From Nitrososphaerota archaeon (GTDB taxonomy: Archaea; Thermoproteota; Nitrososphaeria_A; Caldarchaeales; Calditenuaceae): a DNA stretch of 64,000 bases. The position numbers were made by a program, and so were the translations under genes. The DNA lies in assembly GCA_033581555.1 (NCBI GenBank), contig JAVQSZ010000002.1:128001-192000 (forward strand). Direction: 5' to 3'. The stretch's first letter is position 1. Each line of letters opens with the position of its first letter. Shown here piece after piece: positions 1-64,000 of the stretch. The notes under the pieces are model-generated. The model had not been told where the DNA came from and searched no databases. It was given only the letters and a program-made list of their open reading frames with translations.

Positions 1-69
1 GAGAGGTGGAAGATCGTCCACGAACACCTCACGCCGCTAACGCGCCCCTTAGACGTCACCTCTCGGTGA
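1..69 (+). CDS. 3' end of a probable SnoaL/NTF2-like protein (partial)
   Basis: Frame 1 reads ERWKIVHEHLTPLTRPLDVTSR*; WKIVHEH is a typical C-terminal strand of SnoaL-like folds. Confidence 0.5.
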   Translation, partial: ERWKIVHEHLTPLTRPLDVTSR

Positions 70-442
70 GCCAGCCGATCACGCCCTCTGGGTCCTCGGT
101 CTCGACGTAGACGTCGATCCACCCGATCTCAGGTATCTCGTCCTCCTCGAGGAAGGAGACCGTCCCGACGTAGGCGGCCTGCTTGCTCAGGACCAGCCTC
201 ACGTAGCCCGTGCCGGAGTAGGACCTGATGATCCGCTCGGCCGCAGCCCTCACCTTCCTCCTCCTCAAGTTCTCCTTTAGGTACTTGAGAGAGGAGAGCT
301 GGTCGGACTCGCCGTAGACCTCGACAGACCCTCCCCTCTCCCTCACCTCGAATTTCACCTCGGGGAACAACCTCGAGACCGCGGCCAAGACCTTCCTCTG
401 GTCCTCGGTCGGCTTGACCTCCGCTACGATCCTCACCCTCAC
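56..442 (-). CDS. UPF0201/DUF54 putative RNA-binding protein
   Basis: N-terminal V.AEVKPTED..KV..AV..LFP and L.KQAAYVG.VSF motifs. Confidence 0.8.
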   Translation of the reverse strand: MRVRIVAEVKPTEDQRKVLAAVSRLFPEVKFEVRERGGSVEVYGESDQLSSLKYLKENLRRRKVRAAAERIIRSYSGTGYVRLVLSKQAAYVGTVSFLEEDEIPEIGWIDVYVETEDPEGVIGWLTER

Positions 443-504
443 GCGGCCTCCACGTGAAGCCCGCGACTAAAAGTCAAATGAGCGGTCTGGCCCAGCGGTG
501 GCCG

Positions 505-909
505 ATGGCGAAGTTCTCCGTCACGTTGAAAGGAAGGAGCGCGGACGCGACGGTCCACGCGGACAGCCTCGAAGAGCTCAGGTCGTTGGTAGCGGAGGTT
601 AAGGCCCTCCTCGACGAGCTCGACGGTCACGGTGCCGAGCCCGAGGCTCGAGCGTTGCTGGGGAAGAGGAGGGGGTCGTCGGAGGCGGCGCTAGCGCTCG
701 AGGCGATCGGGTCGCTGCTCGTGCCGAGGGGCTTCTTCGCAAAGCCCAGGAAGACCTCGGAGGTCAGGGATGAGATCGAGCGGCTTACCGGGCTGAAGCT
801 TCAGAGCAGGAAGGTGAGTCAAGCCCTGGGATACCTCTACAAGAGGGGCCGGCTCCGGAGGTTGGGCTCGAAGGGCGAGGACTCCTATGTCTCGGCTCAA
901 ACTAACTAA
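505..909 (+). CDS. Hypothetical protein with C-terminal winged-helix domain
   Basis: GFF..PR...EV...VSQAL.YLY.RG.L.R wHTH-like pattern; ATG at 505 preferred over 454. Confidence 0.55.
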   Translation: MAKFSVTLKGRSADATVHADSLEELRSLVAEVKALLDELDGHGAEPEARALLGKRRGSSEAALALEAIGSLLVPRGFFAKPRKTSEVRDEIERLTGLKLQSRKVSQALGYLYKRGRLRRLGSKGEDSYVSAQTN

Positions 910-932
910 CCGGCACCCTCGGAGAGGGACGC

Positions 933-999
933 GGGCAGGCGATGACTGGTTTGACCAGGTCCGAGCGGTGAGGTCCCACGGGACAGGTCGAGCCTGCCA
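933..999 (+). ncRNA. Box C/D guide sRNA (putative tRNA-Leu G18 and U44 2'-O-methylation)
   Basis: Terminal stem GGCAGGC/GCCTGCC, C box (GC)GATGA 939-945, D' CCGA 961-964, C' GCGGTGA 965-971, D TCGA 988-991. Confidence 0.65.
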
Positions 1000-1029
1000 T
1001 CCTTTATACGGGCGCTCGTTGACCTTGGA

Positions 1030-1410
1030 GTGATGTCGGAGGGCGATGACATCGAGCTGAGGCTGATCAGGTTGAGGAGGCTGAGTAGGCTGATGGCCTC
1101 GAGGGTGGCCCAGGAAGCGAAGACCGTCGATGACAAGAGGTCGGCCGTCGAGGAGCTGAAGGCTCATTTGGACGAGAGGGGGATCGAGGTGTTGGAGGAG
1201 GCCCGAGAGCTGAACCCGACTTTGGCCGAAAGAGTCGCGGAAGCGCTGCTGAACGCCGTGAGGGGCGGGAGGCTCGAGTCGCCCATCGATGCCGGCGCTC
1301 TCCTAAGGCTCTTCAGGTCATTAGGCCTCCCGGTCAGGCCATCGACGTCCGTTAAGGTCCTCAAGGACGGAGAGGTCAAGGACCTCAGCAAGTACCTCGC
1401 GGAGCGCTAA
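1030..1410 (+). CDS. Divergent PDCD5/TFAR19-like double-stranded DNA-binding protein
   Basis: D.EL..IR.RRL N-terminus, L.ERG.EVL..A, G.L..PID..ALL.L pattern. Confidence 0.6.
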   Translation: MMSEGDDIELRLIRLRRLSRLMASRVAQEAKTVDDKRSAVEELKAHLDERGIEVLEEARELNPTLAERVAEALLNAVRGGRLESPIDAGALLRLFRSLGLPVRPSTSVKVLKDGEVKDLSKYLAER

Positions 1411-1453
1411 TCGTCAACCCGCTCGAAAACGCTTAATCGCGCTCGGGACGTCG

Positions 1454-2851
1454 ATGACCGGTTTGGAGGGCTACAGCTCGCCTTCGAGCACAGACCTCGA
1501 GAGGCTCAGAAGGGTCCTGGGGCCGGAGGACGTCTCGACCGACCGGTACGACCTCATCACGAACTCGCTGGACGCCTTTCCCGGGGAGGTCCACTTACCC
1601 GACGCGGTCGTCTGGCCCGAGACCCCTGCGGAGGTCTCAGAGGTGCTGAGGCTCGCGAACGAGCGACGAATTCCGGTCTACGTCAGGGGCGCGGGCACCG
1701 GGCTCGCGGGCGCCTGCGTCCCGGTCTACGGGGGGATCGTGATGAACACGATGAAGATGAACAGGGTCCTCGAAGTCAGGCCCCTGGACTTCCAGGTCGA
1801 CGTTCAGCCAGGCGTGATCTACGACCAGCTCAACGCCCACCTCGCGCCCTACGGGCTCTTCTTCCCCCCTGACCCTGGAAGCAGCAGGTCCTGCACGATC
1901 GGCGGGATGATTGCGAACAACGCCTCGGGGCTGAGGGCGGTGAGGTACGGCGTCACGAGGGACTACGTCCTCTCGGTGGAGGTGGTGCTGCCCACGGGAA
2001 AGCAGATGCGTGTCGGGGTGAACGTCTTCAAGTCATCGATCGGGTACGACCTGGTCAGGCTGCTAGTCGGTTCGGAGGGGACGCTGGGGGTGATAACCGG
2101 CTCTACGCTGAGGCTGAGGAGGCTCCCGAGGCACAGGATGACCGTCGCGGCCTACTTCGACTCGATCGAAGGTGGAGTGTCGGCGATCGGCTCGATCAGG
2201 CAGGAGGGCCTTGAGCCGGCGGCGATCGAGTTCCTCGACAGGGTCCACCTCGAGCTGATCTCGGCGCACTCGAGCGTGCTCCTCCCGTCCCACGAGTGCA
2301 TGCTGATCCTCGAGTTCCACGGGTACTCGGCCAGCGGCGTGGGTGACGAGGTGAGGGCCGCCGCAGCCATACTCGGCGAGAGCGGCGCGGTCCTGGTCGA
2401 CCTCCCGAGGGACCCGGAGGAGGAGCAGCGGATTTGGGAGGCGAGGAAGGCGCTTTACCCCTCGGTGACTAGGGCCTGCAGGGCGCCGATAACTGGGGAC
2501 GTAATCGTCCCGCTCTCGAGGCTGATGGAGACGGTGATGAAGGCGTACGAGCTCGGCAGGAGATACGGCGTGAGGGTCGGAGTCGCAGGACACCTCGGCG
2601 ACGGGAACATTCACGCGAACTGGCTCACCGAAGGCCGCGACACCGATTCGTGGAAAAGGGCCTGGAGGGCTAACGCGGAGCTTGTGAGCTACGCGATCTC
2701 GGTGGGGGGCGCGGCCTCCGCGGAGCACGGCATAGGGATCGAGAAGAAGGAGTTCATGAGGGAGCAGCACGGCGACACCCTCGAGCTGATGCGGCGGATC
2801 AAGGAGCTCTTCGACCCCAACTGGATCCTCAACCCGGGAATAATGCTCTGA
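1454..2851 (+). CDS. FAD-linked oxidase, GlcD/D-lactate dehydrogenase family
   Basis: RGAGTGLAG, FFPPDPGS..SCTIGGMIANNASG, GHLGDGNIH, EHGIG, DP..ILNPG motifs. Confidence 0.9.
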   Translation: MTGLEGYSSPSSTDLERLRRVLGPEDVSTDRYDLITNSLDAFPGEVHLPDAVVWPETPAEVSEVLRLANERRIPVYVRGAGTGLAGACVPVYGGIVMNTMKMNRVLEVRPLDFQVDVQPGVIYDQLNAHLAPYGLFFPPDPGSSRSCTIGGMIANNASGLRAVRYGVTRDYVLSVEVVLPTGKQMRVGVNVFKSSIGYDLVRLLVGSEGTLGVITGSTLRLRRLPRHRMTVAAYFDSIEGGVSAIGSIRQEGLEPAAIEFLDRVHLELISAHSSVLLPSHECMLILEFHGYSASGVGDEVRAAAAILGESGAVLVDLPRDPEEEQRIWEARKALYPSVTRACRAPITGDVIVPLSRLMETVMKAYELGRRYGVRVGVAGHLGDGNIHANWLTEGRDTDSWKRAWRANAELVSYAISVGGAASAEHGIGIEKKEFMREQHGDTLELMRRIKELFDPNWILNPGIML

Positions 2852-2921
2852 GGACCATCCACGACAAGCCTGTTTATGTTCGCATACCGTTAAATCGCCG
2901 ACGTGCTGTTAAGTCTCAGAC

Positions 2922-3794
2922 ATGCTTTCAGCCCTGAAGTCCGGATGGGCCTGGGCTTCGGTCTTCGCCGCGGCACTAGTCCTGTCCTCGGTTCTGACCG
3001 TGGGCCTCAGCGAGCAGTCCTACTTCGTCTACGAGTACCGGCTTGAGCGCGCTGACGGACCGTCCGTCTCAGGGAAGCTGAGGGTCACCGCGACCGAGGT
3101 AGGCGAGGGGACGGTCAGGCTTAGGGTTGACTTCACCTTCAACGACGGCGTCGCGTCGCTCGAGAAGAACGTCCCCGCATCGGCCTTCATCGTCCCTACG
3201 CTGCCCGCTGACTTCTCGCCGGGCACCTTCAGCTACTCAAGGGGGAACTACTCGCTCCTCGTGACCGTCGAGGAGGTCGGAAGGGCCCAGAGACAGGTCG
3301 GAGGTAGGACTTACCAGACCGTGAGCTACTCGGTCAGGGCGGTCTCTGCAGTCGGCGGCGACCGGCGCACCGAGTTCACAGCGACGGTCGAGGCGATCGA
3401 GCCGTCTAGGGTGATCTACGCCCACTCGGCCTCGCTCGCGTCGGATGGCCGATGGTTGAAGTCCCTTGAGCTCAAGCTCACCGACTCGAACATCGACCTC
3501 GCTTCTGTCAGGCCTGCTGCTACCTCGTTCGCGGTCGAGAGGCTGCTGACCGTCCCCTACGCGTCCGGCGTCATCGAGGCGGGCTCGGGCATCGCGTCCT
3601 CTGGGTCTAACCCCTTGAAGCCTGTGGGTCCGGGAGCCTCGGTCGAGCAGGCCTCCCAGGACCAGGGCCTCAGGGTCGCAGCGGTCGGCGTCGCTGGCCT
3701 CGCAGCAGTAGCGGCGGTCGCGGTCCTCTCGCTGAGGGCCTCCAGGAGGACGGGTCCCGCTGACGCGGCTCTGGGGAAGCCTCATTACGTCTGA
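2922..3794 (+). CDS. Secreted, C-terminally membrane-anchored hypothetical protein
   Basis: N-terminal hydrophobic signal, beta-rich body, C-terminal TM helix followed by basic residues. Confidence 0.65.
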   Translation: MLSALKSGWAWASVFAAALVLSSVLTVGLSEQSYFVYEYRLERADGPSVSGKLRVTATEVGEGTVRLRVDFTFNDGVASLEKNVPASAFIVPTLPADFSPGTFSYSRGNYSLLVTVEEVGRAQRQVGGRTYQTVSYSVRAVSAVGGDRRTEFTATVEAIEPSRVIYAHSASLASDGRWLKSLELKLTDSNIDLASVRPAATSFAVERLLTVPYASGVIEAGSGIASSGSNPLKPVGPGASVEQASQDQGLRVAAVGVAGLAAVAAVAVLSLRASRRTGPADAALGKPHYV

Positions 3795-3806
3795 GGGCCC
3801 GAGGGC

Positions 3807-4745
3807 TTGGGAGCGGTCATAAGGGTCGAGTCTCTGGTCAAGGAGTACCGGGACGGAGGGAGGGTTGGGCCTATAACTCTCACCGTGGGTCAGTCGGAGG
3901 TCTACGGGCTCGTTGGCCCGAACGGCTCCGGGAAGACTACCACGCTGAGGGCGGTCCTGGGGCTCCTCAGGCCTACGTCAGGACGCGTCGAGGTCCTCGG
4001 CGCCGACCCTTTCGAGGACCCCAAGAGGGTCAACTCCCGCGTCGGTTACTCCCCGGAGCTCCCGACCTTCCCGGCCTTCTTCACCGCAAGGAAGCTGCTC
4101 GAGGTGACCTGCAGGCTGAAGGGCATGAGCCTCCAGGAGACGAAGAGGGAGGTCGAGAGGGTGCTCGACCTGACCGGGCTGGTCAGGCACGCCGACAGGA
4201 GGGTCGCTGGCTTCTCGAAGGGGATGATACAGAGGCTCTCAATCGGCCAGGCCCTCGTCGGCGACCCGGATCTCCTGATCCTCGACGAGCCGATGCTCGG
4301 GGTCGACCCGGTCGGGAGGGTCCACATCAGGGAAGTCCTGCAGGAGGAGAGGAGGCAGGGCAAGACGATCGTCTTCTCCTCCCACGAGCTGTACGAGGTC
4401 GAGAGGGTCTCCGACAGGGTTGCGATGGTCTACATGGGGAGGACCGTGCTCGAGGGGTCGGTCGCGGACCTGCTGAGACCGAGCGAGGACGTCGTCCTCG
4501 AGGTCAGGGTGAAGAGGCCGCCGGCCGACGGCGTGAGGAACGCCATTCTGAGGACTGAAGGGGTGAGGTCGCTGGAGATCGACGGCCAGGCCCTGAGGGT
4601 CGTATTCGATGGGTCGAGGGACCCGAGGGAGGAGATCGCGGACCTGCTGGTCAGGTCGGGTTGCGGGCTGCTCGAGATGAGGACGGCCCCGCCTTCGCTC
4701 GAGGACGTCTTCGTCAAGGTGGTCAGGGATGGCGTCCACTCTTAG
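3807..4745 (+). CDS. ABC-2 type transporter ATP-binding protein
   Basis: Walker A GPNGSGKTT, signature FSKGM, Walker B LILDEP, H-loop SSH. Confidence 0.92.
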   Translation: MGAVIRVESLVKEYRDGGRVGPITLTVGQSEVYGLVGPNGSGKTTTLRAVLGLLRPTSGRVEVLGADPFEDPKRVNSRVGYSPELPTFPAFFTARKLLEVTCRLKGMSLQETKREVERVLDLTGLVRHADRRVAGFSKGMIQRLSIGQALVGDPDLLILDEPMLGVDPVGRVHIREVLQEERRQGKTIVFSSHELYEVERVSDRVAMVYMGRTVLEGSVADLLRPSEDVVLEVRVKRPPADGVRNAILRTEGVRSLEIDGQALRVVFDGSRDPREEIADLLVRSGCGLLEMRTAPPSLEDVFVKVVRDGVHS

Positions 4746-5580
4746 GGCCCTGACGGTGCTCGTCGAGTACGAGTTATTGCGCAGTTTAGCGAGGCGCCGC
4801 GTGCTCCTCCTGCTGACAGCGACCCTGCTCCTCGAGGTCGCGATCTACTTCGTCCTCACGAGGCTCCCGCCCCTCTTCGTGAACCCGATAAGGCAGTATG
4901 CGTGGTCGGTCGGGCTGATCGCGCCCTCCACGGCCCTCCTTCACGTCCTCGCGATCACGATCGGCGCCTCGGCGTCCTCGGAGGAGTACGAGACCGGCAC
5001 GGCGGACTTCTGGTTCACGAGGCCGATCTCGAGGCTCGAGTATTTCGCGGGCAAGACGCTGGGAGGCCTGCTACTCCTCGGGTCCATCATAGCCCTATAC
5101 TCTTCGTTGGCCCTGGTCCTGTCCTGGTACGCCTTCGGCCCTCAGTCGAGGCTCGACGCCCTCGTCCTGGGCATCGCGGCCTCTCTCGCCTCCGCGGCGC
5201 CCTCGTTCGCGCTGGGCGTGGCGCTCGGCGAGCTGACCAGGAGGAGCATGATCGCGATACTCCTCGGCGGAATCCTCTTCTTCGGGTCGGTGCTGTTCCA
5301 GAGCTACGCGAACGTCGTCGCGGTCCTCAACAATGACAGGTCGCTCCTCGAGATCGCCTCCTACCTTCCCAGCTGGGGCGCGGTGGGCTACACGGTCACC
5401 GTGGTCTCTGAACTCCTGAACCTGCGCGGCTTCGCGGCAAGCTTCTTCGCGGCCGCTTCCGGGCTCACGCTCGTTGACGTCGGGAGGGCCCACCTCAGCA
5501 TCCTCGCGTACTCGGTCGCGCCCTTCCTCGCGGCCTGGTTCAGGCTCAGGTACGGCGACGTCACGAGGCGGTCTGCCTGA
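4729..5580 (+). CDS. ABC-2 family permease
   Basis: Six TM segments; EYETGT..FW.TRPISR.EYF.GK motif; overlaps ATPase gene end. Confidence 0.85.
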   Translation: MASTLRALTVLVEYELLRSLARRRVLLLLTATLLLEVAIYFVLTRLPPLFVNPIRQYAWSVGLIAPSTALLHVLAITIGASASSEEYETGTADFWFTRPISRLEYFAGKTLGGLLLLGSIIALYSSLALVLSWYAFGPQSRLDALVLGIAASLASAAPSFALGVALGELTRRSMIAILLGGILFFGSVLFQSYANVVAVLNNDRSLLEIASYLPSWGAVGYTVTVVSELLNLRGFAASFFAAASGLTLVDVGRAHLSILAYSVAPFLAAWFRLRYGDVTRRSA

Positions 5581-5623
5581 CCGGAATTTGGCTTAAATTC
5601 AGCTGATCCCTAGGGGCGTAGAG

Positions 5624-5779
5624 ATGTCGAAGAAGACCCTGCCCAAGAAGAAGAGGCTGGCCGCGGCGACGAAGAGGGCGAAGCCGGTCCCGGCGTGGAT
5701 AAGGCTGAGGACCGGGAACGAGGTGACGGTCAGCAGGAGGCAGAGGAACTGGAGGCGGTCCGCAAGCGTGAAGCCGTGA
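5624..5779 (+). CDS. rpl39e: 50S ribosomal protein L39e (not in ORF track)
   Basis: MSKKTLPKKKRLAAATKRAKPVPAWIRLRTGNEVTVSRRQRNWRRSASVKP; precedes rpl31e-aIF6 as in the conserved cluster. Confidence 0.92.
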   Translation: MSKKTLPKKKRLAAATKRAKPVPAWIRLRTGNEVTVSRRQRNWRRSASVKP

Positions 5780-5784
5780 GGTGA

Positions 5785-6054
5785 GTGAGGGTGACCGAGA
5801 GGAAGTGGGAGGTCACGCTGAACCTTAGGGACGCGTACGAGTCCAAGCGGTTGAGGAGGGCGAAGAGGGCGATCACCCTACTGAAGGAGAAGGCGAGGAG
5901 GATCGCGAAGGCGAAGAGCGTCGTGATCGACCAGTCCCTGAACGAGGTCTTCTGGAGCAGATCCGCATCAAGGCCGCCGAGGAGGCTCAAGGTCGTGATC
6001 GAGAAGGTCGACGACGAGACTGCTGAGGTCAAGCTGTCCGGTTCGGAGGGGTGA
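5785..6054 (+). CDS. rpl31e: 50S ribosomal protein L31e
   Basis: T.NLR, RRAKRA, ID.SLNE..W.R....PP.RLKV motifs. Confidence 0.92.
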   Translation: MRVTERKWEVTLNLRDAYESKRLRRAKRAITLLKEKARRIAKAKSVVIDQSLNEVFWSRSASRPPRRLKVVIEKVDDETAEVKLSGSEG

Positions 6055-6749
6055 ACCCCCTGGAGCGGGCCAGCGAGGCCCCTAGGGTCAGGGTCCTGGA
6101 CGTCTTCGGGACGCCATACGTCGGCCTCTTCGCCTCTTGCACGGAGAGGTTCGTCGTCGTCCCTTCGATCATGACCGAGAAAGACGCGGTGCTCCTCGGG
6201 GAGACGTTGGACGTCAGGGCTGTCAGGGGGTCCGTCGCTTCGAGCTTCCTGATCGGAGTGATGGTGGCCGGGAACTCGAACGGCCTGCTGCTCCCGTCGA
6301 TCGCGCTCGAGGAGGAGGTCGCGGGGATCCGGCGAGAGCTGCCTGAAGTCAGGGTTGATGTCCTGAGGAGCAGACTCACGGCCCTCGGGAACCTGATCGC
6401 TGTTAACAACAAGGGCGCGGTCGTCTCGCCGGACTTCACGCAGAGGGAGATCAGGGCGATCGAGGACGTCCTATCCGTCGAGGTCGTGAGGGGAACCGTG
6501 GCCGGGATGAAGACGGTCGGTTCGCTCACGGTCGTGACCGACCGGGTTGGGTTCGTCACCGTAGACGCCTCTGACTCCGACGTGGAGGTCCTCGAGGAGG
6601 CGCTCAGGGTCGAGTTCACGCGGGTGACGGTCAACGACGGTAGCAAGTTCATCAGGAGCGGGATGCTAGCGAACGGGAGGGCTGCTGTCGTGGGTAACAG
6701 GACCAGAGGACCCGAGCTGATGTTGATCTCCTCTGCGCTCGCCAGGTGA
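6051..6749 (+). CDS. eif6: Translation initiation factor 6 (aIF6)
   Basis: G.PYVGLF, GNSNGLL, ALGNLI.VN.KGA, TVN.G pentein repeats; synteny with rpl31e. Confidence 0.92.
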   Translation: MNPLERASEAPRVRVLDVFGTPYVGLFASCTERFVVVPSIMTEKDAVLLGETLDVRAVRGSVASSFLIGVMVAGNSNGLLLPSIALEEEVAGIRRELPEVRVDVLRSRLTALGNLIAVNNKGAVVSPDFTQREIRAIEDVLSVEVVRGTVAGMKTVGSLTVVTDRVGFVTVDASDSDVEVLEEALRVEFTRVTVNDGSKFIRSGMLANGRAAVVGNRTRGPELMLISSALAR

Positions 6750-6755
6750 AGTTAG

Positions 6756-6923
6756 TCAGTCCCCGCCGGTGAGGCACTTCCTGCAGACGCAGTCCTTCGC
6801 GAGCCTCGAGAGGAGCTCCAACCTCTCCGGGGGCACGAAGACCGACCCGCACCAGCAGTCCCCGTCCTCTAAGCCACACTCGAACATCTCACCACAGATC
6901 TCGCACCGCTTGGTCCTCGTCAA
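6756..6923 (-). CDS. Cysteine-rich CWC family small protein (not in ORF track)
   Basis: TTG start; MTRTKRCEICGEMFECGLEDGDCWCGSVFVPPERLELLSRLAKDCVCRKCLTGGD; CxxC..F.C..CWC...CxCxxC. Confidence 0.8.
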   Translation of the reverse strand: MTRTKRCEICGEMFECGLEDGDCWCGSVFVPPERLELLSRLAKDCVCRKCLTGGD

Positions 6924-7123
6924 GCTTGCCTCCTTCCCCCCGAGACTAACCTCCTCAAGAGCTCAACGTTCTCCGGGTGGACCGTCCTCCTCCTCACGTC
7001 TACCGTGATGCCGGCCTTACGTGCCTCTGAGACCGTCATCCCCGCGAGCTTGAGCTCGCCCCTCGAGAAGCCCCTCCCGACCCGCTCTTTGCGCCCGCCC
7101 GGGACGAGGACCCTTGCCCCCAA
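6920..7123 (-). CDS. rpl13e: 50S ribosomal protein L13e (short archaeal form)
   Basis: R.GRGFS.GEL..AG....AR..GI.VD.RRRT.H.ENV..L. Confidence 0.9.
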   Translation of the reverse strand: MGARVLVPGGRKERVGRGFSRGELKLAGMTVSEARKAGITVDVRRRTVHPENVELLRRLVSGGRRQA

Positions 7124-7133
7124 GTCCCGACCC

Positions 7134-7481
7134 TCACTCGAGGAGGTCGTCCTTGCTGAGCCTCACGATCTTGGTCTCCCTCTTCTTTGGCGTTAGCCGC
7201 TCGAGGAGCTCCCTCAGGACGTCGTCGGTCACCTGGCCCCTCAGCCTCCCGCTCTGGGCGAGCTGGATCAGGTACCGCTCGACCGCCTCCGCGAGGTCCG
7301 GCCGCGCCACCTTCACGTTCGCGAGCCTCTGCCTCGCCTCGGGCGTGAGTATCGCCCTCATGACCGCTGCCCTCTCGGCCTCCTCCTTCCTCTTCGCCTC
7401 CTCCGCGGCTATCCTCTGCTGTAGCTCGGCCATCTTCCTCCTCCTGATCTCCTCGAGCTCGGCGTCTTCCGGCGAAGCCAT
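7134..7481 (-). CDS. PDCD5/TFAR19 DNA-binding protein
   Basis: ELEEIRRRKMAELQ, ILTPEARQRL.NVK..RP.LA..VE..LIQLAQ.G; start ATG at 7481. Confidence 0.9.
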   Translation of the reverse strand: MASPEDAELEEIRRRKMAELQQRIAAEEAKRKEEAERAAVMRAILTPEARQRLANVKVARPDLAEAVERYLIQLAQSGRLRGQVTDDVLRELLERLTPKKRETKIVRLSKDDLLE

Positions 7482-7572
7482 CCCAGATCCCGACCCAGTC
7501 CGGTCCATTAAAGCTTTGACACCCCATCGGAGCGCGCTTAAGTTAAAAGGACACGGGCCCGCGCCGACCCAG

Positions 7573-8973
7573 ATGCCGGGCGACCTGCTGGTCTGGAAGT
7601 TCGGAGGGACCTCGCTGGGCGACGGCGAGAGGGTCCTCCGGGTCAGGTCGCTGATCGTGGACGGGTTGCGGTGGCACAGGCTTGTGGTGGTCTGCTCCGC
7701 GATGGGTGAGACGACCGACGTCCTCCTCAGCTCCCTCGAGAGGGCTGAGGCAGGGGACGTCGAGAGGGCAGAGGAGCTTCTCAGGGGACTAGAGAGGTCG
7801 CACCTCGAGGCGACCAGGAGGGCCGTGGAGGACAACGCGGTCAGGTCGGAGGTCGAGGGCTTCGTCAGGGAGAGGGTCGCGGAGCTCAGCAAGTTGGTCG
7901 GGAGCGTCGCGCTCCTGAGGGAGAGCACCCCGAGGACGAGGGACCTGATAGCCTCGTACGGCGAGAGGCTCTCAACCAAGATCGTTTGGGGCTCGCTGAG
8001 GAGCGCTGGAGTGAGGTCGGTCTACCTCGAGGGCCACGAAGCCGGCATAGTCACGGACTCGAACTTCGGGAACGCTTCGCCCCTGATGGACGTCACCTAC
8101 GAGAGGGTCAGGGAGAGGCTCGGTGGTCTGATTGGATCCGGATCGGTCCCAGTCGTGACCGGCTACATCGCTTCCACGCCGGAAGGCATCGTCACCACCC
8201 TCGGGAGGGGAGGCTCCGACCTCACGGCTACCGTCTTGGCATACTGCCTCGACGCGAAGGAGGTCTGGCTCTGGACGGACGTCGACGGCATGATGTCCGC
8301 GGATCCGAGGGTCGTCCCCACCGCGAAGGTCCTCAACAGGATCTCCTACGACGAGGCCGTCGAGATGGCCTACTTCGGCGCGAAGGGACTTCAGATCAAG
8401 ACGATCCTCCCCGCGAGGGAGAAGGGGATACCCATAAGGGTGAAGAACACTTTTAACCCGGACTCCGATGGGACGCTGATCTCGGGCTCTTCGGACCCCA
8501 GGGGTTCGGTAACCAAGGCAGTCCTGATGACGAAGAGGGTAGCCTCTGTGACGGTGAAGGGCGAGGTCCTCTCTGGCGGAGGCCTGGCCGCGAAGGTGCT
8601 ATCGGTCATAGACTCGATGGGGATCGAGGCGCTGATGGTCTCCCAGAGCGTCTCCAGCTCGTCGATCTCAGTCGTCGTGCCGAGGAGCCTCTCGAGGAAG
8701 GTCGCCGGGGAGATAAGGAGGGTCGTGATCTCCCAGTTGGGTGGCGGCGAGGTCGAGGTCGAGGACGACGTAGCGGCGATCGCGGTGATCGGCGAGGGGA
8801 TGAAGGGGACCCCTGGAGTGGCCAGCAGGGTCTTCGGCGCGGTCGCGTCGAGGGGAATCAACGTCAGGATGATCGCGCAGGGGTCCTCGGAGCTGAACAT
8901 ATCGTTCGTGGTCAAGGAATCCGACGCCGAGGAGGCGGTGAGGGCCGTCCACTCCGCCTTCTTCGGCCCCTGA
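7573..8973 (+). CDS. lysC: Aspartate kinase with C-terminal ACT domains
   Basis: KFGGTS, TTLGRGGSD, WTDVDG..SADPR, QGSSE.NISFVV; ATG at 7573. Confidence 0.92.
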   Translation: MPGDLLVWKFGGTSLGDGERVLRVRSLIVDGLRWHRLVVVCSAMGETTDVLLSSLERAEAGDVERAEELLRGLERSHLEATRRAVEDNAVRSEVEGFVRERVAELSKLVGSVALLRESTPRTRDLIASYGERLSTKIVWGSLRSAGVRSVYLEGHEAGIVTDSNFGNASPLMDVTYERVRERLGGLIGSGSVPVVTGYIASTPEGIVTTLGRGGSDLTATVLAYCLDAKEVWLWTDVDGMMSADPRVVPTAKVLNRISYDEAVEMAYFGAKGLQIKTILPAREKGIPIRVKNTFNPDSDGTLISGSSDPRGSVTKAVLMTKRVASVTVKGEVLSGGGLAAKVLSVIDSMGIEALMVSQSVSSSSISVVVPRSLSRKVAGEIRRVVISQLGGGEVEVEDDVAAIAVIGEGMKGTPGVASRVFGAVASRGINVRMIAQGSSELNISFVVKESDAEEAVRAVHSAFFGP

Positions 8974-8976
8974 GCC

Positions 8977-9567
8977 TCATTTGGTGTTAGGCGAGACCAT
9001 TATCTTGATCAGACCTCGGGAGAGCGTGTGGTTAAACACCTTAACTCCGTAGCTGTTGAGGATCTCCTTCACCGCCTCGAAGACCGCCTCTGTCGACTCG
9101 ATGGTCCCTCCGGCGCCCACGATCGTGATCTCCTTCGCGTTGTTACCGGAGTCCTTCAACTCTATTCTCTTGAGAGGGAAGAAGTAGACGAACAGCGTCG
9201 AGAGCGAGATGAGCTCGTCGAAGGTCTTCGCGTAGTCACGGGCGAGCGTCCCTACGTCCCTGCCGAGCTGCGCGAAGAGCGAGAGGAGCCTCTCCCTGTC
9301 GAGCCTGTAGAGCTCCGAGATTAGCATGTCCATGAAGTAGGAGGGCACGACGACCGCGTCGAAGTCCCTCAGGATCTTCTGGACCCTCCAGAGGTTCACG
9401 ATCACCCTGTCGCTCCCGCTCTCCCTGATCACCTGGATCGCCTGCTCGAGGACGCTGTTGCTGAGGGCGTAGACGCTCATCTTCCGCTCCTTCGCGAGGG
9501 AGGAGAGCTGCTCAAGGATGTCCCTCCGAACGGCGATCGTCGTCCGCCGGTTGAGAGACCCCCCCAC
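8977..9567 (-). CDS. Putative regulator with N-terminal ribbon-helix-helix-like domain
   Basis: RRTTIAVRRDILEQL..LAKER.MSVYAL.N.VL RHH pattern; C-terminal alpha/beta domain. Confidence 0.6.
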   Translation of the reverse strand: MGGSLNRRTTIAVRRDILEQLSSLAKERKMSVYALSNSVLEQAIQVIRESGSDRVIVNLWRVQKILRDFDAVVVPSYFMDMLISELYRLDRERLLSLFAQLGRDVGTLARDYAKTFDELISLSTLFVYFFPLKRIELKDSGNNAKEITIVGAGGTIESTEAVFEAVKEILNSYGVKVFNHTLSRGLIKIMVSPNTK

Positions 9568-9580
9568 GCCATTAAGAACG

Positions 9581-9598
9581 TGTATAGCAGGTTATACA
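9581..9598. promoter_or_regulatory. Palindromic operator candidate TGTATA-N6-TATACA
   Basis: Perfect 6-bp inverted repeat 14 bp upstream of the RHH gene start. Confidence 0.45.
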
Positions 9599-9682
9599 TC
9601 TTACCTCAGGTCTTATGCACGTCTCTGCAGTTCTTCGGAAACATCAATATATTCCTCGGTGATGGAGTTTTGTCGGCGCTAG

Positions 9683-9997
9683 ATGGTCGTCGACCAGAAG
9701 ACCATTAGGGACCTGGTCCACGAGGTCAGGGAAGGGATGAAGTTATGGTCCGCGCTCAGCGAGTCCGGCTCGCGGTTGGACTACGTCTTCTCCCAGCTGA
9801 CTGAGGCCGAGTCGACGCTCTGGTCCGCGCTGAACGAACCCTCGCTGCCGCAAGAGCTGAGGGTCGAGCTCCAGGACCTCCTGGGAAGGGTAAGGGCGCT
9901 CCTCGAGAGGGTAAAGAGGAAGATCGAGGAGAGCGGCGAGGAATGGGGCGACGCGGGGAGGAGCGCGGCTTGGAAGGGGCTCAAGAGGACGTACTGA
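9683..9997 (+). CDS. Hypothetical helical protein
   Basis: ORF with host-like codon usage overlapping the start of tldD. Confidence 0.55.
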   Translation: MVVDQKTIRDLVHEVREGMKLWSALSESGSRLDYVFSQLTEAESTLWSALNEPSLPQELRVELQDLLGRVRALLERVKRKIEESGEEWGDAGRSAAWKGLKRTY

Positions 9998-11412
9998 GAA
10001 GGGCGCTCGAGCTGGCCCTGCAGCGCGGCGCCAATTACGCCGAGGTCAGGTACCAGGGTGAGGTCAGGGAGTCCGTGGTTCTCAGGAACGGTTTCCCGGT
10101 GGCCGGCGGCACGACCGTCTCTAAGGGGGTCGGGGTCAGGGTCCTGGTCGAGGGCGCCCTCGGGTTCTCTTCGACGAACGTCCTTAGGCCAGCAGCCCTG
10201 AGGGAGGCGGTCGAGGAGGCCGTCAACCTGGCGAGGGCTTCAGCGAGGACGAGGAAGAGGCCGATCGAGATGGCTCCGGCGGAGATGGGGAGGGAGAAGG
10301 TCGTGGTGAAGCCCAGGGTGAAGCACGAGGATGTTGACGTCTCCGACAAGACCGAGCTCCTGAAGTCGGCCGACGCTGCAGTCGTTCAGGGCGCTAGGAG
10401 GCTCGGAGCTGAAGCGCCCTCGAGGTTCTTCAGCCTGTCCTGCGGCTACACGGTCAAGCACGTCATCAACTCGGACGGCGCCGACGTCTTCACCAGCATT
10501 CCTCGAGTGGCCCTGAGCCTCGTGTACCACGTCCACCATCAGGGCAGGTCGCAGATGCGGCACAAGGATCTCGGCGAAACTAGGGGCTGGGAGGGGGTGG
10601 AGCGGTGGAGGCTCGACGAAGAGCTCCTTGAGGACGCGGAGGGCGTCGCGGGAGCGGTGGTCAAGGGCGTGGCTCCGCCGGAGGGAGCGGTAGACGTCGT
10701 CCTCGGGCCAGAAGTCGTGGGGCTGATCTGCCACGAGTCAGCTGGTCATCCTGGCGAGGCCGACAGGATGCTCGGCCGGGAGGCGGCTCAGGCTGGCGAG
10801 ACCTACATCAAGCGGGAGCTGGTGGGCATGAGGATAGGATCCGAGCACGTCACAATCGCCGACGACCCGACCCTGCCCGGGTCCTACGGGTTCTACCTCT
10901 ATGACGACGAGGGCGTCAGGGCGAGGGAGAGGCTGCTGATCGAGAGGGGCGTGATCAAGGAGCTCCTCCAGAATAGGGAGACTGCGGCCGAGCTGGGGAC
11001 GAGCAGCAACGGGTCCTCAAGGGCCTCGAGCTACGACAGGGAGCCGATCGTCAGGATGGCTAATACCTACATGAAGCCCGGCAACTTCGGCTTCGACGAG
11101 CTGATCGAGGACGTGAAGCTCGGCGTTTACATCAAGACCTATTCCGAGTGGAACATCGACGACAAACGGTGGAACCAGCGTTACGTAGGGGTTGAGGCCT
11201 ACGCGATCCGGGATGGCGAGCTCGCGGAGCCGGTCTTCAGGCCGATCCTCGAGGTGACCACGAGGACGCTCTACTCGTCGGTCGACGCGGTCGGGAAGGA
11301 CCTCCAGATGACCGCGGGCTACTGCGGAAAGGGAGACCCGATGCAGGCGATCCCGGTCTGGTTCGGAGGACCCCACATTAGGCTCAGGTCGGTGAGGCTA
11401 CTCAAGGGTTAG
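9943..11412 (+). CDS. tldD: TldD/PmbA family metalloprotease
   Basis: HESAGHPGEAD zinc motif, YDDEGV, RMANTY, CGKG.P.Q. Confidence 0.9.
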   Translation: MGRRGEERGLEGAQEDVLRRALELALQRGANYAEVRYQGEVRESVVLRNGFPVAGGTTVSKGVGVRVLVEGALGFSSTNVLRPAALREAVEEAVNLARASARTRKRPIEMAPAEMGREKVVVKPRVKHEDVDVSDKTELLKSADAAVVQGARRLGAEAPSRFFSLSCGYTVKHVINSDGADVFTSIPRVALSLVYHVHHQGRSQMRHKDLGETRGWEGVERWRLDEELLEDAEGVAGAVVKGVAPPEGAVDVVLGPEVVGLICHESAGHPGEADRMLGREAAQAGETYIKRELVGMRIGSEHVTIADDPTLPGSYGFYLYDDEGVRARERLLIERGVIKELLQNRETAAELGTSSNGSSRASSYDREPIVRMANTYMKPGNFGFDELIEDVKLGVYIKTYSEWNIDDKRWNQRYVGVEAYAIRDGELAEPVFRPILEVTTRTLYSSVDAVGKDLQMTAGYCGKGDPMQAIPVWFGGPHIRLRSVRLLKG

Positions 11413-12055
11413 GGCAATCGTACTCAGTCGGGTCCTGGTATCCTACCCTCGCGAACGTCTCCCTCCTCTTCCTGCATCCGGGACAAGTGCCGCACTGCCT
11501 CTCGCCCTCGAGCCAGCAGCTCCAGGTCAGCTCCAGCGGGACCCCCAGCTCTATAGCGGTCCTCACCACCTCCTCCTTCTTCATCCCGAGCAGTGGCGCT
11601 ACGACCCTCAGCCTCCTCCAGGGGACCATCCTCTCGACGATGCCGTTCAGGGCCGCGATGTTCCGCTCCCCTACGTCCGGGAAGAGCGACGCGTCCTCGA
11701 AGACGTGCCCTACCACCGCCCTCTCTAGCCTTAGGACGTACGCATAGTACAGACCAACGGAGTAGAAGACGAGGTTCCTGAATGGGATGAAGGTGAGCGG
11801 GACGCCGAGCTCGGTCACCTCCCGCTTTATCCCCTCGTCTAGGTCCATCGCTTCCCGGATGAACTGGAGGTCCACTTCCAGGTGCTCGACGACGCCTGCG
11901 GCCCTCGCGATCCTCCTCGCGGCCTCCGCCTCCCTCTTGTTCCTCTTGTGGTAGTTCACCGAGAGCGTGACGACCCGGTCCGAGGACCTAGCCTCCATGA
12001 AGAGTGCCGTCGCGGAGTCTATGCCCCCCGAGAGCAGGACGAGGGAACCCGTCAA
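11402..12055 (-). CDS. queC: 7-cyano-7-deazaguanine synthase
   Basis: LLSGGIDSAT, P.RNL, TWSC......CG.C.GC..R. Confidence 0.9.
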   Translation of the reverse strand: MTGSLVLLSGGIDSATALFMEARSSDRVVTLSVNYHKRNKREAEAARRIARAAGVVEHLEVDLQFIREAMDLDEGIKREVTELGVPLTFIPFRNLVFYSVGLYYAYVLRLERAVVGHVFEDASLFPDVGERNIAALNGIVERMVPWRRLRVVAPLLGMKKEEVVRTAIELGVPLELTWSCWLEGERQCGTCPGCRKRRETFARVGYQDPTEYDCPNP

Positions 12056-12732
12056 GGCCCGGAAGTCCTCCCTGAAACGAGGACCTCTGAGACCGCTGAC
12101 TTCCCCATCCCCTCGCTCATCTCCACCCTGACGAGGAGAGGCGCCACGCCCAGGAGCTCCGCGACCCTCTTCGCGATGTGCATGGAGATGTTCTCGGCGG
12201 TCGACTCACCCTCGAGGAGCACGACCCTATCGGCTGGCAGGGTTAGTTCGTACTCCCCGCCCTTCCCAACGAACCTCAGCGTCACCCGGCCGTCGGCGGA
12301 CTCCGCGACGTACCTGACGGAGGCTATCAGCTTATGGTCGAGCTCGTTCAGGACGGACTTCAAGGCCCTCTTCAGCTCGCCGAAGTCGATCAGATACCCG
12401 CTAGTCCCCAGCCGTCCTAGGACCTCCAACGAGACGGTGGCAGTGTGGCCGTGGAGGGTCGAGCACTTCTCGATGTGCGGTAGGAAGTGCGAGTAGTCGA
12501 AGTTGAGGGACCCGTCCCTCAGCCTCAAGCCCACGAAGCCATCCGCGGAGAGTAGGGCGTGCCCCGAGATGCGTTCGCCCAGCCCCGTCACCGCCTCGAA
12601 CCTCCCTGAGTGCTCAATCCTGATCACGACGTTCGCGGTCTCGATCACGCTCGCACCATCCACCGTCTTGATCTCGTATCTCACCCCCTCCGACCTGAGG
12701 ATCAACCCTATCAGCTCCCGGAGCCCGAACAT
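12052..12732 (-). CDS. queD: 6-carboxytetrahydropterin synthase with N-terminal extension
   Basis: F..SH.L....KC..LHGHT, IDFG.LK....LDH, STAEN; about 65 extra N-terminal residues. Confidence 0.85.
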   Translation of the reverse strand: MFGLRELIGLILRSEGVRYEIKTVDGASVIETANVVIRIEHSGRFEAVTGLGERISGHALLSADGFVGLRLRDGSLNFDYSHFLPHIEKCSTLHGHTATVSLEVLGRLGTSGYLIDFGELKRALKSVLNELDHKLIASVRYVAESADGRVTLRFVGKGGEYELTLPADRVVLLEGESTAENISMHIAKRVAELLGVAPLLVRVEMSEGMGKSAVSEVLVSGRTSGP

Positions 12733-12771
12733 CGGGCCTCCCCAACTCCTCCAGTTAAAAAGTGGAGGCGG

Positions 12772-14355
12772 TCACCCGCAGAGGGATGGGCCCCAGACCC
12801 CAGCTACGTATCCCTCGCCGAACCTGCTCATCGTTACCGGGTTCATGAGGTTCTCGACGGGCGCGAAGCCGTCGGTGATCAGGACCGCGTCAGGCGGCGG
12901 GGATCTCACGACGAACGCCCTCGAGACGGCGCCCTCAATGCGGAGCGAAGATGCGACCGGGTCGGACCTCACTGCCTCAACCAGCGTCCGGGGTTCAGGG
13001 AGCGGCCTCTTCCCGAAGACCACGATCACGTTCTGGACGTCGAGCGGGTTGCCGGAGGATACGGGCACCACCAGCACCTCGCCCTTGAATACGTCCATCG
13101 CGGTCCTGACGTAGGCCCAGAGAATCGCGGACGCGGGACCCGAGAGCGAGGCGATGACGTTCGAGACCACGACACCTCCCTCGTTCAACCTCGAGCTGAG
13201 GACCTCGAAGAACTCCCTGGTCACCATGTGGAACGGAATGTAGTTCTTGGAGTAGGCGTCGAGGACCACCACGTCGAACAGCTCCTCGGTCAGGGCGAGG
13301 TACCTCCTCCCGTCCATCACGACGACCCGGATCTCCCGCTCGAACTCGTCGAGGTGGAAGTACCTCCTCGCGACCTCCACGACCTTCCCGTCGATCTCGA
13401 CCACCGTGACGAAGAGCCCCTCGTACCATTTAGCGAAGAACTTCGGGCCGGAGAAGCCGCCCCCTCCGACGAAGAGCGCATCCCTCGCGTTTGGATTGAG
13501 CAAGGGCCCTAGCACGAAGAGCCTCGTGTACTCGAAGGGCAGGGAAGCGGAGTCACCGAGCTCCATCCCGCTGTGGAGGAGCCCGTTGATGAAGAGGTGC
13601 CTAATCCCGGCGCTGTCGACCACGACTATCCTGGAGTACTCGGAGTCCGTGACGAGCCTTACCTCTCCGGCGAACGCGGCGGTACACGACAGCAGCGTCG
13701 GAGACGCCACGAGCACCACGAGGACCGCGGCCGCTGTCAGCGCGTTCACGGCCCTTCCCCTACCCCCTCCGATGAGCGCCAGGACGACCGTCATCAGACC
13801 CGTGGCGAGGAAGATCGCGTTGATCTCGGCGTGCTGAAGGAGGATGAAGGTGGTCGCGAAGGACCCGACGATGCTGCCCGCAGTCGATAAGGCGTAGACG
13901 TTTCCCGAGACCGACCCGATCCCTGATAGGCCCTCGGAGAGCAACCTCACCGCTGAGGGGACGACGCCGCCGAGGAAGACGCTGGGCACGCCGACCACGA
14001 CCGACCCCATTACGACCGATCCCAGCCGCTCGTCTAATCGGATCAGCACGGGAGAAGAGCCCACGACTGCGATCACGACGGGCAGCGCGGTGACGTATGC
14101 CCCCGCGGAGGTCATCATCGCGGCCATGACGGTCCTCGGGTCGAAGCGGTCCGCGAGCCTTCCGCCAACATAGTAACCCGCCGCGAGCGCGGACAACACC
14201 ACCCCTATCACCCCTCCCCAGACGACCGCGGAGCTCCCGTAGACCGCGTTCACGACCCTTCCGCCCGCTATCTCGACGATCATCACCGCTGCCCCCGACG
14301 CGAAGACCCTGACGTCCGTCAGTGCCCTGAGCGCGGCCAACCTGTCCTCCGTCAC
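12772..14355 (-). CDS. Fused membrane domain/spermidine synthase-like protein
   Basis: N-terminal TM bundle (F.SG..VM..EI..R), then GGGG SAM-binding loop, VVEID, DGR.YL, FD.V.LDAY; GTG start at 14355 inferred. Confidence 0.85.
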   Translation of the reverse strand: MTEDRLAALRALTDVRVFASGAAVMIVEIAGGRVVNAVYGSSAVVWGGVIGVVLSALAAGYYVGGRLADRFDPRTVMAAMMTSAGAYVTALPVVIAVVGSSPVLIRLDERLGSVVMGSVVVGVPSVFLGGVVPSAVRLLSEGLSGIGSVSGNVYALSTAGSIVGSFATTFILLQHAEINAIFLATGLMTVVLALIGGGRGRAVNALTAAAVLVVLVASPTLLSCTAAFAGEVRLVTDSEYSRIVVVDSAGIRHLFINGLLHSGMELGDSASLPFEYTRLFVLGPLLNPNARDALFVGGGGFSGPKFFAKWYEGLFVTVVEIDGKVVEVARRYFHLDEFEREIRVVVMDGRRYLALTEELFDVVVLDAYSKNYIPFHMVTREFFEVLSSRLNEGGVVVSNVIASLSGPASAILWAYVRTAMDVFKGEVLVVPVSSGNPLDVQNVIVVFGKRPLPEPRTLVEAVRSDPVASSLRIEGAVSRAFVVRSPPPDAVLITDGFAPVENLMNPVTMSRFGEGYVAGVWGPSLCG

Positions 14356-14455
14356 CGAGCCCAGATAAAAATGGGGTCTCCGAATCCGCGTGGAGGGGAA
14401 GCGCCAGCTCGCAACTACTAATTGACGGGCTGACGGCGATCCGCGGTAGGACCCG

Positions 14456-15112
14456 ATGAAGGGGGTCGAGAACAGGTTCGCCGAGGACATAAGGGCCCTG
14501 ATGGACGCGATTGGGTCAAGGTACGGCAGTCGGGCCAAGGACAAGCTCGTGGGGGTCGCGGAGAAGCTGATCGACCTCTACTCGAAGGGCGTGGTGAAGA
14601 TCAACCACTCGGTGATGGAGATGGTCTGTGCGGCCTACCTGGTCTCGAAGGGGTACGATGTCGACGTCGAGCACCCGCTCGCGGAGCCGCTGGTATGCGA
14701 CGTCTACGGCAAGAAGGGCGACGGGACGTTCATCGTCGAGATCGAGACAGGTTTCACTCCACCCGAGCACGCCCTTGACCCGCTCACCTACCTGAGGGCG
14801 AGGATCGTGAGCAAGGTGGCGAGGTACAGCGCCTACGCAGACCGGTTCGCCCTCGCGACCCCCCGGTACAACCTCCTCGAGATCCACCGGGCCATCGTCA
14901 AGCCGCCCTCCAAGAGGACCGAGGACGAGCTGGAGGAGATGAGATCCCTCTGCGACCTCTACTACTCGAGGCCACCGGTCTCGCTGGAGGAGCTGAGGAA
15001 CGCGAGGCTCCACTCGGTGATGGTGATCGAGGTCGACAGCCTCAGCGTCTACGAGTTCGACCCGGTCGAGTACAGGGATGGCGTGATCCGGAGCGGACTG
15101 TCGGGCTGGTGA
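14456..15112 (+). CDS. Conserved archaeal hypothetical protein, PD-(D/E)XK-like fold
   Basis: DVEH.L....CDV....GDG..IVEIETG pattern. Confidence 0.6.
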   Translation: MKGVENRFAEDIRALMDAIGSRYGSRAKDKLVGVAEKLIDLYSKGVVKINHSVMEMVCAAYLVSKGYDVDVEHPLAEPLVCDVYGKKGDGTFIVEIETGFTPPEHALDPLTYLRARIVSKVARYSAYADRFALATPRYNLLEIHRAIVKPPSKRTEDELEEMRSLCDLYYSRPPVSLEELRNARLHSVMVIEVDSLSVYEFDPVEYRDGVIRSGLSGW

Positions 15113-15116
15113 GCCC

Positions 15117-15932
15117 TCAGGCGGCCAGGAAGTAGGCGACGCCCACAACCGCACCAGTCAGCGCACAGATCGCGTTGACGACGTGGTTGTCCACGAACTT
15201 GAGCCCGGAAACGTGGACGGCCGTCTGGCCGCAGTGCTCGGGGTGCTCGACCACCGTGTTGCACGCGCTGCACCTGTATCTGCCCTGCAGGAGCTGACCC
15301 ACGACGCTGTCGACCGTAGTCCCGGCGATCGCGGAGAGCATCGTGGCCACCAAAAGCTTGAACGGATGGAGGGGGTTCGGGAAGCCGAACGCGTAGACGG
15401 TCCAGGTCAGGAAACCCGCGAGTGCCGCGCCGCCGTATCCGTAGAGCGTGACGCCGCCAGGCTCTCCAGGCCTGACTTCCCTGAACCCGACGATCGAGAG
15501 TACCTTGCCCCTGCTGAGGAGGCCGACCTCCGTGGCCAACGTGTCTGCGAAGACCGCGGCTACCGAGCAGACCATCGCCACCGAGTAGACATGGGACCTC
15601 GCCGGGTCGATGTGGTAGAGGATGGCAGCCCCGGCCGCGACGGACCCGTTCCCGAGCACGTTCCTCCAGCCCCTCACCCCGCCCTTCAGCTCCGCCGCGC
15701 CCAGCGCCCTCTTCCTCTCGTAACCGATCCTGGTGAAGACCGCGGAGACCGCGAGGAAGATGAGCAGCACCACGACCCCTCCCCTGCCGATCGTCAGGTA
15801 GACGGCGGCGCCCACGGCGAGCGCGGCCACGGTGCCCTCGAGGTCGAGGACCTTGGTCCTCCAGATCAGAACCCCGAGGAACGCGAGGACCGCGGCGGCC
15901 TCGAGGATCAGATACGGGTCAACGGGCGCCAA
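15117..15932 (-). CDS. DUF92/TMEM19 membrane protein
   Basis: R...NV.GNG, ADT.ATE.G, V.PG..GGVT..G, DS.VG..LQ..Y.C..C, DNH.VN. Confidence 0.88.
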   Translation of the reverse strand: MAPVDPYLILEAAAVLAFLGVLIWRTKVLDLEGTVAALAVGAAVYLTIGRGGVVVLLIFLAVSAVFTRIGYERKRALGAAELKGGVRGWRNVLGNGSVAAGAAILYHIDPARSHVYSVAMVCSVAAVFADTLATEVGLLSRGKVLSIVGFREVRPGEPGGVTLYGYGGAALAGFLTWTVYAFGFPNPLHPFKLLVATMLSAIAGTTVDSVVGQLLQGRYRCSACNTVVEHPEHCGQTAVHVSGLKFVDNHVVNAICALTGAVVGVAYFLAA

Positions 15933-17214
15933 CCCTGCTCACCACCTCTGACGTCAGCGACTCCAGCTCGAATTCCAGCTGCTCGCCGGTCCGCAGGTCC
16001 TTCACGGAGACCGTCCCACTCTCCCTCTCCCGGGGGCCGATCAACGCGACGAACCTCACGCCCCGCTCCGACGCTAGCCCCAGCTCCTCCCCGACCGGCC
16101 TGCCCGGGAAGGCTAGCTCGGCCTCTATCCCGGCCCTCCTCAGCAAGCCGGCCACCCTGACCGCGTAGAGCCTCTCCTGAGGCGTGACTGGCTTCACCAA
16201 CGCCGTGGGGCCCGAGGACGCGGCCTTGACTCCAGCCCTGTCGGTCAAGTATTGCATCACCCTCGTTATCCCGATCGCGACCCCCACTGCCGGGAAGTCC
16301 CTACCGCCGAAGAGACCTATCAGCCCGTCGTACCTCCCCCCTCCGGCCAGCGCCACGTTGGCTAGGGGGCCGTAGACCTCGAAGATCGTTCCGGTGTAGT
16401 AGCTGAGCCCCCTCGCGAAGCCCGGGACGAACCGGACTCTCGCTTCGCCGAGGAGCTCCCTAAGGGCGCCGTAGACCTCGATCAGCTCCTCAAGCTGCAC
16501 TCCCGCGCCCTCGACCCCGCTCAGTACCTCAGCGAGCTCACCGGGGTGCTCAACATCGCTCCGCACCAGCTCCCCGTAGACCTCGGCCGCGTCCGCAGAG
16601 TCCGACCTCGACCTCACTAGCTCGATCGCCTCCTCGGCCCTCCCTCTGTCGATCAGCGAGAGGACATCGTCCGCGCTGTCGCCCTCGATCCCGCACGCCC
16701 TCAAGACAGCCCTATGGACCCCGACGTGTCCCAGCTTAACCGAGAAGTCCGGTATGCCAACGGCCTCCATGAAGTCCCTGCAGATGAGGACTTGCTCGAC
16801 GTCGGCGTAGGGGTCCCTGACGCCTATGAGCTCGAACCCGGCGTGATAGAACCTCCTCCTCCTGCCCCACTGGGGCTCGTCGAGCCTGTAGCAGTCTGCG
16901 ATGTAGGAGAGCCTCTGCGGGAGGGGCCTCCTGCTGAGCCTCGAAGCGAAGAGCCTCGCGACGGCCGCGGTCATCTCGGGCCTCAGCACCAGCTTCCGCC
17001 CGTGCTGGTCCTCGAAAGCGTACATGTGGCTAAGGATCTCCTCGCCGCTCTTCGCCGCGAAGACCTCGAAGTGCTCGACGGGCGGCGTCTCTACGGGATT
17101 GTAGCCGTACAGCCTCATCACCGACCTCGCGACGCCTATCAGCCTCTCGTGGAGCGCGTACTCCTCCGGGCCGAAGTCGTCCATCCCCTTCGGGGGCTCC
17201 AGTGGTAACCTCAA
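15919..17214 (-). CDS. hisS: Histidine--tRNA ligase
   Basis: PKG..D, LRPEMT, R.DEPQ.GR.R.F, RGL.YYTG..FE, GGGRYD, C-terminal anticodon-binding domain. Confidence 0.93.
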   Translation of the reverse strand: MRLPLEPPKGMDDFGPEEYALHERLIGVARSVMRLYGYNPVETPPVEHFEVFAAKSGEEILSHMYAFEDQHGRKLVLRPEMTAAVARLFASRLSRRPLPQRLSYIADCYRLDEPQWGRRRRFYHAGFELIGVRDPYADVEQVLICRDFMEAVGIPDFSVKLGHVGVHRAVLRACGIEGDSADDVLSLIDRGRAEEAIELVRSRSDSADAAEVYGELVRSDVEHPGELAEVLSGVEGAGVQLEELIEVYGALRELLGEARVRFVPGFARGLSYYTGTIFEVYGPLANVALAGGGRYDGLIGLFGGRDFPAVGVAIGITRVMQYLTDRAGVKAASSGPTALVKPVTPQERLYAVRVAGLLRRAGIEAELAFPGRPVGEELGLASERGVRFVALIGPRERESGTVSVKDLRTGEQLEFELESLTSEVVSRVGAR

Positions 17215-17291
17215 CCCGCCGCGACTCCTCTGAGTCCCTATATGAGCCCTTACGGTTCGCGACCTCGCCTACTCCGCTGACGTCCACTGCC

Positions 17292-18128
17292 TCACCTCGA
17301 GGGGTGGAGGCCCATCGCCTCCCTGCCCTCGGGAGGGCGCGCGCCCTCGACCATCGCCGCGACCGCCTCGGGCGAGAGGTCCTTGAGGGCGCCACACCAG
17401 GGGCAGTGGAACCTGAAGACCGAGCCGGACCTCGCGGCCTCCTCGCACTCCTCCTTGGGGGGCAGGCCGACGTGTACCGCCTCCTTGCAGTGCTCGCACC
17501 TCAACGAGGAGATGAGGCCCGAAGGCCTGACGGGGACCTCCTCGATCAGCAACCCGGTGACCAAGTAAAGCCTCGCGACAGGGATCCCCAGCCCGCCCTC
17601 CTTCACCGCCCTCCTGAGCCTCTCGTTCTCGAGCTCCACCTCCCTCAGGAGCTCCCTTGCCTCCCTGAGACTTCTCTCGAGCATCGAGAACATCCAGACC
17701 GGAACGAACTTCTCCCTCACGGACTTCGCGATCAACTCCGCGAGCAGCGTCTTCACCCTCTCGAGCGTCCGGTCGTCGACGCGGACCGCGCCCGTCTCCA
17801 TCGACGTCCCCAGCTTCGCCAACAACATCCCCATCCTCTTGAGCGACTCGGGGCTGACCTCCCGGGAGTTGGAGAAGAAGAGGGCCAGCGCGTTGAACTG
17901 CTCCTCGACCTCCCTGAGCCTCTCGACCTCCTCGCGCTCCCTCCCCAACCTCCTCCTCACCTCCTCCTCTACTAGTGCGCTCAGCGAGCCAGAGGGTCCT
18001 CCCTTCAACTCGGCCCTGAGCCTGCTATACTCGAGGAGCACCTCCGCGGCCTCCTCTGCACTCAGCCCGGCCTCCTCGACCGCCTCCAGCAGCCTCCCGC
18101 ATCTCGAGTATGGAACGAACGCCTCCAT
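17292..18128 (-). CDS. Hypothetical coiled-coil protein with C-terminal zinc ribbon
   Basis: Glu/Arg-rich heptads then CEHC...CPWC. Confidence 0.6.
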   Translation of the reverse strand: MEAFVPYSRCGRLLEAVEEAGLSAEEAAEVLLEYSRLRAELKGGPSGSLSALVEEEVRRRLGREREEVERLREVEEQFNALALFFSNSREVSPESLKRMGMLLAKLGTSMETGAVRVDDRTLERVKTLLAELIAKSVREKFVPVWMFSMLERSLREARELLREVELENERLRRAVKEGGLGIPVARLYLVTGLLIEEVPVRPSGLISSLRCEHCKEAVHVGLPPKEECEEAARSGSVFRFHCPWCGALKDLSPEAVAAMVEGARPPEGREAMGLHPSR

Positions 18129-18288
18129 CCGTCAGCCCCCGCCCTCCCGCCGAGACCCGGTAAAATGCGCGACAACTCGTCCTGGTCTTTAGAGATCCGC
18201 AGGCCATTCCAGGGTATTACGCGGGTATTCTGGGCGCGACGGCGCGAGGAGCGCGAACCCTTTTCTCTAACTCTTCCGTCGATTGATA

Positions 18289-19119
18289 ATGTCCTACGAG
18301 TTCCCGCTGGTCTTCTACCACCCGGAGAGGAGGCTCGTAACGATCTCGGCGATCGTTGAGGGCGGGACCGGAGGACTGGCGGGACTTTTGGGGTTCTACG
18401 CTGCCAAGGGCGTCAAGGTCCTAGGGTTGGTGACCTGGGTCACCCTCTATCCGGAGCGGTCGGTGGGCCTCAACATAGTGGCCGACGTGACGGACGTGGA
18501 GGGGGATTTGAGCGACATCTTCGCGGAGATGGGACAGATCAGGGAAGTGGCTGCTATGACAGTCTACGAGTCCGGCGTCAAGGGCCTCGCGACCTGCCTC
18601 AAAGGGGGCTTCCCGACCTTCCTCGGCGAGAGGCTATTCGTGATGCCCCACGCGCTCTTCGAAGGCCTCTATCACACGATCTTCGAGTCGCTGGGCGGAT
18701 CGGCCTTCGCGATCCTGCGCCGAGCGGGCCGGAAGGTCGGGGAGTTCGCAAGGGCCTTTAGGGCAATAGTCGGAGAGCCGGTCGACCTGCTCCGCGTCAT
18801 GAACGAGATCTCGAGCACACTCGGACTCGCGCAGGAGATCAAGGTCATCTCCGTGGAGGACAACTCACTGAAGGTGTCCGTGAGGGAATTGGCCGACTGC
18901 GTGAGCATCTCGGACCTCAAGCCAGGAACCAAAACCGGCCACTTCTTCACGGGGGTCCTCGAGGGGCTCTTCGAGGGCGTGGAGGGCGTAGAGTACGAAG
19001 TCGAAGAGGTCGAATGCATCAACGCAGGCGGCGTCGCGTGCGTCTTCGAGGTGAGGAGGACTACGGGTGGCCCTCATAGAGGGCGAGACGCCTGGGGCGC
19101 TGCCCGAGGAGGGACCTGA
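18289..19119 (+). CDS. ACT + V4R domain protein
   Basis: N-terminal ACT-like beta-alpha-beta; C-terminal F..G.LEG.F....EVEC...G...C.FEV V4R motif. Confidence 0.8.
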   Translation: MSYEFPLVFYHPERRLVTISAIVEGGTGGLAGLLGFYAAKGVKVLGLVTWVTLYPERSVGLNIVADVTDVEGDLSDIFAEMGQIREVAAMTVYESGVKGLATCLKGGFPTFLGERLFVMPHALFEGLYHTIFESLGGSAFAILRRAGRKVGEFARAFRAIVGEPVDLLRVMNEISSTLGLAQEIKVISVEDNSLKVSVRELADCVSISDLKPGTKTGHFFTGVLEGLFEGVEGVEYEVEEVECINAGGVACVFEVRRTTGGPHRGRDAWGAARGGT

Positions 19120-19127
19120 CGCCGAGA

Positions 19128-20600
19128 TCAGAACTGATACCTCTCCCGCAACCATTCGTAAAGCTCTAGGTCGCTGACGACATCCTCGACCGGATACAGC
19201 TCGTAGGCCCTCGGGTCAGCGAACCTCCCCTCAATCGCGGTAGCTGCGGCCGTCAAAGGACTGACGAGGTGCGTCCTCGCGCCGGGGCCCTGGCGGTTCT
19301 CGAAGTTCCTGTTGGAGGTCGAGGCGCACCTCTTCCCGGGCTCGACGTAGTCGCCGGGAGCCATAGCGATGCAGTAGCTGCAGCCCGAGTTCCTCCACTC
19401 GAACCCCGCCTCGATAAGGGCCCTGTGGACCCCGAGCCTCTCAGCCCACCGCTTCGTCAGCATCGACCCCGGGACGACGACGGCCTTCACGCCATCCGCG
19501 ACCTTCCTCCCCTTGACCAACCTCGCGACCTGAACGAGGTCGGAGAGCCTTGCGTTGGTGCAGGACCCGATGAAGACGACGTCGACCGGGACATCCCTGA
19601 TCCTCTGGCCAGGCCTCAGGCCCATGTACTTCAGCGCCCTCTCGGCGGCGGCCCGCTTAGCTGGGTCCTCGAACTCCTCAGGAGACGGGACCTCGTCCGT
19701 GACCCCAGCCACCTGAGCAGGGTTCGTGCCCCAGGTTACCTGCGGCTCGAGACCGTCGACGTCCAACCTGACCGTCTTGTCGTAACGGGCACCAGCGTCG
19801 GACCTGAGGGTACTCCAGAACCTAAAGGCCTCCTCGAGGTCCTCGCCCTCCGGGGCGAAGGGCCTGCCCTCCACAAACCTGAAGACCTTCTCGTCGGGAG
19901 CGATTATCGCGGTCCTCGCGCCCCCCTCGATCGACATGTTGCATAGGGTCATCCGATCGTCGATGCCCATCCGCTCGACCGTCTCGCCAGCGAACTCCAT
20001 CACGTGTCCTATCCCGCCGCCGGTCCCGATCTCGCCTATCAGCTTGAGGATGACGTCCTTCGAGGTCACGCCTTCGTCCAGCTCGCCCCTCACCTCGACG
20101 AGCATCTCCTTCGGTCTCTTGATCCAGAGGGTCTGGGTCGCGAACACGTGCTCGCCCTCGCTGGTCCCGATCCCGAACGCGGCCGCCCCGAAGGCTCCGT
20201 GGGTGCTGGTGTGGGAGTCCCCGCAAGCTATCGTGAGGCCGGGCAGCGTCAACCCGAGCTCCGGCATTATCACGTGTACGATGCCCTGGAAAGGGCTGAA
20301 GTAGTCGAAGAGCGCGATCCCGAACTCCCTCGCGTTCCTCTTCAGAGCCTCCATCTGGGCCGCGGACATCTCGTCGGTGACCGGTAGCGTCCTGTCATGA
20401 GTCGGGACGTTGTGGTCCATGACCGCGAATGTCAGGTCGGGCCTCCTAACCCTCCTCCCGGCGGACCTCAGGTTCTCGAAGGCGACCGGCGAGGTGACCT
20501 CGTGGGTGTAGTGCCTGTCGATGTAGATCAGGGAGGTACCGTCATCGCGCTCGGCGATCACGTGCTCTAGCCAGATCTTCGAGAAGACCGTCTTCGCCAT
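19128..20600 (-). CDS. leuC: 3-isopropylmalate dehydratase large subunit
   Basis: HEVTSP, DHN, CGDSHT.THGA, IGSCTN, GCS.C, STSNRNF..RQG. Confidence 0.93.
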   Translation of the reverse strand: MAKTVFSKIWLEHVIAERDDGTSLIYIDRHYTHEVTSPVAFENLRSAGRRVRRPDLTFAVMDHNVPTHDRTLPVTDEMSAAQMEALKRNAREFGIALFDYFSPFQGIVHVIMPELGLTLPGLTIACGDSHTSTHGAFGAAAFGIGTSEGEHVFATQTLWIKRPKEMLVEVRGELDEGVTSKDVILKLIGEIGTGGGIGHVMEFAGETVERMGIDDRMTLCNMSIEGGARTAIIAPDEKVFRFVEGRPFAPEGEDLEEAFRFWSTLRSDAGARYDKTVRLDVDGLEPQVTWGTNPAQVAGVTDEVPSPEEFEDPAKRAAAERALKYMGLRPGQRIRDVPVDVVFIGSCTNARLSDLVQVARLVKGRKVADGVKAVVVPGSMLTKRWAERLGVHRALIEAGFEWRNSGCSYCIAMAPGDYVEPGKRCASTSNRNFENRQGPGARTHLVSPLTAAATAIEGRFADPRAYELYPVEDVVSDLELYEWLRERYQF

Positions 20601-20645
20601 CGCGGACGCGTGGAGGCGACCTCTGATAAACCTTCGGGCCCACGC

Positions 20646-21071
20646 TCAGACCTTCCTGACCGGGGTCCTGGCGCCGCAGGCCTCGCACACGAGGTACCTG
20701 AACTTCTTCTCCCTCTGGATCTGGGTGTCAATGCCGCCGCAGACCGGGCACTTGACGAACTCCTTGAAGTAGAGCTGGAGTAACTTCGCGAACTCTGGGT
20801 CGCCGATCTTGCCGTTGAGGATGAGCCTGTCGCCCTCCAGGGACCCGGGCTTCCCGCTCTCCTTGAAGATGAACCTCGCGACGTGCTCAGGCTCCCTGCT
20901 GAGCGAGTCGGCGAGCTGCCTGAAGTTCAGGACGATGGTCCTGCGCTCGTCGTGGTATAGCGACGGCCGGAGCGCTATCTCCCTCTCCCCGGAGGCTGAG
21001 GACTTGGCCCTGAGCTGGGCCCTCACCCTCTCGAGCAGCATCTCGTATGAAGCGCGGCCGCGCAGCTCCAC
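20646..21071 (-). CDS. eif2b: Translation initiation factor 2 beta subunit
   Basis: YE.LLER, NF......L.R...H, CP.C...DT.....CEACGA. Confidence 0.9.
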   Translation of the reverse strand: MELRGRASYEMLLERVRAQLRAKSSASGEREIALRPSLYHDERRTIVLNFRQLADSLSREPEHVARFIFKESGKPGSLEGDRLILNGKIGDPEFAKLLQLYFKEFVKCPVCGGIDTQIQREKKFRYLVCEACGARTPVRKV

Positions 21072-21118
21072 GGCGATGTCCTGCGGAGCCTCGGGATAAA
21101 GGTGCCCGACAGGAGGGG

Positions 21119-21715
21119 TCAGAACCTGAGGACCACGTCGACCCTAGCCTTCAAAGCGTCCAACCGCTCGCGCTCCACCGCAGTCAACCCGGAGCCCTTG
21201 TCGTCAGCGAGCTTCGTGCCCTCGTAGGCCGTCCCGACGAAGGTCTGGGAAGCATCGATCACTCTCGTCAGGACTTCAGGGTCTCCCGCGTGGAGGTAGA
21301 TGGTGACGTCGTTGACGAAGAGGACCGGCGTAGGGGACGAGAGGTAATCGAGGAGCAGGGGCCCGATCAGCTCCGCGTTCCTCCTCGCGACCGAGAGGAC
21401 CTCGTCCGCGTCCCGTCCAGTTAGCCTCGGACCCCTTACGCCATCCGACGTGAGGTACCTCACTCCGGAGACCCTTGGGTCGATCTCCCTTAGCTTGCCC
21501 CCGAAGCCTCCCGACCGCTCCGGCGCCATGTCGATCACCGTCACCTCCGTCCCGATCCCCATGACGAGGGCCTCGACGACCAGGCCCGCGAGAATCCTGG
21601 ACTTCCCGGACCCGGCCTCGCCGACGATCAGCACCTTCCTCCCCAGGACCGATCTCAGGCTGAGGCCCTCGGCTCGAAGAACCTCTCCGGAAGGGCCCTG
21701 CTCAGCGCGAGGCAT
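21119..21715 (-). CDS. Uncharacterised P-loop NTPase
   Basis: Walker A GEAGSGKS; LFVNDVTIYLHAG Walker-B-like; ATG at 21715. Confidence 0.7.
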   Translation of the reverse strand: MPRAEQGPSGEVLRAEGLSLRSVLGRKVLIVGEAGSGKSRILAGLVVEALVMGIGTEVTVIDMAPERSGGFGGKLREIDPRVSGVRYLTSDGVRGPRLTGRDADEVLSVARRNAELIGPLLLDYLSSPTPVLFVNDVTIYLHAGDPEVLTRVIDASQTFVGTAYEGTKLADDKGSGLTAVERERLDALKARVDVVLRF

Positions 21716-22221
21716 AGCACGTACCCCAAAAGAGCTCCGGGGACCGAGCTGACAGCCCACCCTGACCAGAAGACGAGGAGCGCACCGACCGGGCCTCTGC
21801 CCCGCAAGAGGTTCATCAGCGGCTCCGACCCAATCAGGGGCCCTATAACGAGCAGCGAGACGGTCCCGCCGATTAGGACCGTCCCGACGGGCTCCGCGAG
21901 CGCGGAGAGGAACCTGAGCTCAGGCCTACTGAACCTCGAGGTGAGGTACCGGTGGAACAAGCCCACCATGAGCGCTCCGGGCAGACCTCCAGGGTAGGCG
22001 AAGATCGTGCCCAACCCCAGGGCTATCCTGACCGTTCCTACGACGAAGGGCACCACGAGCGAGCTGAGAGGCCCGAGCATCACGCCCGCGAGGACGTTCA
22101 CCATGTGCTGGCCCGGGTAGGCCCTCGTACCCAGGAACGGGAACCAGAGTATCGGCGCCAGCGCTATTCCCATGGCCGAGAGCGCGATCCAGACCGCCAC
22201 GGTTCTGGTAGCCCTCTCCAT
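21655..22221 (-). CDS. thiW: ECF transporter S component ThiW (thiazole)
   Basis: AYP.QHMVNVLAGV.LGP, R..LG.GT.FA.PG, E.VGT..IG. Confidence 0.85.
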   Translation of the reverse strand: MERATRTVAVWIALSAMGIALAPILWFPFLGTRAYPGQHMVNVLAGVMLGPLSSLVVPFVVGTVRIALGLGTIFAYPGGLPGALMVGLFHRYLTSRFSRPELRFLSALAEPVGTVLIGGTVSLLVIGPLIGSEPLMNLLRGRGPVGALLVFWSGWAVSSVPGALLGYVLCLALSRALPERFFEPRASA

Positions 22222-22246
22222 CGGCTTAGAACCCGGAGCCTTGAGG

Positions 22247-22621
22247 TTATGAATTATGTGTTAAGCCACTTATGGCCCGTTCGACGTCATCGAGGAGTCG
22301 CTGAAGCTCGGAGGGGAGCGAGTACCTTTTCCCCTCTAGGACCGCGAAGACGCCCTTGGCCCGCCAGTGGAGCGCCGAGAGCGCGAGCCCCTTCAGGCTC
22401 ATCGCGCTGACCACCTCGACCACCACGTCGGGCCAATATCTTAGGAGGGAGCGGACCGCGTTCAGGACGACCTCGACGTTCGATCTGACCTCCTCGGGGT
22501 ACTCGGAGAACTGCTGAGCGGTCGCGCTGATGCCCGCCAAGCTGGCCGGGTTACAGACGGCCTTGCAGCTGGTGGAGAAGACCGTCGGAAACACCCCGAC
22601 CAGCGTCACCTTGACCGCCAC
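22247..22621 (-). CDS. Hypothetical protein, possible thioredoxin-like fold
   Basis: ORF with C...C near the N-terminus, downstream of a TATA-like element. Confidence 0.5.
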   Translation of the reverse strand: MAVKVTLVGVFPTVFSTSCKAVCNPASLAGISATAQQFSEYPEEVRSNVEVVLNAVRSLLRYWPDVVVEVVSAMSLKGLALSALHWRAKGVFAVLEGKRYSLPSELQRLLDDVERAISGLTHNS

Positions 22622-22765
22622 GCATTGCGATGATCCCGATCTTATATGACCGTTACCCCAACGCGTAGAGATGACGTTCAGGACCCGCTGAGCCGAGAGC
22701 GTCGAATCACCCGGGGTGGTCCTTCGCGGTCACCGTTATGAGCTACTGCGGTTATGTGATTTCGA

Positions 22766-24484
22766 ATGGGCCTGGAGGTCATCGACTCAGACGTAGTGAT
22801 AGTTGGGTCGGGACTCGCCGGCCTAAGGGCGGCCATCGAGGCCGCGAGGACCGGCGGTGAGCGGCTCAGGGTCTCCGTGGTCACCAAGACCCAGCCGATG
22901 AGGTCCCACAGCGTCTCTGCGGAGGGAGGGACGGCCGCGGTCCTCTACCCTGAGGAGGGCGACTCCCTCGAGTCACACGAGTGGGACACCGTAAAGGGCA
23001 GCGACTTCCTGGCGGATCAGGACGCGGTAGAGGTCTTCGTGAGGGAGGCTCCGAAGGAGATCGTCCAGCTGGAGCACTGGGGCATGCCGTGGGCGAGGAG
23101 GGAGGACGGAAGGGTCGCCCAGAGGTACTTCGGTGGCCAGAGCTATCCGAGGGCCTGCTTCGCGGAGGACAGGGTTGGGTTCTTCGAGATGAGCACGCTC
23201 TACAGCACCTGCCTAAAGTACGACAACGTCGCCTTCTACGACGAGTGGTTCGCGTTCGCGGTCGTCAAGGACGACGGATCCTTCGCGGGTTTCATGGCGC
23301 TGGACGTGAAGAGGGGGAACGTGGCATACTTCAAGGCGAAGGCTGGGATCATCGCGACGGGCGGCGCCGGGAGGCTCTACCCGTTCGCGAGCTTCGGGCA
23401 CAGCTCGACACCTGACGGGATCGTGATGGCGTACAGGGCCGGCGTGCCGCTGAAGGACATGGAGTTCGTCCAGTTCCACCCGACGGGCCTAGTGCCCAGC
23501 GGGATACTCATCACCGAGGCCTCGAGGGGCGAAGGAGGGGTCCTCAGGAACTCGAAGGGTGAGAGGTTCATGGAGAAGTACGCCCCGAAGATGAAGGACC
23601 TCGCTCCGAGGGACATCGTCTCAAGGTCCATAATGACCGAGATCAAGGAGGGCAGGGGCTTCAGGGACGAGGAGAGCGGGTACGAGTACGTCAACCTGGA
23701 CCTCACCGTCATCGAGCCGGAGAAGCTCGTGAAGAGGCTCACCAGCATCAGGGAGATCTGCCTGAAGCTGAGGGGGATAGACCCGCTCCACGAGCCGATC
23801 CCGGTCAGGCCAGTCGCGCACTATTACATGGGGGGTATCGATGTCGACATCAACGGCGCCACGTCGCTCCCAGGTCTATGGGCTGCGGGCGAGGCCGCGT
23901 GCGTGACGATCAATGGCGCTAACAGGCTAGGGTCCAACTCGACGACCGAGTGCCTCGTCTGGGGGAAGATCACCGGCAGGGAGGCGGCAAAGTTCGCGTT
24001 GAGCAGGAAGGAGCCGAACGCACCGAAGGAGGCGATCCAGGCCGAGGAGAGGAGGGTCTTCGACGTCCTCCTGGGGCCTGCGCCGAGGGTCGACCCGTAC
24101 GACGTGAAGTCCGAGCTCCAGGAGACGATGGAGAAGCACTTCCACGTCTTCAGGGAGGGGACGTCGATGGAGGAGGGGCTAAGGAAGTTGAGGAAGCTGA
24201 TGTCGGAGTTCCAGATGGGCGTCACCGACAAGAGCAGGGCCTACAACACGAACCTCGTTCACGTAATGGAGGTGGACGCGATGCTCGAGGCGAGCCACGC
24301 CATCGCGGTCTCTGCCCTCCACAGGACCGAGAGCAGGGGAGCCCACTATAGGCTTGATTTCCCGAAGAGGGACGACGAGGCCTGGCTCAAGCACATCCTC
24401 CTGAGGTGGACCGCGGACGGTTTCGAGATCGAGTATAAACCGGTAGTGATCACGAAGTACAAGCCCGCGGAAAGGGTCTACTGA
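22766..24484 (+). CDS. sdhA: Succinate dehydrogenase/fumarate reductase flavoprotein subunit
   Basis: GSGLAG, RSHS..AEGG (covalent FAD His), QFHPT, HY.MGG, GANRLG.NS, ESRGAH. Confidence 0.93.
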   Translation: MGLEVIDSDVVIVGSGLAGLRAAIEAARTGGERLRVSVVTKTQPMRSHSVSAEGGTAAVLYPEEGDSLESHEWDTVKGSDFLADQDAVEVFVREAPKEIVQLEHWGMPWARREDGRVAQRYFGGQSYPRACFAEDRVGFFEMSTLYSTCLKYDNVAFYDEWFAFAVVKDDGSFAGFMALDVKRGNVAYFKAKAGIIATGGAGRLYPFASFGHSSTPDGIVMAYRAGVPLKDMEFVQFHPTGLVPSGILITEASRGEGGVLRNSKGERFMEKYAPKMKDLAPRDIVSRSIMTEIKEGRGFRDEESGYEYVNLDLTVIEPEKLVKRLTSIREICLKLRGIDPLHEPIPVRPVAHYYMGGIDVDINGATSLPGLWAAGEAACVTINGANRLGSNSTTECLVWGKITGREAAKFALSRKEPNAPKEAIQAEERRVFDVLLGPAPRVDPYDVKSELQETMEKHFHVFREGTSMEEGLRKLRKLMSEFQMGVTDKSRAYNTNLVHVMEVDAMLEASHAIAVSALHRTESRGAHYRLDFPKRDDEAWLKHILLRWTADGFEIEYKPVVITKYKPAERVY

Positions 24485-24485
24485 C

Positions 24486-25628
24486 TCAGGAGCCCTTGCT
24501 CCAGAAGACCGGGATGAACCTCTTGGTCCTGCCGTAGTCCTTGGGAGGCGAGCCGACGATCGCGACCTTGTAGCCGCAGCTCGGGCACCTGTTGTCCTTG
24601 GTCAACCTCCAGTCGACGATGTCGAAGCCGTACCTCTCCACGACCATCTCGCCGCAGCCCGGGCAGTATGTGCTCTCGTAGGGGTGACCGGGGACGTTCC
24701 CAATGTAGACGTAGTTCATCCCCTCCTCCTTCGCGACCCTGTAGTGCCTCTCAAGGGTCTCAACCGGCGTCCAGGGTAGGTGCATCAGCTTGTAGTCTGG
24801 GTGGAACCTAAGGAAGTGGATCGGCGTGTCGGGGCCTAGGTTGTCGTGGACCCACCTGACTAGCTTCCTCGCGGCGTTCAGGTCGTCCCCGATCTCTGGC
24901 ACGACGAGGTCCGTGATCTCGACGTGGATTTTGGTCCTCTCCTTGATCTCTAGGAGGGTCTGGAAGATCGGCTCGGGGCTCGGTATCCCGACGTACTTCC
25001 TGAGGAAGTTCACCTCCCCGTTCCCCTTGAAGTCGACGGTAGCGGCGTCGAGGAACTCCGCGGCCATGCTCACGGACTCGGGAGTCCAGTAACCGTTTGT
25101 GACGAAGACGTTGATCAGCCCCCTTTGCCTCGCGTTCACGCCGACGTCGTGGGCGAACTCCATGAAGATCGTCGGCTCGTTGTAGGTGTAGGCTATGCCG
25201 TGGGAGCCGTACCGCACCGCGGCCTCCACGACCTCCTCGGGCGTGACCTCGATCCCTTCGACCTTCCTCCGCTGGCTGATGTCGAAGTTCTGGCAGTAGG
25301 CGCAGAGCCAGTTGCACCCGGTAGTGGCGATGCTGAAGATCTTTGTCCCGGGCATGTAGTGGGTCACGGGCTTCTTCTCGATCGGGTCGACATGGCTCGC
25401 GATGACCCTCCCGTAGACGAAGAGGTAAAGCTTCCCTCCCACAACGCCCCTGATCCCGCAGAGGCCGACCTGTCCCTCGCCGATCTGACAGTACCTAGCG
25501 CAGGCGGTGCACTTCACCCGGCCGGGCACCCCCTCGGTCCAGAGCCTAGCCGGAGCTCCTGGGACCTCCTCGAGCCTGAACGTCGCCACCGGAGTTAGAC
25601 GTTTTGAGGCGCTCATAGGTTTTGCCAA
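24486..25628 (-). CDS. amrS: AmmeMemoRadiSam system radical SAM enzyme
   Basis: N-terminal C..C...C....G.C, DPIEKKP, CNW.C.YCQN, YTYNEP, YVY.GN. Confidence 0.88.
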
Positions 25629-26768
25629 TCAACCCCCTTTCCGCTCGGGGGAGACCGCGACCCTAAGGAACCACAGCGAGAGGAGCTGGGCCGCGAGGGA
25701 GTAGGCGACGAGTCCGGCCGGTCCTACCCCTGCGTCCACCATCAACCCGAAGGCCAGTCCGGCTACCGAGTAACCGATCCCCACGCCGAGGCCGAAGACG
25801 CCATACGCGGTGCCGAGGCGGCCCGACCCCGCGAGCTCCGCGACCACCGCCCTGAAGATCGACTCTTGGGCACCGATCACGACACCGACCAAGCCCGCGC
25901 AGACAAGGAGGAGGTTGAGGTCGTTGGTGAGCAGCGCCGCGGGGACCGCGCTGACCAGCACCGTGAGCGAGACCACCCTCGCGCCGTACCGGTCGAGGGC
26001 CCTTCCCAGCGGGATCGCAGCGACGGCGTCGGTGACCATCGCGACCGAGTAGGCCAGCGGGACCATCCACTCGGCTCCCTCCGCGACAACCGAGACCTTG
26101 TAGAGTACGATCGATATCGGGAGGAGCCCCGCGACGTTGAGCGACGCAGCAGCGGTGTAAGCGATCACCCTCCGCTGGGGACCTCTTACAGGTGGATCCC
26201 GTTCCACCCTTGCGCTCACCTTCGGTACCCTCCAGACGAGGAGCAGCAGCGCCGCATAGGGGAGAAGGGTGTAGAGGACGGCCGTCCTGATTTCGCCGTG
26301 GGCAGCTGCAGCGGCCGCTATCATCAGAGGCCCCGCCATCGCGCCGAACTGGTCGAGGAACTCGTGGAGGCCGAAGGCAGACCCGAGGCCCATCTCGCCC
26401 CTCAGCCTCGCGAGCATCGCGTCCCTCGCGGGGACCCTGAGGCCCCTCGCGACCCGCTCGACGAAGACGATCGCCGCGAGCGCGGCCCAGCTCTGGGCGA
26501 AGGCCATCAGGGGGACCACGAAGAGCATCCCGTAGCCGATCCTGACCAAGAGGTCGTACCTCCCGGACCTGTCTGCGACCGCTCCGCCGATCGGCCTCGC
26601 AGCCCAGCCCGCGAGCTCCGCGGCACCCATCACCAACCCTACGCCAGCAGCCGTGAGCCCCAACTGCCTGAAGAGGTCCGGCGCGACGGCCCTCCCACCT
26701 TCGTAGACGAAGTCGCCGAAGAGGCTCAGGAGCCCCAAGAGGAGGACCGTTCTGAGGCCGGCGCGCAT
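25629..26768 (-). CDS. MFS transporter
   Basis: 12-TM pattern, G..ADR.G, ER..RG.R.PARD, DQ.GA..GP; start at ATG 26768. Confidence 0.88.
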   Translation of the reverse strand: MRAGLRTVLLLGLLSLFGDFVYEGGRAVAPDLFRQLGLTAAGVGLVMGAAELAGWAARPIGGAVADRSGRYDLLVRIGYGMLFVVPLMAFAQSWAALAAIVFVERVARGLRVPARDAMLARLRGEMGLGSAFGLHEFLDQFGAMAGPLMIAAAAAAHGEIRTAVLYTLLPYAALLLLVWRVPKVSARVERDPPVRGPQRRVIAYTAAASLNVAGLLPISIVLYKVSVVAEGAEWMVPLAYSVAMVTDAVAAIPLGRALDRYGARVVSLTVLVSAVPAALLTNDLNLLLVCAGLVGVVIGAQESIFRAVVAELAGSGRLGTAYGVFGLGVGIGYSVAGLAFGLMVDAGVGPAGLVAYSLAAQLLSLWFLRVAVSPERKGG

Positions 26769-26856
26769 CGCGCCTCTTGACCCAGCCCGCGCGATAAACT
26801 TCGGTCTCGGCGCGGTCCCGCGCAACTCATTAATACGGAGCGGCCGAAGCTCGATC

Positions 26857-27190
26857 GGGGGCGGTGGGTAGGGCCGGGGGGCCAGCCCTCCCCCTCCCAG
26901 AGGGGACCCGAAACGGGCTAGACGCGGGGGCCAGCAACCGAGCGGGGAGGCGACCGCGAAGGGACGGGCGCGGGCAGGGAGAGGGGTGAACGCGCGTCCT
27001 GGTGGAGGCGGGTAGGGCTCCATGCCCTCCGTAGGGAGGGCCCCTGGGGCCCGCGCGCGCCGAACCGTGTCAGGCCCGGGAGGGAGCAGCACTAAGGCGC
27101 GGCCCGTCTGCTGCCGGGGTGACGTGCGCGACCGATCCGCCCTCCGTCCGTCCCTCAACGGCCGCTGAACCGCCCGGGTCCACCGCCCCC
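26857..27190 (+). ncRNA. ffs: Archaeal signal recognition particle (7S) RNA
   Basis: Helix 1 GGGGGCGGTGG/CCACCGCCCCC, helix 6 GCCCTCC-GTAG-GGAGGGC, helix 8 CAGGCCC-GGGA-GGGAGCAGC; TATA-like ATTAATA at 26829. Confidence 0.93.
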
Positions 27191-28543
27191 TCTCCTCTCG
27201 GGCACGATCAGCCGTCCGTGTCCAGGCCTTCCGACGACATCACCCCTCTCTGCGACGACCTCGCCCCGCACGACCGTGTAGACGGGCCAGCCCCTCACCG
27301 TCACCCCCTCGAACGGCGTGACCTTGCTCCTGCTGTGGAGCGCCTCCGACGAGATCCTCCGCTCGGCACTTAGGTCGACGATTGTGAGGTCCGCGTCCGA
27401 TCCGACGGCGATCGCGCCCTTCCGTGGATGGAGCCCCCAGATCTTAGCGGGTTTCACAGAGACGAGCCGCACCAGCCTCCTCAGCGTCAGTTCTCCCCTG
27501 TTGACTAGGTTCAGCAGGAGCGGGAGCATCGTCTCGACGCCGGGGAAGCCCGAGGGAGCCACCCAGACTTCCTCGGCCCGCTTCTCCTCCGGGAGATGGG
27601 GGGCGTGGTCCGATCCGACCGCGTCGATCAGGCCGCGCCTGATTCCGTCCCACAGGGCCTCCGCGTGACCACGGTCCCTGATCGGCGGGTTGACCTTCGC
27701 GACGTTACCCATCTTCCTCAGCGCCTCCTCTCCGTCGAGGAGGAGGTAGTGGGGGCAGGTCTCGAGGGTGACGTCGACGCCCATCGCCCTGAACCTCTCC
27801 GCGAGCTCGAGGCACTGGGAAGAGGTGACGTGAAAGACGTGGACCTTCGCGCCAGTTAGCCAAGCGGCAGTCAGTACCCTCGCGACCGCGACGACCTCAG
27901 CCTCGACCGGCCTCGCCTCGAGGTGCGCCATCGGGTCGCTCCTCCCAGCCGCCCTGAGCGCCTCCCTGAGCGCAGCTATCATCTTGCCGTCCTCCGCGTG
28001 GAACCCGACCCTTACGCCGGCCCTCGCGCACCTCCGCATCAGCTCGATGACCTCGTGGTCTTCTGGGAAATCGGAGATCCCTGTCGTCTCGGAGAGGTAG
28101 ACCTTCAGCCCGACGATGCCTCTCAACGTCAACTCCTCGAGGGACCAGCGCCCCCTCCTGTAACCGCCGTAGAGCCCGAAGTCTACGACCGATTTGGCCG
28201 ACGCCCTCTCGAGCTTCAGGTCGAACGACTCGCCGTCGACGGTCGGGGGGATCGTGTTGGGCATCTCGAGGACCGTCGTCACTCCCCCAGCGGCCGCAGC
28301 CGCCGAACCGGTCCCGAAGTCCTCCTTGTGCTCCATCCCCGGCTCCCTGAAGTGAACGTGCTCGTCGATGACGCCCGGCAGGACCACCAGCCCTGATGCG
28401 TCGACCTCGACCTCTCCTCGGGGGACTGTCGCGTCCGTGCCGATCGCGCTGATCCTCCCGTCCTCGACGCCGATCGTCGCCCTGAAGACGTCATCCGGGG
28501 TGACGACGGTCGCGTTCCTGACGACCAGGTCGGGCCTAGCCAT
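27155..28543 (-). CDS. pyrC: Dihydroorotase (cyclic amidohydrolase; allantoinase-like)
   Basis: PG.ID.HVH.REPG, GGVTT..EMPNT, ETCPHYL, KVNPPIR, SDHAPH; coupled to pyrF-pyrE. Confidence 0.82.
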   Translation of the reverse strand: MARPDLVVRNATVVTPDDVFRATIGVEDGRISAIGTDATVPRGEVEVDASGLVVLPGVIDEHVHFREPGMEHKEDFGTGSAAAAAGGVTTVLEMPNTIPPTVDGESFDLKLERASAKSVVDFGLYGGYRRGRWSLEELTLRGIVGLKVYLSETTGISDFPEDHEVIELMRRCARAGVRVGFHAEDGKMIAALREALRAAGRSDPMAHLEARPVEAEVVAVARVLTAAWLTGAKVHVFHVTSSQCLELAERFRAMGVDVTLETCPHYLLLDGEEALRKMGNVAKVNPPIRDRGHAEALWDGIRRGLIDAVGSDHAPHLPEEKRAEEVWVAPSGFPGVETMLPLLLNLVNRGELTLRRLVRLVSVKPAKIWGLHPRKGAIAVGSDADLTIVDLSAERRISSEALHSRSKVTPFEGVTVRGWPVYTVVRGEVVAERGDVVGRPGHGRLIVPERRGGGGPGRFSGR

Positions 28544-29867
28544 CCCGCTGCGACCTGAGCTCCCTCACGACCTCCCAGAACTCATCATCGATTGTGCAGA
28601 GCGGGTGGAGGCTCATCCTCTCGGAGGCCAGCGCCTCGCTCGCGCCCTCCTGCCTGTCCACGACGACGAAGTAGTGCGAAATCCTGCCTCCCGAATCCCG
28701 CAGCGCCCTCGCGCACTCGGCAGCGGTCCTTCCGGTCGTCGTGAGGTCGTCGACCCCTATGAACTCCTCTCCCGGGGAGACGACGCCCTCAATCCTCTTC
28801 CCGAGGCCGTGGTCCTTCGACCCAGACCTGTAATAGACGAGCCCCGTGCCGAGCCTGTCCGCGACCAACGCCGCGATCGGGATGCCCGCGGTCGCAGTGG
28901 TGGCCACCTTGAACCCTCCCCGGCCGACGACCCTGCTGACCGTGGCCACCATCAACCTCACGATCCTGTCCCTCGCCCTAGGATAGGAGTAGATGGCCCT
29001 CGTGTCGATGTAGTAGTGGGAGAGCTTCCCCGAGGAGAGCCTGATCGGCTGCTCAGACTCCACCACAGCGCCCTCGCAGGACGCGAGCGCCTCGATCACC
29101 GAGTACCTCGCCCTCAGCCGCTCGGCCTCGTCCCTCAGCTCCCTCGCCCTCTCCGCTGGCGAGGCGGCCTCGAGGACCGACCTCCCGAAGTTCAAGAGGA
29201 CCCTCTCGCCGCCGTACCTCGCCGCTACCTTTAGCTCCCCTCCCTGCGCGCCAAGCCCCGGTATCAGGAGGACCGCGTCGTCCCCGACCCTCCTCCTCAC
29301 CCTCCTGAGCGTCGGTCCGTCCACGAAGGGCCCGAGCCCGACCACGAAGCCCTCCGAGCCAGCCCTCGCCGCGTCGTCGAGGAGCCTCTCGAAGAACCTC
29401 TCCCCGGTCGAGAGCGTCGCGAGGTAGGTCGCGGCCGCGTGGGGCGAGGAGGGTATGACAAGCGCGAAGGTCCAGAGCCCCTTCGAGGACGCCTCCCTGA
29501 CCACGTGCTCCGAGTTGCCGATCACGGGGTTGAAGGTGAACCCGTCGAACCCGAGCTCCGAGACCGTCCTCACGCCGGCGGAGACCGTGTGCTCGACGTC
29601 ATTCATCTTGCAGTCGAGGACCGTGATGCACTCCTTGGACCTCGCCAGGTCGTTCAGCTCCCTCAGGCCGTCGCCCGGGACGCCCCTTACGAAGTTCTCG
29701 TTCAGCTTGACCGCGACGACGTACGCCGAAAGCTCCTCGATCGCCCTCCTGCAGAACTCGAGCCTCGACTTCGGGTCCGGGAACCTCTCGGGCGGGGGAT
29801 CCAGGCTCAGCGAGATCGACGTTCCCTTCCTCTGGACGATGTCGTCGTAGGCCCTCTGGAGCCGCAT
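28536..29867 (-). CDS. Bifunctional OMP decarboxylase / orotate phosphoribosyltransferase (PyrF-PyrE fusion)
   Basis: DCKMNDVEHT and PG.GAQGG (PyrF), then LSSG..S.YYID and VDDL.TTG (PyrE); ATG at 29867. Confidence 0.88.
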   Translation of the reverse strand: MRLQRAYDDIVQRKGTSISLSLDPPPERFPDPKSRLEFCRRAIEELSAYVVAVKLNENFVRGVPGDGLRELNDLARSKECITVLDCKMNDVEHTVSAGVRTVSELGFDGFTFNPVIGNSEHVVREASSKGLWTFALVIPSSPHAAATYLATLSTGERFFERLLDDAARAGSEGFVVGLGPFVDGPTLRRVRRRVGDDAVLLIPGLGAQGGELKVAARYGGERVLLNFGRSVLEAASPAERARELRDEAERLRARYSVIEALASCEGAVVESEQPIRLSSGKLSHYYIDTRAIYSYPRARDRIVRLMVATVSRVVGRGGFKVATTATAGIPIAALVADRLGTGLVYYRSGSKDHGLGKRIEGVVSPGEEFIGVDDLTTTGRTAAECARALRDSGGRISHYFVVVDRQEGASEALASERMSLHPLCTIDDEFWEVVRELRSQRDG

Positions 29868-29949
29868 TCGGTCCGATTCGCCTCTCCGGGACTTTAAGGG
29901 TTGGCGACGCAGGTGAAGCGCTAAAAGGCGAGTAACGCCGCGCTCGCCG

Positions 29950-30807
29950 GTGTCAAGGGTCGCCAAGATCGGGAGGGTCGAGGTCGGAGAGGGCAGGCCG
30001 GTCGCGGTGATGGGGATCATCAACGTCAGCCCCGAGTCCTTCCACAAGTCCTCGGTGAGGAGGACGCCGGAGGAGGTCTCGGAGGCCGCGGTGAGGATGG
30101 TCGAGGAGGGAGCCGACGTGATCGACGTCGGAGGGATGTCCTCGGCGCCCTACCTCGATACCACGGTGCCCGAGGAGGTCGAGTCCGAGAGGGTCAGGAT
30201 GGCGATCAGAGCCGTGAGGGACGCGGTCGACGTGCCCATCTCCCTTGACACCTATAGGGTCAGGCCCGCGCTGGAGGGCCTGAGGCTGGGCGTCGAGGCG
30301 ATCAACGACGTCTACGGCCTCGCCCACCTCGAGGCGATCCTGAAGGAGATCGCGGACTCAGGTGTCTCGCTCGTCCTCATGGCGAGGGACGTCAGGGAGG
30401 GCGACGTGATCGAGGGGATCAGGTCGAGGCTGAGGTCCGCGATGAGAAAGGCGCTTTCAGCCGGAATCGGGGAGGAGAGGATAGTCCTCGACCCGGGCGT
30501 GGGGTTCCACAGGGAGCACGAGTCGCTGAAGTGGTACCAGGTGGACGTCGAGATCCTCCGGAGGCTCGGGGAGCTCAGGGACCTCGCGAGGCCGCTCCTG
30601 GTCGGGTGCTCAATGAAGAGCTTCATCGGGAAGCTGACCGGGAGGCAGGCCACCGACGAGAGGATCTTCGGCTCGATCGCGTCCGAGGCGGTCGCGGTGT
30701 TGAGCGGCGCCGATGTGATAAGGACCCACAACCCGAGGCTGACCCTCGACGCGGTCAGGGTGGCATCGGCGGTGATCGGGAGGCCCGCGAAGCCCCTCAT
30801 GGTCTGA
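29950..30807 (+). CDS. folP: Dihydropteroate synthase
   Basis: MGIINVSPESF, IDVGG.S, SLDT, INDV, DPG.GF, G.S.KSF, IRTH. Confidence 0.9.
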   Translation: MSRVAKIGRVEVGEGRPVAVMGIINVSPESFHKSSVRRTPEEVSEAAVRMVEEGADVIDVGGMSSAPYLDTTVPEEVESERVRMAIRAVRDAVDVPISLDTYRVRPALEGLRLGVEAINDVYGLAHLEAILKEIADSGVSLVLMARDVREGDVIEGIRSRLRSAMRKALSAGIGEERIVLDPGVGFHREHESLKWYQVDVEILRRLGELRDLARPLLVGCSMKSFIGKLTGRQATDERIFGSIASEAVAVLSGADVIRTHNPRLTLDAVRVASAVIGRPAKPLMV

Positions 30808-31726
30808 CCCTGTCGACCAGAAGCAGGACCGTAAGGGCCGCGTCGAGGACGTCGGCAGATGACCCTGGCCTGATGTCCCTCTCCCTGAAGCGCCTGTCCA
30901 TCTCCTTGAGGATCCTCCTCCCCTCAGCGGTCGTCGCGCCCCCTGCCCTCAGGGCCCGTGCGGCCACCTCCTTCACTGATAGCGCCGCGTGGAGTCCGTT
31001 CCTCCTGACCACGTGTGTGTCGGGTCTCTCGGCCATCACCGCGAGGAGGCCGTTGACCGCGGCCGCGTTCAGGTCGCCACCGTTCCTCAAGACTCTCCTC
31101 AGCTCGCGCAGACACGTGCCGAACGAGAGGGGATAACCGCCGACGAGCTCGTCGGCCACGAGGTCCCGGCCCGGGTACGCCCTCAGCGCGTCGAGCAGCC
31201 CGATCCTGCGCCTCCTCACCTCCTCGTACGTCCTCTCGTCGTTGACGTCGAGATACGGCACCGACCCGAGCCCTCCGGGCCTCGAGAGCCTGATCGCCCT
31301 GAAAACTCCCAGTGTGTCGCGCCAGTCGGTGCCCACGAGCACCACCCTCGCAGCCCTCCTCAGCGCGACCTCGCTCAGACCCTTGCCCTTCCCTATCGAC
31401 GCTCCCGCGGCGGCGCAGAGCGGCACCACCAGCAGCACCGCTCCGAGGTGGGCGTTCCCTCCCCTTTGGGACGAGAGGGAAGACTCTACGGCCCGGAGGA
31501 CCAGCTCGCCGAGCTCGCCGGGCCTCAACCCCCTCATCCCCCTTCTCGCGGCCTCGTAGAACCACCTGTACAGCGAGACCGCGCTCGCCTGCATCCTTAT
31601 CGCGCTGAGCTCCCTGAGGTCGCTCCGGCGGTCGACGAGCCCGGGCTTCGGGGTCGCGAGCAGCTCGACGAGGAGGGCCGAGGTCGCAGAGTAGGCCACG
31701 GTGTGAAGCGCGTCGTCCCTTGTCAA
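30797..31726 (-). CDS. citG: CitG family triphosphoribosyl-dephospho-CoA synthase-like protein
   Basis: E...TPKPGLVDR, GN.HLG, PDT...R, PG.SAD. Confidence 0.85.
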   Translation of the reverse strand: MTRDDALHTVAYSATSALLVELLATPKPGLVDRRSDLRELSAIRMQASAVSLYRWFYEAARRGMRGLRPGELGELVLRAVESSLSSQRGGNAHLGAVLLVVPLCAAAGASIGKGKGLSEVALRRAARVVLVGTDWRDTLGVFRAIRLSRPGGLGSVPYLDVNDERTYEEVRRRRIGLLDALRAYPGRDLVADELVGGYPLSFGTCLRELRRVLRNGGDLNAAAVNGLLAVMAERPDTHVVRRNGLHAALSVKEVAARALRAGGATTAEGRRILKEMDRRFRERDIRPGSSADVLDAALTVLLLVDRVRP

Positions 31727-31728
31727 GG

Positions 31729-32577
31729 CTAGAGCTCCGAGAGCAGCTTGTGAAACTCCCTCCTGTGTACCCGGAAGGAGCTGAACCTCCTAGCCCTGGA
31801 GTTCTCCCCGAGGTCGACGTCGCAGACCACCATGTCCTCTTCGAAGAGCTTGCCCTCGCCGAGGACTGAGCCGTCGGGGCCCACGACCATCGACCCTCCC
31901 CAGAAGTACTCCTCGTCCTCAGGGCCGACGAGGTTCGCGAACGCGACGTGGACGGTATTGGTGATCGCGGTGGCCATCAGGATCGCCCGCCAGGCCTCCC
32001 TGATCCAGACGCCGTCGCGCCCTCGGTGCCCAGTGCCGATCCCTCTGGCGGGGGAAGCGGCGATGCACGCGATCAGCTCGGCGCCCATCCTCGAGAGGGC
32101 CTCGGCGGGCTCCGGGTGCCAGAGGTCCTCGCAGATCGCGACACCGAGGCTCCACTTCCCCAACCCGACGGTCCTGACGTCCTTCAAGGGGTCTCCCTGC
32201 TCGAAGTACCTGGCCTCCTCGAAGAGGCCGTAGGTGGGCAGGTAGAACTTGGGAACGCGGGCCGCCAGCCTCCCGTCGCTCACGACGAAGGCCGTGTTCC
32301 TCAAGACCCCAGGCCTGACCTCATCGACCCCTCCCAGGACCACCGTACACCCCTTCGAGGCCTCCCTGAGTCTCGAGACTGCGGCCCTACACGCCCCGAC
32401 CACCTCGTAGGCGAGGTCCCTCAGGACGTAGCCCGTGAGCGAGAGTTCCGGGAAGACCAATAGGTCGACGCCTCTCGATCTGGCCTCCTCGATGGCCGCG
32501 AGGTGTCTTCTCAAGTTCCACCCGACGTCACCGATCCTGCTCTGGACCTGCGCGAGCCCGACCCTGAGCTTCTCCAT
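31729..32577 (-). CDS. Carbon-nitrogen hydrolase (NAD synthetase glutaminase-like)
   Basis: FPELSLTGY, K.YLPTYG.FEE.RYF, ICEDLW catalytic triad. Confidence 0.85.
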   Translation of the reverse strand: MEKLRVGLAQVQSRIGDVGWNLRRHLAAIEEARSRGVDLLVFPELSLTGYVLRDLAYEVVGACRAAVSRLREASKGCTVVLGGVDEVRPGVLRNTAFVVSDGRLAARVPKFYLPTYGLFEEARYFEQGDPLKDVRTVGLGKWSLGVAICEDLWHPEPAEALSRMGAELIACIAASPARGIGTGHRGRDGVWIREAWRAILMATAITNTVHVAFANLVGPEDEEYFWGGSMVVGPDGSVLGEGKLFEEDMVVCDVDLGENSRARRFSSFRVHRREFHKLLSEL

Positions 32578-32593
32578 CTCTGTCCTCCCCGAC

Positions 32594-33121
32594 TCAGCCG
32601 TAACCCTCGACCTCCGGCCTCCTAACGGGGCCCCTCTTCGCCGCCGGGACCTCGCTCAGCGTCCCGATGATTCCCCTGAAGTCCTCCTTGACGACCGTTA
32701 GAGCGATGTGGGTGTTGGTCCTCTCGACGTACGGGATGCTCAGTATCCTCTTCGTGAAGTCGCTCAGCTCCTGCCTGTTCCTGAACTTCGAGACGACGAT
32801 GCTGTCCACGACCCCCGTCACGTCGTAGACCGCGACCGTGTTCGGGAGCGAGGCGATCTCCCTCTGGACCTCCAGCAGCTTCCCCCTCGAGACCGTGACC
32901 GCGGTGATCGCGGTGAGCTCGAACCCCAGCTTCTCGGGGTCGACCAGCGCGGTGTAGCCCCTTATCACGCCCGCCGTCTCCATCCTCTTCACCCTGCTCG
33001 CGACCGTGCCTACGGAAGTGTTCAGCTTCTTCGCTATCTCCCTGAACGAACTTCTCCCATTTTCCACCAATTCCCTCAAAATGGCCACGTCAAGTTCGTC
33101 CAGCTCTACACCTTCACTCAT
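32594..33121 (-). CDS. Lrp/AsnC family transcriptional regulator
   Basis: LDELD..IL..L..NGR.S..EIA..L..S..TV..RV.RM...GVI.GY; ATG at 33121. Confidence 0.92.
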   Translation of the reverse strand: MSEGVELDELDVAILRELVENGRSSFREIAKKLNTSVGTVASRVKRMETAGVIRGYTALVDPEKLGFELTAITAVTVSRGKLLEVQREIASLPNTVAVYDVTGVVDSIVVSKFRNRQELSDFTKRILSIPYVERTNTHIALTVVKEDFRGIIGTLSEVPAAKRGPVRRPEVEGYG

Positions 33122-33219
33122 ACCCTCTGTACAATTAAACAGCAAATTTACCTTTTCTATAGACAAACGTACCGCAGGCGCGGAAAGCTTATAGCCGAAG
33201 TCTTAGCGGAGGCCGCGAA

Positions 33220-34698
33220 ATGGTGTTGGCGGCGTACGAGAGGGCCAGAGCGAAGCCCTGGGAGACGACCGCGGAGCAGGTGATGGAGCTGATTAAGCAG
33301 GAGAACGTCAGGTTCGTCGACCTGCAGTTCACCGACCTGCCCGGGAAGCTCCAGCACGTGACCGTCACAGCGGAGTACTTCGACATAGAGCACTTCGAGG
33401 AGGGCGTCCCGAAGCTCGACGGCTCCTCGATCAGGGGCTTCGCGGAGATCTACGAGTCCGACATGGTCCTGAGGCCTGACCCTGCGACGTTCGCACTGCT
33501 GCCGTGGGGGCCGGAGAGCTCTAAGACGGCCAGGATGATCGCCGACGTCTACAAGGGCTTCGGAGAGGGCAGGTTCTCGAGGGACCCGAGGTACGTCGCG
33601 CAGAGGGCCGAGCAGTACCTGAAGGAGCAGGGCTTCGACGTCTCCTACTGGGGCCCGGAGATAGAGTTCTTCGTCTTCGACCGGGTCCACTGGGACGTCT
33701 CGACACCGCAGCGGGGCATGGCCTATAAGATCGAGTCGAGGGAGGGAGCATGGAACTCCTCTGCGGACGGTCACGGATACCCGATCAGGTACAAGGAGGG
33801 CTACTTCCCGGCCCCACCTCAAGACACGCTGATGGAGTTCAGGAACGAGATGAGTAGGGTTCTCCTCGACTACTTCGGGATCCAAGTCGACGCCCACCAC
33901 CACGAGGTCGCGACCGCCGGACAGTGCGAGATCGACATGAAGTTCGACGCGCTCGTCAGGATGGCCGATAAGGCCCAGACCTACAAGTACGTCGCGAGGA
34001 ACGTCGCGAACCAGATGGGCCTGATAGCGACCTTCATGCCGAAGCCGATATATGGTGACAACGCCTCGGGGATGCACGTCCACGTCAGCCTCTGGAGGGA
34101 CGGCGTGAACCTCTTCTTCGACCCGAACGACGGCTACGCTGAGCTCAGCCAGCTCGCGAGATACTTCGTCGGAGGACTCCTCGAGCACAGCAGGGCCCTG
34201 GCTGCGATCGTGGCTCCGACCACCAACTCCTACAAGAGACTGGTCCCGGGCTACGAGGCTCCGATCTTCATCGCTTGGAGCAGGTCCAACAGGTCCGCCA
34301 ACGTAAGGATCCCGGTGTACGTCAGGGGGACGAAGAAGGCCGCGAAGTCGAAGAGGGTCGAGTTCAGGACGCCCGACCCGTCAGCGAACCCGTACCTCTG
34401 CTTCTCCGCGATGTTGATGGCCGGACTCGACGGCATTAAGAGGAAGATCGACCCCGGCTCGCCGGTCGACGAGAACATCTACCACCTGACGCCCCAGAGA
34501 AGGAGGGAGCTGGGGATCAGGGAGCTCCCGGGGAGCCTGAAGGAGGCGGTGGAATCCCTCCTCTCGGACAGGGAGTTCCTCAAGCCGGTCTTCACCGACG
34601 ACGTCGTCGAGGCGCTGGTCGAGTGGGAGATGTCGCAGTACAAGGCGGTCAGCGCGCTTCCGCATCCATACGAGTTCTACCTGTACTTCGACAGCTGA
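33220..34698 (+). CDS. glnA: Glutamine synthetase type I
   Basis: DGSSIRGF, HHEVA..GQ.EI, FMPKP...DN.SGMH.H, NSYKRLVPG.EAP, E.R.PDP.ANPY. Confidence 0.96.
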   Translation: MVLAAYERARAKPWETTAEQVMELIKQENVRFVDLQFTDLPGKLQHVTVTAEYFDIEHFEEGVPKLDGSSIRGFAEIYESDMVLRPDPATFALLPWGPESSKTARMIADVYKGFGEGRFSRDPRYVAQRAEQYLKEQGFDVSYWGPEIEFFVFDRVHWDVSTPQRGMAYKIESREGAWNSSADGHGYPIRYKEGYFPAPPQDTLMEFRNEMSRVLLDYFGIQVDAHHHEVATAGQCEIDMKFDALVRMADKAQTYKYVARNVANQMGLIATFMPKPIYGDNASGMHVHVSLWRDGVNLFFDPNDGYAELSQLARYFVGGLLEHSRALAAIVAPTTNSYKRLVPGYEAPIFIAWSRSNRSANVRIPVYVRGTKKAAKSKRVEFRTPDPSANPYLCFSAMLMAGLDGIKRKIDPGSPVDENIYHLTPQRRRELGIRELPGSLKEAVESLLSDREFLKPVFTDDVVEALVEWEMSQYKAVSALPHPYEFYLYFDS

Positions 34699-34808
34699 CC
34701 CTCACAGGCGTTGAACCGCAGCTTTTTCGTTCATGCCGTGCGAGAATTCAATTGCTCCCTCGCAATCCCATACTCGCTGAGACTGATCGCGGATCGGCCT
34801 TCATAGAG

Positions 34809-34873
34809 GAGCTCGGCGCTCAAGATCGCTCTCATCTCCAGAGGATCGACCTGGCCAGACCCCTCATCGCACT
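34809..34873 (-). ncRNA. Box C/D guide sRNA (putative tRNA-Leu(CAA) C34 methylation)
   Basis: Minus strand GCGATGA-ggggtctggccagg-TCGA-tcctctgg-AGATGA-gagcgatcttgagcg-CCGA; TATA-like TTTATGA about 25 nt upstream. Confidence 0.7.
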
Positions 34874-34907
34874 TAAGACTAACGCCGACTGACTCATAAA
34901 CGGTGAC

Positions 34908-36284
34908 TCAGTTGAGGAGCGACCAGACGACCGCGACGACCGAAGCGGGCATCGATCCTATCAGGCCTGGCTTGAGCCACTCCTTGAACGTCATGTGACC
35001 CAACCTCTGCCTCTCGATCATCCCGATCGCAACGATGTTCGCCGTGCTACCGATCATGGTGAGGTTGCCGATGTAGGTCCCTGCGAAGAGCATGAGCCAC
35101 CAGACGATCGGACCGACGGTCCCCGTGGCGAGGAGCTCCTGCACCACGGGAATCCAGAAGGCCACCGCGAGCACGTTGTCCATGAACGCGCTCATGAACC
35201 CGACGACGAGGTAGAACGCGGGTATCCAGAAGTGCTCGGGGAGCGCGAAGAAGGGCGACAGGACCCCAGAGATGAACTCGGTCACGCCCGTGTACCTCAG
35301 CGTGCCCACCGAGGCGAAGAAGAGCATGAAGAACGTCAGAGTCCACCAGTCGACCCTCCTCTCTATCAGCTCCCTCGCCTTCTCCCTCTCGATCAGAAGG
35401 ACCGCGCCTGCGCCGACCATCGCGACGCCTATCAACATAGTGTTCTTCTTCAAACCTAGGAGCTCCTCGATCGGCGTGTGGAGCACGAGCCCTCCTATCA
35501 CGCCCAGGAAGACGATCAGGGCGGTCCTGTCGATGCCGTGTACGCCGTTCGCGTGCGGTGTCGCGACCTGCCTCACCTCAGCGGCCCTCGCCCCCCTCAG
35601 CTTCGCGTCGAGTTCCCTCATGAACCCCCTGAAGTAGGACCTGCACGCGAAGTAAGTCACGAACGTCGCGACGATCGCCGGTGGTGTCGCCCACCTGAGG
35701 AAGTCGAGGAACCCATAACCCGAGTTCAGTGCGATCAGCACGCCTATCGGGTTCCCGACGACCGTGGCGCTGCTGCCGATGTTGGTGGCGAAGACCGTCA
35801 TCAGCATCAGCGGTATCAGGGGGACTTGGAACCTGCTCGCTAGCGTAATGGCCGAGGACATCATGAAGAGTATCGAGGTCACTTCGTCCACGAGGGCCGC
35901 TGAGAGAGCGGACATCAGCATGAGTATGAGTATCAACCGGTCCGCGCTGCTCCCCCCAACCTCTAAAACTCTGTCGACCACTACCTCGAAGAACCTCCTC
36001 TCCTCGAGGAACCCGATCACGGTCATCATGCAGAGGAGGAAGACGATCACGTCGAGGCTCGCGAACTCTATGAACGTGGGGACGTCGAGCAGCCTTGTCG
36101 CCATCAGGACGAAGACGCCGACGAGTGCGAAGGCGAGCCTGAACTTCCAGAAGAGGAGTGTCCCGCCGATGATCGCGGTGAAGATGGCCGTCGCTATCGC
36201 CTGGCTGGCCGAGAGTCCCGCGACTAGCGCCAAGACCCCGAACGTTATCGGTATCAGCGGGTAGGCTGCTCCCTTCGCGCGCAT
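34908..36284 (-). CDS. ArsB/NhaD/SLC13 family ion transporter
   Basis: S.LVDEVT, NIGS.AT.VGNP, S.F.DNV, GN.T.IGS.AN motifs. Confidence 0.85.
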   Translation of the reverse strand: MRAKGAAYPLIPITFGVLALVAGLSASQAIATAIFTAIIGGTLLFWKFRLAFALVGVFVLMATRLLDVPTFIEFASLDVIVFLLCMMTVIGFLEERRFFEVVVDRVLEVGGSSADRLILILMLMSALSAALVDEVTSILFMMSSAITLASRFQVPLIPLMLMTVFATNIGSSATVVGNPIGVLIALNSGYGFLDFLRWATPPAIVATFVTYFACRSYFRGFMRELDAKLRGARAAEVRQVATPHANGVHGIDRTALIVFLGVIGGLVLHTPIEELLGLKKNTMLIGVAMVGAGAVLLIEREKARELIERRVDWWTLTFFMLFFASVGTLRYTGVTEFISGVLSPFFALPEHFWIPAFYLVVGFMSAFMDNVLAVAFWIPVVQELLATGTVGPIVWWLMLFAGTYIGNLTMIGSTANIVAIGMIERQRLGHMTFKEWLKPGLIGSMPASVVAVVWSLLN

Positions 36285-36338
36285 GGGATCACCTGGCGCT
36301 CTTCTGTGTGCCTTAAGATATACTAGAGACCGGCGCGC

Positions 36339-38912
36339 TTAGGCGAAGAACTGCTCCAAGCTCCCGACCCCGACGATCACGTCGAAGTCCATGTCGAGGC
36401 TGTCGAGGACCTGCTCGAAGGTCGACCTCATGTACTCGATGTACTTCTCGACGTCCACCTGGTCTTTCGATATCTTGACGCTCGGGTGGAGGGGCGCGAC
36501 GCCGACCTTGTCCTTGGTCTTCACGTACCTGATGATATCGCCCGAGGTCACCTGAACGCCGTGTTGCTGCAGAATCTTCGCGGCCTTCACGTGGGGAGGC
36601 GTAGTCTCGGTGTAGCTCTCAGGCTGCTTGGAGAGCATCACGCTGAACGCGAGCTCGCTCAGCTCGAACTCCCTCTTCCTCAGCTTCCTGTGCCACGTCT
36701 TGATCAGGTCCGCGATGTGCCTCTTCACGGTCTCGAGGTCCTCGGGCGTCCTAACGTTGGCCAGCTCCTGGAGCATCGAGTTGAAGGCCTCCCTGATGAA
36801 GTCGGGGATGTGCCTCTTCTTCCCCGTCAAGCCCTTCACGTCGACCACGCCCTTCGACGTCAGGCCGAGGTAGTTCTTCTTCCTCGACGAGAAGACGATG
36901 TAGACGTACTCCTTGTCAGGCTCGAGGTCGAGTCCTAGCTCCGTCGCGGCCCACCTGATGAGTTTCTCGAGGATCGCGCCGTCTGCGCCCTTGAGGAAGA
37001 GCGAGTCGGTGTCTCCGTAGACCACGGTCGCGCCGAGCTCCCTTACCTTCTCGATCGCAGACTTGAAGACGTACCTGCCGATCGCCGCGGTGCTCTCGGC
37101 GAGGGGCGGGCAGTAGAGCGGAAACTCCTCGAACCCGAAGACGCCGTACGAAGCGTTGAGGAAGACCTTCGTCGCCTTCTGGACCACGTCGTACCACCTC
37201 CTCTGGCCCTCGGGGAGGCTCTTGTCGGAGCTCCGGGGCTTGTAGAGTCCGACCCTCACTTCCTTCAGGGCCCCTATGATCGAGCTCTGGAGGCCTCTGT
37301 TCTTGGTGCAGACCCAGTGGGGCGTCTCCGGGACTAGGTTCCTCCTGCACTCCTCATGCGGGCACCTGATGGTCTCGTAGCTGAGGTTCCACCGGGCGAG
37401 GACGGATGGGTACAGCGACGCGAAGTCGACGACCTTCACGTCGAAGTGGATCCCGGGCGCCGGGTCGACGACGATCGCTCCCCTGTACTTCTTCCCCTCG
37501 ATGACGGCCTTCGTGACCGTCCCTCCCTTGACCTCAAGGATCTCCTCCTTCCTCGGGATCAGCCAGCCCCTCCTCCTGTGCTCGAAGTAGAGGAGGTTCT
37601 TGATCCATCCCGATACGCCGTGCCTGCAGAGGTCCTCGACGGGGAGCCTGCTGATCCTGCAGAGGACCATCATCAGCCTCAGGACCAGCCTGTCCTCGAA
37701 TGTGAGGAGGTTGTAGACGAGCTCGGCGTCGTTCATGCAGTACTCCGCGAGCTTGACGGCCGAGAGGGAGGAGATCGGCTCCTCGATCTTCACCTTCCCC
37801 TTCCCGAGGAGGGCCTGGGAGATACCCTCGAGGGTGAACTCCCTGTACTTGTTGTCGAAGGCGTAGATCTGGATCGACTTGTTGAGGAAGAAGGAGTAGA
37901 GGTCGACGTGGACCGCCCTCACGAAGGTCGCGCCCTCGCGTCCCAGGACTATCGGGACCTTCTCCTTCGGTATGCCTAGCCGCTCGGCCCTGTTCCGGAG
38001 ATAGGGGAGGTCGAAGTCGTCGCCGTTGAAGGTCGCGATCACTGCATACTCGCTGTCGAGCACCGCGAAGACCTCCTCGAGCATCTCCCGCTCTGACCCG
38101 TGGGTGATCATCCTGTAGCCGTCCCCCTCGACCGTCGACGGCCCGGCACCCTCGACCAGCACGTGGACGTCCTTCCTTCCGTCGGATCCACGTATCGCGA
38201 CCGCGACGACCTTGTCCTCAGCCTTAGACGGGTCAGGGACCCTCGTGGCGATCGGGTTAGCGACCTCGATATCGATCCCGCAGACCGGGAGGTCGGGCTG
38301 GTCGGCCTCGAGGAGTCGTATCCAGTCCGCGACGAGTTCGAGGTCCCTCTCCTCGACGCCCTTCAGCCTCCTGGCGATCGAGATCGCCTCCGAGGTGTCC
38401 ATGGTGTACAGCGTGAGCCGGCCGTCCTCCCCGAGGAGGTATGGAGCTCCAACGATCAGGCCCCTGTCCATCAGGTAGTTCAGGTGGTAGGGTATGTCCG
38501 CCTCCCACGCCGTCACCTTCTCCCTCACCGAATACGCCCTTCCGCCGATGGTCAGAGGGTCCTTCGCGATCGCCTTCGTCATGGTCTTCTCTTGCTGCCT
38601 CAGCGCGTCGAAGAGTCTGACCCTCTCGAAACCGACCAACCTCTCGATGGTCTCCTTGAGCGCAGCCCGCAGCTCAGACTCGTCGAGGTCAGAGTAGCAA
38701 TAGGGGAGGTGGCCCGTGTTGTCCTCGAGGAGCTCGACCCTCTTGGTATGGGGGTTGTAGAGCTTCAGGTACGCCTTACCTTTAGCGCCGTCGTACGCCG
38801 CCGAGAGCAGGAACCTGAGGTTCTCCGGCCAGGTCCTCTCGAAGCGGAGGGGCTCCTGCTTGGGGATCCCAGACGTCGTGGGAGCGAGAACGTCGGTGAG
38901 CTTCAGCTGCAT
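36339..38912 (-). CDS. polB: Family B DNA polymerase (PolB1-type)
   Basis: ExoI DIEV, FNGD.FD, DFASLYPS, K...NA.YG, YGDTDS, KKNY; YETIRC.H..C...HWVC insert; no intein. Confidence 0.95.
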   Translation of the reverse strand: MQLKLTDVLAPTTSGIPKQEPLRFERTWPENLRFLLSAAYDGAKGKAYLKLYNPHTKRVELLEDNTGHLPYCYSDLDESELRAALKETIERLVGFERVRLFDALRQQEKTMTKAIAKDPLTIGGRAYSVREKVTAWEADIPYHLNYLMDRGLIVGAPYLLGEDGRLTLYTMDTSEAISIARRLKGVEERDLELVADWIRLLEADQPDLPVCGIDIEVANPIATRVPDPSKAEDKVVAVAIRGSDGRKDVHVLVEGAGPSTVEGDGYRMITHGSEREMLEEVFAVLDSEYAVIATFNGDDFDLPYLRNRAERLGIPKEKVPIVLGREGATFVRAVHVDLYSFFLNKSIQIYAFDNKYREFTLEGISQALLGKGKVKIEEPISSLSAVKLAEYCMNDAELVYNLLTFEDRLVLRLMMVLCRISRLPVEDLCRHGVSGWIKNLLYFEHRRRGWLIPRKEEILEVKGGTVTKAVIEGKKYRGAIVVDPAPGIHFDVKVVDFASLYPSVLARWNLSYETIRCPHEECRRNLVPETPHWVCTKNRGLQSSIIGALKEVRVGLYKPRSSDKSLPEGQRRWYDVVQKATKVFLNASYGVFGFEEFPLYCPPLAESTAAIGRYVFKSAIEKVRELGATVVYGDTDSLFLKGADGAILEKLIRWAATELGLDLEPDKEYVYIVFSSRKKNYLGLTSKGVVDVKGLTGKKRHIPDFIREAFNSMLQELANVRTPEDLETVKRHIADLIKTWHRKLRKREFELSELAFSVMLSKQPESYTETTPPHVKAAKILQQHGVQVTSGDIIRYVKTKDKVGVAPLHPSVKISKDQVDVEKYIEYMRSTFEQVLDSLDMDFDVIVGVGSLEQFFA

Positions 38913-39004
38913 CCACACTTCCCTTCGCGCGAGGGTGATTAAGGTTTGCCGACCGTGGAACTTAGCGAATTCCACTTATATCGATCCCGCCGCGAACCGA
39001 GCTG

Positions 39005-41254
39005 ATGCGGGGCCGAGCCGCGCTGGTCGCCTCGCTGGTCGCGGGGCTGATCTTGAGGTCGGCCTTAGCGCCGGTGACCGGCCACCCCTGGGACGTGCAC
39101 GTCTGGCTCCGCACAGCGGAGCTCTTCACGAGCGGTTACTGGAACGTTTACACGGTCTCCGAGATACCCCAGTTCCCCTGGGGGTTCTACAGTTACCCTC
39201 CGGTCTGGCTCCTCGTGGTCGCGGCAACCTACGCGGCCTCGGGGGCGAACTCGGCGCCGACCTGGGCGGCCGTCGGCGCGATAAAGGCCCCAATCGTAGT
39301 CGCGGACGTCTTGGTGGCGGTTTGGATCTACAGGCTCTCCAGGGCAGTAGGAGTCGGGGAGAGGAGGTCTCAGACCCTCGCGATCGCCTACGCCCTCAAC
39401 CCCGTCGCGGTCTTCATCTCCGGCGTGTGGGGGATGTTCGACCCGATTGCTGTGCTGTTCGCGTTGGTGGCGCTCGAGCTCCTGATTAAGGGGAGGTTCA
39501 CGGCCTCAGGGGTCGCGCTGGGCCTCGGCATCGCGACGAAGCTCTTCCCCATCTTACTTTTACCGGTCACGGTGATCCACATCCGAACGGTTAGCGGCGA
39601 AAGGTTCGGCGGCGCGGTGATCGGCCACATCCTGGCCGCTGTCGGTGTTCCAATCGCGCTCTCCATGCCTTTCCTCGTGGACGCGCCGATGAACTTCCTC
39701 GGGAAGCTGCTCTACCACACGGCTAACGTCGGCCAGTTCACCTACTGGGCCCTGATCTACCCGTTCTTAGGCAAGGAGCTCTCGTCCATAGCGTCATACT
39801 CGATGCTGGCGGCGCTGTACGCGAGGTTGCTCTCGAGGTACGCGGGGGAGGGGGTCCCGGACGCGCCCGCGGTCGTGAGGCGCTCGACGGCAATGATCGC
39901 GGTGTTCTTGGCCTGCTCGACGAAGGTGAACGTCCAGTACCTGTTGTGGTTGATGCCGGTCGCCTTCGTCGCGGCCTCGGTGGACTCGGAGGGCATAGGG
40001 AAGAGGATCTGGGGGTCGATCGCGATACTGAACGTCGCAGCGGTCCTCTTCCTCGTCTACGTCACGAACCTCACCGGGTTCTCGATCGACTCCCTCGGCA
40101 GGGTCTCGCCGACCGCGCCGGTCGACGTGGGCCTCGCTGGGACCCTCTTGGTTCTTGCCGCGGTCCTAGCTGGATGGCAGTTCGTCAGGCTGGGGACGTT
40201 CGAAGTCTTGGGCGGTAAGTTCGACGCGGAGCTCGTCAAGCGGTTCGGGGTTGCCTCGATGCTAACGGTGCTGGTCGCGGCGGCCCTCGTGGTCCCAGCG
40301 CCAAGGGGCGTGAACCTGAACTGCGACGGCGAGAGGATCGCGGTCGTCGAAGGGCCCGATTCGTTCTTCCTCCCGAACGGGTCGCCGGACGTAAAGCTGA
40401 TTGAGAGGGCCGGAGGGCCGACCGCGGTCGCTATACCCTTCGGGCTTGACCTCTTCCTCCTCTACGACGGTCGGAAGGACATCAGGCTCGACCCGCACGT
40501 GAAGTTCAGGATAGGGAGGGACGACTGGGACGTCTCGAGGTTGGCCTCGTCCGTCAGATCCCTCAAGGGGCTCGGGCTGAGGGTCCTCCTGGGGATCTAC
40601 GCGCACCGTGGGAAACCTCTAGTAAGCTACGGGGTCCAGGGCTTCACGACCCGGCTCCTCGAGTCGACTTATCCTCATGCGGTCAAGGGGGACCTTATCG
40701 ACTTCACGACCAGGCTGGAGGGGCGAGACGTCACGCTCGCGTCGCTGATCGGTGAGAGGGCCATCTCCTTGATGAGGGACGTAGGGTTCGACGGGATCTA
40801 TGTGATCACGGAGCACGAGCACAGGGACGGCGTTTGGAGGTTCAACCCGACCGTGATAGAGCTGCTCGTCGAGCTGAGGAAGAGGGCGGGAAGGAATGCG
40901 ACGCTGATCTTCGACGGGATCGACCCCTTGACGGAGCAGGTCGACTGGGTCGATGAGGTGGCCGCGGTCTCGGACGTCGTCGTCCTGAGGACATCGCCGT
41001 GGATGAGGAGGCTGAAGTCCAACTACCTCGAGGACGGGCAGCTCGAGAGGATCGCTGACGCAGTCAAGGGGCTGCTCGGCCGTCACGACCTCAACAAGTT
41101 CGCGTATGCGCTCTACGTCGTCGACTTCTCCGAGGGCTGGGTCGTCCCCGGGATACAGGTCCAGGCGGAGACCGAGGAGCTGGGGATGCTGATCAGGTCC
41201 TGCGTCGTCTACCACGCTAGCGTATACCTGCCCTATCGGTTGAGCTCGAGCTGA
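39005..41254 (+). CDS. GT-C (GT87/PIG-M-like) glycosyltransferase fused to a C-terminal soluble domain
   Basis: GHPWD, YSYPP, K.P..AD, ALNP...S..WG.FD, K.FP, QY..W; C-terminal GFDGIY TIM-barrel-like segment. Confidence 0.7.
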   Translation: MRGRAALVASLVAGLILRSALAPVTGHPWDVHVWLRTAELFTSGYWNVYTVSEIPQFPWGFYSYPPVWLLVVAATYAASGANSAPTWAAVGAIKAPIVVADVLVAVWIYRLSRAVGVGERRSQTLAIAYALNPVAVFISGVWGMFDPIAVLFALVALELLIKGRFTASGVALGLGIATKLFPILLLPVTVIHIRTVSGERFGGAVIGHILAAVGVPIALSMPFLVDAPMNFLGKLLYHTANVGQFTYWALIYPFLGKELSSIASYSMLAALYARLLSRYAGEGVPDAPAVVRRSTAMIAVFLACSTKVNVQYLLWLMPVAFVAASVDSEGIGKRIWGSIAILNVAAVLFLVYVTNLTGFSIDSLGRVSPTAPVDVGLAGTLLVLAAVLAGWQFVRLGTFEVLGGKFDAELVKRFGVASMLTVLVAAALVVPAPRGVNLNCDGERIAVVEGPDSFFLPNGSPDVKLIERAGGPTAVAIPFGLDLFLLYDGRKDIRLDPHVKFRIGRDDWDVSRLASSVRSLKGLGLRVLLGIYAHRGKPLVSYGVQGFTTRLLESTYPHAVKGDLIDFTTRLEGRDVTLASLIGERAISLMRDVGFDGIYVITEHEHRDGVWRFNPTVIELLVELRKRAGRNATLIFDGIDPLTEQVDWVDEVAAVSDVVVLRTSPWMRRLKSNYLEDGQLERIADAVKGLLGRHDLNKFAYALYVVDFSEGWVVPGIQVQAETEELGMLIRSCVVYHASVYLPYRLSSS

Positions 41255-41302
41255 CGTTCTGTCCGCGCCGGTTTAGGCTTAAAAAGACCCACCGGTCGGA
41301 TA

Positions 41303-41926
41303 GTGAAAGAATTGCTGGAGACTTGGACGCCTAGGACGAAGGTCGGTCAACTGGTCAGGTCCGGTAGGATAAACTCGATCGAGGAGCTGATCGCGAACCA
41401 CTACAGGATCACGGAGCCCGAGATCGTCGACTACCTGATGCCGAACATCGAACAGGAGGTGATCGACATACAGATGGTACAGAGACAGACCGACGCGGGC
41501 GAGAGGTCGAGCTACAGGGCGATCGTCGCGGTGGGGAACAGGGACGGTTACGTCGGACTGGGCGTGGGGAAGTCGACCCACGTGGTGATGGCGATAGAGA
41601 AGGCGACCATGCGGGCGAAGATGAACCTGTCCCACGTCGTCAGAGGGTGCGGGAGCTGGGAGTGTGCGTGCGGCGAGCCTCACAGCCTCATCACGAGGGT
41701 CAGGGGCAAGTACGGGAGCGTCGAGATCGAGGTACTTCCGGGCCCGAGGGGGCTGGGGCTTGTGGCAGGCGACATCGCGAAGACGATCCTGAGGCTGGCA
41801 GGGGTCGAGGACTGCTGGACGAGGACCTTCGGCGAGACCAGGACGCCGCTAAGCATGGCCGGCGCGACGTACGTCGCCCTGAAGAACACGCTGAAGTTCG
41901 TCCTTCCCGCGGCTTGGAAAGCCTGA
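41303..41926 (+). CDS. rps5: 30S ribosomal protein S5
   Basis: W.PRTK.G, QRQTDAG, RGCGSWEC.C..PHS, PGPRGLGLVAG. Confidence 0.96.
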   Translation: MKELLETWTPRTKVGQLVRSGRINSIEELIANHYRITEPEIVDYLMPNIEQEVIDIQMVQRQTDAGERSSYRAIVAVGNRDGYVGLGVGKSTHVVMAIEKATMRAKMNLSHVVRGCGSWECACGEPHSLITRVRGKYGSVEIEVLPGPRGLGLVAGDIAKTILRLAGVEDCWTRTFGETRTPLSMAGATYVALKNTLKFVLPAAWKA

Positions 41927-41938
41927 AGGTGGTGGCGC

Positions 41939-42418
41939 TTGGAGGGCTCAGCGAAGTGCTACCTCGTGATCAGGTTAAGGGGGCCGTCCGGCCTCAGCGA
42001 GGAGGTCGAGTACACGCTCAGGCTCATGCACCTCAGGAGGAGCCAGTGGGCCTCCCTCGTGAGGGCAGACCCCTCGTACCTGGGGATGCTGAACAAGGTC
42101 GCGCCCTACGTCACCTGGGGCGAGCCGGACCCTGAGGTCCTCGCGAAGCTGTTCAGGAAGAGGGCCGAGTCGTGGAACCGCGCGCCGCTTTCGGATGTGC
42201 TCTCCAGATTGGGCTGCAAGGACGAGCTCGAGCTGGCGAGGAAGGTCGTATCGGGCGAGATAAAGCTCGGGGAGCTCTTCAACCACCTCAAGCCCTACTT
42301 CAGGCTCCACCCGCCCAAAGGGGGTTACAGGAGGAGCACCAAGAGGATGTTCGCCGACAAGGGCGAGGCCGGGTACAGGGGACAGGCCATCAACGAGCTC
42401 CTGCGCAGGATGATCTGA
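41939..42418 (+). CDS. rpl30: 50S ribosomal protein L30
   Basis: IRLRG, TL.L..L.R, GML.KV..YVTWGE, FRLHPP.GG, GYRG..IN.LL.RM. Confidence 0.95.
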   Translation: MEGSAKCYLVIRLRGPSGLSEEVEYTLRLMHLRRSQWASLVRADPSYLGMLNKVAPYVTWGEPDPEVLAKLFRKRAESWNRAPLSDVLSRLGCKDELELARKVVSGEIKLGELFNHLKPYFRLHPPKGGYRRSTKRMFADKGEAGYRGQAINELLRRMI

Positions 42419-42465
42419 GCCCTCGCCAAAGGATATCAGTACCTCGGGAATACGAGCTCCCGGGA

Positions 42466-43431
42466 ATGACCCGGGAGAGGATACAGGTCGGGTTCGGCGA
42501 GCGGCTCTTCAGCTATGGCTTCGGAGCTTATCACCCCTTCAACAGGGTCAGGATTAGCGTCTTCGAGGCGAAGTTCAACGAGCTCCTCTCGAGGCACGGG
42601 GACCTGATCGAGCTGGTCGAGCCGGAGGAGTGTAGGGAGGAGGAGCTCACGCTCTTCCACACGCCCGAGTACGTCAAGTTCGTGAAGGCGGCCTGCTCCC
42701 CCGGATCGAACGTCAGATACCTCGACTACGGGGACACTCCTGCTTACCCAAACTGCTTCAGGAACGCGTGCACCGTGGTCGGCACTACCCTCAAGCTCCT
42801 CAAATCGATCGCCCAGGGCCGGGTAAGGAGGGCCTTCAGCCCGATAGGCGGGCTACACCACGCGATGAGGAACTCCGCCGGCGGGTTCTGCATCTTCAAC
42901 GACGTCGGCGTCGCGATGGAGTACGCGTTCAGGTTCCTCGGCTACAGGTCGATCGCGTACGTGGACATCGACGCTCATCACGGCGACGGCGTCTACTACG
43001 AGTTCGAGGAAGACCCGCGCGTGATCTTCTTCGACGTTCACCAGGACGGCAGGACGCTTTACCCGGGGACCGGCTTCGATTACGAGAGGGGTAAGGGCGA
43101 GGCTTTCGGGAGGAAGATGAACGTGCCGCTTCCGCCGGGAGCTGGCGACAGGGAATTCCTCAGGAGCTTCGAGAGGGGGATTGAGTTCCTGAAAGGCTTC
43201 GAGTTCGACCTCATAGTCCTCCAGTGCGGCGCCGACGGCCTCGCCGGGGACCCGCTTACCGACCTCAGGTACTCGAAGGAGGCCCACAGGTTCGCGGCAA
43301 GGTCGCTCGCGGAGCTCTCGGAGGAGAAGTGTCGCGGCAGGATCCTCGCGCTCGGCGGGGGAGGCTACGACCCACAGAACGTCGGCGACGCGTGGATCGA
43401 GGTAGTCTCGGCGTTAGCGGGAATCGAGTGA
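42466..43431 (+). CDS. Histone deacetylase/AcuC family protein
   Basis: HP, GGLHHA....GGFC.FND, DID.HHGDG, YPGTG, GAD...GDPL, GGGGY; ATG at 42466. Confidence 0.92.
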   Translation: MTRERIQVGFGERLFSYGFGAYHPFNRVRISVFEAKFNELLSRHGDLIELVEPEECREEELTLFHTPEYVKFVKAACSPGSNVRYLDYGDTPAYPNCFRNACTVVGTTLKLLKSIAQGRVRRAFSPIGGLHHAMRNSAGGFCIFNDVGVAMEYAFRFLGYRSIAYVDIDAHHGDGVYYEFEEDPRVIFFDVHQDGRTLYPGTGFDYERGKGEAFGRKMNVPLPPGAGDREFLRSFERGIEFLKGFEFDLIVLQCGADGLAGDPLTDLRYSKEAHRFAARSLAELSEEKCRGRILALGGGGYDPQNVGDAWIEVVSALAGIE

Positions 43432-43489
43432 ACGGCTCGTGCCTCCTCCCGATCCGCGTCGCAAGTATCTGATGAACTCGGGCCGTGAG

Positions 43490-44254
43490 ATGTCAGACAC
43501 GACACCGCGTTCCGTCGGCCACGACGATGAGCTCTCTATAACGCCTAGGGTCGAAGCGAGGGTCCTGAAGGGACTCGTGACCGCGATGGAGAGGGGCCTG
43601 CCGCTCGACGAACGGACCGTCGCGGAGCAAGCCGGCGTCGCGACGGAGGTCGCTGGAGCCACCTTGAGGAGTTGGGGAGTGGGAACTGCGGCTCTGAAGG
43701 ATGAGGAGCTCCTCGGGCTGGTCGAGGGGCTTCTGCTGAAGTCCGCGGGATCGGATCGACTCCTAGAGGGCCTGAGGTGGGAGCTCTTTGAGAGGGCGGT
43801 AGGGCGGATGCTGGGAAGGGCTGGCCTCGAGGTGCTCTGGGACGTGAGGCTTAACATCGAGCCCACGAGGTACCAGTTCGACCTGCTGGCGGTCGGAGGC
43901 GGAGCCGTCTACGCCGTCGAGTGCAAGAGGTGGCGCAGGACCATCACACCGTCGCTGATGAGAACGGTCTCCGGGGAGCTCCTCAGAAAGCTGGAGGCCC
44001 TCGAGCGCGCCCTCCTTCACCTCCTCGGTCAAGGCCGTGCGAGGGTGCTGCTGGTGCCGCTGGTGATCGCACCATACGTCCCCCCTACCATGGGCGACGT
44101 CTACTTTGCCTCCGTTAGGCACCTGAGGTCCTTCCTCGCAGAGCCAGCCGCGGCACTGGAGTCCCCGCCGGTCAGGGAACTCCGGCTCACTTCGCCCCCG
44201 AGCGCGATGACGTTCAGGAGGGCCCCCTTCAGGTCCTTGAAGTCTCGCCCGTAG
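43490..44254 (+). CDS. PD-(D/E)XK nuclease-like protein (NERD/Mrr-like)
   Basis: WELFE..V, Q.DLLA......VECK.W. Confidence 0.65.
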   Translation: MSDTTPRSVGHDDELSITPRVEARVLKGLVTAMERGLPLDERTVAEQAGVATEVAGATLRSWGVGTAALKDEELLGLVEGLLLKSAGSDRLLEGLRWELFERAVGRMLGRAGLEVLWDVRLNIEPTRYQFDLLAVGGGAVYAVECKRWRRTITPSLMRTVSGELLRKLEALERALLHLLGQGRARVLLVPLVIAPYVPPTMGDVYFASVRHLRSFLAEPAAALESPPVRELRLTSPPSAMTFRRAPFRSLKSRP

Positions 44255-44341
44255 AGACCCCACGATCTGGTCCTGCCCAACGACGATGAAGGCGGTCCTT
44301 CTACCTTTATTAGTTTCTGGCGGGACTACTGGGAGGTGCAC

Positions 44342-44395
44342 GTGAAGCTCGCGGGCTCTCTCGAGTCGAGACCGGCCGCATCGGCCATCGCCTAG
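44342..44395 (+). CDS. Putative uORF (17 aa, UAG stop) in frame with aRF1
   Basis: SD-like GGAGGTG 44332-44338, GTG start, MKLAGSLESRPAASAIA*; TATA-like TTTATTA at about 44306. Confidence 0.5.
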   Translation: MKLAGSLESRPAASAIA

Positions 44396-44416
44396 TGTGT
44401 ATCAGGGTGATTGATC

Positions 44417-45664
44417 ATGTCCGGAAGGGACTCCGTATCATTATACAAGTTCAAGAGGTTCATCGAGGAGCTGGAGCGGAAGGAGGGTAGGGGTACCGAG
44501 CTCGTCTCCCTCTACATACCTCCGGGTAAGAGGGTCGACGAGGTCATCGGGTACTTAAGGCAGGAGTACTCGACCGCGGCGAACATCAAGTCAAAGAGCA
44601 CGAGGAAGAACGTCATGTCTGCGATCGAGAGCGCGATCCAGAGGCTCAAGCTTTACAGGGAGGTCGGGCCCAACGGCCTCATCATCTTCAGCGGCGCGAT
44701 CTCCCACGGAGGTCCAGGCGAGGAGAAAGTCGAGGTCTACGACATAGTTCCACCCGAGCCGTTGAACCTCTTCCTCTACAGGTGCGATAGCAAGTTCTAC
44801 CTCGAGCCCCTGAGGGACCTCCTCAAGGAGAGGGACGTCTACGGGGTGTTGGTTATAGATAACGAGGAGGCTGCGGTCGCGGTCCTCAAGGGGAGGAAGG
44901 TCGTCGAGCTGAAGGTCTACACCTCGGGCGTTCCGGGGAAGCACAGGGCTGGTGGGCAGTCGGCGAGGAGGTTCGAGAGGTTAAGGGACCAGGCGCTGGA
45001 GGAGTACTACAAGAGGGTCGCGGACCACGCGAACGAGGTCTTCCTCAGCTATCCTGAGATCAGAGCGGTGATAGTCGCGGGCCCCGGCCCCACGAAGGAG
45101 GTCTTCGTCCAGGGGAACTACCTCCACTACTCCCTCAGGGACAAGGTGAAGGTCGTCGACACGTCGTACTCCGGGGAAGAGGGCGTCAGGGAGGCGATAG
45201 AGAGGGCTGCGGACGAGTTGAAGGAGCTGAGGCTCGTCATGGAGCGCCGGGTCGTCGAGGCCGTTATGCGAATGGCGACGCAGGGAAGCGGGGTCGTCTA
45301 CGGCGAGAGGCAGGTGAGGCAGGCGCTGGCGAGGGGCGAGCTGAGGAGGCTCGTCGTGAACGAGGACCTTGACGCCCACGAGGTGACGATATCCTGCTCG
45401 AAGTGCGGTTACTCCGAGCGGGTCACGATGAACTCGGAGCAACTGGTCTCGGAGCTCCCGAAGAGGCTCGGCGCCACCTGCCCGAGCTGCGGGAACGCCT
45501 CGCTCCTCGAGGCCGGGCGGGAGCCGCTGGTCGACGTCCTGATCCGCGAGGCCGAGTCGACCGGGACACAGGTCGAGCTGATCTCCTCGGACCACGAGGC
45601 GGGAGAGATGTTCCTGAGGATGTTCGGCGGGATCGCCGGGATTCTGAAGTCGGCGCAGAGTTGA
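44417..45664 (+). CDS. prf1: Peptide chain release factor aRF1
   Basis: G.GTEL.SLYIPP, NIKS, Y.CDS.F, GGQS..RF; C-terminal zinc-finger insert. Confidence 0.96.
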   Translation: MSGRDSVSLYKFKRFIEELERKEGRGTELVSLYIPPGKRVDEVIGYLRQEYSTAANIKSKSTRKNVMSAIESAIQRLKLYREVGPNGLIIFSGAISHGGPGEEKVEVYDIVPPEPLNLFLYRCDSKFYLEPLRDLLKERDVYGVLVIDNEEAAVAVLKGRKVVELKVYTSGVPGKHRAGGQSARRFERLRDQALEEYYKRVADHANEVFLSYPEIRAVIVAGPGPTKEVFVQGNYLHYSLRDKVKVVDTSYSGEEGVREAIERAADELKELRLVMERRVVEAVMRMATQGSGVVYGERQVRQALARGELRRLVVNEDLDAHEVTISCSKCGYSERVTMNSEQLVSELPKRLGATCPSCGNASLLEAGREPLVDVLIREAESTGTQVELISSDHEAGEMFLRMFGGIAGILKSAQS

Positions 45665-46284
45665 CGCGCTCCACCGAAGTCTACCGGCCCTCTGAGGACA
45701 CCTTCCTCCTGATCGACTCAATCTCGGAGTACGCCTCCCGTGGGTTGGCCCTCGCGCTCGACGTCGGATGCGGGTCCGGAGCGGTGACGGAGTCACTACT
45801 GGAGATCTCAGACGAGGTGATCGCAGTCGACGTATCGCTGCCCGCGCTGGAGGCGACCAGGGAGAAGGTCAGGAGCCGAGCGGAGAGGGTTCACCTGATC
45901 GCGTCCGAAGGCGTCGCGTTCCTGAGGGAGGGCACACCGATTGAGCTCATCGCCTGCAATCCGCCCTATCTCCCCATCGAGCAGGACGAGGAGTACGACC
46001 CGGCGGTCCACGGCGGGCCCACGGGTGTCGAGTTCTCGAAGGCGCTCCTGAGCTCGCTGGCAGACAGGCTGAAGGGGAGGGCCTGGACCCTCTTCCTGAT
46101 CGCCTCATCCCTCTCCGACCTCGGATCGCTGGTCCTTCACGCCGAGCGACTCGGGCTCGAGGTCTCCTTCGCGGCTCACAGGCGGCTCTTCTTCGAGGAA
46201 ATCTACTGCCTCAGGGTGAGCGGGCACGGGTCGTCAGGCGAGGCTCAACAGCGAACCTTTTTTACCGACGGAGGGGACGGGTGA
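45661..46284 (+). CDS. prmC: HemK2/Mtq2 release factor glutamine methyltransferase
   Basis: VY.PSEDT.LL, D.G.GSG, NPPY; TTG start overlaps aRF1 stop. Confidence 0.9.
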   Translation: MTRSTEVYRPSEDTFLLIDSISEYASRGLALALDVGCGSGAVTESLLEISDEVIAVDVSLPALEATREKVRSRAERVHLIASEGVAFLREGTPIELIACNPPYLPIEQDEEYDPAVHGGPTGVEFSKALLSSLADRLKGRAWTLFLIASSLSDLGSLVLHAERLGLEVSFAAHRRLFFEEIYCLRVSGHGSSGEAQQRTFFTDGGDG

Positions 46285-46293
46285 CGAACTCGA

Positions 46294-46554
46294 ATGGCGT
46301 CGGGGGAGAGGAAGTTAACGAGGCGCGGCCAATTGGTCGAGTCGCCCGAGGGCGAGCTCATGCTCGTGAACGAGAGCGGCGTCGCGTATCTAGTCAACGA
46401 GTCGGTGGTCGCGGTCTGGAGCTTCTTCGAGGACAAGACCGTCGAGGAGGTCGTGCTGGAGCTCTCCCAAGAGCTTGCGATAGAGCCCTCGGAGATCAGG
46501 GATGCGATCAGGAACTTAGCGGACCAGCTGATCGAGGCTGAGCTCCTCGGGTGA
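46294..46554 (+). CDS. PqqD-family (RRE-like) protein
   Basis: Three short strands then Y.VNES...VW.....TVEE....L.......I..DA...L..L....LL. Confidence 0.7.
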   Translation: MASGERKLTRRGQLVESPEGELMLVNESGVAYLVNESVVAVWSFFEDKTVEEVVLELSQELAIEPSEIRDAIRNLADQLIEAELLG

Positions 46555-46604
46555 GGGGCCGCATCGGTTCACCGATCGCCCGAACCGTTTTTGTTCCGCA
46601 GATG

Positions 46605-47822
46605 TCAGCGGAGGGTATGCACCACGATCAGCGTTGTCAGCGCCGCGCTGAGGTAAAGGGCACCCGTCGCCAAAACCAGTCCTGGCAGCGGGGGAGTGCC
46701 GAGCGCGAACCACGCCGACCTCAAGAGGTTGCCGGCGTTGAGAAGCGCGACCGGATAAAGGCTCAGGCCGCGGTAGGGCGTCTTAGCGGACAGGAGTCCT
46801 GGCAATAAGAGGGGAGCGTAGGCGATTATCGCGTGCCCTGCGAACCCGATGCCCAACGCGTGTATGAAGACGTCCCTCACCCCGAAAGCGAGTGGGGCAC
46901 GGATCGCGGTGAGCAGGGATGCCGATATACCCGCTAGACCGCCGACAAGCAGCCAGACGCAGGCGATGACGTACGCCGCTGAGAAGTACAGATACCTGAC
47001 CCTGTCCCTCTCGATCATCCTGTGGAACTGCTCGCCCCCTTTCACGCGTTTGAAACCGTCGACCGAAAGGATCCACAACAGTGAGGTCGCCGCGTAGACC
47101 ACGGAGGAGAGCAGGTCGAGGTTTCGGTCATCGAGAGCGAACGCTGCGATTGCCACCGACGCCGAGAGGGCTAGGAGGGGGAACAAGGCCTTCCATAGCC
47201 GCCTCCGAACCGCGAGCTCTATCCTGAAGTGGATGGTCTTGATCCCTATGCCGAAGATCATGCCTCCCGCCACGTCGTATAGGACGAGTTGCAGCATCCC
47301 GGCCCTTGAGTAGGGGTTGTGGCCCCAAGACTCCGCGACCGCCGTCAGAAGTACAATCACGGGTATCAAAACCGCTGACAACGAGATCACTGGGTCCGCC
47401 GCGCCGAGCGGCCCGAGCGGCCTACGGAGCGTCTTCACGACGTAATATGCGAAAATCGACGAACTGGATGAGCTCAACAGATGACCTAAAACCCAGCCTG
47501 CAGAGTTTGGGGGCCAGAACGCTCCCAGCAGGACCCCAATCTGATGTGCTGCGAGCGTCGTCGCCTTGAGGCGCTTTCCGGTTGAGACGTCGACGTTCCT
47601 GAACCTCGGGACCAGCACCAGAGCTACCGACTGGATGAACCCGTAGACGAACCCGAACGTCATGAGTTTGGGATGAGGGTAGAGCAGTAGGGATGCCGTA
47701 CCTGGGACCACCATGGAGATCATCCAGAACACTCCGAGGAACGTCCCGACCATACCGGTGATCGAGGCGAGGGCTATGCCGGGGACGGCTATCAACCTGG
47801 CGGCCCTCTGCCTGTCAAGCAT
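46605..47822 (-). CDS. Multi-pass membrane protein, NnrS-like
   Basis: About 12 TM helices with intramembrane His (H..LM.FGF, H.L.IGF). Confidence 0.6.
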   Translation of the reverse strand: MLDRQRAARLIAVPGIALASITGMVGTFLGVFWMISMVVPGTASLLLYPHPKLMTFGFVYGFIQSVALVLVPRFRNVDVSTGKRLKATTLAAHQIGVLLGAFWPPNSAGWVLGHLLSSSSSSIFAYYVVKTLRRPLGPLGAADPVISLSAVLIPVIVLLTAVAESWGHNPYSRAGMLQLVLYDVAGGMIFGIGIKTIHFRIELAVRRRLWKALFPLLALSASVAIAAFALDDRNLDLLSSVVYAATSLLWILSVDGFKRVKGGEQFHRMIERDRVRYLYFSAAYVIACVWLLVGGLAGISASLLTAIRAPLAFGVRDVFIHALGIGFAGHAIIAYAPLLLPGLLSAKTPYRGLSLYPVALLNAGNLLRSAWFALGTPPLPGLVLATGALYLSAALTTLIVVHTLR

Positions 47823-47910
47823 CCACCGATTCGCAGGTCAATCTATGTAAAAGCTATTATCAAACCAGCCGCTCAGCTAACCGGTTCAATTAGGGGGCTT
47901 GGGAGGTCCC

Positions 47911-49059
47911 TCACTCGAGGACGGCGAGCCCCTTGAGCACCAGATAGACGGCGGCGTGGGCCGGCAGCTCGGTCACTACCGGTCCGTGGACCTCCTGGAA
48001 TTCCAGACCTCCTAGCCTGAACCCCGGAGAGTACAGCACCTTCACCCTCATCGGTCTGCCCCTGATCGCGACGGCCTCATCGAACGGGTCGAAGTCGTGC
48101 AGCCTCTCGAGCGGGACCCTCCTCACCGCCAAGCCCGTCTTGCCGTTGAGCGACTCCGAGAGCCTCACGAGCCTGTGGACGTCGGCGGTCACGACCGGAT
48201 CGATCTTCACCGACTCCTCACGGACGACCTCATCGAGCAGCCTCCTGACCTCCGAGGGCCTCATCCGTGCCAACGCCGACCCCACGTCCTCGTCCGTTCC
48301 GGTCGAAAGCCTCGCGTAAATCCTCCTCCAGATCCTCCCCCGCCACCCGTAGGCATCGAGCTCCGGTTCGCCGGCCGTTGCCCGACGGGGCCTCCCCCTT
48401 ACGGACCCGAACCCCATCGCCTCTGGGGCCAACCCCTCCGCGGTCAGGTACTGGACTATCTCTCGCCTGCCCTGCTGGTCGAGGTCCCTCAGTTCTGAGG
48501 AGTCGACGACCACGTGGAACCCTCGGTTGCCGGAGAAGTTCACCTCGACGTCTTCCTCCCTGACGCCGAACTCGCCCAACAGCAATTCAACCAGCTTGAT
48601 CAGCTCCCTCCGGGCCCCCTCGAGGCAACGCTCGCAGACCCAGTCGACCTCGACGGTCTTCGCGCCGCACCCGCACGACTCGCCCTCCACGAGGCCGTGC
48701 TCCGTGCAGACCCGGAATACGTGATGTCCCCCGCACGGCGGGTCGGCGTGGTCAGCGTCGATGTCGAAGACGAGGTCCGCTCCAAGCCATCCCTTCTCCT
48801 CCATGGGAGCGGAGGGATAGGTGAAGTACGCGGAGGACCTGTATGCGTGAAGCGGGGCCACCCTCGCGAGCGTCACCAGGAGGTCATCGATGGACCTGAA
48901 GGCCAAGTGGCGAACCATCGTCGGCTTCGAGAACTCCCAGTACCCGAACTCTCTCTGCTCGAGACTCGTGACCCTAATCGGGGGACGAGATCGATAATAC
49001 TGCGAGAAGAGACTCCTGATCACCTCTAAGCGCTTAGCCTCGCTCTTGGTCGCCTCCAC
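47911..49059 (-). CDS. priS: DNA primase small (catalytic) subunit
   Basis: REFG, Y.S.AY, DLVFDIDAD, FSGNRG.H, ID..VT.D.HRL.R...SL.GKTG. Confidence 0.93.
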   Translation of the reverse strand: MEATKSEAKRLEVIRSLFSQYYRSRPPIRVTSLEQREFGYWEFSKPTMVRHLAFRSIDDLLVTLARVAPLHAYRSSAYFTYPSAPMEEKGWLGADLVFDIDADHADPPCGGHHVFRVCTEHGLVEGESCGCGAKTVEVDWVCERCLEGARRELIKLVELLLGEFGVREEDVEVNFSGNRGFHVVVDSSELRDLDQQGRREIVQYLTAEGLAPEAMGFGSVRGRPRRATAGEPELDAYGWRGRIWRRIYARLSTGTDEDVGSALARMRPSEVRRLLDEVVREESVKIDPVVTADVHRLVRLSESLNGKTGLAVRRVPLERLHDFDPFDEAVAIRGRPMRVKVLYSPGFRLGGLEFQEVHGPVVTELPAHAAVYLVLKGLAVLE

Positions 49060-49127
49060 CGCTGCTCCACTTACCAGCTCAGATAAAACCGGATGCTGGT
49101 CCTCGGCGCTGCAAGAGCGTGCTCGGA

Positions 49128-49931
49128 TTACTGCGGCGCCACCAGCGTCCCCTTCGGCTCCTCCAGGACCTTCAGTGGGTCCTCCACGAGCCCGTTGGAG
49201 ATGATGGCCAACTTCACGCCGAACGAGACGGCCTCACCGGCCAGCATCAGCTTCCTGTTCATTCCGGGACCGATCCGCTGCGACAGGTCGAACGCCTCTT
49301 GAGGCGTCAGCCTCCCCACGACTTCCCCGTCCACGAGGACCCCGTCGACGTCGCTGAGCAGCACTAGGGCGTCGGCCGAGATCGCCTTCGCGATGGAGGT
49401 CGCTGCCTGGTCTCCGTCGACGTTCAGGAGCTCTCCCTCCTCGCTGACCGCGATGGGCGCGACGACGACCGTGAACCCGCTCGAGGTCAGGAGCTCCAGG
49501 AGTTGGGGCGAGACGGAGGTGATCATCCCGGTGTACCCGCCCTCGATGACGCGCTTCCTCCCCCGGTCGTCGACCACGACTATCCTCTTCTTCCTCTCCG
49601 CCGTGAGCAGGCCGCCGTCGGCACCCGAGATCCCGACCGCCTTCACGCCGAGCTTCCTGAGGGCCGCGACGATCTCCTTGTTCAGCTTCCCTGCCATCAC
49701 CATGACGTAGACCTCGAGCTCCTGGAGGTCCGTGTACCTGCTCCTAATGCCCTGCGGCGATGTCACGAACTTCGGCTCGATCCCCATGCGCCTGGAGTAC
49801 TCGCTGACGACGTCACCCCCTCCGTGGACGAAGACGATCCTGTGGGAGCTGGAGCGCCTCGCGATGCTCTCCGCGATCCCCGTGAGGTTCCCGAGGAGCG
49901 CCCTGCCCCCTGCTTTCACGACGACCCTCAC
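49128..49931 (-). CDS. lysZ: [LysW]-aminoadipate/glutamate kinase
   Basis: K.GG, VHGGG, SP.G..SRYTD, GGYTG, LNVDGD. Confidence 0.85.
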   Translation of the reverse strand: MRVVVKAGGRALLGNLTGIAESIARRSSSHRIVFVHGGGDVVSEYSRRMGIEPKFVTSPQGIRSRYTDLQELEVYVMVMAGKLNKEIVAALRKLGVKAVGISGADGGLLTAERKKRIVVVDDRGRKRVIEGGYTGMITSVSPQLLELLTSSGFTVVVAPIAVSEEGELLNVDGDQAATSIAKAISADALVLLSDVDGVLVDGEVVGRLTPQEAFDLSQRIGPGMNRKLMLAGEAVSFGVKLAIISNGLVEDPLKVLEEPKGTLVAPQ

Positions 49932-51073
49932 GCCCGAGTCGCCTCGCCGCTGTCCGGGAGGACCAGGTCTTTGCCCGTCCTCAGCACCGGGGGTATCACG
50001 CCAGCCCTGACCGCGTGGTCAGCCAGCACCATCGCCACGACCGACTCGACGACCGGGACGGCCCTAGGCCCTATCACCGGGTCGTGCCTACCAGTCACCA
50101 CGACCTCCTCCTCGGACATCGTGCGGACGTTCAGGGTCCGTTGTGGGAGCGCGATAGAGGCTGGAGGCTTGAAGGCGACCCTCACCACGATCTCCCTCCC
50201 TGTCGAGAGCCCCCCGACGATCCCGCCGGCGTTGTTGGTCACCGGGACAACCCTTCCGTCGACGAGCCCAAGCGGGTCGTTGTTCAGGGAGCCCCGCGAG
50301 TTCACCACCCCAAAGCCCGCCCCGAACTCGATGCCCTTGACCGCAGGGATCGAGAGGAGGGCCCTCGCCAAGTCCGAGTCCAAGGAGGAGAAGACCGGCT
50401 CGCCGAGGCCCGGGGGGACGTTGAGAACCAGGCACTCGACGAGGCTGCCGACGCTGTCGCCGGACCCCCTCGCCTCCAGCACGACCTGCCTCATCCTCTC
50501 CGCCGCCTCCTCGTCGGGGCACCTAAGGTCGTTCGAGTACCGCTTGGCCCTTATCGCGTCCACGGGGAGCTCCCTCGCCTCTACGCCGTCGATCCTCTTC
50601 ACGTAGGCGAGCACCTCGGTCCCTAGGGTCACCCTTAGAAGCTTAATCGCCACCGCGCCTGCCATCACGAACCCGGTGGTTATCCTCCCGGAAAACCTCC
50701 CGCCTCCGCGCCAGTCATTGAACCCGCCGTACTTGACCCTCGCGAAGTAATCGGCGTGTCCTGGCCTCGGCGTCTCGAGCAGCCTCTTGTAGCTCCTAGA
50801 GTCGACGTCCTTGTTCCAGACCACCATCGCGATCGGCGCCCCGGTCGTGAAACCGTTGAAGACGCCGCTGAGGATCTCGACCCTGTCCTCCTCTCTCCTC
50901 TGGCTCGCGACCAGCGACTGGCCTGGCCTCCTCAGGTCTAGCAGAGGCTGAACGTCCTCCTCTGAGAGCGGTAGGCCTGCGGGGCAGCCGTCGATCACGA
51001 CGCCGACGCACCTCCCGTGGCTCTCGCCGAAGCTCGTCACGACGAATCTCTCGCCGATCGAGTTACCTGCCAA
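49928..51073 (-). CDS. aroC: Chorismate synthase
   Basis: FGESHG, RRPGQS, PRPGHAD, GGGR.S.R, NNAGG..GG, GRHDP. Confidence 0.96.
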   Translation of the reverse strand: MAGNSIGERFVVTSFGESHGRCVGVVIDGCPAGLPLSEEDVQPLLDLRRPGQSLVASQRREEDRVEILSGVFNGFTTGAPIAMVVWNKDVDSRSYKRLLETPRPGHADYFARVKYGGFNDWRGGGRFSGRITTGFVMAGAVAIKLLRVTLGTEVLAYVKRIDGVEARELPVDAIRAKRYSNDLRCPDEEAAERMRQVVLEARGSGDSVGSLVECLVLNVPPGLGEPVFSSLDSDLARALLSIPAVKGIEFGAGFGVVNSRGSLNNDPLGLVDGRVVPVTNNAGGIVGGLSTGREIVVRVAFKPPASIALPQRTLNVRTMSEEEVVVTGRHDPVIGPRAVPVVESVVAMVLADHAVRAGVIPPVLRTGKDLVLPDSGEATRA

Positions 51074-52343
51074 CCTGCACGACCTCCAGCCCTACGCTCG
51101 AGACGTCCCTCAAGAAGTCTGGGTAAGAGACGTCGACCGAGCCGATCCCGAGCGTCTTCACCCTCCCGTGCGTCGCAGCGGAGAGGACCGCGAAGGCCAT
51201 GAAGAGCCTGTGGTCGTCGCGCGGGTCCAAGACGACCTCGTTCACGGTCCCAGGTGAGACCGAGAGCCCGTCTTCGAACTCCTCGACGATCGCGCCCGCC
51301 TTTGCCAGCTCGGACGCGAGGACCGAGACCCTGTCGCTCTCCTTGAACCTCGCGTGCCTCACCCCCCTCACTATGGTCTTCCCGTCGGCGAAGAAGCCCA
51401 GGACCGCGACGACCGGGAGCAGGTCCGGTGAGTCCCTTAGGTCGACCTCGACCCCCTCGAGGGCCGAGCCGCGAGTCTCGACGTATTCCTCGCCCCGCCT
51501 GACGCTCGCGCCCATCGCCTCCAGTATCTCGAGGATTGCGGAGTCGGCTTGGGGGAGAGCGGGGTCCAGCCCCGCGACGCGGACGTATCCTCCGAGGAGG
51601 ACCGGAATGACCAGTAAGAACGCCGCGAGGCCGTAATCGCCGGGGACCGTGAACCTCCCACGCTTGAGCGCGCGACCTCCGACCACCAGCCGCTTACCGT
51701 CGAACTCTGCCCTTCCCCCGAAGGCCCTGACGGTCTCCAACGTCGCCGCGACGTAGGGCCCCGAGACCAGCTCCCCGACGACCTCAACCTCGGTCACCTC
51801 CTCGCACGCGGAGCCCGCGATAGCCAGCGCGGAGAGGAATTGGCTGCTGACGTCGCCTCTGATGCTGCACCGGCCTCCCAACGAGCCCTTTCCCTTCACG
51901 ACGACCGGAGCGTAACCGTTCCCCCTCGTCGACCAGGCCTCGACGCCGAGCTGGCCCAAAGCGTCCAGGAGCGGCTGCATCGGCCTCCTCCTCAAGCTCG
52001 CGTCTCCGGTGAGGACCGTGTGACCTCTGCTGACGAGAGCCGCGACGCCGGTCGCGATTCTGAGCGTCGTGCCGGAGTTCATCGCGTCGATCACGTCCTC
52101 AGGGACCTCGGGCCAGCCTCCCTCGATCACCGCCGCCTCACCCATGAGCTCGACGTCGGCGCCGAACGCCCTCACAGCGCCGATGGTCGCCCTCGTGTCC
52201 CTTGAGACCAACGGGTTGTAGACGACGCTCTCGCCCTGGGCCAGCGAGGCCATGAAGACCGCCCTGTGAGTGTAGCTCTTCGAAGGAGGGGCCTTGACCT
52301 CTCCGCCGATGCTTTCTCTCGGCCTCAATGCGACCGCTCCCAT
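51063..52343 (-). CDS. aroA: EPSP synthase
   Basis: PPSKS.THR, NSGTT.R, RRPM, SSQF.S, PGD, R.KESDR, DHR. Confidence 0.95.
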   Translation of the reverse strand: MGAVALRPRESIGGEVKAPPSKSYTHRAVFMASLAQGESVVYNPLVSRDTRATIGAVRAFGADVELMGEAAVIEGGWPEVPEDVIDAMNSGTTLRIATGVAALVSRGHTVLTGDASLRRRPMQPLLDALGQLGVEAWSTRGNGYAPVVVKGKGSLGGRCSIRGDVSSQFLSALAIAGSACEEVTEVEVVGELVSGPYVAATLETVRAFGGRAEFDGKRLVVGGRALKRGRFTVPGDYGLAAFLLVIPVLLGGYVRVAGLDPALPQADSAILEILEAMGASVRRGEEYVETRGSALEGVEVDLRDSPDLLPVVAVLGFFADGKTIVRGVRHARFKESDRVSVLASELAKAGAIVEEFEDGLSVSPGTVNEVVLDPRDDHRLFMAFAVLSAATHGRVKTLGIGSVDVSYPDFLRDVSSVGLEVVQVGR

Positions 52344-53179
52344 CCAACCGACCTCCGCAGCGCGAACCTCCCGATCGCTTCCATCCATTTGTACCCGACC
52401 TCGGCCCCGGTCCAGAGCCTGAACGACGCGGCCGCTTGCCTCGCGAGGACCTCCACGCCGTCGACCAGCTCGAGCCCCCTCGCCGAAGCGAGCCGAGACA
52501 TCGGCGAACCCCTCGGCCCGTAGACGAGGTCGACGAGCAGCGCGCCGTCCTTGAGGTCCTCAGGCCCGATCGGGAGCTCAGCGCCCTCCACGAGCCCGAC
52601 GGGTATCGTGTTGACCACGACTTGTGACCCCTTCGCGGCCTCCTTTGCCTTCTCGAGGGGTACCGCCGCGAGCCTCGACTCTCCTAACGTCCTGAACCTC
52701 TCGACCAGCTCCTGGGCCTTGGCGAGCGTCCTGTTGGCGATCGAGACGGATCCGGCCCCGAGCGCGATCAGAGCCGCGACCGCCGCCCTCGCGGACCCCC
52801 CTGCCCCAATGACGAGGGCGTCGAACCCGCTCCCGATCGAACGCTCAGCAACGGCCTCCCTGATCGCGACGTAGTCGGTGTTGTGTCCTTCCCACCCGTC
52901 GTCCGACCTCTTGAGCGCGTTCACGGCCCCGATCAGCGCAGAGTCCTCGGACAGACTGACAGCGTGCTTCGCCGCCTCCTCTTTGTACGGGATCGTCACG
53001 TTCAGTCCAGCGAACCCGAGTTCGTGAAGGGCCCTCATCACAGAGCCGACCGCGCCCGATGACCTGACGTGAACGGTCACGTAACTCAGGTCGAGCCCGA
53101 GCCTCCTCGCGGTTAACGTGTGGATCAGGGGCGACACCGAGTGCGAGATCGGGTCACCGATCAGCCCGAGCAGGGGCAA
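52325..53179 (-). CDS. aroE: Shikimate dehydrogenase
   Basis: G.PI.HS.SP..H, NVT.PYK, GAVN, NTD, GAGG.ARA. Confidence 0.93.
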   Translation of the reverse strand: MPLLGLIGDPISHSVSPLIHTLTARRLGLDLSYVTVHVRSSGAVGSVMRALHELGFAGLNVTIPYKEEAAKHAVSLSEDSALIGAVNALKRSDDGWEGHNTDYVAIREAVAERSIGSGFDALVIGAGGSARAAVAALIALGAGSVSIANRTLAKAQELVERFRTLGESRLAAVPLEKAKEAAKGSQVVVNTIPVGLVEGAELPIGPEDLKDGALLVDLVYGPRGSPMSRLASARGLELVDGVEVLARQAAASFRLWTGAEVGYKWMEAIGRFALRRSVGWERSH

Positions 53180-53876
53180 GTGCCACCACCCGATTAAGGA
53201 GCTCCGCCAAGAGCTTCGTCTCAGGGACGCTCAGCTGTCCAGGTGCGACCTCTTTCCCCTTCAGCGCTGCGTAGGTGAAGGGCGCGCCGAGGACCAGCGA
53301 GAGCGGCCTCGTCAGGCTCCATCTCTCGCCGACCGAGAACGAGACGAGCCCTCCCCTCGACCACTCGACCTCCCGGTAAAGGGCGAGCGTCGAGGCGGCT
53401 CCCGCAGCGGTGACCGGCGAAGTGACCAGCTTCACTAGATCGCCGTGGGACCTCAGGGCCTCCGCGAGCTTGACGAGCTCCGCGACGCTAGGGTCTCCGG
53501 GCCCGAGGTGGACAGACGCGATCACCCTTTCCGCCCCGAGCTCAGAGGCGAGCGACCTAACCTCGCGGATCATGAGGGAAGTCCTGTCGAGGTCCACGAG
53601 GTCAGCGTGCTCGGAGACAGCCCTCAAGACCTCGACGAGCGGCTTTGGTCCCCCGCTATAGCGACCGCCCTCCTCCCTCGACCTGACGGTAGCGATCACC
53701 GTCGCGCCCAGGTCCTTCGCGCCATCCACGACGGACGCGGCGAGGTTTAGCTCAGCGAGCGCGTCGAGCCTGAGCTCGATCAGGTCGGCGCCCTCCTCCA
53801 GCGCTCTACTCGTCAAGGCCTTGAAGCCCTCAGCGGTCTCAGACATGAGGCTCGCGCAGACCTTGAAGGCCCCCAA
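53154..53876 (-). CDS. aroD: 3-dehydroquinate dehydratase type I
   Basis: E.RLD, T.R...EGG, S.H, K, APGQ; operon context. Confidence 0.88.
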   Translation of the reverse strand: MGAFKVCASLMSETAEGFKALTSRALEEGADLIELRLDALAELNLAASVVDGAKDLGATVIATVRSREEGGRYSGGPKPLVEVLRAVSEHADLVDLDRTSLMIREVRSLASELGAERVIASVHLGPGDPSVAELVKLAEALRSHGDLVKLVTSPVTAAGAASTLALYREVEWSRGGLVSFSVGERWSLTRPLSLVLGAPFTYAALKGKEVAPGQLSVPETKLLAELLNRVVALAPARADR

Positions 53877-53878
53877 GC

Positions 53879-54868
53879 TCAGACCTCCTCGATGAACTCG
53901 TCGACCGCGGTGCCCATGTGTCGGGCGGCAGCGCCCGACGTCCAGACGAGCACCCTGTCGCCCTCAGAGATCGAGGTCACGTCGAGTAGTTCGCCGTCCG
54001 GAGAGACGAGCCTTATGGTCTCCGCGGCCTGGAGCGCCACAGAGCCCGTCATCCCGTCGACCTCGGCGACGACGTTCGCGAGCGGCCTCCTCTCGACCTT
54101 CACCCTACCCACCGAGACCACCCTGCACCTTCCGTCCCTCGAGACCGCGAGGACCCTGCTCCCTGACCTCAGCTCCGAGAGGTAGTTCGTCCTCCCGCCG
54201 GGAGCCAGGACGTAGCAGTGGACTGAGCCCGCGTTGACCCTGAAGGGCCTCGGCGGGGTCAGCCTGCTCCCGACCGACTCGCTGTGAACGAGGAAGAGCA
54301 TCCTGGACATGTTCCCCACGAGCATCCCCTCGCCGACCCTGAGGATCGAGGTCGTGTCGACGCATGCCCTCTCGCCGAGCCCAAGCCCGACGACCTCCCT
54401 AACCTCTGCCTCCCTCAGCTCGAGCCTCTGAGGGGTGGAGAGCAGGTCCCTGATCACCTTCAGCTCCCCGAGCAGCTCCCTCCCGACCACGAGGCCGTCC
54501 ACGCCCGACTCTAGGGCTCCAGCGACCAGCTCGACCTCTTGGAGCGACCTCACCCTCGCGAGGACCTTCACCCCGGAGCCCTGAAGGGCCGCGATGACGT
54601 TCTCCAGCGCGATCACCTTGAGGTCCTCGGGCTCGACGAGGACGGCCTGAACGCCAGAGCTCGCCATCGACCTCAGCGCCTCCACGTCCGACTGGTCCCT
54701 GACCTTGGCGATCCTGAGGTTCCTCTCGAAGACGTACGATCTCGCCGCCAGATCCGGTGACTCCGCGGCAGGTACGAGGACCGCGTCGGCGCCCAGCTCC
54801 AGCGCCTCCCTCGCCTCGAGCTCGGACCCGGCCTCGACAACCAGCTCCTTGTGCCTACCCCTGGACAA
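53879..54868 (-). CDS. 3-dehydroquinate synthase II (AroB')
   Basis: I.LEN.IA, R.CVDT, GEG.LVG, RPFRVNAG.VH.Y, YL.EL, GR.K.E.RP, ARH.G. Confidence 0.92.
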   Translation of the reverse strand: MSRGRHKELVVEAGSELEAREALELGADAVLVPAAESPDLAARSYVFERNLRIAKVRDQSDVEALRSMASSGVQAVLVEPEDLKVIALENVIAALQGSGVKVLARVRSLQEVELVAGALESGVDGLVVGRELLGELKVIRDLLSTPQRLELREAEVREVVGLGLGERACVDTTSILRVGEGMLVGNMSRMLFLVHSESVGSRLTPPRPFRVNAGSVHCYVLAPGGRTNYLSELRSGSRVLAVSRDGRCRVVSVGRVKVERRPLANVVAEVDGMTGSVALQAAETIRLVSPDGELLDVTSISEGDRVLVWTSGAAARHMGTAVDEFIEEV

Positions 54869-55640
54869 CCCTTAGAGCCTCCTCAACGGTCCTGCCCTCG
54901 ATCACGATCCTCCTCAGAGCCGCGACGATCGATCGAGGCCTGTCGTGCATGAAGACGTTCCTTCCGATCGTGACCCCCATCGCGCCCGCCTTCATCGCGC
55001 CGTAGGCCATCTCCAGGACATCGACGTCGCTCTCGGACTTCGGGCCGCCCGCCATCACCACGGGCGCTGGGCAGGACTCGACCACAGCCCTGAAGGTCTC
55101 CGGTGAGCCAGTGTAAGGCACCTTCACGACGTCAGCGCCAAGCTCTGCGCCGACCCTCGCGACGTGGGCGATCACCTTCGGGTCGCTCGGGTCCTTGACG
55201 TTCTCGCCCCTCGGATACATCATCGCGATCAGGGGCATCCCGTAGTCGTCGCACGCGTCCGCGACCCTCCCGAGCTTCTCGAGCATCTGGGGCTCTGCCC
55301 TGCTGCCGATGTTTACATGGACCGAGACCGCGTCTGCTCCGAGCCTGATCGCGTTCACGACCTCGCCCACGAGGACCTTCCAGTTCGGATCTGGACCTAA
55401 CGACGTGCTCCCCGAGAGGTGGACTATGTGACCTATCCTCGGGGGCCTCGGCATGTGCTTCAGGATCCCCTTGTGGGTCAGGACCGCGGTCCCGCCTCCC
55501 AGCTCGACTTCCTCGATCGTCCGGTAGATCCTGTCGAGACCTTTCACGGGTCCAGTTGAGACCGCGTGGTCCATCGGCACGCAGAGCATCCTCCCGGACT
55601 CGGTGATCCTCGAGAGCCTCACCTGCTTGCCTGAGACCAC
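54855..55640 (-). CDS. 2-amino-3,7-dideoxy-D-threo-hept-6-ulosonate synthase (AroA')
   Basis: PMDH, GADAVS.HVN.G, MMYPRG, ELGAD.VK..YTG, AGG.K, GRN.F; adjacent to AroB'. Confidence 0.92.
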   Translation of the reverse strand: MVSGKQVRLSRITESGRMLCVPMDHAVSTGPVKGLDRIYRTIEEVELGGGTAVLTHKGILKHMPRPPRIGHIVHLSGSTSLGPDPNWKVLVGEVVNAIRLGADAVSVHVNIGSRAEPQMLEKLGRVADACDDYGMPLIAMMYPRGENVKDPSDPKVIAHVARVGAELGADVVKVPYTGSPETFRAVVESCPAPVVMAGGPKSESDVDVLEMAYGAMKAGAMGVTIGRNVFMHDRPRSIVAALRRIVIEGRTVEEALRVVQG

Positions 55641-55641
55641 C

Positions 55642-56694
55642 TCACACCAACCTCCCCGTAGCGTGGGCCAGCTCGGCAGTCAGGATCGCTATCCCCGCGG
55701 CTCCCCTGACGAGGTTGTTGCTCAGCGAGACGAACCTGATCGTCCTCTCCCTCGCTCCCTTCCTCAACCTCCCGACGAAGACCGGCATGCCCCTCACGTC
55801 GCCCGCTTCTGCGTCGAGCCTCGGCTGAGGCCTGTCGGGCTCGCTCATCACAACGATCGGCCTTCGCGGCGCCGTCGGGAGCTCCAGCCTCTGCGGTAGG
55901 CCCTCGAAGGAGCTCAGCGCCTCGACTGCATCCTCGAGCCTGAAGTCCCTCCCGAGCTCGACTGAGACGGACGCGAGGTGGCCGACCAGCGTCGGGACCC
56001 GCGTGCAAGTGGCGTCGACCTCGAACCCAGCCGGCTCGACCCTGCCGTCCGCGAGCCTCCCCAGTATCTTCTTCGGCTCCGTCGAGACCTTCTCCTCCTC
56101 TCCCCTGATGTACGGGATCACGTTGCCGAGGATCGCCATAGAGGGGACGCCGTTGTAACCAGCTCCTGAGATGGACTGCATCGTCACGACGTCGACGTGC
56201 CTCACGCCGAACGCGTCGACGAGCGGCTTTAGGGGTAAGACGAAGGTCAGGGTCGTGCAGTTGGGCGTCGTCACGATGAAGCCGTCCCATCCCCTTCTCC
56301 TCCTCTGGACCTCGATCAGGTCGAGGTGGTCGGGGTTCACCTCTGGGACCATGAGCGGCACGTCGTCTTGGTACCTGTGAGCAGAGGCGTCGGAGAAGAC
56401 CGGGAAGCCGGCCCTCGCGAACCCCGGCTCGATGGTCCTCGCAGCCTCGGTAGGGAGGCAGCTGAAGACCAGGTCGACGTCGAACCTCTTCGGGTCCGAC
56501 GGCAGCACCTCTAGGTCCCTGAGCCTCTCTGGCACCTCGCCCCTCCCCCCGTAAGCCTCGGCCAACCTCCTCCCGACCGTCGTGTTCCCTGAGACGGCGG
56601 AGACCTCGAACCATGGATGCCCGTCCAGCATCCTCAGGTAGATCTGCCCGACCATGCCCGTAGCTCCCAGGACACCCACCTTCAACTTGCCCAA
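55642..56694 (-). CDS. asd: Aspartate-semialdehyde dehydrogenase
   Basis: GATG.VGQ, PEVN, PNCT, QS.SGAG, RVP...GH, N..RGAA; SD-like GGGGTGA. Confidence 0.95.
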   Translation of the reverse strand: MGKLKVGVLGATGMVGQIYLRMLDGHPWFEVSAVSGNTTVGRRLAEAYGGRGEVPERLRDLEVLPSDPKRFDVDLVFSCLPTEAARTIEPGFARAGFPVFSDASAHRYQDDVPLMVPEVNPDHLDLIEVQRRRRGWDGFIVTTPNCTTLTFVLPLKPLVDAFGVRHVDVVTMQSISGAGYNGVPSMAILGNVIPYIRGEEEKVSTEPKKILGRLADGRVEPAGFEVDATCTRVPTLVGHLASVSVELGRDFRLEDAVEALSSFEGLPQRLELPTAPRRPIVVMSEPDRPQPRLDAEAGDVRGMPVFVGRLRKGARERTIRFVSLSNNLVRGAAGIAILTAELAHATGRLV

Positions 56695-56749
56695 GCACGG
56701 TTCACCCCAGAGACGGAGGCGGAGGGGGCGGGCGCGGGTTCCTTCATCC

Positions 56750-56815
56750 TCAGTTCCCGAAGTAGAAGTAGGGGTAGGTCGTGAACCAGAACGCGTTCAC
56801 CGAGCTCAGGACCAC
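56750..56815 (-). CDS. Aromatic-amino-acid-rich leader peptide of the asd-aro operon (not in ORF track)
   Basis: SD-like GGAGGGGG, GTG start, MVLSSVNAFWFTTYPYFYFGN*: 4 Phe, 3 Tyr, 1 Trp within 11 consecutive codons. Confidence 0.8.
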   Translation of the reverse strand: MVLSSVNAFWFTTYPYFYFGN

Positions 56816-56853
56816 ACCTACCCCCTCCGCTCGGACTGCTCCGAAAAGACCAC

Positions 56854-56861
56854 GATAAAAA
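56854..56861 (-). promoter_or_regulatory. TATA box of the leader-aro transcript
   Basis: TTTTTATC on minus strand, placing the TSS near 56830, just 5' of the leader SD. Confidence 0.5.
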
Positions 56862-56925
56862 CGTGTGGCGAACCTTTTTGCCGCCTGAACCATAAAGCCC
56901 CGGAGTCCGCGCGTAGTTGCGGGTA

Positions 56926-57807
56926 ATGTCGCTGGAGGGCAAGGCGGTCGTCGGAGGGGCGGTGACGGTAGTCAACGCGATACCGACTGGAAAGGGGGCT
57001 GCGCTCGGAATAGGGCTGCGGACGCGGGCGAAGCTCAAGTTGGTCGAGGGCGGGTCCGGCGTGAGGTTCTTGAACGCGGATCGAGTCGGGGACGACAGGG
57101 TCGTCAGGGCGACGGTCGAGGAGGTCCTCAAGTGGTCGGGGACGGGGGAGTACGGCGTCGAGGTCGAGGTGCTCTCAGAGGTCCCGGTGGCAGTCGGGCT
57201 GAAGAGCTCGAGCGCCGCCGCGTCAGCGGTCGCCTTCGCGCTCTTCGACGCGCTCGGACTGCGACCGTCGCCCCAAGAGGCCCTGAGGCTGATCGCGGAG
57301 GCGTCGCTGAGGTCTGGGACGTCGATAACCGGTGCTGCGGACGATGCAGCTGCCTGCTTCATGGGAGGGTTCGTGGTGACCGATAACTCGACCAAGGCGC
57401 TCTTGAGGAGGGTGGAGATCGGGGGCGACCTCGTGGCGGTCGTCTCGGTCCCGAGGGGCAGGAGGACCTACACCTTCGAGTTCAAGCGCGAGCTCCTCGA
57501 CCCGTTCAGGCCGGCGTTCGATGCGGCCTTCGACCTGGCACTCCGCGGTGACCTCTTCGGGGCCATGACCGTCAACGGGCTCGCGATGTCCACGGCCCTC
57601 GGTTACGGCGCCGACGTCATCACGTCCGCGATGAGGAGAGGGGCGCGGTCCTGCTCGATCTCGGGGACCGGGCCAGCGATCGCCGCACTGGTCAGCAGAA
57701 TTGACTCCGGTGCCGTCTCCGAAGCCCTCTCGAGTTACGGCGACGTGATGGTCGTCGAGCTGAACAACGAGCCCGTGACCCTCGGGAGCGGGAGGCGCTG
57801 GCCTTGA
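56926..57807 (+). CDS. aroK: Archaeal shikimate kinase (GHMP family)
   Basis: GA.T.VNA..TG.G, P...GLKSSSA, S.TGA.DD, SGTGP. Confidence 0.92.
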
Positions 57808-58160
57808 GCGAGATGAAGCAGGTGATCGTCGTCCGGGCCGACGTGAGGATGAGCGTCGGGAAGCTCGCCGCCCAAGTAGGACATGCGGCCGTATCCGCGT
57901 TCCTCGAGGCGAGGAGGTCGAGGCCCGAGTGGGCCGAGAGGTGGCTCGAGTCGGGTCAGAAGAAGGTGGTCCTCAAGGTCGGGGGCCTCGACGAACTGCT
58001 GAGCCTCAAGAGGAGGGCGGAGGCGCTGGGGATTCCCGCGGCCCTGATCGAGGACGCCGGGCTCACCGAGCTCGAGCCCGGTACCACGACCGCCTTGGGT
58101 TTGGGACCCGCGCCGTCGGAGCTGATCGACAAAGTGACCGGCTCATTACAGCTCCTCTAG
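57804..58160 (+). CDS. pth2: Peptidyl-tRNA hydrolase Pth2
   Basis: KQV.VVR.D..M..GK.AAQ..HA, GQKK.VLKV, DAG.TE..PGT.T.LG.GP, VTG.L.L. Confidence 0.95.
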
Positions 58161-59209
58161 GTCAGGACCTCCTCGAGCGTCCCCTGCTCCTCGGCCTCCT
58201 TCAGCTCGATCGCGATCCTCCTCCCCATGCTCACCGCCCTGCCAAGCCAGAGCTTCGAGTAGTTCCCGCCCGTCCCCATGTGGGCGTTGGTCCCTCCACC
58301 TATCCTGGGTGCGAAGTCGTAGACGACCGCCTTCAGGTCCGGCGTCACCATGATCTGAAGGGTGAAGGGCCCTATCAAGCCAGGAGGCTCCAACCGCCTT
58401 GAGGCCTCTAAGACCTTTAGCCCGATCTCGTAGCACTCGTTCAGGAGGCTCTCCCTGAGGGTACAGGGGACGTGCCCGACCTCGATCATCGAGTGCGGCA
58501 ACTCGAGTCCCAGCTGAACTTTGGCTGGCAGCCTGGTCAAGCCGTCGAGGTTGGTCTGGATCCTCCTGTCCGCGCTGATGATCTCGAGCCTCCCGTGGAC
58601 CCGACTCCAGAAGAAGTTGACGTTGAAGTGGGCCCCTAGGACCAGCTCCTCCGCGACCGCGGTCCTCAGCCCGTTCTCCGATATCAGACCCGATGAGAGC
58701 GCCGTCCTCACCTTCGCGTTCAGGTCGTCGCGGTCGGTCGCGTAGATGAACGCCCTCTCCTGCGGCCTATTCGCTTCCTGGACCTTAAGGAGCACAGGAC
58801 CTTCGACCTCGTCCAGGTCACTGAAGACCTTAGGCCTCCTGACGTCGGCCTCATCGAGGAGCCTGTAGTAGTTGGACTCTCCGGTCCTCTCCTCCCACCT
58901 CAACATCCTCCTGTTCCCGAAGACAGGGACCCTCAGCTTCCGCTCTATTCCCTCGTAACCGACGTAGACGGCCATGCTCCGGTTCGGGACGACGACGCAC
59001 CCGAGCTCCTCCAGCCTCCTCTGCACTTCATCCCGCAGCATCTCCCTGTAGTCGTTCAGGTCGATGCAGAAGTCCACCAGCCTGGTCAGCGATTTGTAGA
59101 TCAGGTCGCGCCCACTCTTACAGATCGCGACCGTCTCAAGCCCCTCGTCCTTGGCGCCGTCGAAGACGTCGAGCGCCGAGTGTGAAGCGACGCAGGCCAC
59201 GCGGACCAC
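58157..59209 (-). CDS. PurP-like ATP-grasp ligase (DUF1246/DUF1297)
   Basis: ASHSAL.V.DGAK.EG, PNRS, FGNR.ML..EER, DRR.Q.N.DG, GPF.LQ, RI.GG. Confidence 0.85.
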
Positions 59210-59242
59210 GGAGCTCCTATCGCCCCTCCTCGAGAAAAACGG

Positions 59243-60265
59243 TCACGTCAGGACCTCTATCAGGCTTCCGGTCTCCGCGGAGACCCTCAGCTCCAGCGCG
59301 ATCCTTCTCCCGACGGTCATGGGCTCGCCGAAGTAGAGGGCGAGATAGGGGCTGCCGTGCTTGAGGTAGACGTTAGTCCCCGCGACTATCCTCCCGCTGA
59401 ACTCAAAGACGTGGACGTTCAGGTCTCTGTCGACGACCGACTCGAGGCAGAAGGGGCCCGCGAAGGGCTGGCCCGTCACCCTCACGACCGCCTCGACGAA
59501 CCTCTCGCCGAGCTCCGCAAAGGTCTCGAGGAGCCTCTCCCTCGGGAAGACCGGGAAGTTCCCGACGACGGTGAAGGTCGGCGAGACCCTCTCAACCACA
59601 CCCATCGGTGCCCTCCTCAATCCGTCAGCGTCCGACTCGTACCTTACGTCGAAGCCCGTGAGCTCGGTCCTCCGGTGGACTGGGGAGTGGAAGAAGTGCG
59701 CGTAGAGCGTCGTGCCGACCACGTACTGTTGGATGATCGGCCGCTCGCCGGGCCTCAGCACGCCCGAGGCACATGCGGTCTCCAGCCCCCTCCGCACCTC
59801 CTCGGGCGAGCTGGCGACGAAGTACCCCCGCCCTCCCCTCGCGCCGGGGAACTTCACGATCACGGGCCCTTCGACCTCCTCGGGCGAGCCGTACTCCTTC
59901 GGGACCGGTATCATGGCCTCCCTGAGGAGCCGCATCTTGGACTCCTGAGAGGACTCTATCGCCAACAGCCTCCTCGACCCGAAGACCGGGATCCTCGTCC
60001 TGACTACGTTCTCGGCGCCCACGTACTCGACGACCGAGCCGTTCGGGACCAGAACGTAGCCCTCTTCGCCGAGCGAGTCCAGCGTCCCGATGCCCTCGTA
60101 GGGCCTCTGATCGAACTTGAGGACCGGGAACCTCCTGTACAGCCTGAGAGCGCGTTCGTCGCCGAAGAGGACTGCCCTGAGGCCCTCCTCGGTCGCGCCG
60201 ATCACCACTTGGACCGCTGAGTGACTCGCGAACGCCGCTATGCCCGGAAGGGATTCCTTAGGCAT
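59243..60265 (-). CDS. purP: PurP AICAR formate ligase-like (DUF1246/DUF1297)
   Basis: ASHSA.Q...GA..EG, P.GS.VEY, GARGGRGYF, D.RYES..DG, GPFCLE, RIVAGTN. Confidence 0.8.
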   Translation of the reverse strand: MPKESLPGIAAFASHSAVQVVIGATEEGLRAVLFGDERALRLYRRFPVLKFDQRPYEGIGTLDSLGEEGYVLVPNGSVVEYVGAENVVRTRIPVFGSRRLLAIESSQESKMRLLREAMIPVPKEYGSPEEVEGPVIVKFPGARGGRGYFVASSPEEVRRGLETACASGVLRPGERPIIQQYVVGTTLYAHFFHSPVHRRTELTGFDVRYESDADGLRRAPMGVVERVSPTFTVVGNFPVFPRERLLETFAELGERFVEAVVRVTGQPFAGPFCLESVVDRDLNVHVFEFSGRIVAGTNVYLKHGSPYLALYFGEPMTVGRRIALELRVSAETGSLIEVLT

Positions 60266-60317
60266 CCGGCTATCCAAAGTTAATCACTTATTAACCTCAG
60301 TTCGCAGGGGCCCCGGA

Positions 60318-61046
60318 ATGGACGCGCTCGACGAGGCTCTCGTTAACCAGGTGGCCTCCTACGTCGCCTCGGACATCGTCCTCTCGCCGGAGCCGGGCAA
60401 GACGATGAGGAAGTGGAGGCTCTTGTTCCAGCTCTCGCAGAGGGAGGTGGCGTCCCAGATGGGGGTCTCGCCGCCGGTGCTCAGCGACTACGAGAAGGGC
60501 AAGAGGATGTCGCCGGGGGTCCAGTTCGTCAGCAGGTTCGTGAGGAGCCTGATCGAGCTGGACGTGAAGAGGGGAGGGCACAACGTGATGAGGTTCGTCC
60601 AGGGCGCGATCAAAGTCCAGCGGTCGATAATGGACATCGTCGAGTTCCACGTCCCCATCGAGCTCAGGGACGTCGTGAGGGCCGTGAACGGGGAGTTCGT
60701 GACGCTGAAGGAGGAGCAGGGGGTCCTCGTGCACGGTTACACGCTGGTCGACAGTATCAGGGCGATCCTCGAGCTCGGGCCCTACGACTTCGTCAACATC
60801 TTCGGGAGGAACTCGATGAGGGTGATCGCCTTCGCAAACGTCACGACGGGCAGGTCGCCGATGGTCGCGATCAGGGTCTTCCCCCTCAAGCCGAAGGCCG
60901 TCGTGCTCCACGGGCCGGTCAACGCAGACTCCGTGGACCCGCTTGCGGTGAAGCTGAGCCAGCTCGAGAGGATACCGTTGATCGTCTCGAGGCTGCCCAC
61001 GGTCGAGGACCTCCTGGAGGGGCTGAGGAGCCTCATCGGGAGATGA
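60318..61046 (+). CDS. XRE-type HTH transcriptional regulator (conserved archaeal)
   Basis: I.LS..PG.T.RKWR..F..SQ..VA..M.VS..V.SDYE.G.R.SPG, GYT.VDS, V.TGRSPM.A. Confidence 0.88.
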   Translation: MDALDEALVNQVASYVASDIVLSPEPGKTMRKWRLLFQLSQREVASQMGVSPPVLSDYEKGKRMSPGVQFVSRFVRSLIELDVKRGGHNVMRFVQGAIKVQRSIMDIVEFHVPIELRDVVRAVNGEFVTLKEEQGVLVHGYTLVDSIRAILELGPYDFVNIFGRNSMRVIAFANVTTGRSPMVAIRVFPLKPKAVVLHGPVNADSVDPLAVKLSQLERIPLIVSRLPTVEDLLEGLRSLIGR

Positions 61047-61774
61047 GAGCGATAATAGGGTGCTGCGGTTTCCCGGTCGCGAGGAACCGATACTACAAGA
61101 TGCTCGGAGCCGTTGAGGTCCAAACCACCTTCTACAGGGTCGTTAGGAGGTCGACGCTCGAGCGGTGGAGGAGGGAGGCTCCGGAGGGGTTCGTCTTCGC
61201 CCTTAAGGCCTTTCAGGGGGTCACTCACCCGAAGGACAGCCCCACTTGGAAGAGGTCTAATGTCAGGCCGAAAGACGGACACGGGCTCCTCAGGCCCACA
61301 GAGGAGGTGAGGGAGAGCTGGAAGGTCACGCTGGACGCGTGTAGGGCCCTCTCCGCGAAAGCAGTGGTCGTCCAGACGCCACCTGCGTTCAGGGATACGC
61401 CCGAGAACGTCGCGAACGCGATCAGGTTCTTCGGCTCGATCGAGCGGGACGAAGCGGTCGTGGGCTTCGAGCCAAGAGGTTGGTCCCAGGAGAGTGTTAG
61501 GAGGGTCTGCGAGGAGACCGACGTCACACACGTCACCGACCTGTTCGCCGCGATGCCCGTCGCCCTCTCGAGCAGGTCGATCGCGTACTTCAGGTTGCAC
61601 GGCTCGCCTCCCGGCAAGAGGATGTACAGCTACACCTACACCGACGACGACCTAAGAGCACTCGCTGAACTGCTGCGCGAGGTCGAGGCTAAGGAGGTCT
61701 ACTTGATGTTCAACAACGTCACGATGTTCGACGACGCCCTGAGGTTCCTTCGTCTCCTTCAATCGACGGGCTGA
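61043..61774 (+). CDS. DUF72 domain protein
   Basis: G.CGF, VEVQ.TFY, W...P.GF.F..KA.Q.VTH, FEPR, YFRLHG, Y.Y...L, FNN. Confidence 0.9.
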   Translation: MRAIIGCCGFPVARNRYYKMLGAVEVQTTFYRVVRRSTLERWRREAPEGFVFALKAFQGVTHPKDSPTWKRSNVRPKDGHGLLRPTEEVRESWKVTLDACRALSAKAVVVQTPPAFRDTPENVANAIRFFGSIERDEAVVGFEPRGWSQESVRRVCEETDVTHVTDLFAAMPVALSSRSIAYFRLHGSPPGKRMYSYTYTDDDLRALAELLREVEAKEVYLMFNNVTMFDDALRFLRLLQSTG

Positions 61775-62544
61775 GAGGAGGACCAGAGCAAGTCGAAGTA
61801 GGTCTGGGCCAGCGCCGTGAGCATCGCGTGGTCCGAGTAGATGCCGGCTTTGGGGCGCTGCTGGTCCGCGTCCATCAGGATCAGGAGGACCTCTGCCGAG
61901 TCTGCTATGACGCCGCCTCCGAACGTCAACTCCCTCCTCCTCACGCTCGCGACGTCGGTCAGACCCTTGAGTTCCCTGTCGCCGACCCCTGCCCCGACTA
62001 GAACCCTCACGCTCCGTCCCTTCTCCCGCATCACTGACGCCGCTGGGATCAGCGTCTGGAGCACCTCATCCGGCAAGACCGGGAGCGCGACGGAGAGGTT
62101 GACCTGGGCCTTAGCGATGAGGGCCTTCGTCTGCCTCCAGAGCTCGGACTCGCCCCTGACGATCCAGAGCTGGGGCATCTCCCTGTCGCCGCTCCTCCTG
62201 TAAAGGGGGGAGAGCTCCTCGACGACCTGCCTCCCCGCCACCTCCAGCTCGTTCTTAGCCCTCGAGAGGCTGGCCCTCACCGCCGTCTCGGGGTCCTGAG
62301 GCCTGTACTTGGTCGGCCTTCCGCCCTCCGCCAGCACCCAGCCGGCCTCGACGAGCGAGTTGATCACGCCGTAGATCCTCGAGACCGGTATTCCCGAGTG
62401 ACCCGACAGCTCCGCAGCCGTCGCGGACCCGAGCTCCAGCAGGCCGAGGTACGCCCTCACCTCGTAGTCCGTAAGTCCGAGCCTCCTCATCGACGACCTC
62501 AGCCTCTCGGAGAGCCCGAACTCGGGCACCATCCGCTCCGTCAA
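61759..62544 (-). CDS. TrmB family transcriptional regulator
   Basis: LGLT.YE.R.YL.LL..G..TA.ELS..S.IP..RIY..L.SL...GW....GRP..Y. Confidence 0.9.
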   Translation of the reverse strand: MTERMVPEFGLSERLRSSMRRLGLTDYEVRAYLGLLELGSATAAELSGHSGIPVSRIYGVINSLVEAGWVLAEGGRPTKYRPQDPETAVRASLSRAKNELEVAGRQVVEELSPLYRRSGDREMPQLWIVRGESELWRQTKALIAKAQVNLSVALPVLPDEVLQTLIPAASVMREKGRSVRVLVGAGVGDRELKGLTDVASVRRRELTFGGGVIADSAEVLLILMDADQQRPKAGIYSDHAMLTALAQTYFDLLWSSSQPVD

Positions 62545-62621
62545 TCCAGCCGAAATAGATCAACGTTGTCCGGGACGATCGCTGGGAACGCTTATAACCT
62601 GATCCTTTGTTTTTAAAAATT

Positions 62622-64000
62622 GTGAGCGGATCAACAGGTTCAGTCACCGTTCTGGGGGCCGGCGCGATGGGCCACGGCATCGCACAGGTCGCCGCGATGT
62701 CCGGATACAAGGTGACCGTAGTGGACGTCTCAGACGAGATCCTGAAGCGGGCGATGGAGAGGATAAGGTGGAGCCTCGAGAAGTTCGCGGAGAAGGGAAG
62801 GATAAAGCAGGAAGACGTGGCTGCCACGCTGGGCAGGATCTCGACGACGACCTCCGTCGAAGAGGCCTGCAGGGACGCTGACATCGTGATCGAGGCGGTC
62901 TTCGAGGACGTCGGGGTGAAGAGGGAGGTCCTGAGGAGGGCGGATGCGGCGGCCCGGAGGGCGAGGGTGATCGGCACCAACACTAGCTCGATCCCGATCA
63001 ACGAGCTGGCGGCGGCGCTCGGCAGGCCCGAGAGGTTCATCGGGATTCACTTCTTCAACCCGCCCCAGCTCATGCAGCTCGTCGAGATCATCCTCGGCGA
63101 CAAGACTTCAGAGGAGACTCTTAAGGCTGCGCAAGAGTTCGTGAAATCCCTCGGGAAGACGCAGGTCCTCGTGAAGAGGGACGTTGCGGGATTCATAGTG
63201 AACCGAGTACTGACCAGGGTCTTCGAGGTCGCGTGCCATCTGGTCCAGAAGGGGAAGTACACAGTCCTCCAGATCGACTCGGCAACGAAGTACAGGGCCG
63301 GTTTCCCGATGGGCGTCTTCGAGCTCGCCGACTTCGTGGGCCTCGACGTAGCCTACAACGTCTCCAAGGTCATCGCCCAGAGGGACAAGAGGTTCAGAGA
63401 GATCCCGCTGCTGAGGGAGCGCGTCGAGCGCGGAGAGCTGGGCGTCAAGTCGGGGAAGGGTTTCTACGACTACAGCAAGGCCGCGAGGCCCGAAATTCCG
63501 ACCGACGCGGGCAAAGACGTCGACCTCGCCTACATACTCGCCCCCGCGATGAACGAGGCCGCCCGACTTGTGGAGGAGGGGTACGCGTCCCATGAGGACG
63601 TCGAGACCGCCATGAAGCTCGGGACCAACCTGCCGAAGGGCGTCTTTGGGTACGCGCCTGAGCTCACCGTGGAGAAAGTGACGCAGGTCCTCGCGGAGCT
63701 CGAGCGGGAGCTGGGCGAGGGTTACAAGCCCGTCCCCTACCTGCTGACCCTAGTGGGCAAGGCACCGGAAGTGAAGAGGGAGTATCAGGAGATCTACATC
63801 AGGAGGGAGCCGCCGCTCGGGTGGATCGTGCTCAACAGGCCCCACAGGTTGAACGCGATCACCCCAACAATGATCGAGGAGCTTGACAGGGCCATCGACG
63901 AGCTGACCGAAGACAGGCAGGTCAGGGTGATAGTGATCACCGGCGAAGGTGGTAGGGCCTTCTCGGCTGGGGCGGACGTCGCGGGCTTCATGGAGCTGAT
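62622..64000 (+). CDS. 3-hydroxyacyl-CoA dehydrogenase/enoyl-CoA hydratase fusion (runs off window)
   Basis: GAGAMG.GIA, IEAV.E, TNTSS, G.HFFNP, GF.VNR, then LNRP.RLNA and AFSAGAD crotonase start. Confidence 0.93.
   Translation, partial: MSGSTGSVTVLGAGAMGHGIAQVAAMSGYKVTVVDVSDEILKRAMERIRWSLEKFAEKGRIKQEDVAATLGRISTTTSVEEACRDADIVIEAVFEDVGVKREVLRRADAAARRARVIGTNTSSIPINELAAALGRPERFIGIHFFNPPQLMQLVEIILGDKTSEETLKAAQEFVKSLGKTQVLVKRDVAGFIVNRVLTRVFEVACHLVQKGKYTVLQIDSATKYRAGFPMGVFELADFVGLDVAYNVSKVIAQRDKRFREIPLLRERVERGELGVKSGKGFYDYSKAARPEIPTDAGKDVDLAYILAPAMNEAARLVEEGYASHEDVETAMKLGTNLPKGVFGYAPELTVEKVTQVLAELERELGEGYKPVPYLLTLVGKAPEVKREYQEIYIRREPPLGWIVLNRPHRLNAITPTMIEELDRAIDELTEDRQVRVIVITGEGGRAFSAGADVAGFMEL

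Follow-up and report, generated by a model that had tools for sequence, protein, structure and literature searches.

A predicted leader RNA around an aromatic-rich reading frame ahead of the archaeal asd-to-chorismate operon

The operon for the common aromatic pathway in this archaeon is preceded by a short reading frame rich in aromatic codons, and comparative folding indicates that this frame is embedded in a conserved, covarying leader RNA, 117 nt long in the host. We put about even chances on its being a ribosome-sensed leader that serves the common aromatic pathway. The RNA's covariance model (R1) scores 81.6 bits in the host and finds one copy per genome in 18 of the 19 genomes of the family, always before asd. 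asd itself is found in 18 of the 19 genomes, and the one without it is 73% complete. No further copies of the RNA were found elsewhere in the host or its relatives, and the model gave no match in the three sister families within the order (57 genomes, searched under stricter filters). The element is 110-119 nt long across the family. The sequences fall into about five types, here called g1a (G000, which is the host, G002 and G004), g1b (three genomes), g2 (one), g3 (eight) and g4 (three), where g1 to g4 are genera; the family genomes are related, so that counts of genomes overstate their independence. All coordinates below refer to the minus strand and are numbered along the window, the whole 64,000-nt stretch of DNA that was analysed. 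Features of the locus are collected in Table 1.

Table 1. Features of the leader and operon, in window coordinates
Feature	Position	Strand	Basis or remark
Predicted TATA-like box of the leader/asd promoter	56855..56862	-	most A/T-rich 8-mer (7/8)
Predicted folded leader RNA, 117 nt (P1 closing helix, P2, junction with aromatic codons)	56716..56832	-	
P1 5' strand, containing the leader SD GGAGG (56828..56824)	56821..56832	-	10 bp perfect with 56728..56719
P2 5' strand in the register of this subclade, abutting the start codon	56816..56824	-	9 bp with 56779..56771
Leader ORF, GTG (56815..56813) to TGA (56752..56750), 21 codons, 8 aromatic	56750..56815	-	
Aromatic codon cluster (Phe, Trp, Phe ... 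Tyr, Tyr, Phe, Tyr, Phe)	56759..56791	-	
P2 3' strand, the Thr-Tyr-Pro codons	56771..56779	-	9 bp stem
Post-stop stretch extending P1 inward in this subclade, replacing P3	56729..56749	-	minimum-free-energy folds
P1 3' strand, the C-rich tract following the leader stop	56716..56728	-	helix 1: 85.7% of cells paired
asd SD and TTG start	SD 56708..56702; TTG 56694..56692	-	
Operon: asd, ADH synthase, 3-dehydroquinate synthase II, aroD, aroE, aroA, aroC	49928..56694	-	NCBIfam matches

Locus, promoter and leader reading frame

The host assembly consists of 1.43 Mb on 72 contigs, is 90.6% complete and has a G+C content of 63.6%. Its 16S rRNA has a G+C content of 65.6% and a 3' end that reads ...GGAUCACCUCC. 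The organism is uncultured and its DNA is present in hot-spring metagenomes; because of this occurrence and the G+C-rich 16S rRNA, folding was repeated at 70 C. The seven genes of the operon abut or overlap, with asd (55642..56694, minus strand) in first place and its start codon 55 nt downstream of the leader stop. The ADH synthase is 2-amino-3,7-dideoxy-D-threo-hept-6-ulosonate synthase, and together the genes cover the entire archaeal route from aspartate semialdehyde to chorismate, ending with aroC, the gene for chorismate synthase. An archaeal-type shikimate kinase gene is transcribed divergently from the operon. The operon copy is the sole asd detected in the host genome; a second match (G000:C2:23961-24464), 26% identical, looks like an ArgC/LysY-type reductase. 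At the far end, a [LysW]-aminoadipate/glutamate kinase gene (49128..49931, minus strand) overlaps the end of aroC by 4 nt and may share its transcript. Two paralogous reading frames stand side by side at 58157..59209 and 59243..60277 (minus strand), the former of which matches the formate-dependent FAICAR synthase (PurP).

In the host, 22 nt separate the end of the predicted TATA-like box from the start of the folded element. The relatives have a counterpart of this box, at 21-24 nt upstream of the element in g1, g2 and g4 and at 26-32 nt in g3, in which the closing helix P1 begins 4 nt earlier, and the spacing from the box to the 5' end of P1 is fixed in all 17 relatives with enough upstream sequence. 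Transcription is predicted to start at the first base of P1, position 56832 here, in all clades. A longer, 47-codon reading of the leader frame was set aside, as its start lies 5' of the TATA-like box. In contigs from four hot-spring runs, strain variants are found at six sites in the 71 nt upstream of the element (56833..56903), a region made up of the promoter and the spacer to the divergent gene; the 117-nt element itself holds one variant among the four strains, a synonymous Leu change at 56807. In seven g3 loci (L025-L031) the space separating the TATA-like box from the leader ATG also holds a conserved small hairpin, some 25 nt upstream of the ATG and upstream of the predicted transcription start. 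The 5' arm of this hairpin resembles the first P1 bases of genus g1.

A reading frame of 21-29 codons, 4-8 of them aromatic, precedes asd in all 18 asd-bearing genomes of the family, which represent four genera. The host frame had been described as rich in aromatic codons in the initial annotation, and with 8 of 21 codons aromatic this description is accurate. At the three positions that follow the second helix, P2, all 54 codons of the 18 genomes specify Phe or Tyr. Four different codons are used at these places, with the first base fixed, the second A or U and the third C or U, and in one g3 genome a Tyr codon and a Phe codon are swapped in order. The N- and C-terminal parts of the peptide are not conserved across relatives; the frame is nevertheless open, and length differences inside it preserve the reading frame. 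A nearby stop and a start, the latter either with an SD or at the predicted 5' end, are retained in 18 of 18 genomes: a GGAGG-like block stands before the leader start in g1, g2 and g4, and g3 has its ATG at the predicted 5' end, in the manner of a leaderless mRNA. We infer that the leader is translated and that ribosomes stall on it. Fusion of the leader to asd by frameshifting was rejected, as the frame offset is 0, +1 or +2 depending on the genome and only 7 of 18 genomes have an asd frame that extends as far as the aromatic codons. A genome-wide scan of the host (63.6% G+C) for leader ORFs with runs of Trp or His gave noise only.

Outside the family, 65 asd loci of other lineages were searched for small aromatic ORFs upstream of the gene, and five were flagged. 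Two of these turned out to be the host family's own relatives and three are doubtful. One locus (L111), in a record titled uncultured bacterium, has a Phe/Tyr-rich ORF of 16 codons, separated from asd by 48 nt, which may represent a bacterial leader of the aromatic type, or an unrelated leader.

Predicted fold and its conservation

In the predicted folds of all 18 leaders, P1 forms between the G-rich block at the 5' end and the C-rich tract that follows the leader stop. In 15 of the 18, P2 joins the leader start region to the Thr/Ala-Tyr-x-Tyr codons and is stacked on P1 along a continuous 5' strand. A small hairpin enclosing the stop codon, P3, is likewise predicted in 15 of 18 and is absent in G000, G002 and G004. 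P1 and P2 coexist in 15 of the 18 minimum-free-energy folds. Fourteen leaders fold better than all of 200 shuffles, with z scores from -4.4 to -8.6. The four weaker folds are those of the host (z -2.30), G002 (-3.05), G004 (-3.19) and G007 (-1.45). The host value, obtained for a 132-nt leader without P3 and without the family register of P2, is modest and among the weakest in the family, 6 of 200 shuffles being equally good.

The comparative evidence for the fold comes chiefly from P2. When the structure written from the folds was applied to an unfitted MAFFT alignment (A3), 86.3% of the cells could pair, compared with 44-53% in a control in which the partners were slid by 1-3 columns. Nine pairs in A3 have changed on both sides, eight of them in P2, so that 8 of the 15 pairs of P2 in its family register carry compensatory changes. 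None of 500 shuffles of A3 reached the paired fraction or the covariation score of the real alignment, and 7 of 500 reached its count of covarying pairs. The model-fitted alignment, which leans toward the structure, has ten pairs changed on both sides. P1 varies mostly on one side, with one or two pairs changed on both. RNAalifold run on the plain MAFFT alignment recovered just 15 pairs because the C-rich 3' strand was misaligned. A duplex test across clades proved unusable: the G-rich versus C-rich composition dominated the result, and the chosen 5' region cut off the P2 strand of g3. Rfam 15 gave no match at or above the gathering score, and none at all within 56690..56900; elsewhere in 55500..58000 there are just two sub-threshold chance matches.

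The initial annotation of the host sequence had proposed four RNA pairings linking the leader to the asd ribosome-binding site, and all four are present where it had placed them. In pairing (a), 9 bp join the leader SD region (56824..56816) to the Thr-Tyr-Pro codons (56779..56771). Pairing (b), of 10 bp, joins 56830..56821 to the post-stop tract (56728..56719). In pairing (c), 56730..56725 within the C-rich tract can pair instead with 56708..56703 in the asd SD, by a stem that, judged by eye, contains a G-U pair. Pairing (d) has two forms, one of 7 bp between 56787..56781 and the asd SD (56705..56699) and one of 6 bp within the leader (56800..56795 with 56786..56781). Perfect Watson-Crick stems were counted in 2000 dinucleotide shuffles of the 134 nt. 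A stem of at least 9 bp occurs in 90 of these, one of at least 10 bp in 18, and two stems of at least 9 bp in 4, so that (a) and (b) together are unlikely to have arisen by chance, and they are the only ones of the four that exceed it. Stems of at least 7 bp occur in 889 of the 2000 shuffles, which places (d) within chance. Pairings (a) and (b) are real and conserved, being the local forms of the predicted family helices P2 and P1.

The two had further been described as mutually exclusive. This stands for g1a, the subclade of the host, and falls for the rest of the family, in which both helices are predicted in one fold (15 of 18 genomes). In g1a a Pro codon between two Tyr codons creates pairing (a) six columns off the family register of P2, and (a) then competes with P1 for four G (56824..56821). 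Even there, when either is forced, full P1 is more stable than (a): the margin is 3.8-6.8 kcal/mol at 37 C and 5.7-8.0 kcal/mol at 70 C.

The asd ribosome-binding site and rival explanations

The two pairings that would reach the asd SD fared less well than those inside the leader. In the host, shuffles of the asd initiation region match or beat the duplex of pairing (c) in 115 of 300 trials and that of (d) in 72 of 300; both are at chance level, and neither pairing is conserved. In the nearest relative, whose DNA is 87% identical, the asd SD differs by one base; (d) is lost by this change and the SD matches the 16S end better. Across the family, duplexes with the asd site are no better than those with shuffles of that site in 15 of 18 genomes. 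Another candidate, a pseudoknot between the freed P2 5' strand and the linker that precedes asd, rose above shuffles in only 1 of 18 and was rejected.

The proposed link was also put to constrained folding with ribosome footprints masked, the check that the initial annotation had called for. RNAs ran from the predicted 5' end to asd +40, the asd site was taken as -14..+2, the temperatures were 37 C and 70 C, and a ribosome was either stalled on the first or the last aromatic codon or positioned on the stop. At 37 C the energy needed to open the asd site shifted by at most 0.5 kcal/mol in 17 of the 18 RNAs. The exception is the host at 37 C, for which stalling raises the opening energy by 4.1 kcal/mol and so makes the site less accessible; at 70 C the shift is at most 0.6 kcal/mol in all 18. 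The predictions have P1 forming whether a ribosome is stalled on the leader or not. Masking the 5' strand of P1 itself gave results that changed with the RNA used. In short RNAs at 37 C (25 nt of upstream flank, ending at asd +12) the opening energy rose by 1.8 to 15.6 kcal/mol in all ten genomes of g1, g2 and g4. In long RNAs to asd +40 the effect was mixed, from -4.8 to +6.2 kcal/mol (host -1.0), and the eight g3 RNAs gave no consistent effect at either length (-2.5 to +2.4 kcal/mol). Since the outcome depends on where the RNA is cut, it is not robust and we draw no conclusion from it. Taken together, these models do not support a structural route from the state of the leader to the initiation site of asd.

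These results bear directly on the idea that the leader acts by sequestering the asd SD, in which the C-rich tract would pair either with the leader SD block, leaving asd on, or with the asd SD, turning it off, the choice being made by a ribosome on the Tyr codons. Such a switch would make sense of the four G shared by (a) and (b) in g1a, of the rise in opening energy in all ten short RNAs, and of the substantial duplexes formed in g1 between the C-rich strand and the asd site (-10.8 to -15.9 kcal/mol). However, the same mask gave mixed signs in long RNAs and nothing consistent in g3, the duplexes stay at shuffle level and P1 coexists with P2 in most of the family, and within g1a full P1 is favoured over (a) and forcing (a) in G000 and G002 made the asd site more accessible, not less. 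We regard sequestration as improbable. The initial annotation had also noted that no hairpin with a poly-U tail is present, correctly so, no U run from the leader stop to the asd start being longer than 1, and had offered the pyrimidine-rich tract as a site of factor-dependent termination. FttA (aCPSF1), a CPSF73-like protein, is the archaeal termination factor. It could act on the untranslated stretch, with resulting polarity, once the leader ribosome leaves or lags, and the fold could modulate its access. The lack of an intrinsic terminator is in keeping with this, as is a gap before asd that is untranslated for 48-58 nt in g1, g2 and g3 and consists of 56-71% pyrimidine. Yet the C-rich tract lies in P1, as its base-paired 3' side, in 18 of 18 predicted folds, which may speak against free loading of a factor; U-rich signals are lacking, with longest U runs of 1-3 in g1, g2 and g3 (4-5 in g4, from leader stop to asd); and loss of coupling by itself would reduce expression under starvation, the opposite of what a biosynthetic operon calls for. 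We consider termination by a factor at this tract quite unlikely.

A further possibility is that the leader sets the half-life of the mRNA and leaves asd initiation alone, with P1 hiding the 5' end and a stalled ribosome blocking decay in the 5'-to-3' direction. It gains from the position of the predicted transcription start on the first base of P1 in all clades, and from the failure to find an RNA route to the asd site. It loses from the prediction of P1 in both states, which would shield the 5' end whether or not a ribosome stalls. The genome, 90.6% complete, yielded no RNase III gene, which excludes one nuclease only; cleavage of the long P1-P2 duplex by RNase III was rejected on the same finding, that of no RNase III domain. 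We give protection of this kind a slim chance. Least probable of all, in our estimate, is a riboswitch-like sensor of a ligand or protein in which the ORF is incidental. The predicted three-way junction, its conserved bases and the strong folds are what such a sensor might look like, but the junction varies as Phe/Tyr codons would, down to the one swap of Tyr and Phe order, the start and stop are retained in 18 of 18 genomes, and the RNA has no Rfam match.

Proposed mechanism and relation to known leaders

Under the reading that we prefer, that of a ribosome-sensed leader, the transcript would begin at the 5' strand of P1, and a ribosome would load on the leader start co-transcriptionally, before the pairing partner of the start region has been made. 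With Phe-, Tyr- and Trp-tRNAs plentiful, this ribosome would reach the stop and leave, and the RNA would close into its compact fold. In the closed state P1 would hide the leader SD block against the C-rich tract and P2 would hide the start against the Thr/Ala-Tyr-x-Tyr codons, and the leader would therefore be read about once. If these tRNAs were scarce, the ribosome would linger on the codons of the P2 3' strand and of the junction, and so keep P2 open. The leader start would then stay exposed and further ribosomes could load. We infer, for both its output and its sign, that this open, ribosome-filled state would raise expression of asd and the six genes that follow. Because the operon runs from asd to chorismate synthase, a sensor of Phe, Tyr and Trp together would fit it.

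The output would probably lie at the level of ribosome loading or mRNA protection and not of terminator release, the latter being disfavoured because no terminator is present. Sustained translation of the leader, acting on downstream ribosome loading or on mRNA protection, ranks first among the candidates for the output and is the most likely of them. The gap from the leader stop to asd is 48-58 nt in g1, g2 and g3 and 81-84 nt in g4, and the 3' end of P1 lies 21-26 nt from the next start codon in g1 and g3. In the three g4 loci (L033, L034 and L035) the stretch from the leader RNA to asd accommodates one more small ORF, of about 15-17 codons. Its SD abuts the 3' end of P1, and, judged by eye, the peptides are unlike one another and in two of these loci its stop overlaps with the start codon of asd. 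Both the spacing from P1 to the next start and the additional ORF of g4 may bear on the candidate of sustained leader translation.

A more specific proposal, which we make tentatively and consider somewhat unlikely, is that the locus represents an attenuator whose sensing codons are base-paired to the start site of the same leader, forming a translational gate with two states that works in thermophilic archaea with neither terminator nor anti-SD. The state of the gate would be set by the time a ribosome spends on the Tyr, Phe and Trp codons relative to the time needed for the next ribosome to load. The leader would accordingly either snap shut after one reading or remain open and filled with ribosomes.

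Sensing of amino-acid supply through a leader peptide is a textbook bacterial mechanism. In attenuation at trpL and pheL of E. coli the leader segments follow a 1:2/2:3/3:4 pairing scheme, and translational attenuators of the ermC and cat type free a sequestered downstream SD in response to antibiotics. The archaeal leader resembles ermC and cat in that a ribosome stalled in a leader ORF would remodel the RNA without a terminator; it differs in that sequestration of the downstream SD was tested here and not found. With trpL and pheL, as PMC11802643 presents them, it shares an ORF enriched in the regulated amino acids inside the folded 5' leader of a biosynthetic operon. The short ORF and its codon cluster are thus found here, and the mutually exclusive antiterminator and terminator hairpins and the intrinsic terminator are not: no hairpin is followed by a U tract, the helices coexist in 15 of 18 folds instead of alternating, and the closing helix pairs the 5' end with the post-stop tract.

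Among the devices described, the nearest is the aroR leader of Corynebacterium glutamicum. It stands before the aroF operon and has a Phe-Tyr-Phe cluster, and transcription is raised when Phe is limiting (PMC11802643). Both leaders have a short ORF with a cluster of the Phe-Tyr-Phe type ahead of the entry to the common aromatic pathway, and stalling at Phe and Tyr raises aroR expression according to that account (PMC11802643). The differences are that aroR is bacterial and acts by transcription attenuation (PMC11802643), whereas the present leader belongs to an archaeon, has no terminator and precedes an entry route by way of aspartate semialdehyde, and that its sensing codons pair with the leader's own start region. 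A second bacterial parallel is provided by the leaderless polycysteine short ORFs of mycobacteria, in which a stalled ribosome blocks a structure that keeps the next gene's ribosome-binding site sequestered (10.1101/834739). Both have a sensing ORF at the 5' end of an operon that acts, or here would act, on translation without a terminator, and the g3 start is leaderless-like. Unlike the mycobacterial case, no structure sequestering a ribosome-binding site is supported here by the thermodynamic models, and the amino acids and the domain of life are others. A search of full-text literature, with subscription journals outside its scope, returned bacterial work only and no leader-peptide sensing of amino acids in archaea.

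By these comparisons the leader looks like a variant of the known ribosome-sensing leaders, set apart by its archaeal host and its unusual architecture. Its metabolic logic is clear, as Phe, Tyr and Trp codons stand before the whole asd-to-chorismate operon, within a covarying fold and with no terminator, and it precedes a gene that is presumably also required for the synthesis of threonine and methionine. The pairing of sensing codons with the leader's own start region is absent from the classical models and provides a hypothesis that can be tested by mutation. For archaea, in which transcription and translation are coupled and hairpin terminators are lacking, the leader bears on how ribosome speed could be converted into gene control.

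What the first reader, a model, noticed from the sequence alone, without database searches (positions are those of the whole stretch)
56750..56815. Phe/Trp/Tyr-rich leader peptide ahead of the shikimate operon: candidate archaeal attenuation system
Seen: between the TATA box (56854-56861) and asd lies an SD-led 21-aa ORF, MVLSSVNAFWFTTYPYFYFGN. Eight of 11 consecutive codons are aromatic and cover all three end products of the downstream pathway. It ends 55 nt before the asd start. Such AT-rich codons are unlikely by chance in this GC-rich DNA. Established: bacterial trpL/pheL leaders sense charged tRNA by ribosome stalling. In archaea I know only of sparse proposals, such as a Met-Trp minigene at methanogen trpY. 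Inference: a single leader integrates Phe, Tyr and Trp availability for the whole chorismate pathway. This is the best candidate for an undescribed system in the window.
Basis: partly seen in the sequence, partly recalled or inferred. Interest (0 to 1): 0.92.

Follow-up and report, generated by a model that had tools for sequence, protein, structure and literature searches.

The report
Aromatic leader peptide before archaeal shikimate operon
A tiny gene packed with tyrosine, phenylalanine and tryptophan codons, wrapped in a conserved RNA fold, sits in front of the aromatic amino acid operon of a hot-spring archaeon and most of its order, and looks like the first archaeal counterpart of the bacterial leader-peptide attenuators.

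Summary
On the minus strand, a GTG at 56815 opens a 21-codon ORF that stops at 56750. Eight of its 11 codons 9-19 are aromatic. It lies between a TATA-like box and asd, the first gene of an operon running from asd to chorismate synthase. Chance is excluded: only 3 of 2.17 million stop-free 11-codon windows in the genome reach 8 aromatic residues.

The ORF, with a start and a stop, is present in 18 of 18 genomes of the family (Caldarchaeales, probably Calditenuaceae) that hold the locus. Two covarying RNA helices accompany it. One pairs the mRNA 5' end, including the leader's Shine-Dalgarno (SD) sequence, with a C-rich stretch just before the asd ribosome-binding site. The other pairs the start-codon region with the Thr-Tyr-x-Tyr codons.

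Other families of the order carry differently built aromatic leaders at the head of their aro operons: 50 of 65 genomes examined have one, and one genus lacks it.

I read this as a ribosome-mediated sensor of Tyr/Phe (often also Trp) tRNA charging. The output step is unresolved. I found no bacterial-type terminator, no T-tract and no predicted sequestration of the asd SD. There are no expression data. My literature searches found no archaeal precedent.

The parts
56854..56861 (-). TATA-like box of the leader-asd promoter
   Evidence: An AT-rich box lies at the same distance upstream of the 5' helix arm in the family alignment. The transcription start about 21-25 nt downstream is inferred, not measured.
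56821..56832 (-). P1 5' arm (12 nt), containing the leader SD core GGAGG (56824-56828)
   Evidence: It pairs with 56716-56728. An A-U/G-C exchange occurs in 6 of 18 sequences. By eye, this genus carries a matching 2-nt insertion on both arms.
56812..56819 (-). P2 5' arm, containing the leader start codon GTG (56813-56815)
   Evidence: In the conserved register 7 of 8 pairs form in this window. The start codon columns pair with the first Tyr codon.
56750..56815 (-). Leader ORF: 21 codons plus TGA
   Evidence: It is conserved with a start and a stop in 18 of 18 family loci.
56759..56791 (-). Aromatic block, codons 9-19: 4 Phe, 1 Trp and 3 Tyr in 11 codons
56770..56777 (-). P2 3' arm, lying within the Thr-Tyr-Pro-Tyr codons
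   Evidence: An alternative 9-bp register (56771-56779 with 56816-56824) competes with P1 in this genus only.
56716..56728 (-). P1 3' arm: a C-rich stretch resembling an anti-SD, 7 nt upstream of the asd SD
56711..56836 (-). Whole structured leader, as matched by the covariance model R1
   Evidence: the single hit in this genome, E 7.4e-13 (G000:C2:184711-184836).
56702..56708 (-). SD-like GGGGTGA of asd
   Evidence: In sister species the stretch before the asd start reads GGAGGTG.
55642..56694 (-). asd (aspartate-semialdehyde dehydrogenase), first gene of the operon
   Evidence: PF01118, PF02774. It is the only asd-like gene in the genome; the second hit has 26% identity.
49928..55640 (-). 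ADH synthase, DHQ synthase II, aroD, aroE, EPSP synthase and chorismate synthase
56917..57807 (+). Divergently transcribed archaeal (GHMP-type) shikimate kinase
   Evidence: TIGR01920, 224 bits against a cut-off of 127.

Best explanation
This is a cis-acting leader peptide gene that senses the supply of charged tRNA-Tyr and tRNA-Phe, and in most species also tRNA-Trp, for the asd-to-chorismate operon.

Shown:
- A promoter-proximal short ORF with conserved start, stop and aromatic codons.
- An outer helix (P1) joining the mRNA 5' end, including the leader's SD, to a C-rich stretch just upstream of the asd ribosome-binding site.
- An inner helix (P2) joining the start-codon region to the Thr-Tyr-x-Tyr codons. 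In 10 of 18 family members the start codon itself pairs with a Tyr codon.

Inferred:
- The first ribosome loads while the RNA is being made.
- If aromatic tRNAs are charged, it runs to the stop codon and the RNA snaps shut behind it (P2, then P1). This closes the leader's own ribosome-binding site and gives the low-expression state.
- If Tyr or Phe tRNA is scarce, the ribosome stalls on the aromatic run. It covers the 3' arm of P2, keeps the start region open, and holds the fold open, which raises expression of asd and the genes behind it.

The output step is not determined. It could be translation initiation at asd, factor-dependent transcription termination, or mRNA stability. In this family it is unlikely to be oligo-T intrinsic termination.
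For: 1. Chance is excluded: 3 of 2,174,912 windows reach 8 aromatic residues.
2. The ORF is in frame, with ATG or GTG and a stop, in 18 of 18 family loci from 4 genera. The variable loop differs between genera by a 3-nt gap.
3. At the three core aromatic codons after the x position, 18 of 18 sequences are aromatic at each. Every difference is a C/T change at the third base or a Tyr<->Phe change. One species has the order of the three codons permuted, which keeps the residues but not the RNA sequence.
4. RNA helices: 87% of 468 cells are paired, against 42-58% when the partners are slid. Ten pairs show changes on both sides, against 1-6 in the slid controls. In P2, 9 of 16 pairs are compensatory. 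Many G-U pairs fit only the sense transcript.
5. Inside P2 the Tyr codons stay T-A-Y, while covariation is confined to their third bases and to the free x codon. Coding and pairing constraints therefore act together.
6. The covariance model hits once per genome in 18 of 19 family genomes, always upstream of asd, and in 0 of 57 genomes of the other families.
7. Other families of the order have differently built aromatic-rich small ORFs at the head of the aro operon, whether its first gene is aspartate kinase, asd or ADH synthase. The tally is 7/7, 8/8, 3/3, 9/9, 2/2, 2/2 and 1/1 genomes by genus.
8. One large group pairs its SD arm with the Phe/Leu-Trp-Ser codons and puts the stop codon in the loop of a covarying hairpin.
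9. In loci with at least 45% G+C, the leaders score 7-10 aromatic residues in their last 16. No antisense small ORF exceeds 6.
10. The one population variant inside the ORF, seen across 4 DNA runs, is synonymous (n = 1, weak evidence).
Against: - There is no expression, Ribo-seq or 5'/3'-end data, because no RNA run holds the locus.
- No mutually exclusive terminator/antiterminator pair was found, and there are 0 bacterial-type terminators in 56600-56950.
- The leader-asd gap has no T-run above 3 in 15 of 18 family members, and the longest T-run in this window is 1.
- Equilibrium folding with a ribosome footprint on the aromatic run or on the stop codon left the predicted accessibility of the asd ribosome-binding site unchanged in 17 of 18 sequences. 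How stalling would raise expression is therefore not explained.
- Part of the Tyr/Thr conservation could be due to pairing in P2.
- Trp is absent from 5 of 18 leaders.
- One genus of the order (12 genomes examined) has no leader.
- The trp, his and pheA-region operon heads of this genome have none.
- All organisms concerned are uncultured MAGs.
Confidence: 0.72

Rival explanations
1. A structured cis-regulatory RNA, such as a riboswitch for an aromatic metabolite or the binding site of a regulatory protein. The open reading frame would be a by-product of conserved U/C-rich unpaired nucleotides.
For: P1 and P2 are well supported by covariation. The conserved unpaired stretch is short and pyrimidine-rich. 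No alternative structures typical of attenuators were found.
Against: - Start and stop codons are kept in 18 of 18 loci.
- A codon permutation keeps the residues but not the RNA sequence.
- Families whose leaders are built differently and were not matched by the family's covariance model (0 of 57 genomes) still have an aromatic-rich ORF at the same place.
- No Rfam family matches (best E 4.3).
- No ligand pocket-like junction is evident: the fold is two stacked helices plus a variable hairpin.
Confidence: 0.12
2. A translated upstream ORF and 5'-terminal helix that act constitutively, for example as an mRNA 5' stabiliser or as a ribosome-loading aid for asd. The aromatic codons would not serve as a sensor.
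For: P1 places the very 5' end of the transcript in a helix, and 5' helices protect mRNAs (established for bacteria; recalled). No ribosome-position-dependent change in asd RBS accessibility is predicted.
Against: This does not explain why codon identity is conserved as aromatic across differently built leader types, nor why such ORFs sit specifically at the aro operon. The model gives one hit per genome, and the other operon heads checked have none.
Confidence: 0.1
3. A functional aromatic micropeptide, or a nascent-peptide arrest sensor of free Tyr/Phe. The conserved [ST]-Y-x-Y-F motif would act inside the ribosome tunnel rather than through tRNA charging.
For: The [ST]-Y-x-Y-F motif is shared by the window's family and the largest other leader group. 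That is more sequence conservation than mere codon enrichment requires.
Against: The motif overlaps RNA pairing (P2) and may simply be inherited. The rest of the peptide is highly variable. Other genera have different aromatic patterns.
Confidence: 0.05
4. A chance ORF in a divergent promoter region.
For: The ORF is short and starts with GTG.
Confidence: 0.01

Closest known systems
Bacterial leader-peptide transcription attenuators (E. coli trpL, pheL, hisL; recalled, and summarised in the passage of PMC11802643 read)
   Same: A short ORF in the 5' leader of a biosynthetic operon, enriched in codons of the pathway's end products and overlapping conserved RNA helices. The presumed signal is ribosome stalling on uncharged tRNA.
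   Different: This one is archaeal, with a TATA promoter. In one genus the leader start is probably at the mRNA 5' end, with no 5' UTR. There is no hairpin-plus-U terminator and no antiterminator. The helices instead enclose the leader's own SD and start codon.
Corynebacterium glutamicum aroR leader upstream of the aroF operon (Neshat et al. 2014, as described in the passage of PMC11802643 read)
   Same: One leader with mixed aromatic codons (Phe-Tyr-Phe) controls the entry into the common shikimate pathway, rather than a single branch.
   Different: aroR is bacterial and works by transcription attenuation. According to that passage it responds to Phe but not Tyr. No sequence relationship was tested. 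The pathway entry enzymes differ (DAHP synthase there, asd/ADH synthase here).
Translational attenuation of ermC/cat-type resistance genes (recalled; abstracts seen in the listing)
   Same: A ribosome stalled on a leader ORF is thought to hold an RNA fold open and so increase expression of the next gene without a terminator.
   Different: In that class the downstream SD lies inside the hairpin. Here the asd SD lies 7 nt outside P1, and its predicted accessibility does not change. The stall signal would be tRNA charging, not an antibiotic.
Archaeal upstream ORFs seen by ribosome profiling (Haloferax volcanii, PMC10117724; Methanosarcina mazei, PMC11456600; passages read)
   Same: Small translated ORFs in archaeal 5' UTRs, which the authors describe as reminiscent of uORFs or leader peptide genes.
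   Different: The passages I read give no cognate-codon enrichment, no link to an amino acid pathway and no conserved RNA fold. Their supplementary tables were not available to me and might list relevant cases.

Membership tests
Ribosome-mediated (leader peptide) attenuator of an amino acid operon | Short ORF with its own start signal in the 5' leader of a biosynthetic operon | tested here: met
   the ORF lies between the TATA-like box and asd, and a start and a stop are present in 18 of 18 family loci.
Ribosome-mediated (leader peptide) attenuator of an amino acid operon | Clustered codons for the pathway's end products, conserved as codons | tested here: met
   The window has 8 of 11 aromatic codons. 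The three core positions are aromatic in 18 of 18 sequences, with only synonymous or Tyr<->Phe changes. Trp is present in 13 of 18.
Ribosome-mediated (leader peptide) attenuator of an amino acid operon | Regulatory codons overlap a conserved RNA helix whose formation a stalled ribosome would prevent | tested here: met
   the 3' arm of P2 is the Thr-Tyr-x-Tyr codons, and 9 of 16 P2 pairs are compensatory.
Ribosome-mediated (leader peptide) attenuator of an amino acid operon | Mutually exclusive terminator and antiterminator structures | tested here: not met
   0 terminator-like sites; the longest T-run in the window's gap is 1. P1 forms in all three ribosome states in most sequences. Only this genus shows two competing registers.
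Ribosome-mediated (leader peptide) attenuator of an amino acid operon | Operon expression rises when the cognate tRNA is uncharged, and this depends on leader translation | not testable with these tools
   No RNA run holds the locus. The organisms are uncultured.
Translational attenuation (ermC/cat type) | The SD or start of the downstream gene is sequestered in a helix that the stalled ribosome opens | tested here: not met
   the unpaired probability of the asd ribosome-binding site was the same for the free, stalled and stop states in 17 of 18 sequences, at 37 and 70 C.
Known RNA families (riboswitches, T-box and others; Rfam 15) | A match to a curated covariance model | tested here: not met
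   the best hits have E 4.3-6.4, far below the gathering scores, and belong to unrelated families.

The most novel reading that the evidence does not exclude
Archaea of the order Caldarchaeales have their own class of amino-acid-sensing leader peptides, working differently from both bacterial classes. The leader's start codon and SD are paired with its own regulatory codons and with a C-rich stretch next to the operon's first ribosome-binding site. The position of the pioneer ribosome therefore decides whether the 5' end of the mRNA closes into a rod. The closed or open state would then set expression through a step specific to archaea, such as ribosome loading on a near-leaderless mRNA, aCPSF1/FttA-type termination or 5'-end decay, rather than through an intrinsic terminator or a buried SD.
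Probability: 0.4. Interest if true: 0.9.

Novelty: new variant of a known kind. Interest (0 to 1): 0.82.

Why it matters
Leader-peptide attenuation is a textbook bacterial mechanism that relies on coupled transcription and translation. I found no archaeal example in six full-text searches for an archaeal case or in the passages I read.

This case is conserved, covarying and spread across a whole order, in front of the archaeal (aspartate-semialdehyde-dependent) shikimate pathway. It would show that archaea read tRNA charging through ribosome position. It would also give a concrete sequence on which to test how ribosome stalling is turned into gene expression where the bacterial terminator logic is absent. 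The start-codon:Tyr-codon pairing is a simple feature that can be tested by mutation.

It also affects annotation: these 17-30-codon ORFs are below the usual gene-calling length.

Tried and rejected
- **47-aa reading of the frame (ATG 56893).** Rejected. That ATG is upstream of the TATA-like box and is kept in only 2 of 18 loci.
- **Rfam.** Nothing.
- **Bacterial-type terminator scan.** None on the sense strand.
- **Oligo-T tract in the leader-asd gap.** Absent in this window. A T4-T5 run occurs in only 3 of 18 family members. T-richer gaps occur in other leader types.
- **Simple SD-sequestration switch.** Not supported in 17 of 18 sequences.
- **Single-sequence folding.** The structure is not more stable than shuffles (z = -1.1), so the evidence for structure rests on covariation.
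- **Cognate leaders at other operons of this genome.** The trp operon head, the hisD head and the gene before pheA show none by inspection of three frames.
- **Unbiased scan of 949 upstream regions for single-amino-acid runs.** It gave only low-complexity noise.
- **An 8-residue aromatic segment overlapping the ADH synthase start in ammonia-oxidising Nitrososphaeraceae.** Rejected. It has no start codon and is the T-rich promoter-to-start spacer read out of frame.
- **AT-rich genus g5 (25% G+C).** Aromatic small ORFs abound on both strands, so no call was made.
- **Expression.** No RNA holder is listed. The four DNA runs laid only showed that the locus is intact, with two single-base variants.
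- **Supplementary files of papers.** Closed. Ribo-seq supplements of PMC10117724 and PMC11456600 might list comparable uORFs.
Not checked.

Full report
**What is there.**
Read on the minus strand, the 222-nt spacer between asd and a divergently transcribed gene contains these features:
- a TATA-like box at 56861-56854;
- a G-rich stretch with a GGAGG core at 56828-56824;
- a GTG at 56815;
- 21 sense codons, then TGA at 56752-56750.

The translation is the peptide quoted in the finding. Codons 9-19 hold 4 Phe, 1 Trp and 3 Tyr. The asd start (TTG 56694, aligned with ATG in sister species) follows after 55 nt.

Pfam and NCBIfam name the downstream genes asd, ADH synthase, 3-dehydroquinate synthase II, aroD, aroE, EPSP synthase and chorismate synthase. 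The divergent gene is an archaeal-type shikimate kinase. The next gene (49128-49931) is a LysW-type kinase and belongs to another pathway. That asd supplies a substrate of ADH synthase in the archaeal route to dehydroquinate is recalled knowledge, not tested here.

**More than chance.**
In six frames of the 1.43-Mb genome (63.6% G+C), 2,174,912 eleven-codon windows are free of stops. Only 3 of them reach 8 aromatic residues and 17 reach 7. These windows fall in 6 loci, of which this is one.

**Organism.**
Record titles of the nearest public relatives place the genome in the Caldarchaeales ('Aigarchaeota'), probably the Calditenuaceae. DNA runs holding the stretch are hot-spring metagenomes.

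**Conservation in the family.**
- asd orthologues were found in 40 relatives.
- All 18 loci of the window's own family (4 genera) have an in-frame small ORF of 21-29 codons upstream of asd, with ATG or GTG and a stop.
- The three closest species use GTG. Three sister species have ATG at the same alignment columns.
- In one genus the only start is an ATG about 25 nt after the TATA box. That leader is therefore probably translated from the very 5' end of the mRNA (inferred from spacing).
- The C-terminal half keeps the pattern F-[TA]-[TA]-Y-x-Y-F-[YF].
- At the three aromatic codons after x, all 18 sequences are aromatic, and every nucleotide difference is either a third-position C/T change or a Tyr<->Phe change.
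- One species has the order of these three codons permuted, which conserves residues but not RNA sequence.
- Trp occurs in 13 of 18 leaders. Tyr and Phe occur in all 18.

**RNA structure.**
RNAalifold and pair counting on a structure I specified support two helices.
- P1 joins the first nucleotides of the presumed transcript, including the leader's SD (56821-56832), to a C-rich stretch (56716-56728) that ends 7 nt before the asd SD.
- P2 joins the start-codon region (56812-56819) to the Thr-Tyr-x-Tyr codons (56770-56777).
- Overall, 87% of 468 cells pair, against 42-58% when the 3' partners are slid by 1-3 columns.
- Ten pairs show changes on both sides, against 1-6 in the slid controls. In P2, 9 of 16 pairs are compensatory.
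- The many G-U pairs would be mismatches on the other strand, so the fold belongs to the sense RNA.
- In 10 of 18 members (three genera) the start codon itself pairs with a Tyr codon. Its first base (G or A) covaries with the Tyr third base (C or T).
- Inside P2 the Tyr codons never lose their T-A. Covariation uses their third base and the free x codon, so coding and pairing constraints coexist.
- The single-sequence fold of the window is not unusually stable (z = -1.1). The evidence is comparative.
- A covariance model built from the alignment hits once per genome in 18 of 19 family genomes and in 0 of 57 genomes of the other three families. The one miss is 73% complete and also lacks the asd orthologue.
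- Rfam has no match.

**Beyond the family.**
I scanned 80 loci around ADH synthase genes from public genomes. I then ran a census of the order's 76 species genomes. These show other aromatic-rich small ORFs at the head of the aro operon, whichever gene comes first: aspartate kinase (identified), asd or ADH synthase.

| Group | Genomes with a leader / genomes examined |
|---|---|
| Window's family | 18 / 18 |
| Seven further genera | 7/7, 8/8, 3/3, 9/9, 2/2, 2/2, 1/1 (the last has no canonical start codon) |
| One genus (titles suggest Caldarchaeum) | 0 / 12; asd there follows its TATA box directly |
| A genus with 25% G+C | 3 genomes, not callable |
| **Total** | **50 of 65 examined** |

- In loci with at least 45% G+C, the leaders have 7-10 aromatic residues among their last 16. 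No antisense small ORF exceeds 6.
- The largest other group ends in ...W-S-[YF]-x-Y-F...A-L-A. Its SD-containing 5' arm pairs with the Phe/Leu-Trp-Ser codons. Its stop codon sits in the loop of an 8-bp hairpin with two compensatory pairs. A T-richer spacer follows (19 of 20 sequences aligned).
- In three further genera, by eye, the SD arm pairs with an anti-SD stretch at or just after the leader's stop.
- The shared logic is a promoter-proximal aromatic ORF whose own ribosome-binding region is paired to sequences at or just beyond its regulatory codons.
- The short motif [ST]-Y-x-Y-F is common to the window's family and the largest group, so these two are probably homologous.

**Mechanism.**
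The comparative data fit a ribosome-mediated sensor of aromatic tRNA charging. A ribosome stalled on the aromatic run would cover the 3' arm of P2, and in the other group also the 5' arm of the stop hairpin. It would thereby keep the leader's start region open. A ribosome that runs through lets the RNA close.

How this sets operon expression is not shown.
- The window has no bacterial-type terminator, and no T-run longer than 1 between leader and asd.
- Partition-function folding, with a 30-nt footprint on the aromatic run or on the stop codon, did not change the predicted accessibility of the asd ribosome-binding site in 17 of 18 sequences, at 37 or 70 C.
- Only in the window's own genus do two registers of P2 compete with P1 for the same G-run. 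This gives a predicted switch in which the free C-rich arm pairs into early asd codons.

I therefore commit to the sensing step and leave three candidates for the output: occlusion of the asd initiation region by the closed rod 7 nt upstream, factor-dependent termination on the exposed C-rich stretch, or 5'-end-dependent stability.

**Against, and limits.**
- No RNA data exist for this organism in the runs served.
- Four DNA runs show the locus intact, with two single-base variants. One is a synonymous third-position change in codon 3, and the other lies upstream of P1.
- The trp, his and pheA-region operon heads of this genome have no cognate leaders.
- A scan of 949 upstream regions for single-residue runs found nothing convincing. 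This is therefore a dedicated device, not a general system of the genome.

**Comparison with the known.**
It works like the bacterial leader-peptide attenuators. Functionally it most resembles C. glutamicum aroR, a Phe-Tyr-Phe leader before the aroF operon (passage of PMC11802643).

It fails the structural criterion of that class, the terminator/antiterminator pair, and also the buried-SD criterion of erm/cat-type translational attenuation.

Six full-text searches for an archaeal case (one search was the bacterial aroR search) and the passages read produced no described archaeal amino-acid-sensing leader peptide. Two archaeal Ribo-seq papers only note that some 5'-UTR ORFs are reminiscent of leader peptide genes. 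I could not see their supplements.

**Verdict.**
- Trp is optional.
- The bacterial attenuation structures are absent.
- Mixed aromatic leaders are known in bacteria.

I rate it a new variant of a known kind, with high interest.

Noticed in passing
L016, L017, L018 (genus g4): between the leader and asd, about 35 nt longer than in the other genera: In this genus the spacer carries an extra segment with its own SD-like GAGGTG. In L016 there is a second small ORF of about 15 codons whose stop overlaps the asd start (ATGA). It may be a second coupling ORF or a remnant of a duplicated asd start.
   Followed up: no
G034:C3:52611-53393 and G048:C145:22465-23247: The ADH synthase match in both genomes of genus g10 is reported with one in-frame TGA inside an otherwise full-length match. 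This could be recoding, a shared sequencing artefact or a split gene.
   Followed up: no
window 55642-56694; loci L112-L131 and L154-L172: asd in the aro operon is the only asd-like gene of this genome; the second hit has 26% identity. In other families a full-length aspartate kinase heads the same operon. The aromatic leader may therefore also gate aspartate-semialdehyde supply for Thr/Met/Lys. Two or three Thr/Ala codons directly precede the Tyr codons in 17 of 18 family leaders, although pairing in P2 may explain them.
   Followed up: partly
G038: asd on contig C13, ADH synthase on contig C6: In this genome the leader-aspartate kinase-asd unit and the ADH synthase gene lie on different contigs. 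No clear aromatic leader was seen upstream of the ADH synthase gene.
   Followed up: partly
L077, L078, L083, L087 (public MAGs with 61-64% G+C, titled Nitrososphaerales/Nitrososphaerota/archaeon) and L041, L046: Further leader types occur upstream of aspartate kinase-asd-ADH synthase. One ends in ...Y-W-x-V-F-G-F-F-G-Y-S-W and another in a run of Y/F residues. Whether these genomes lie outside the Caldarchaeales was not established.
   Followed up: partly
window 56807 and 56840: Two single-base population variants were seen in other hot-spring runs. C>T at 56807 is the third position of leader codon 3 and is synonymous. T>C at 56840 lies between the TATA-like box and P1.
   Followed up: yes
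G000:C7:47871 (-), C9:31783 (-), C1:19339 (+), C6:10928 (+), C14:2044 (-): These are the five other places in the genome where an 11-codon window reaches 7 or more aromatic residues. I did not check whether they lie in real genes.
   Followed up: no
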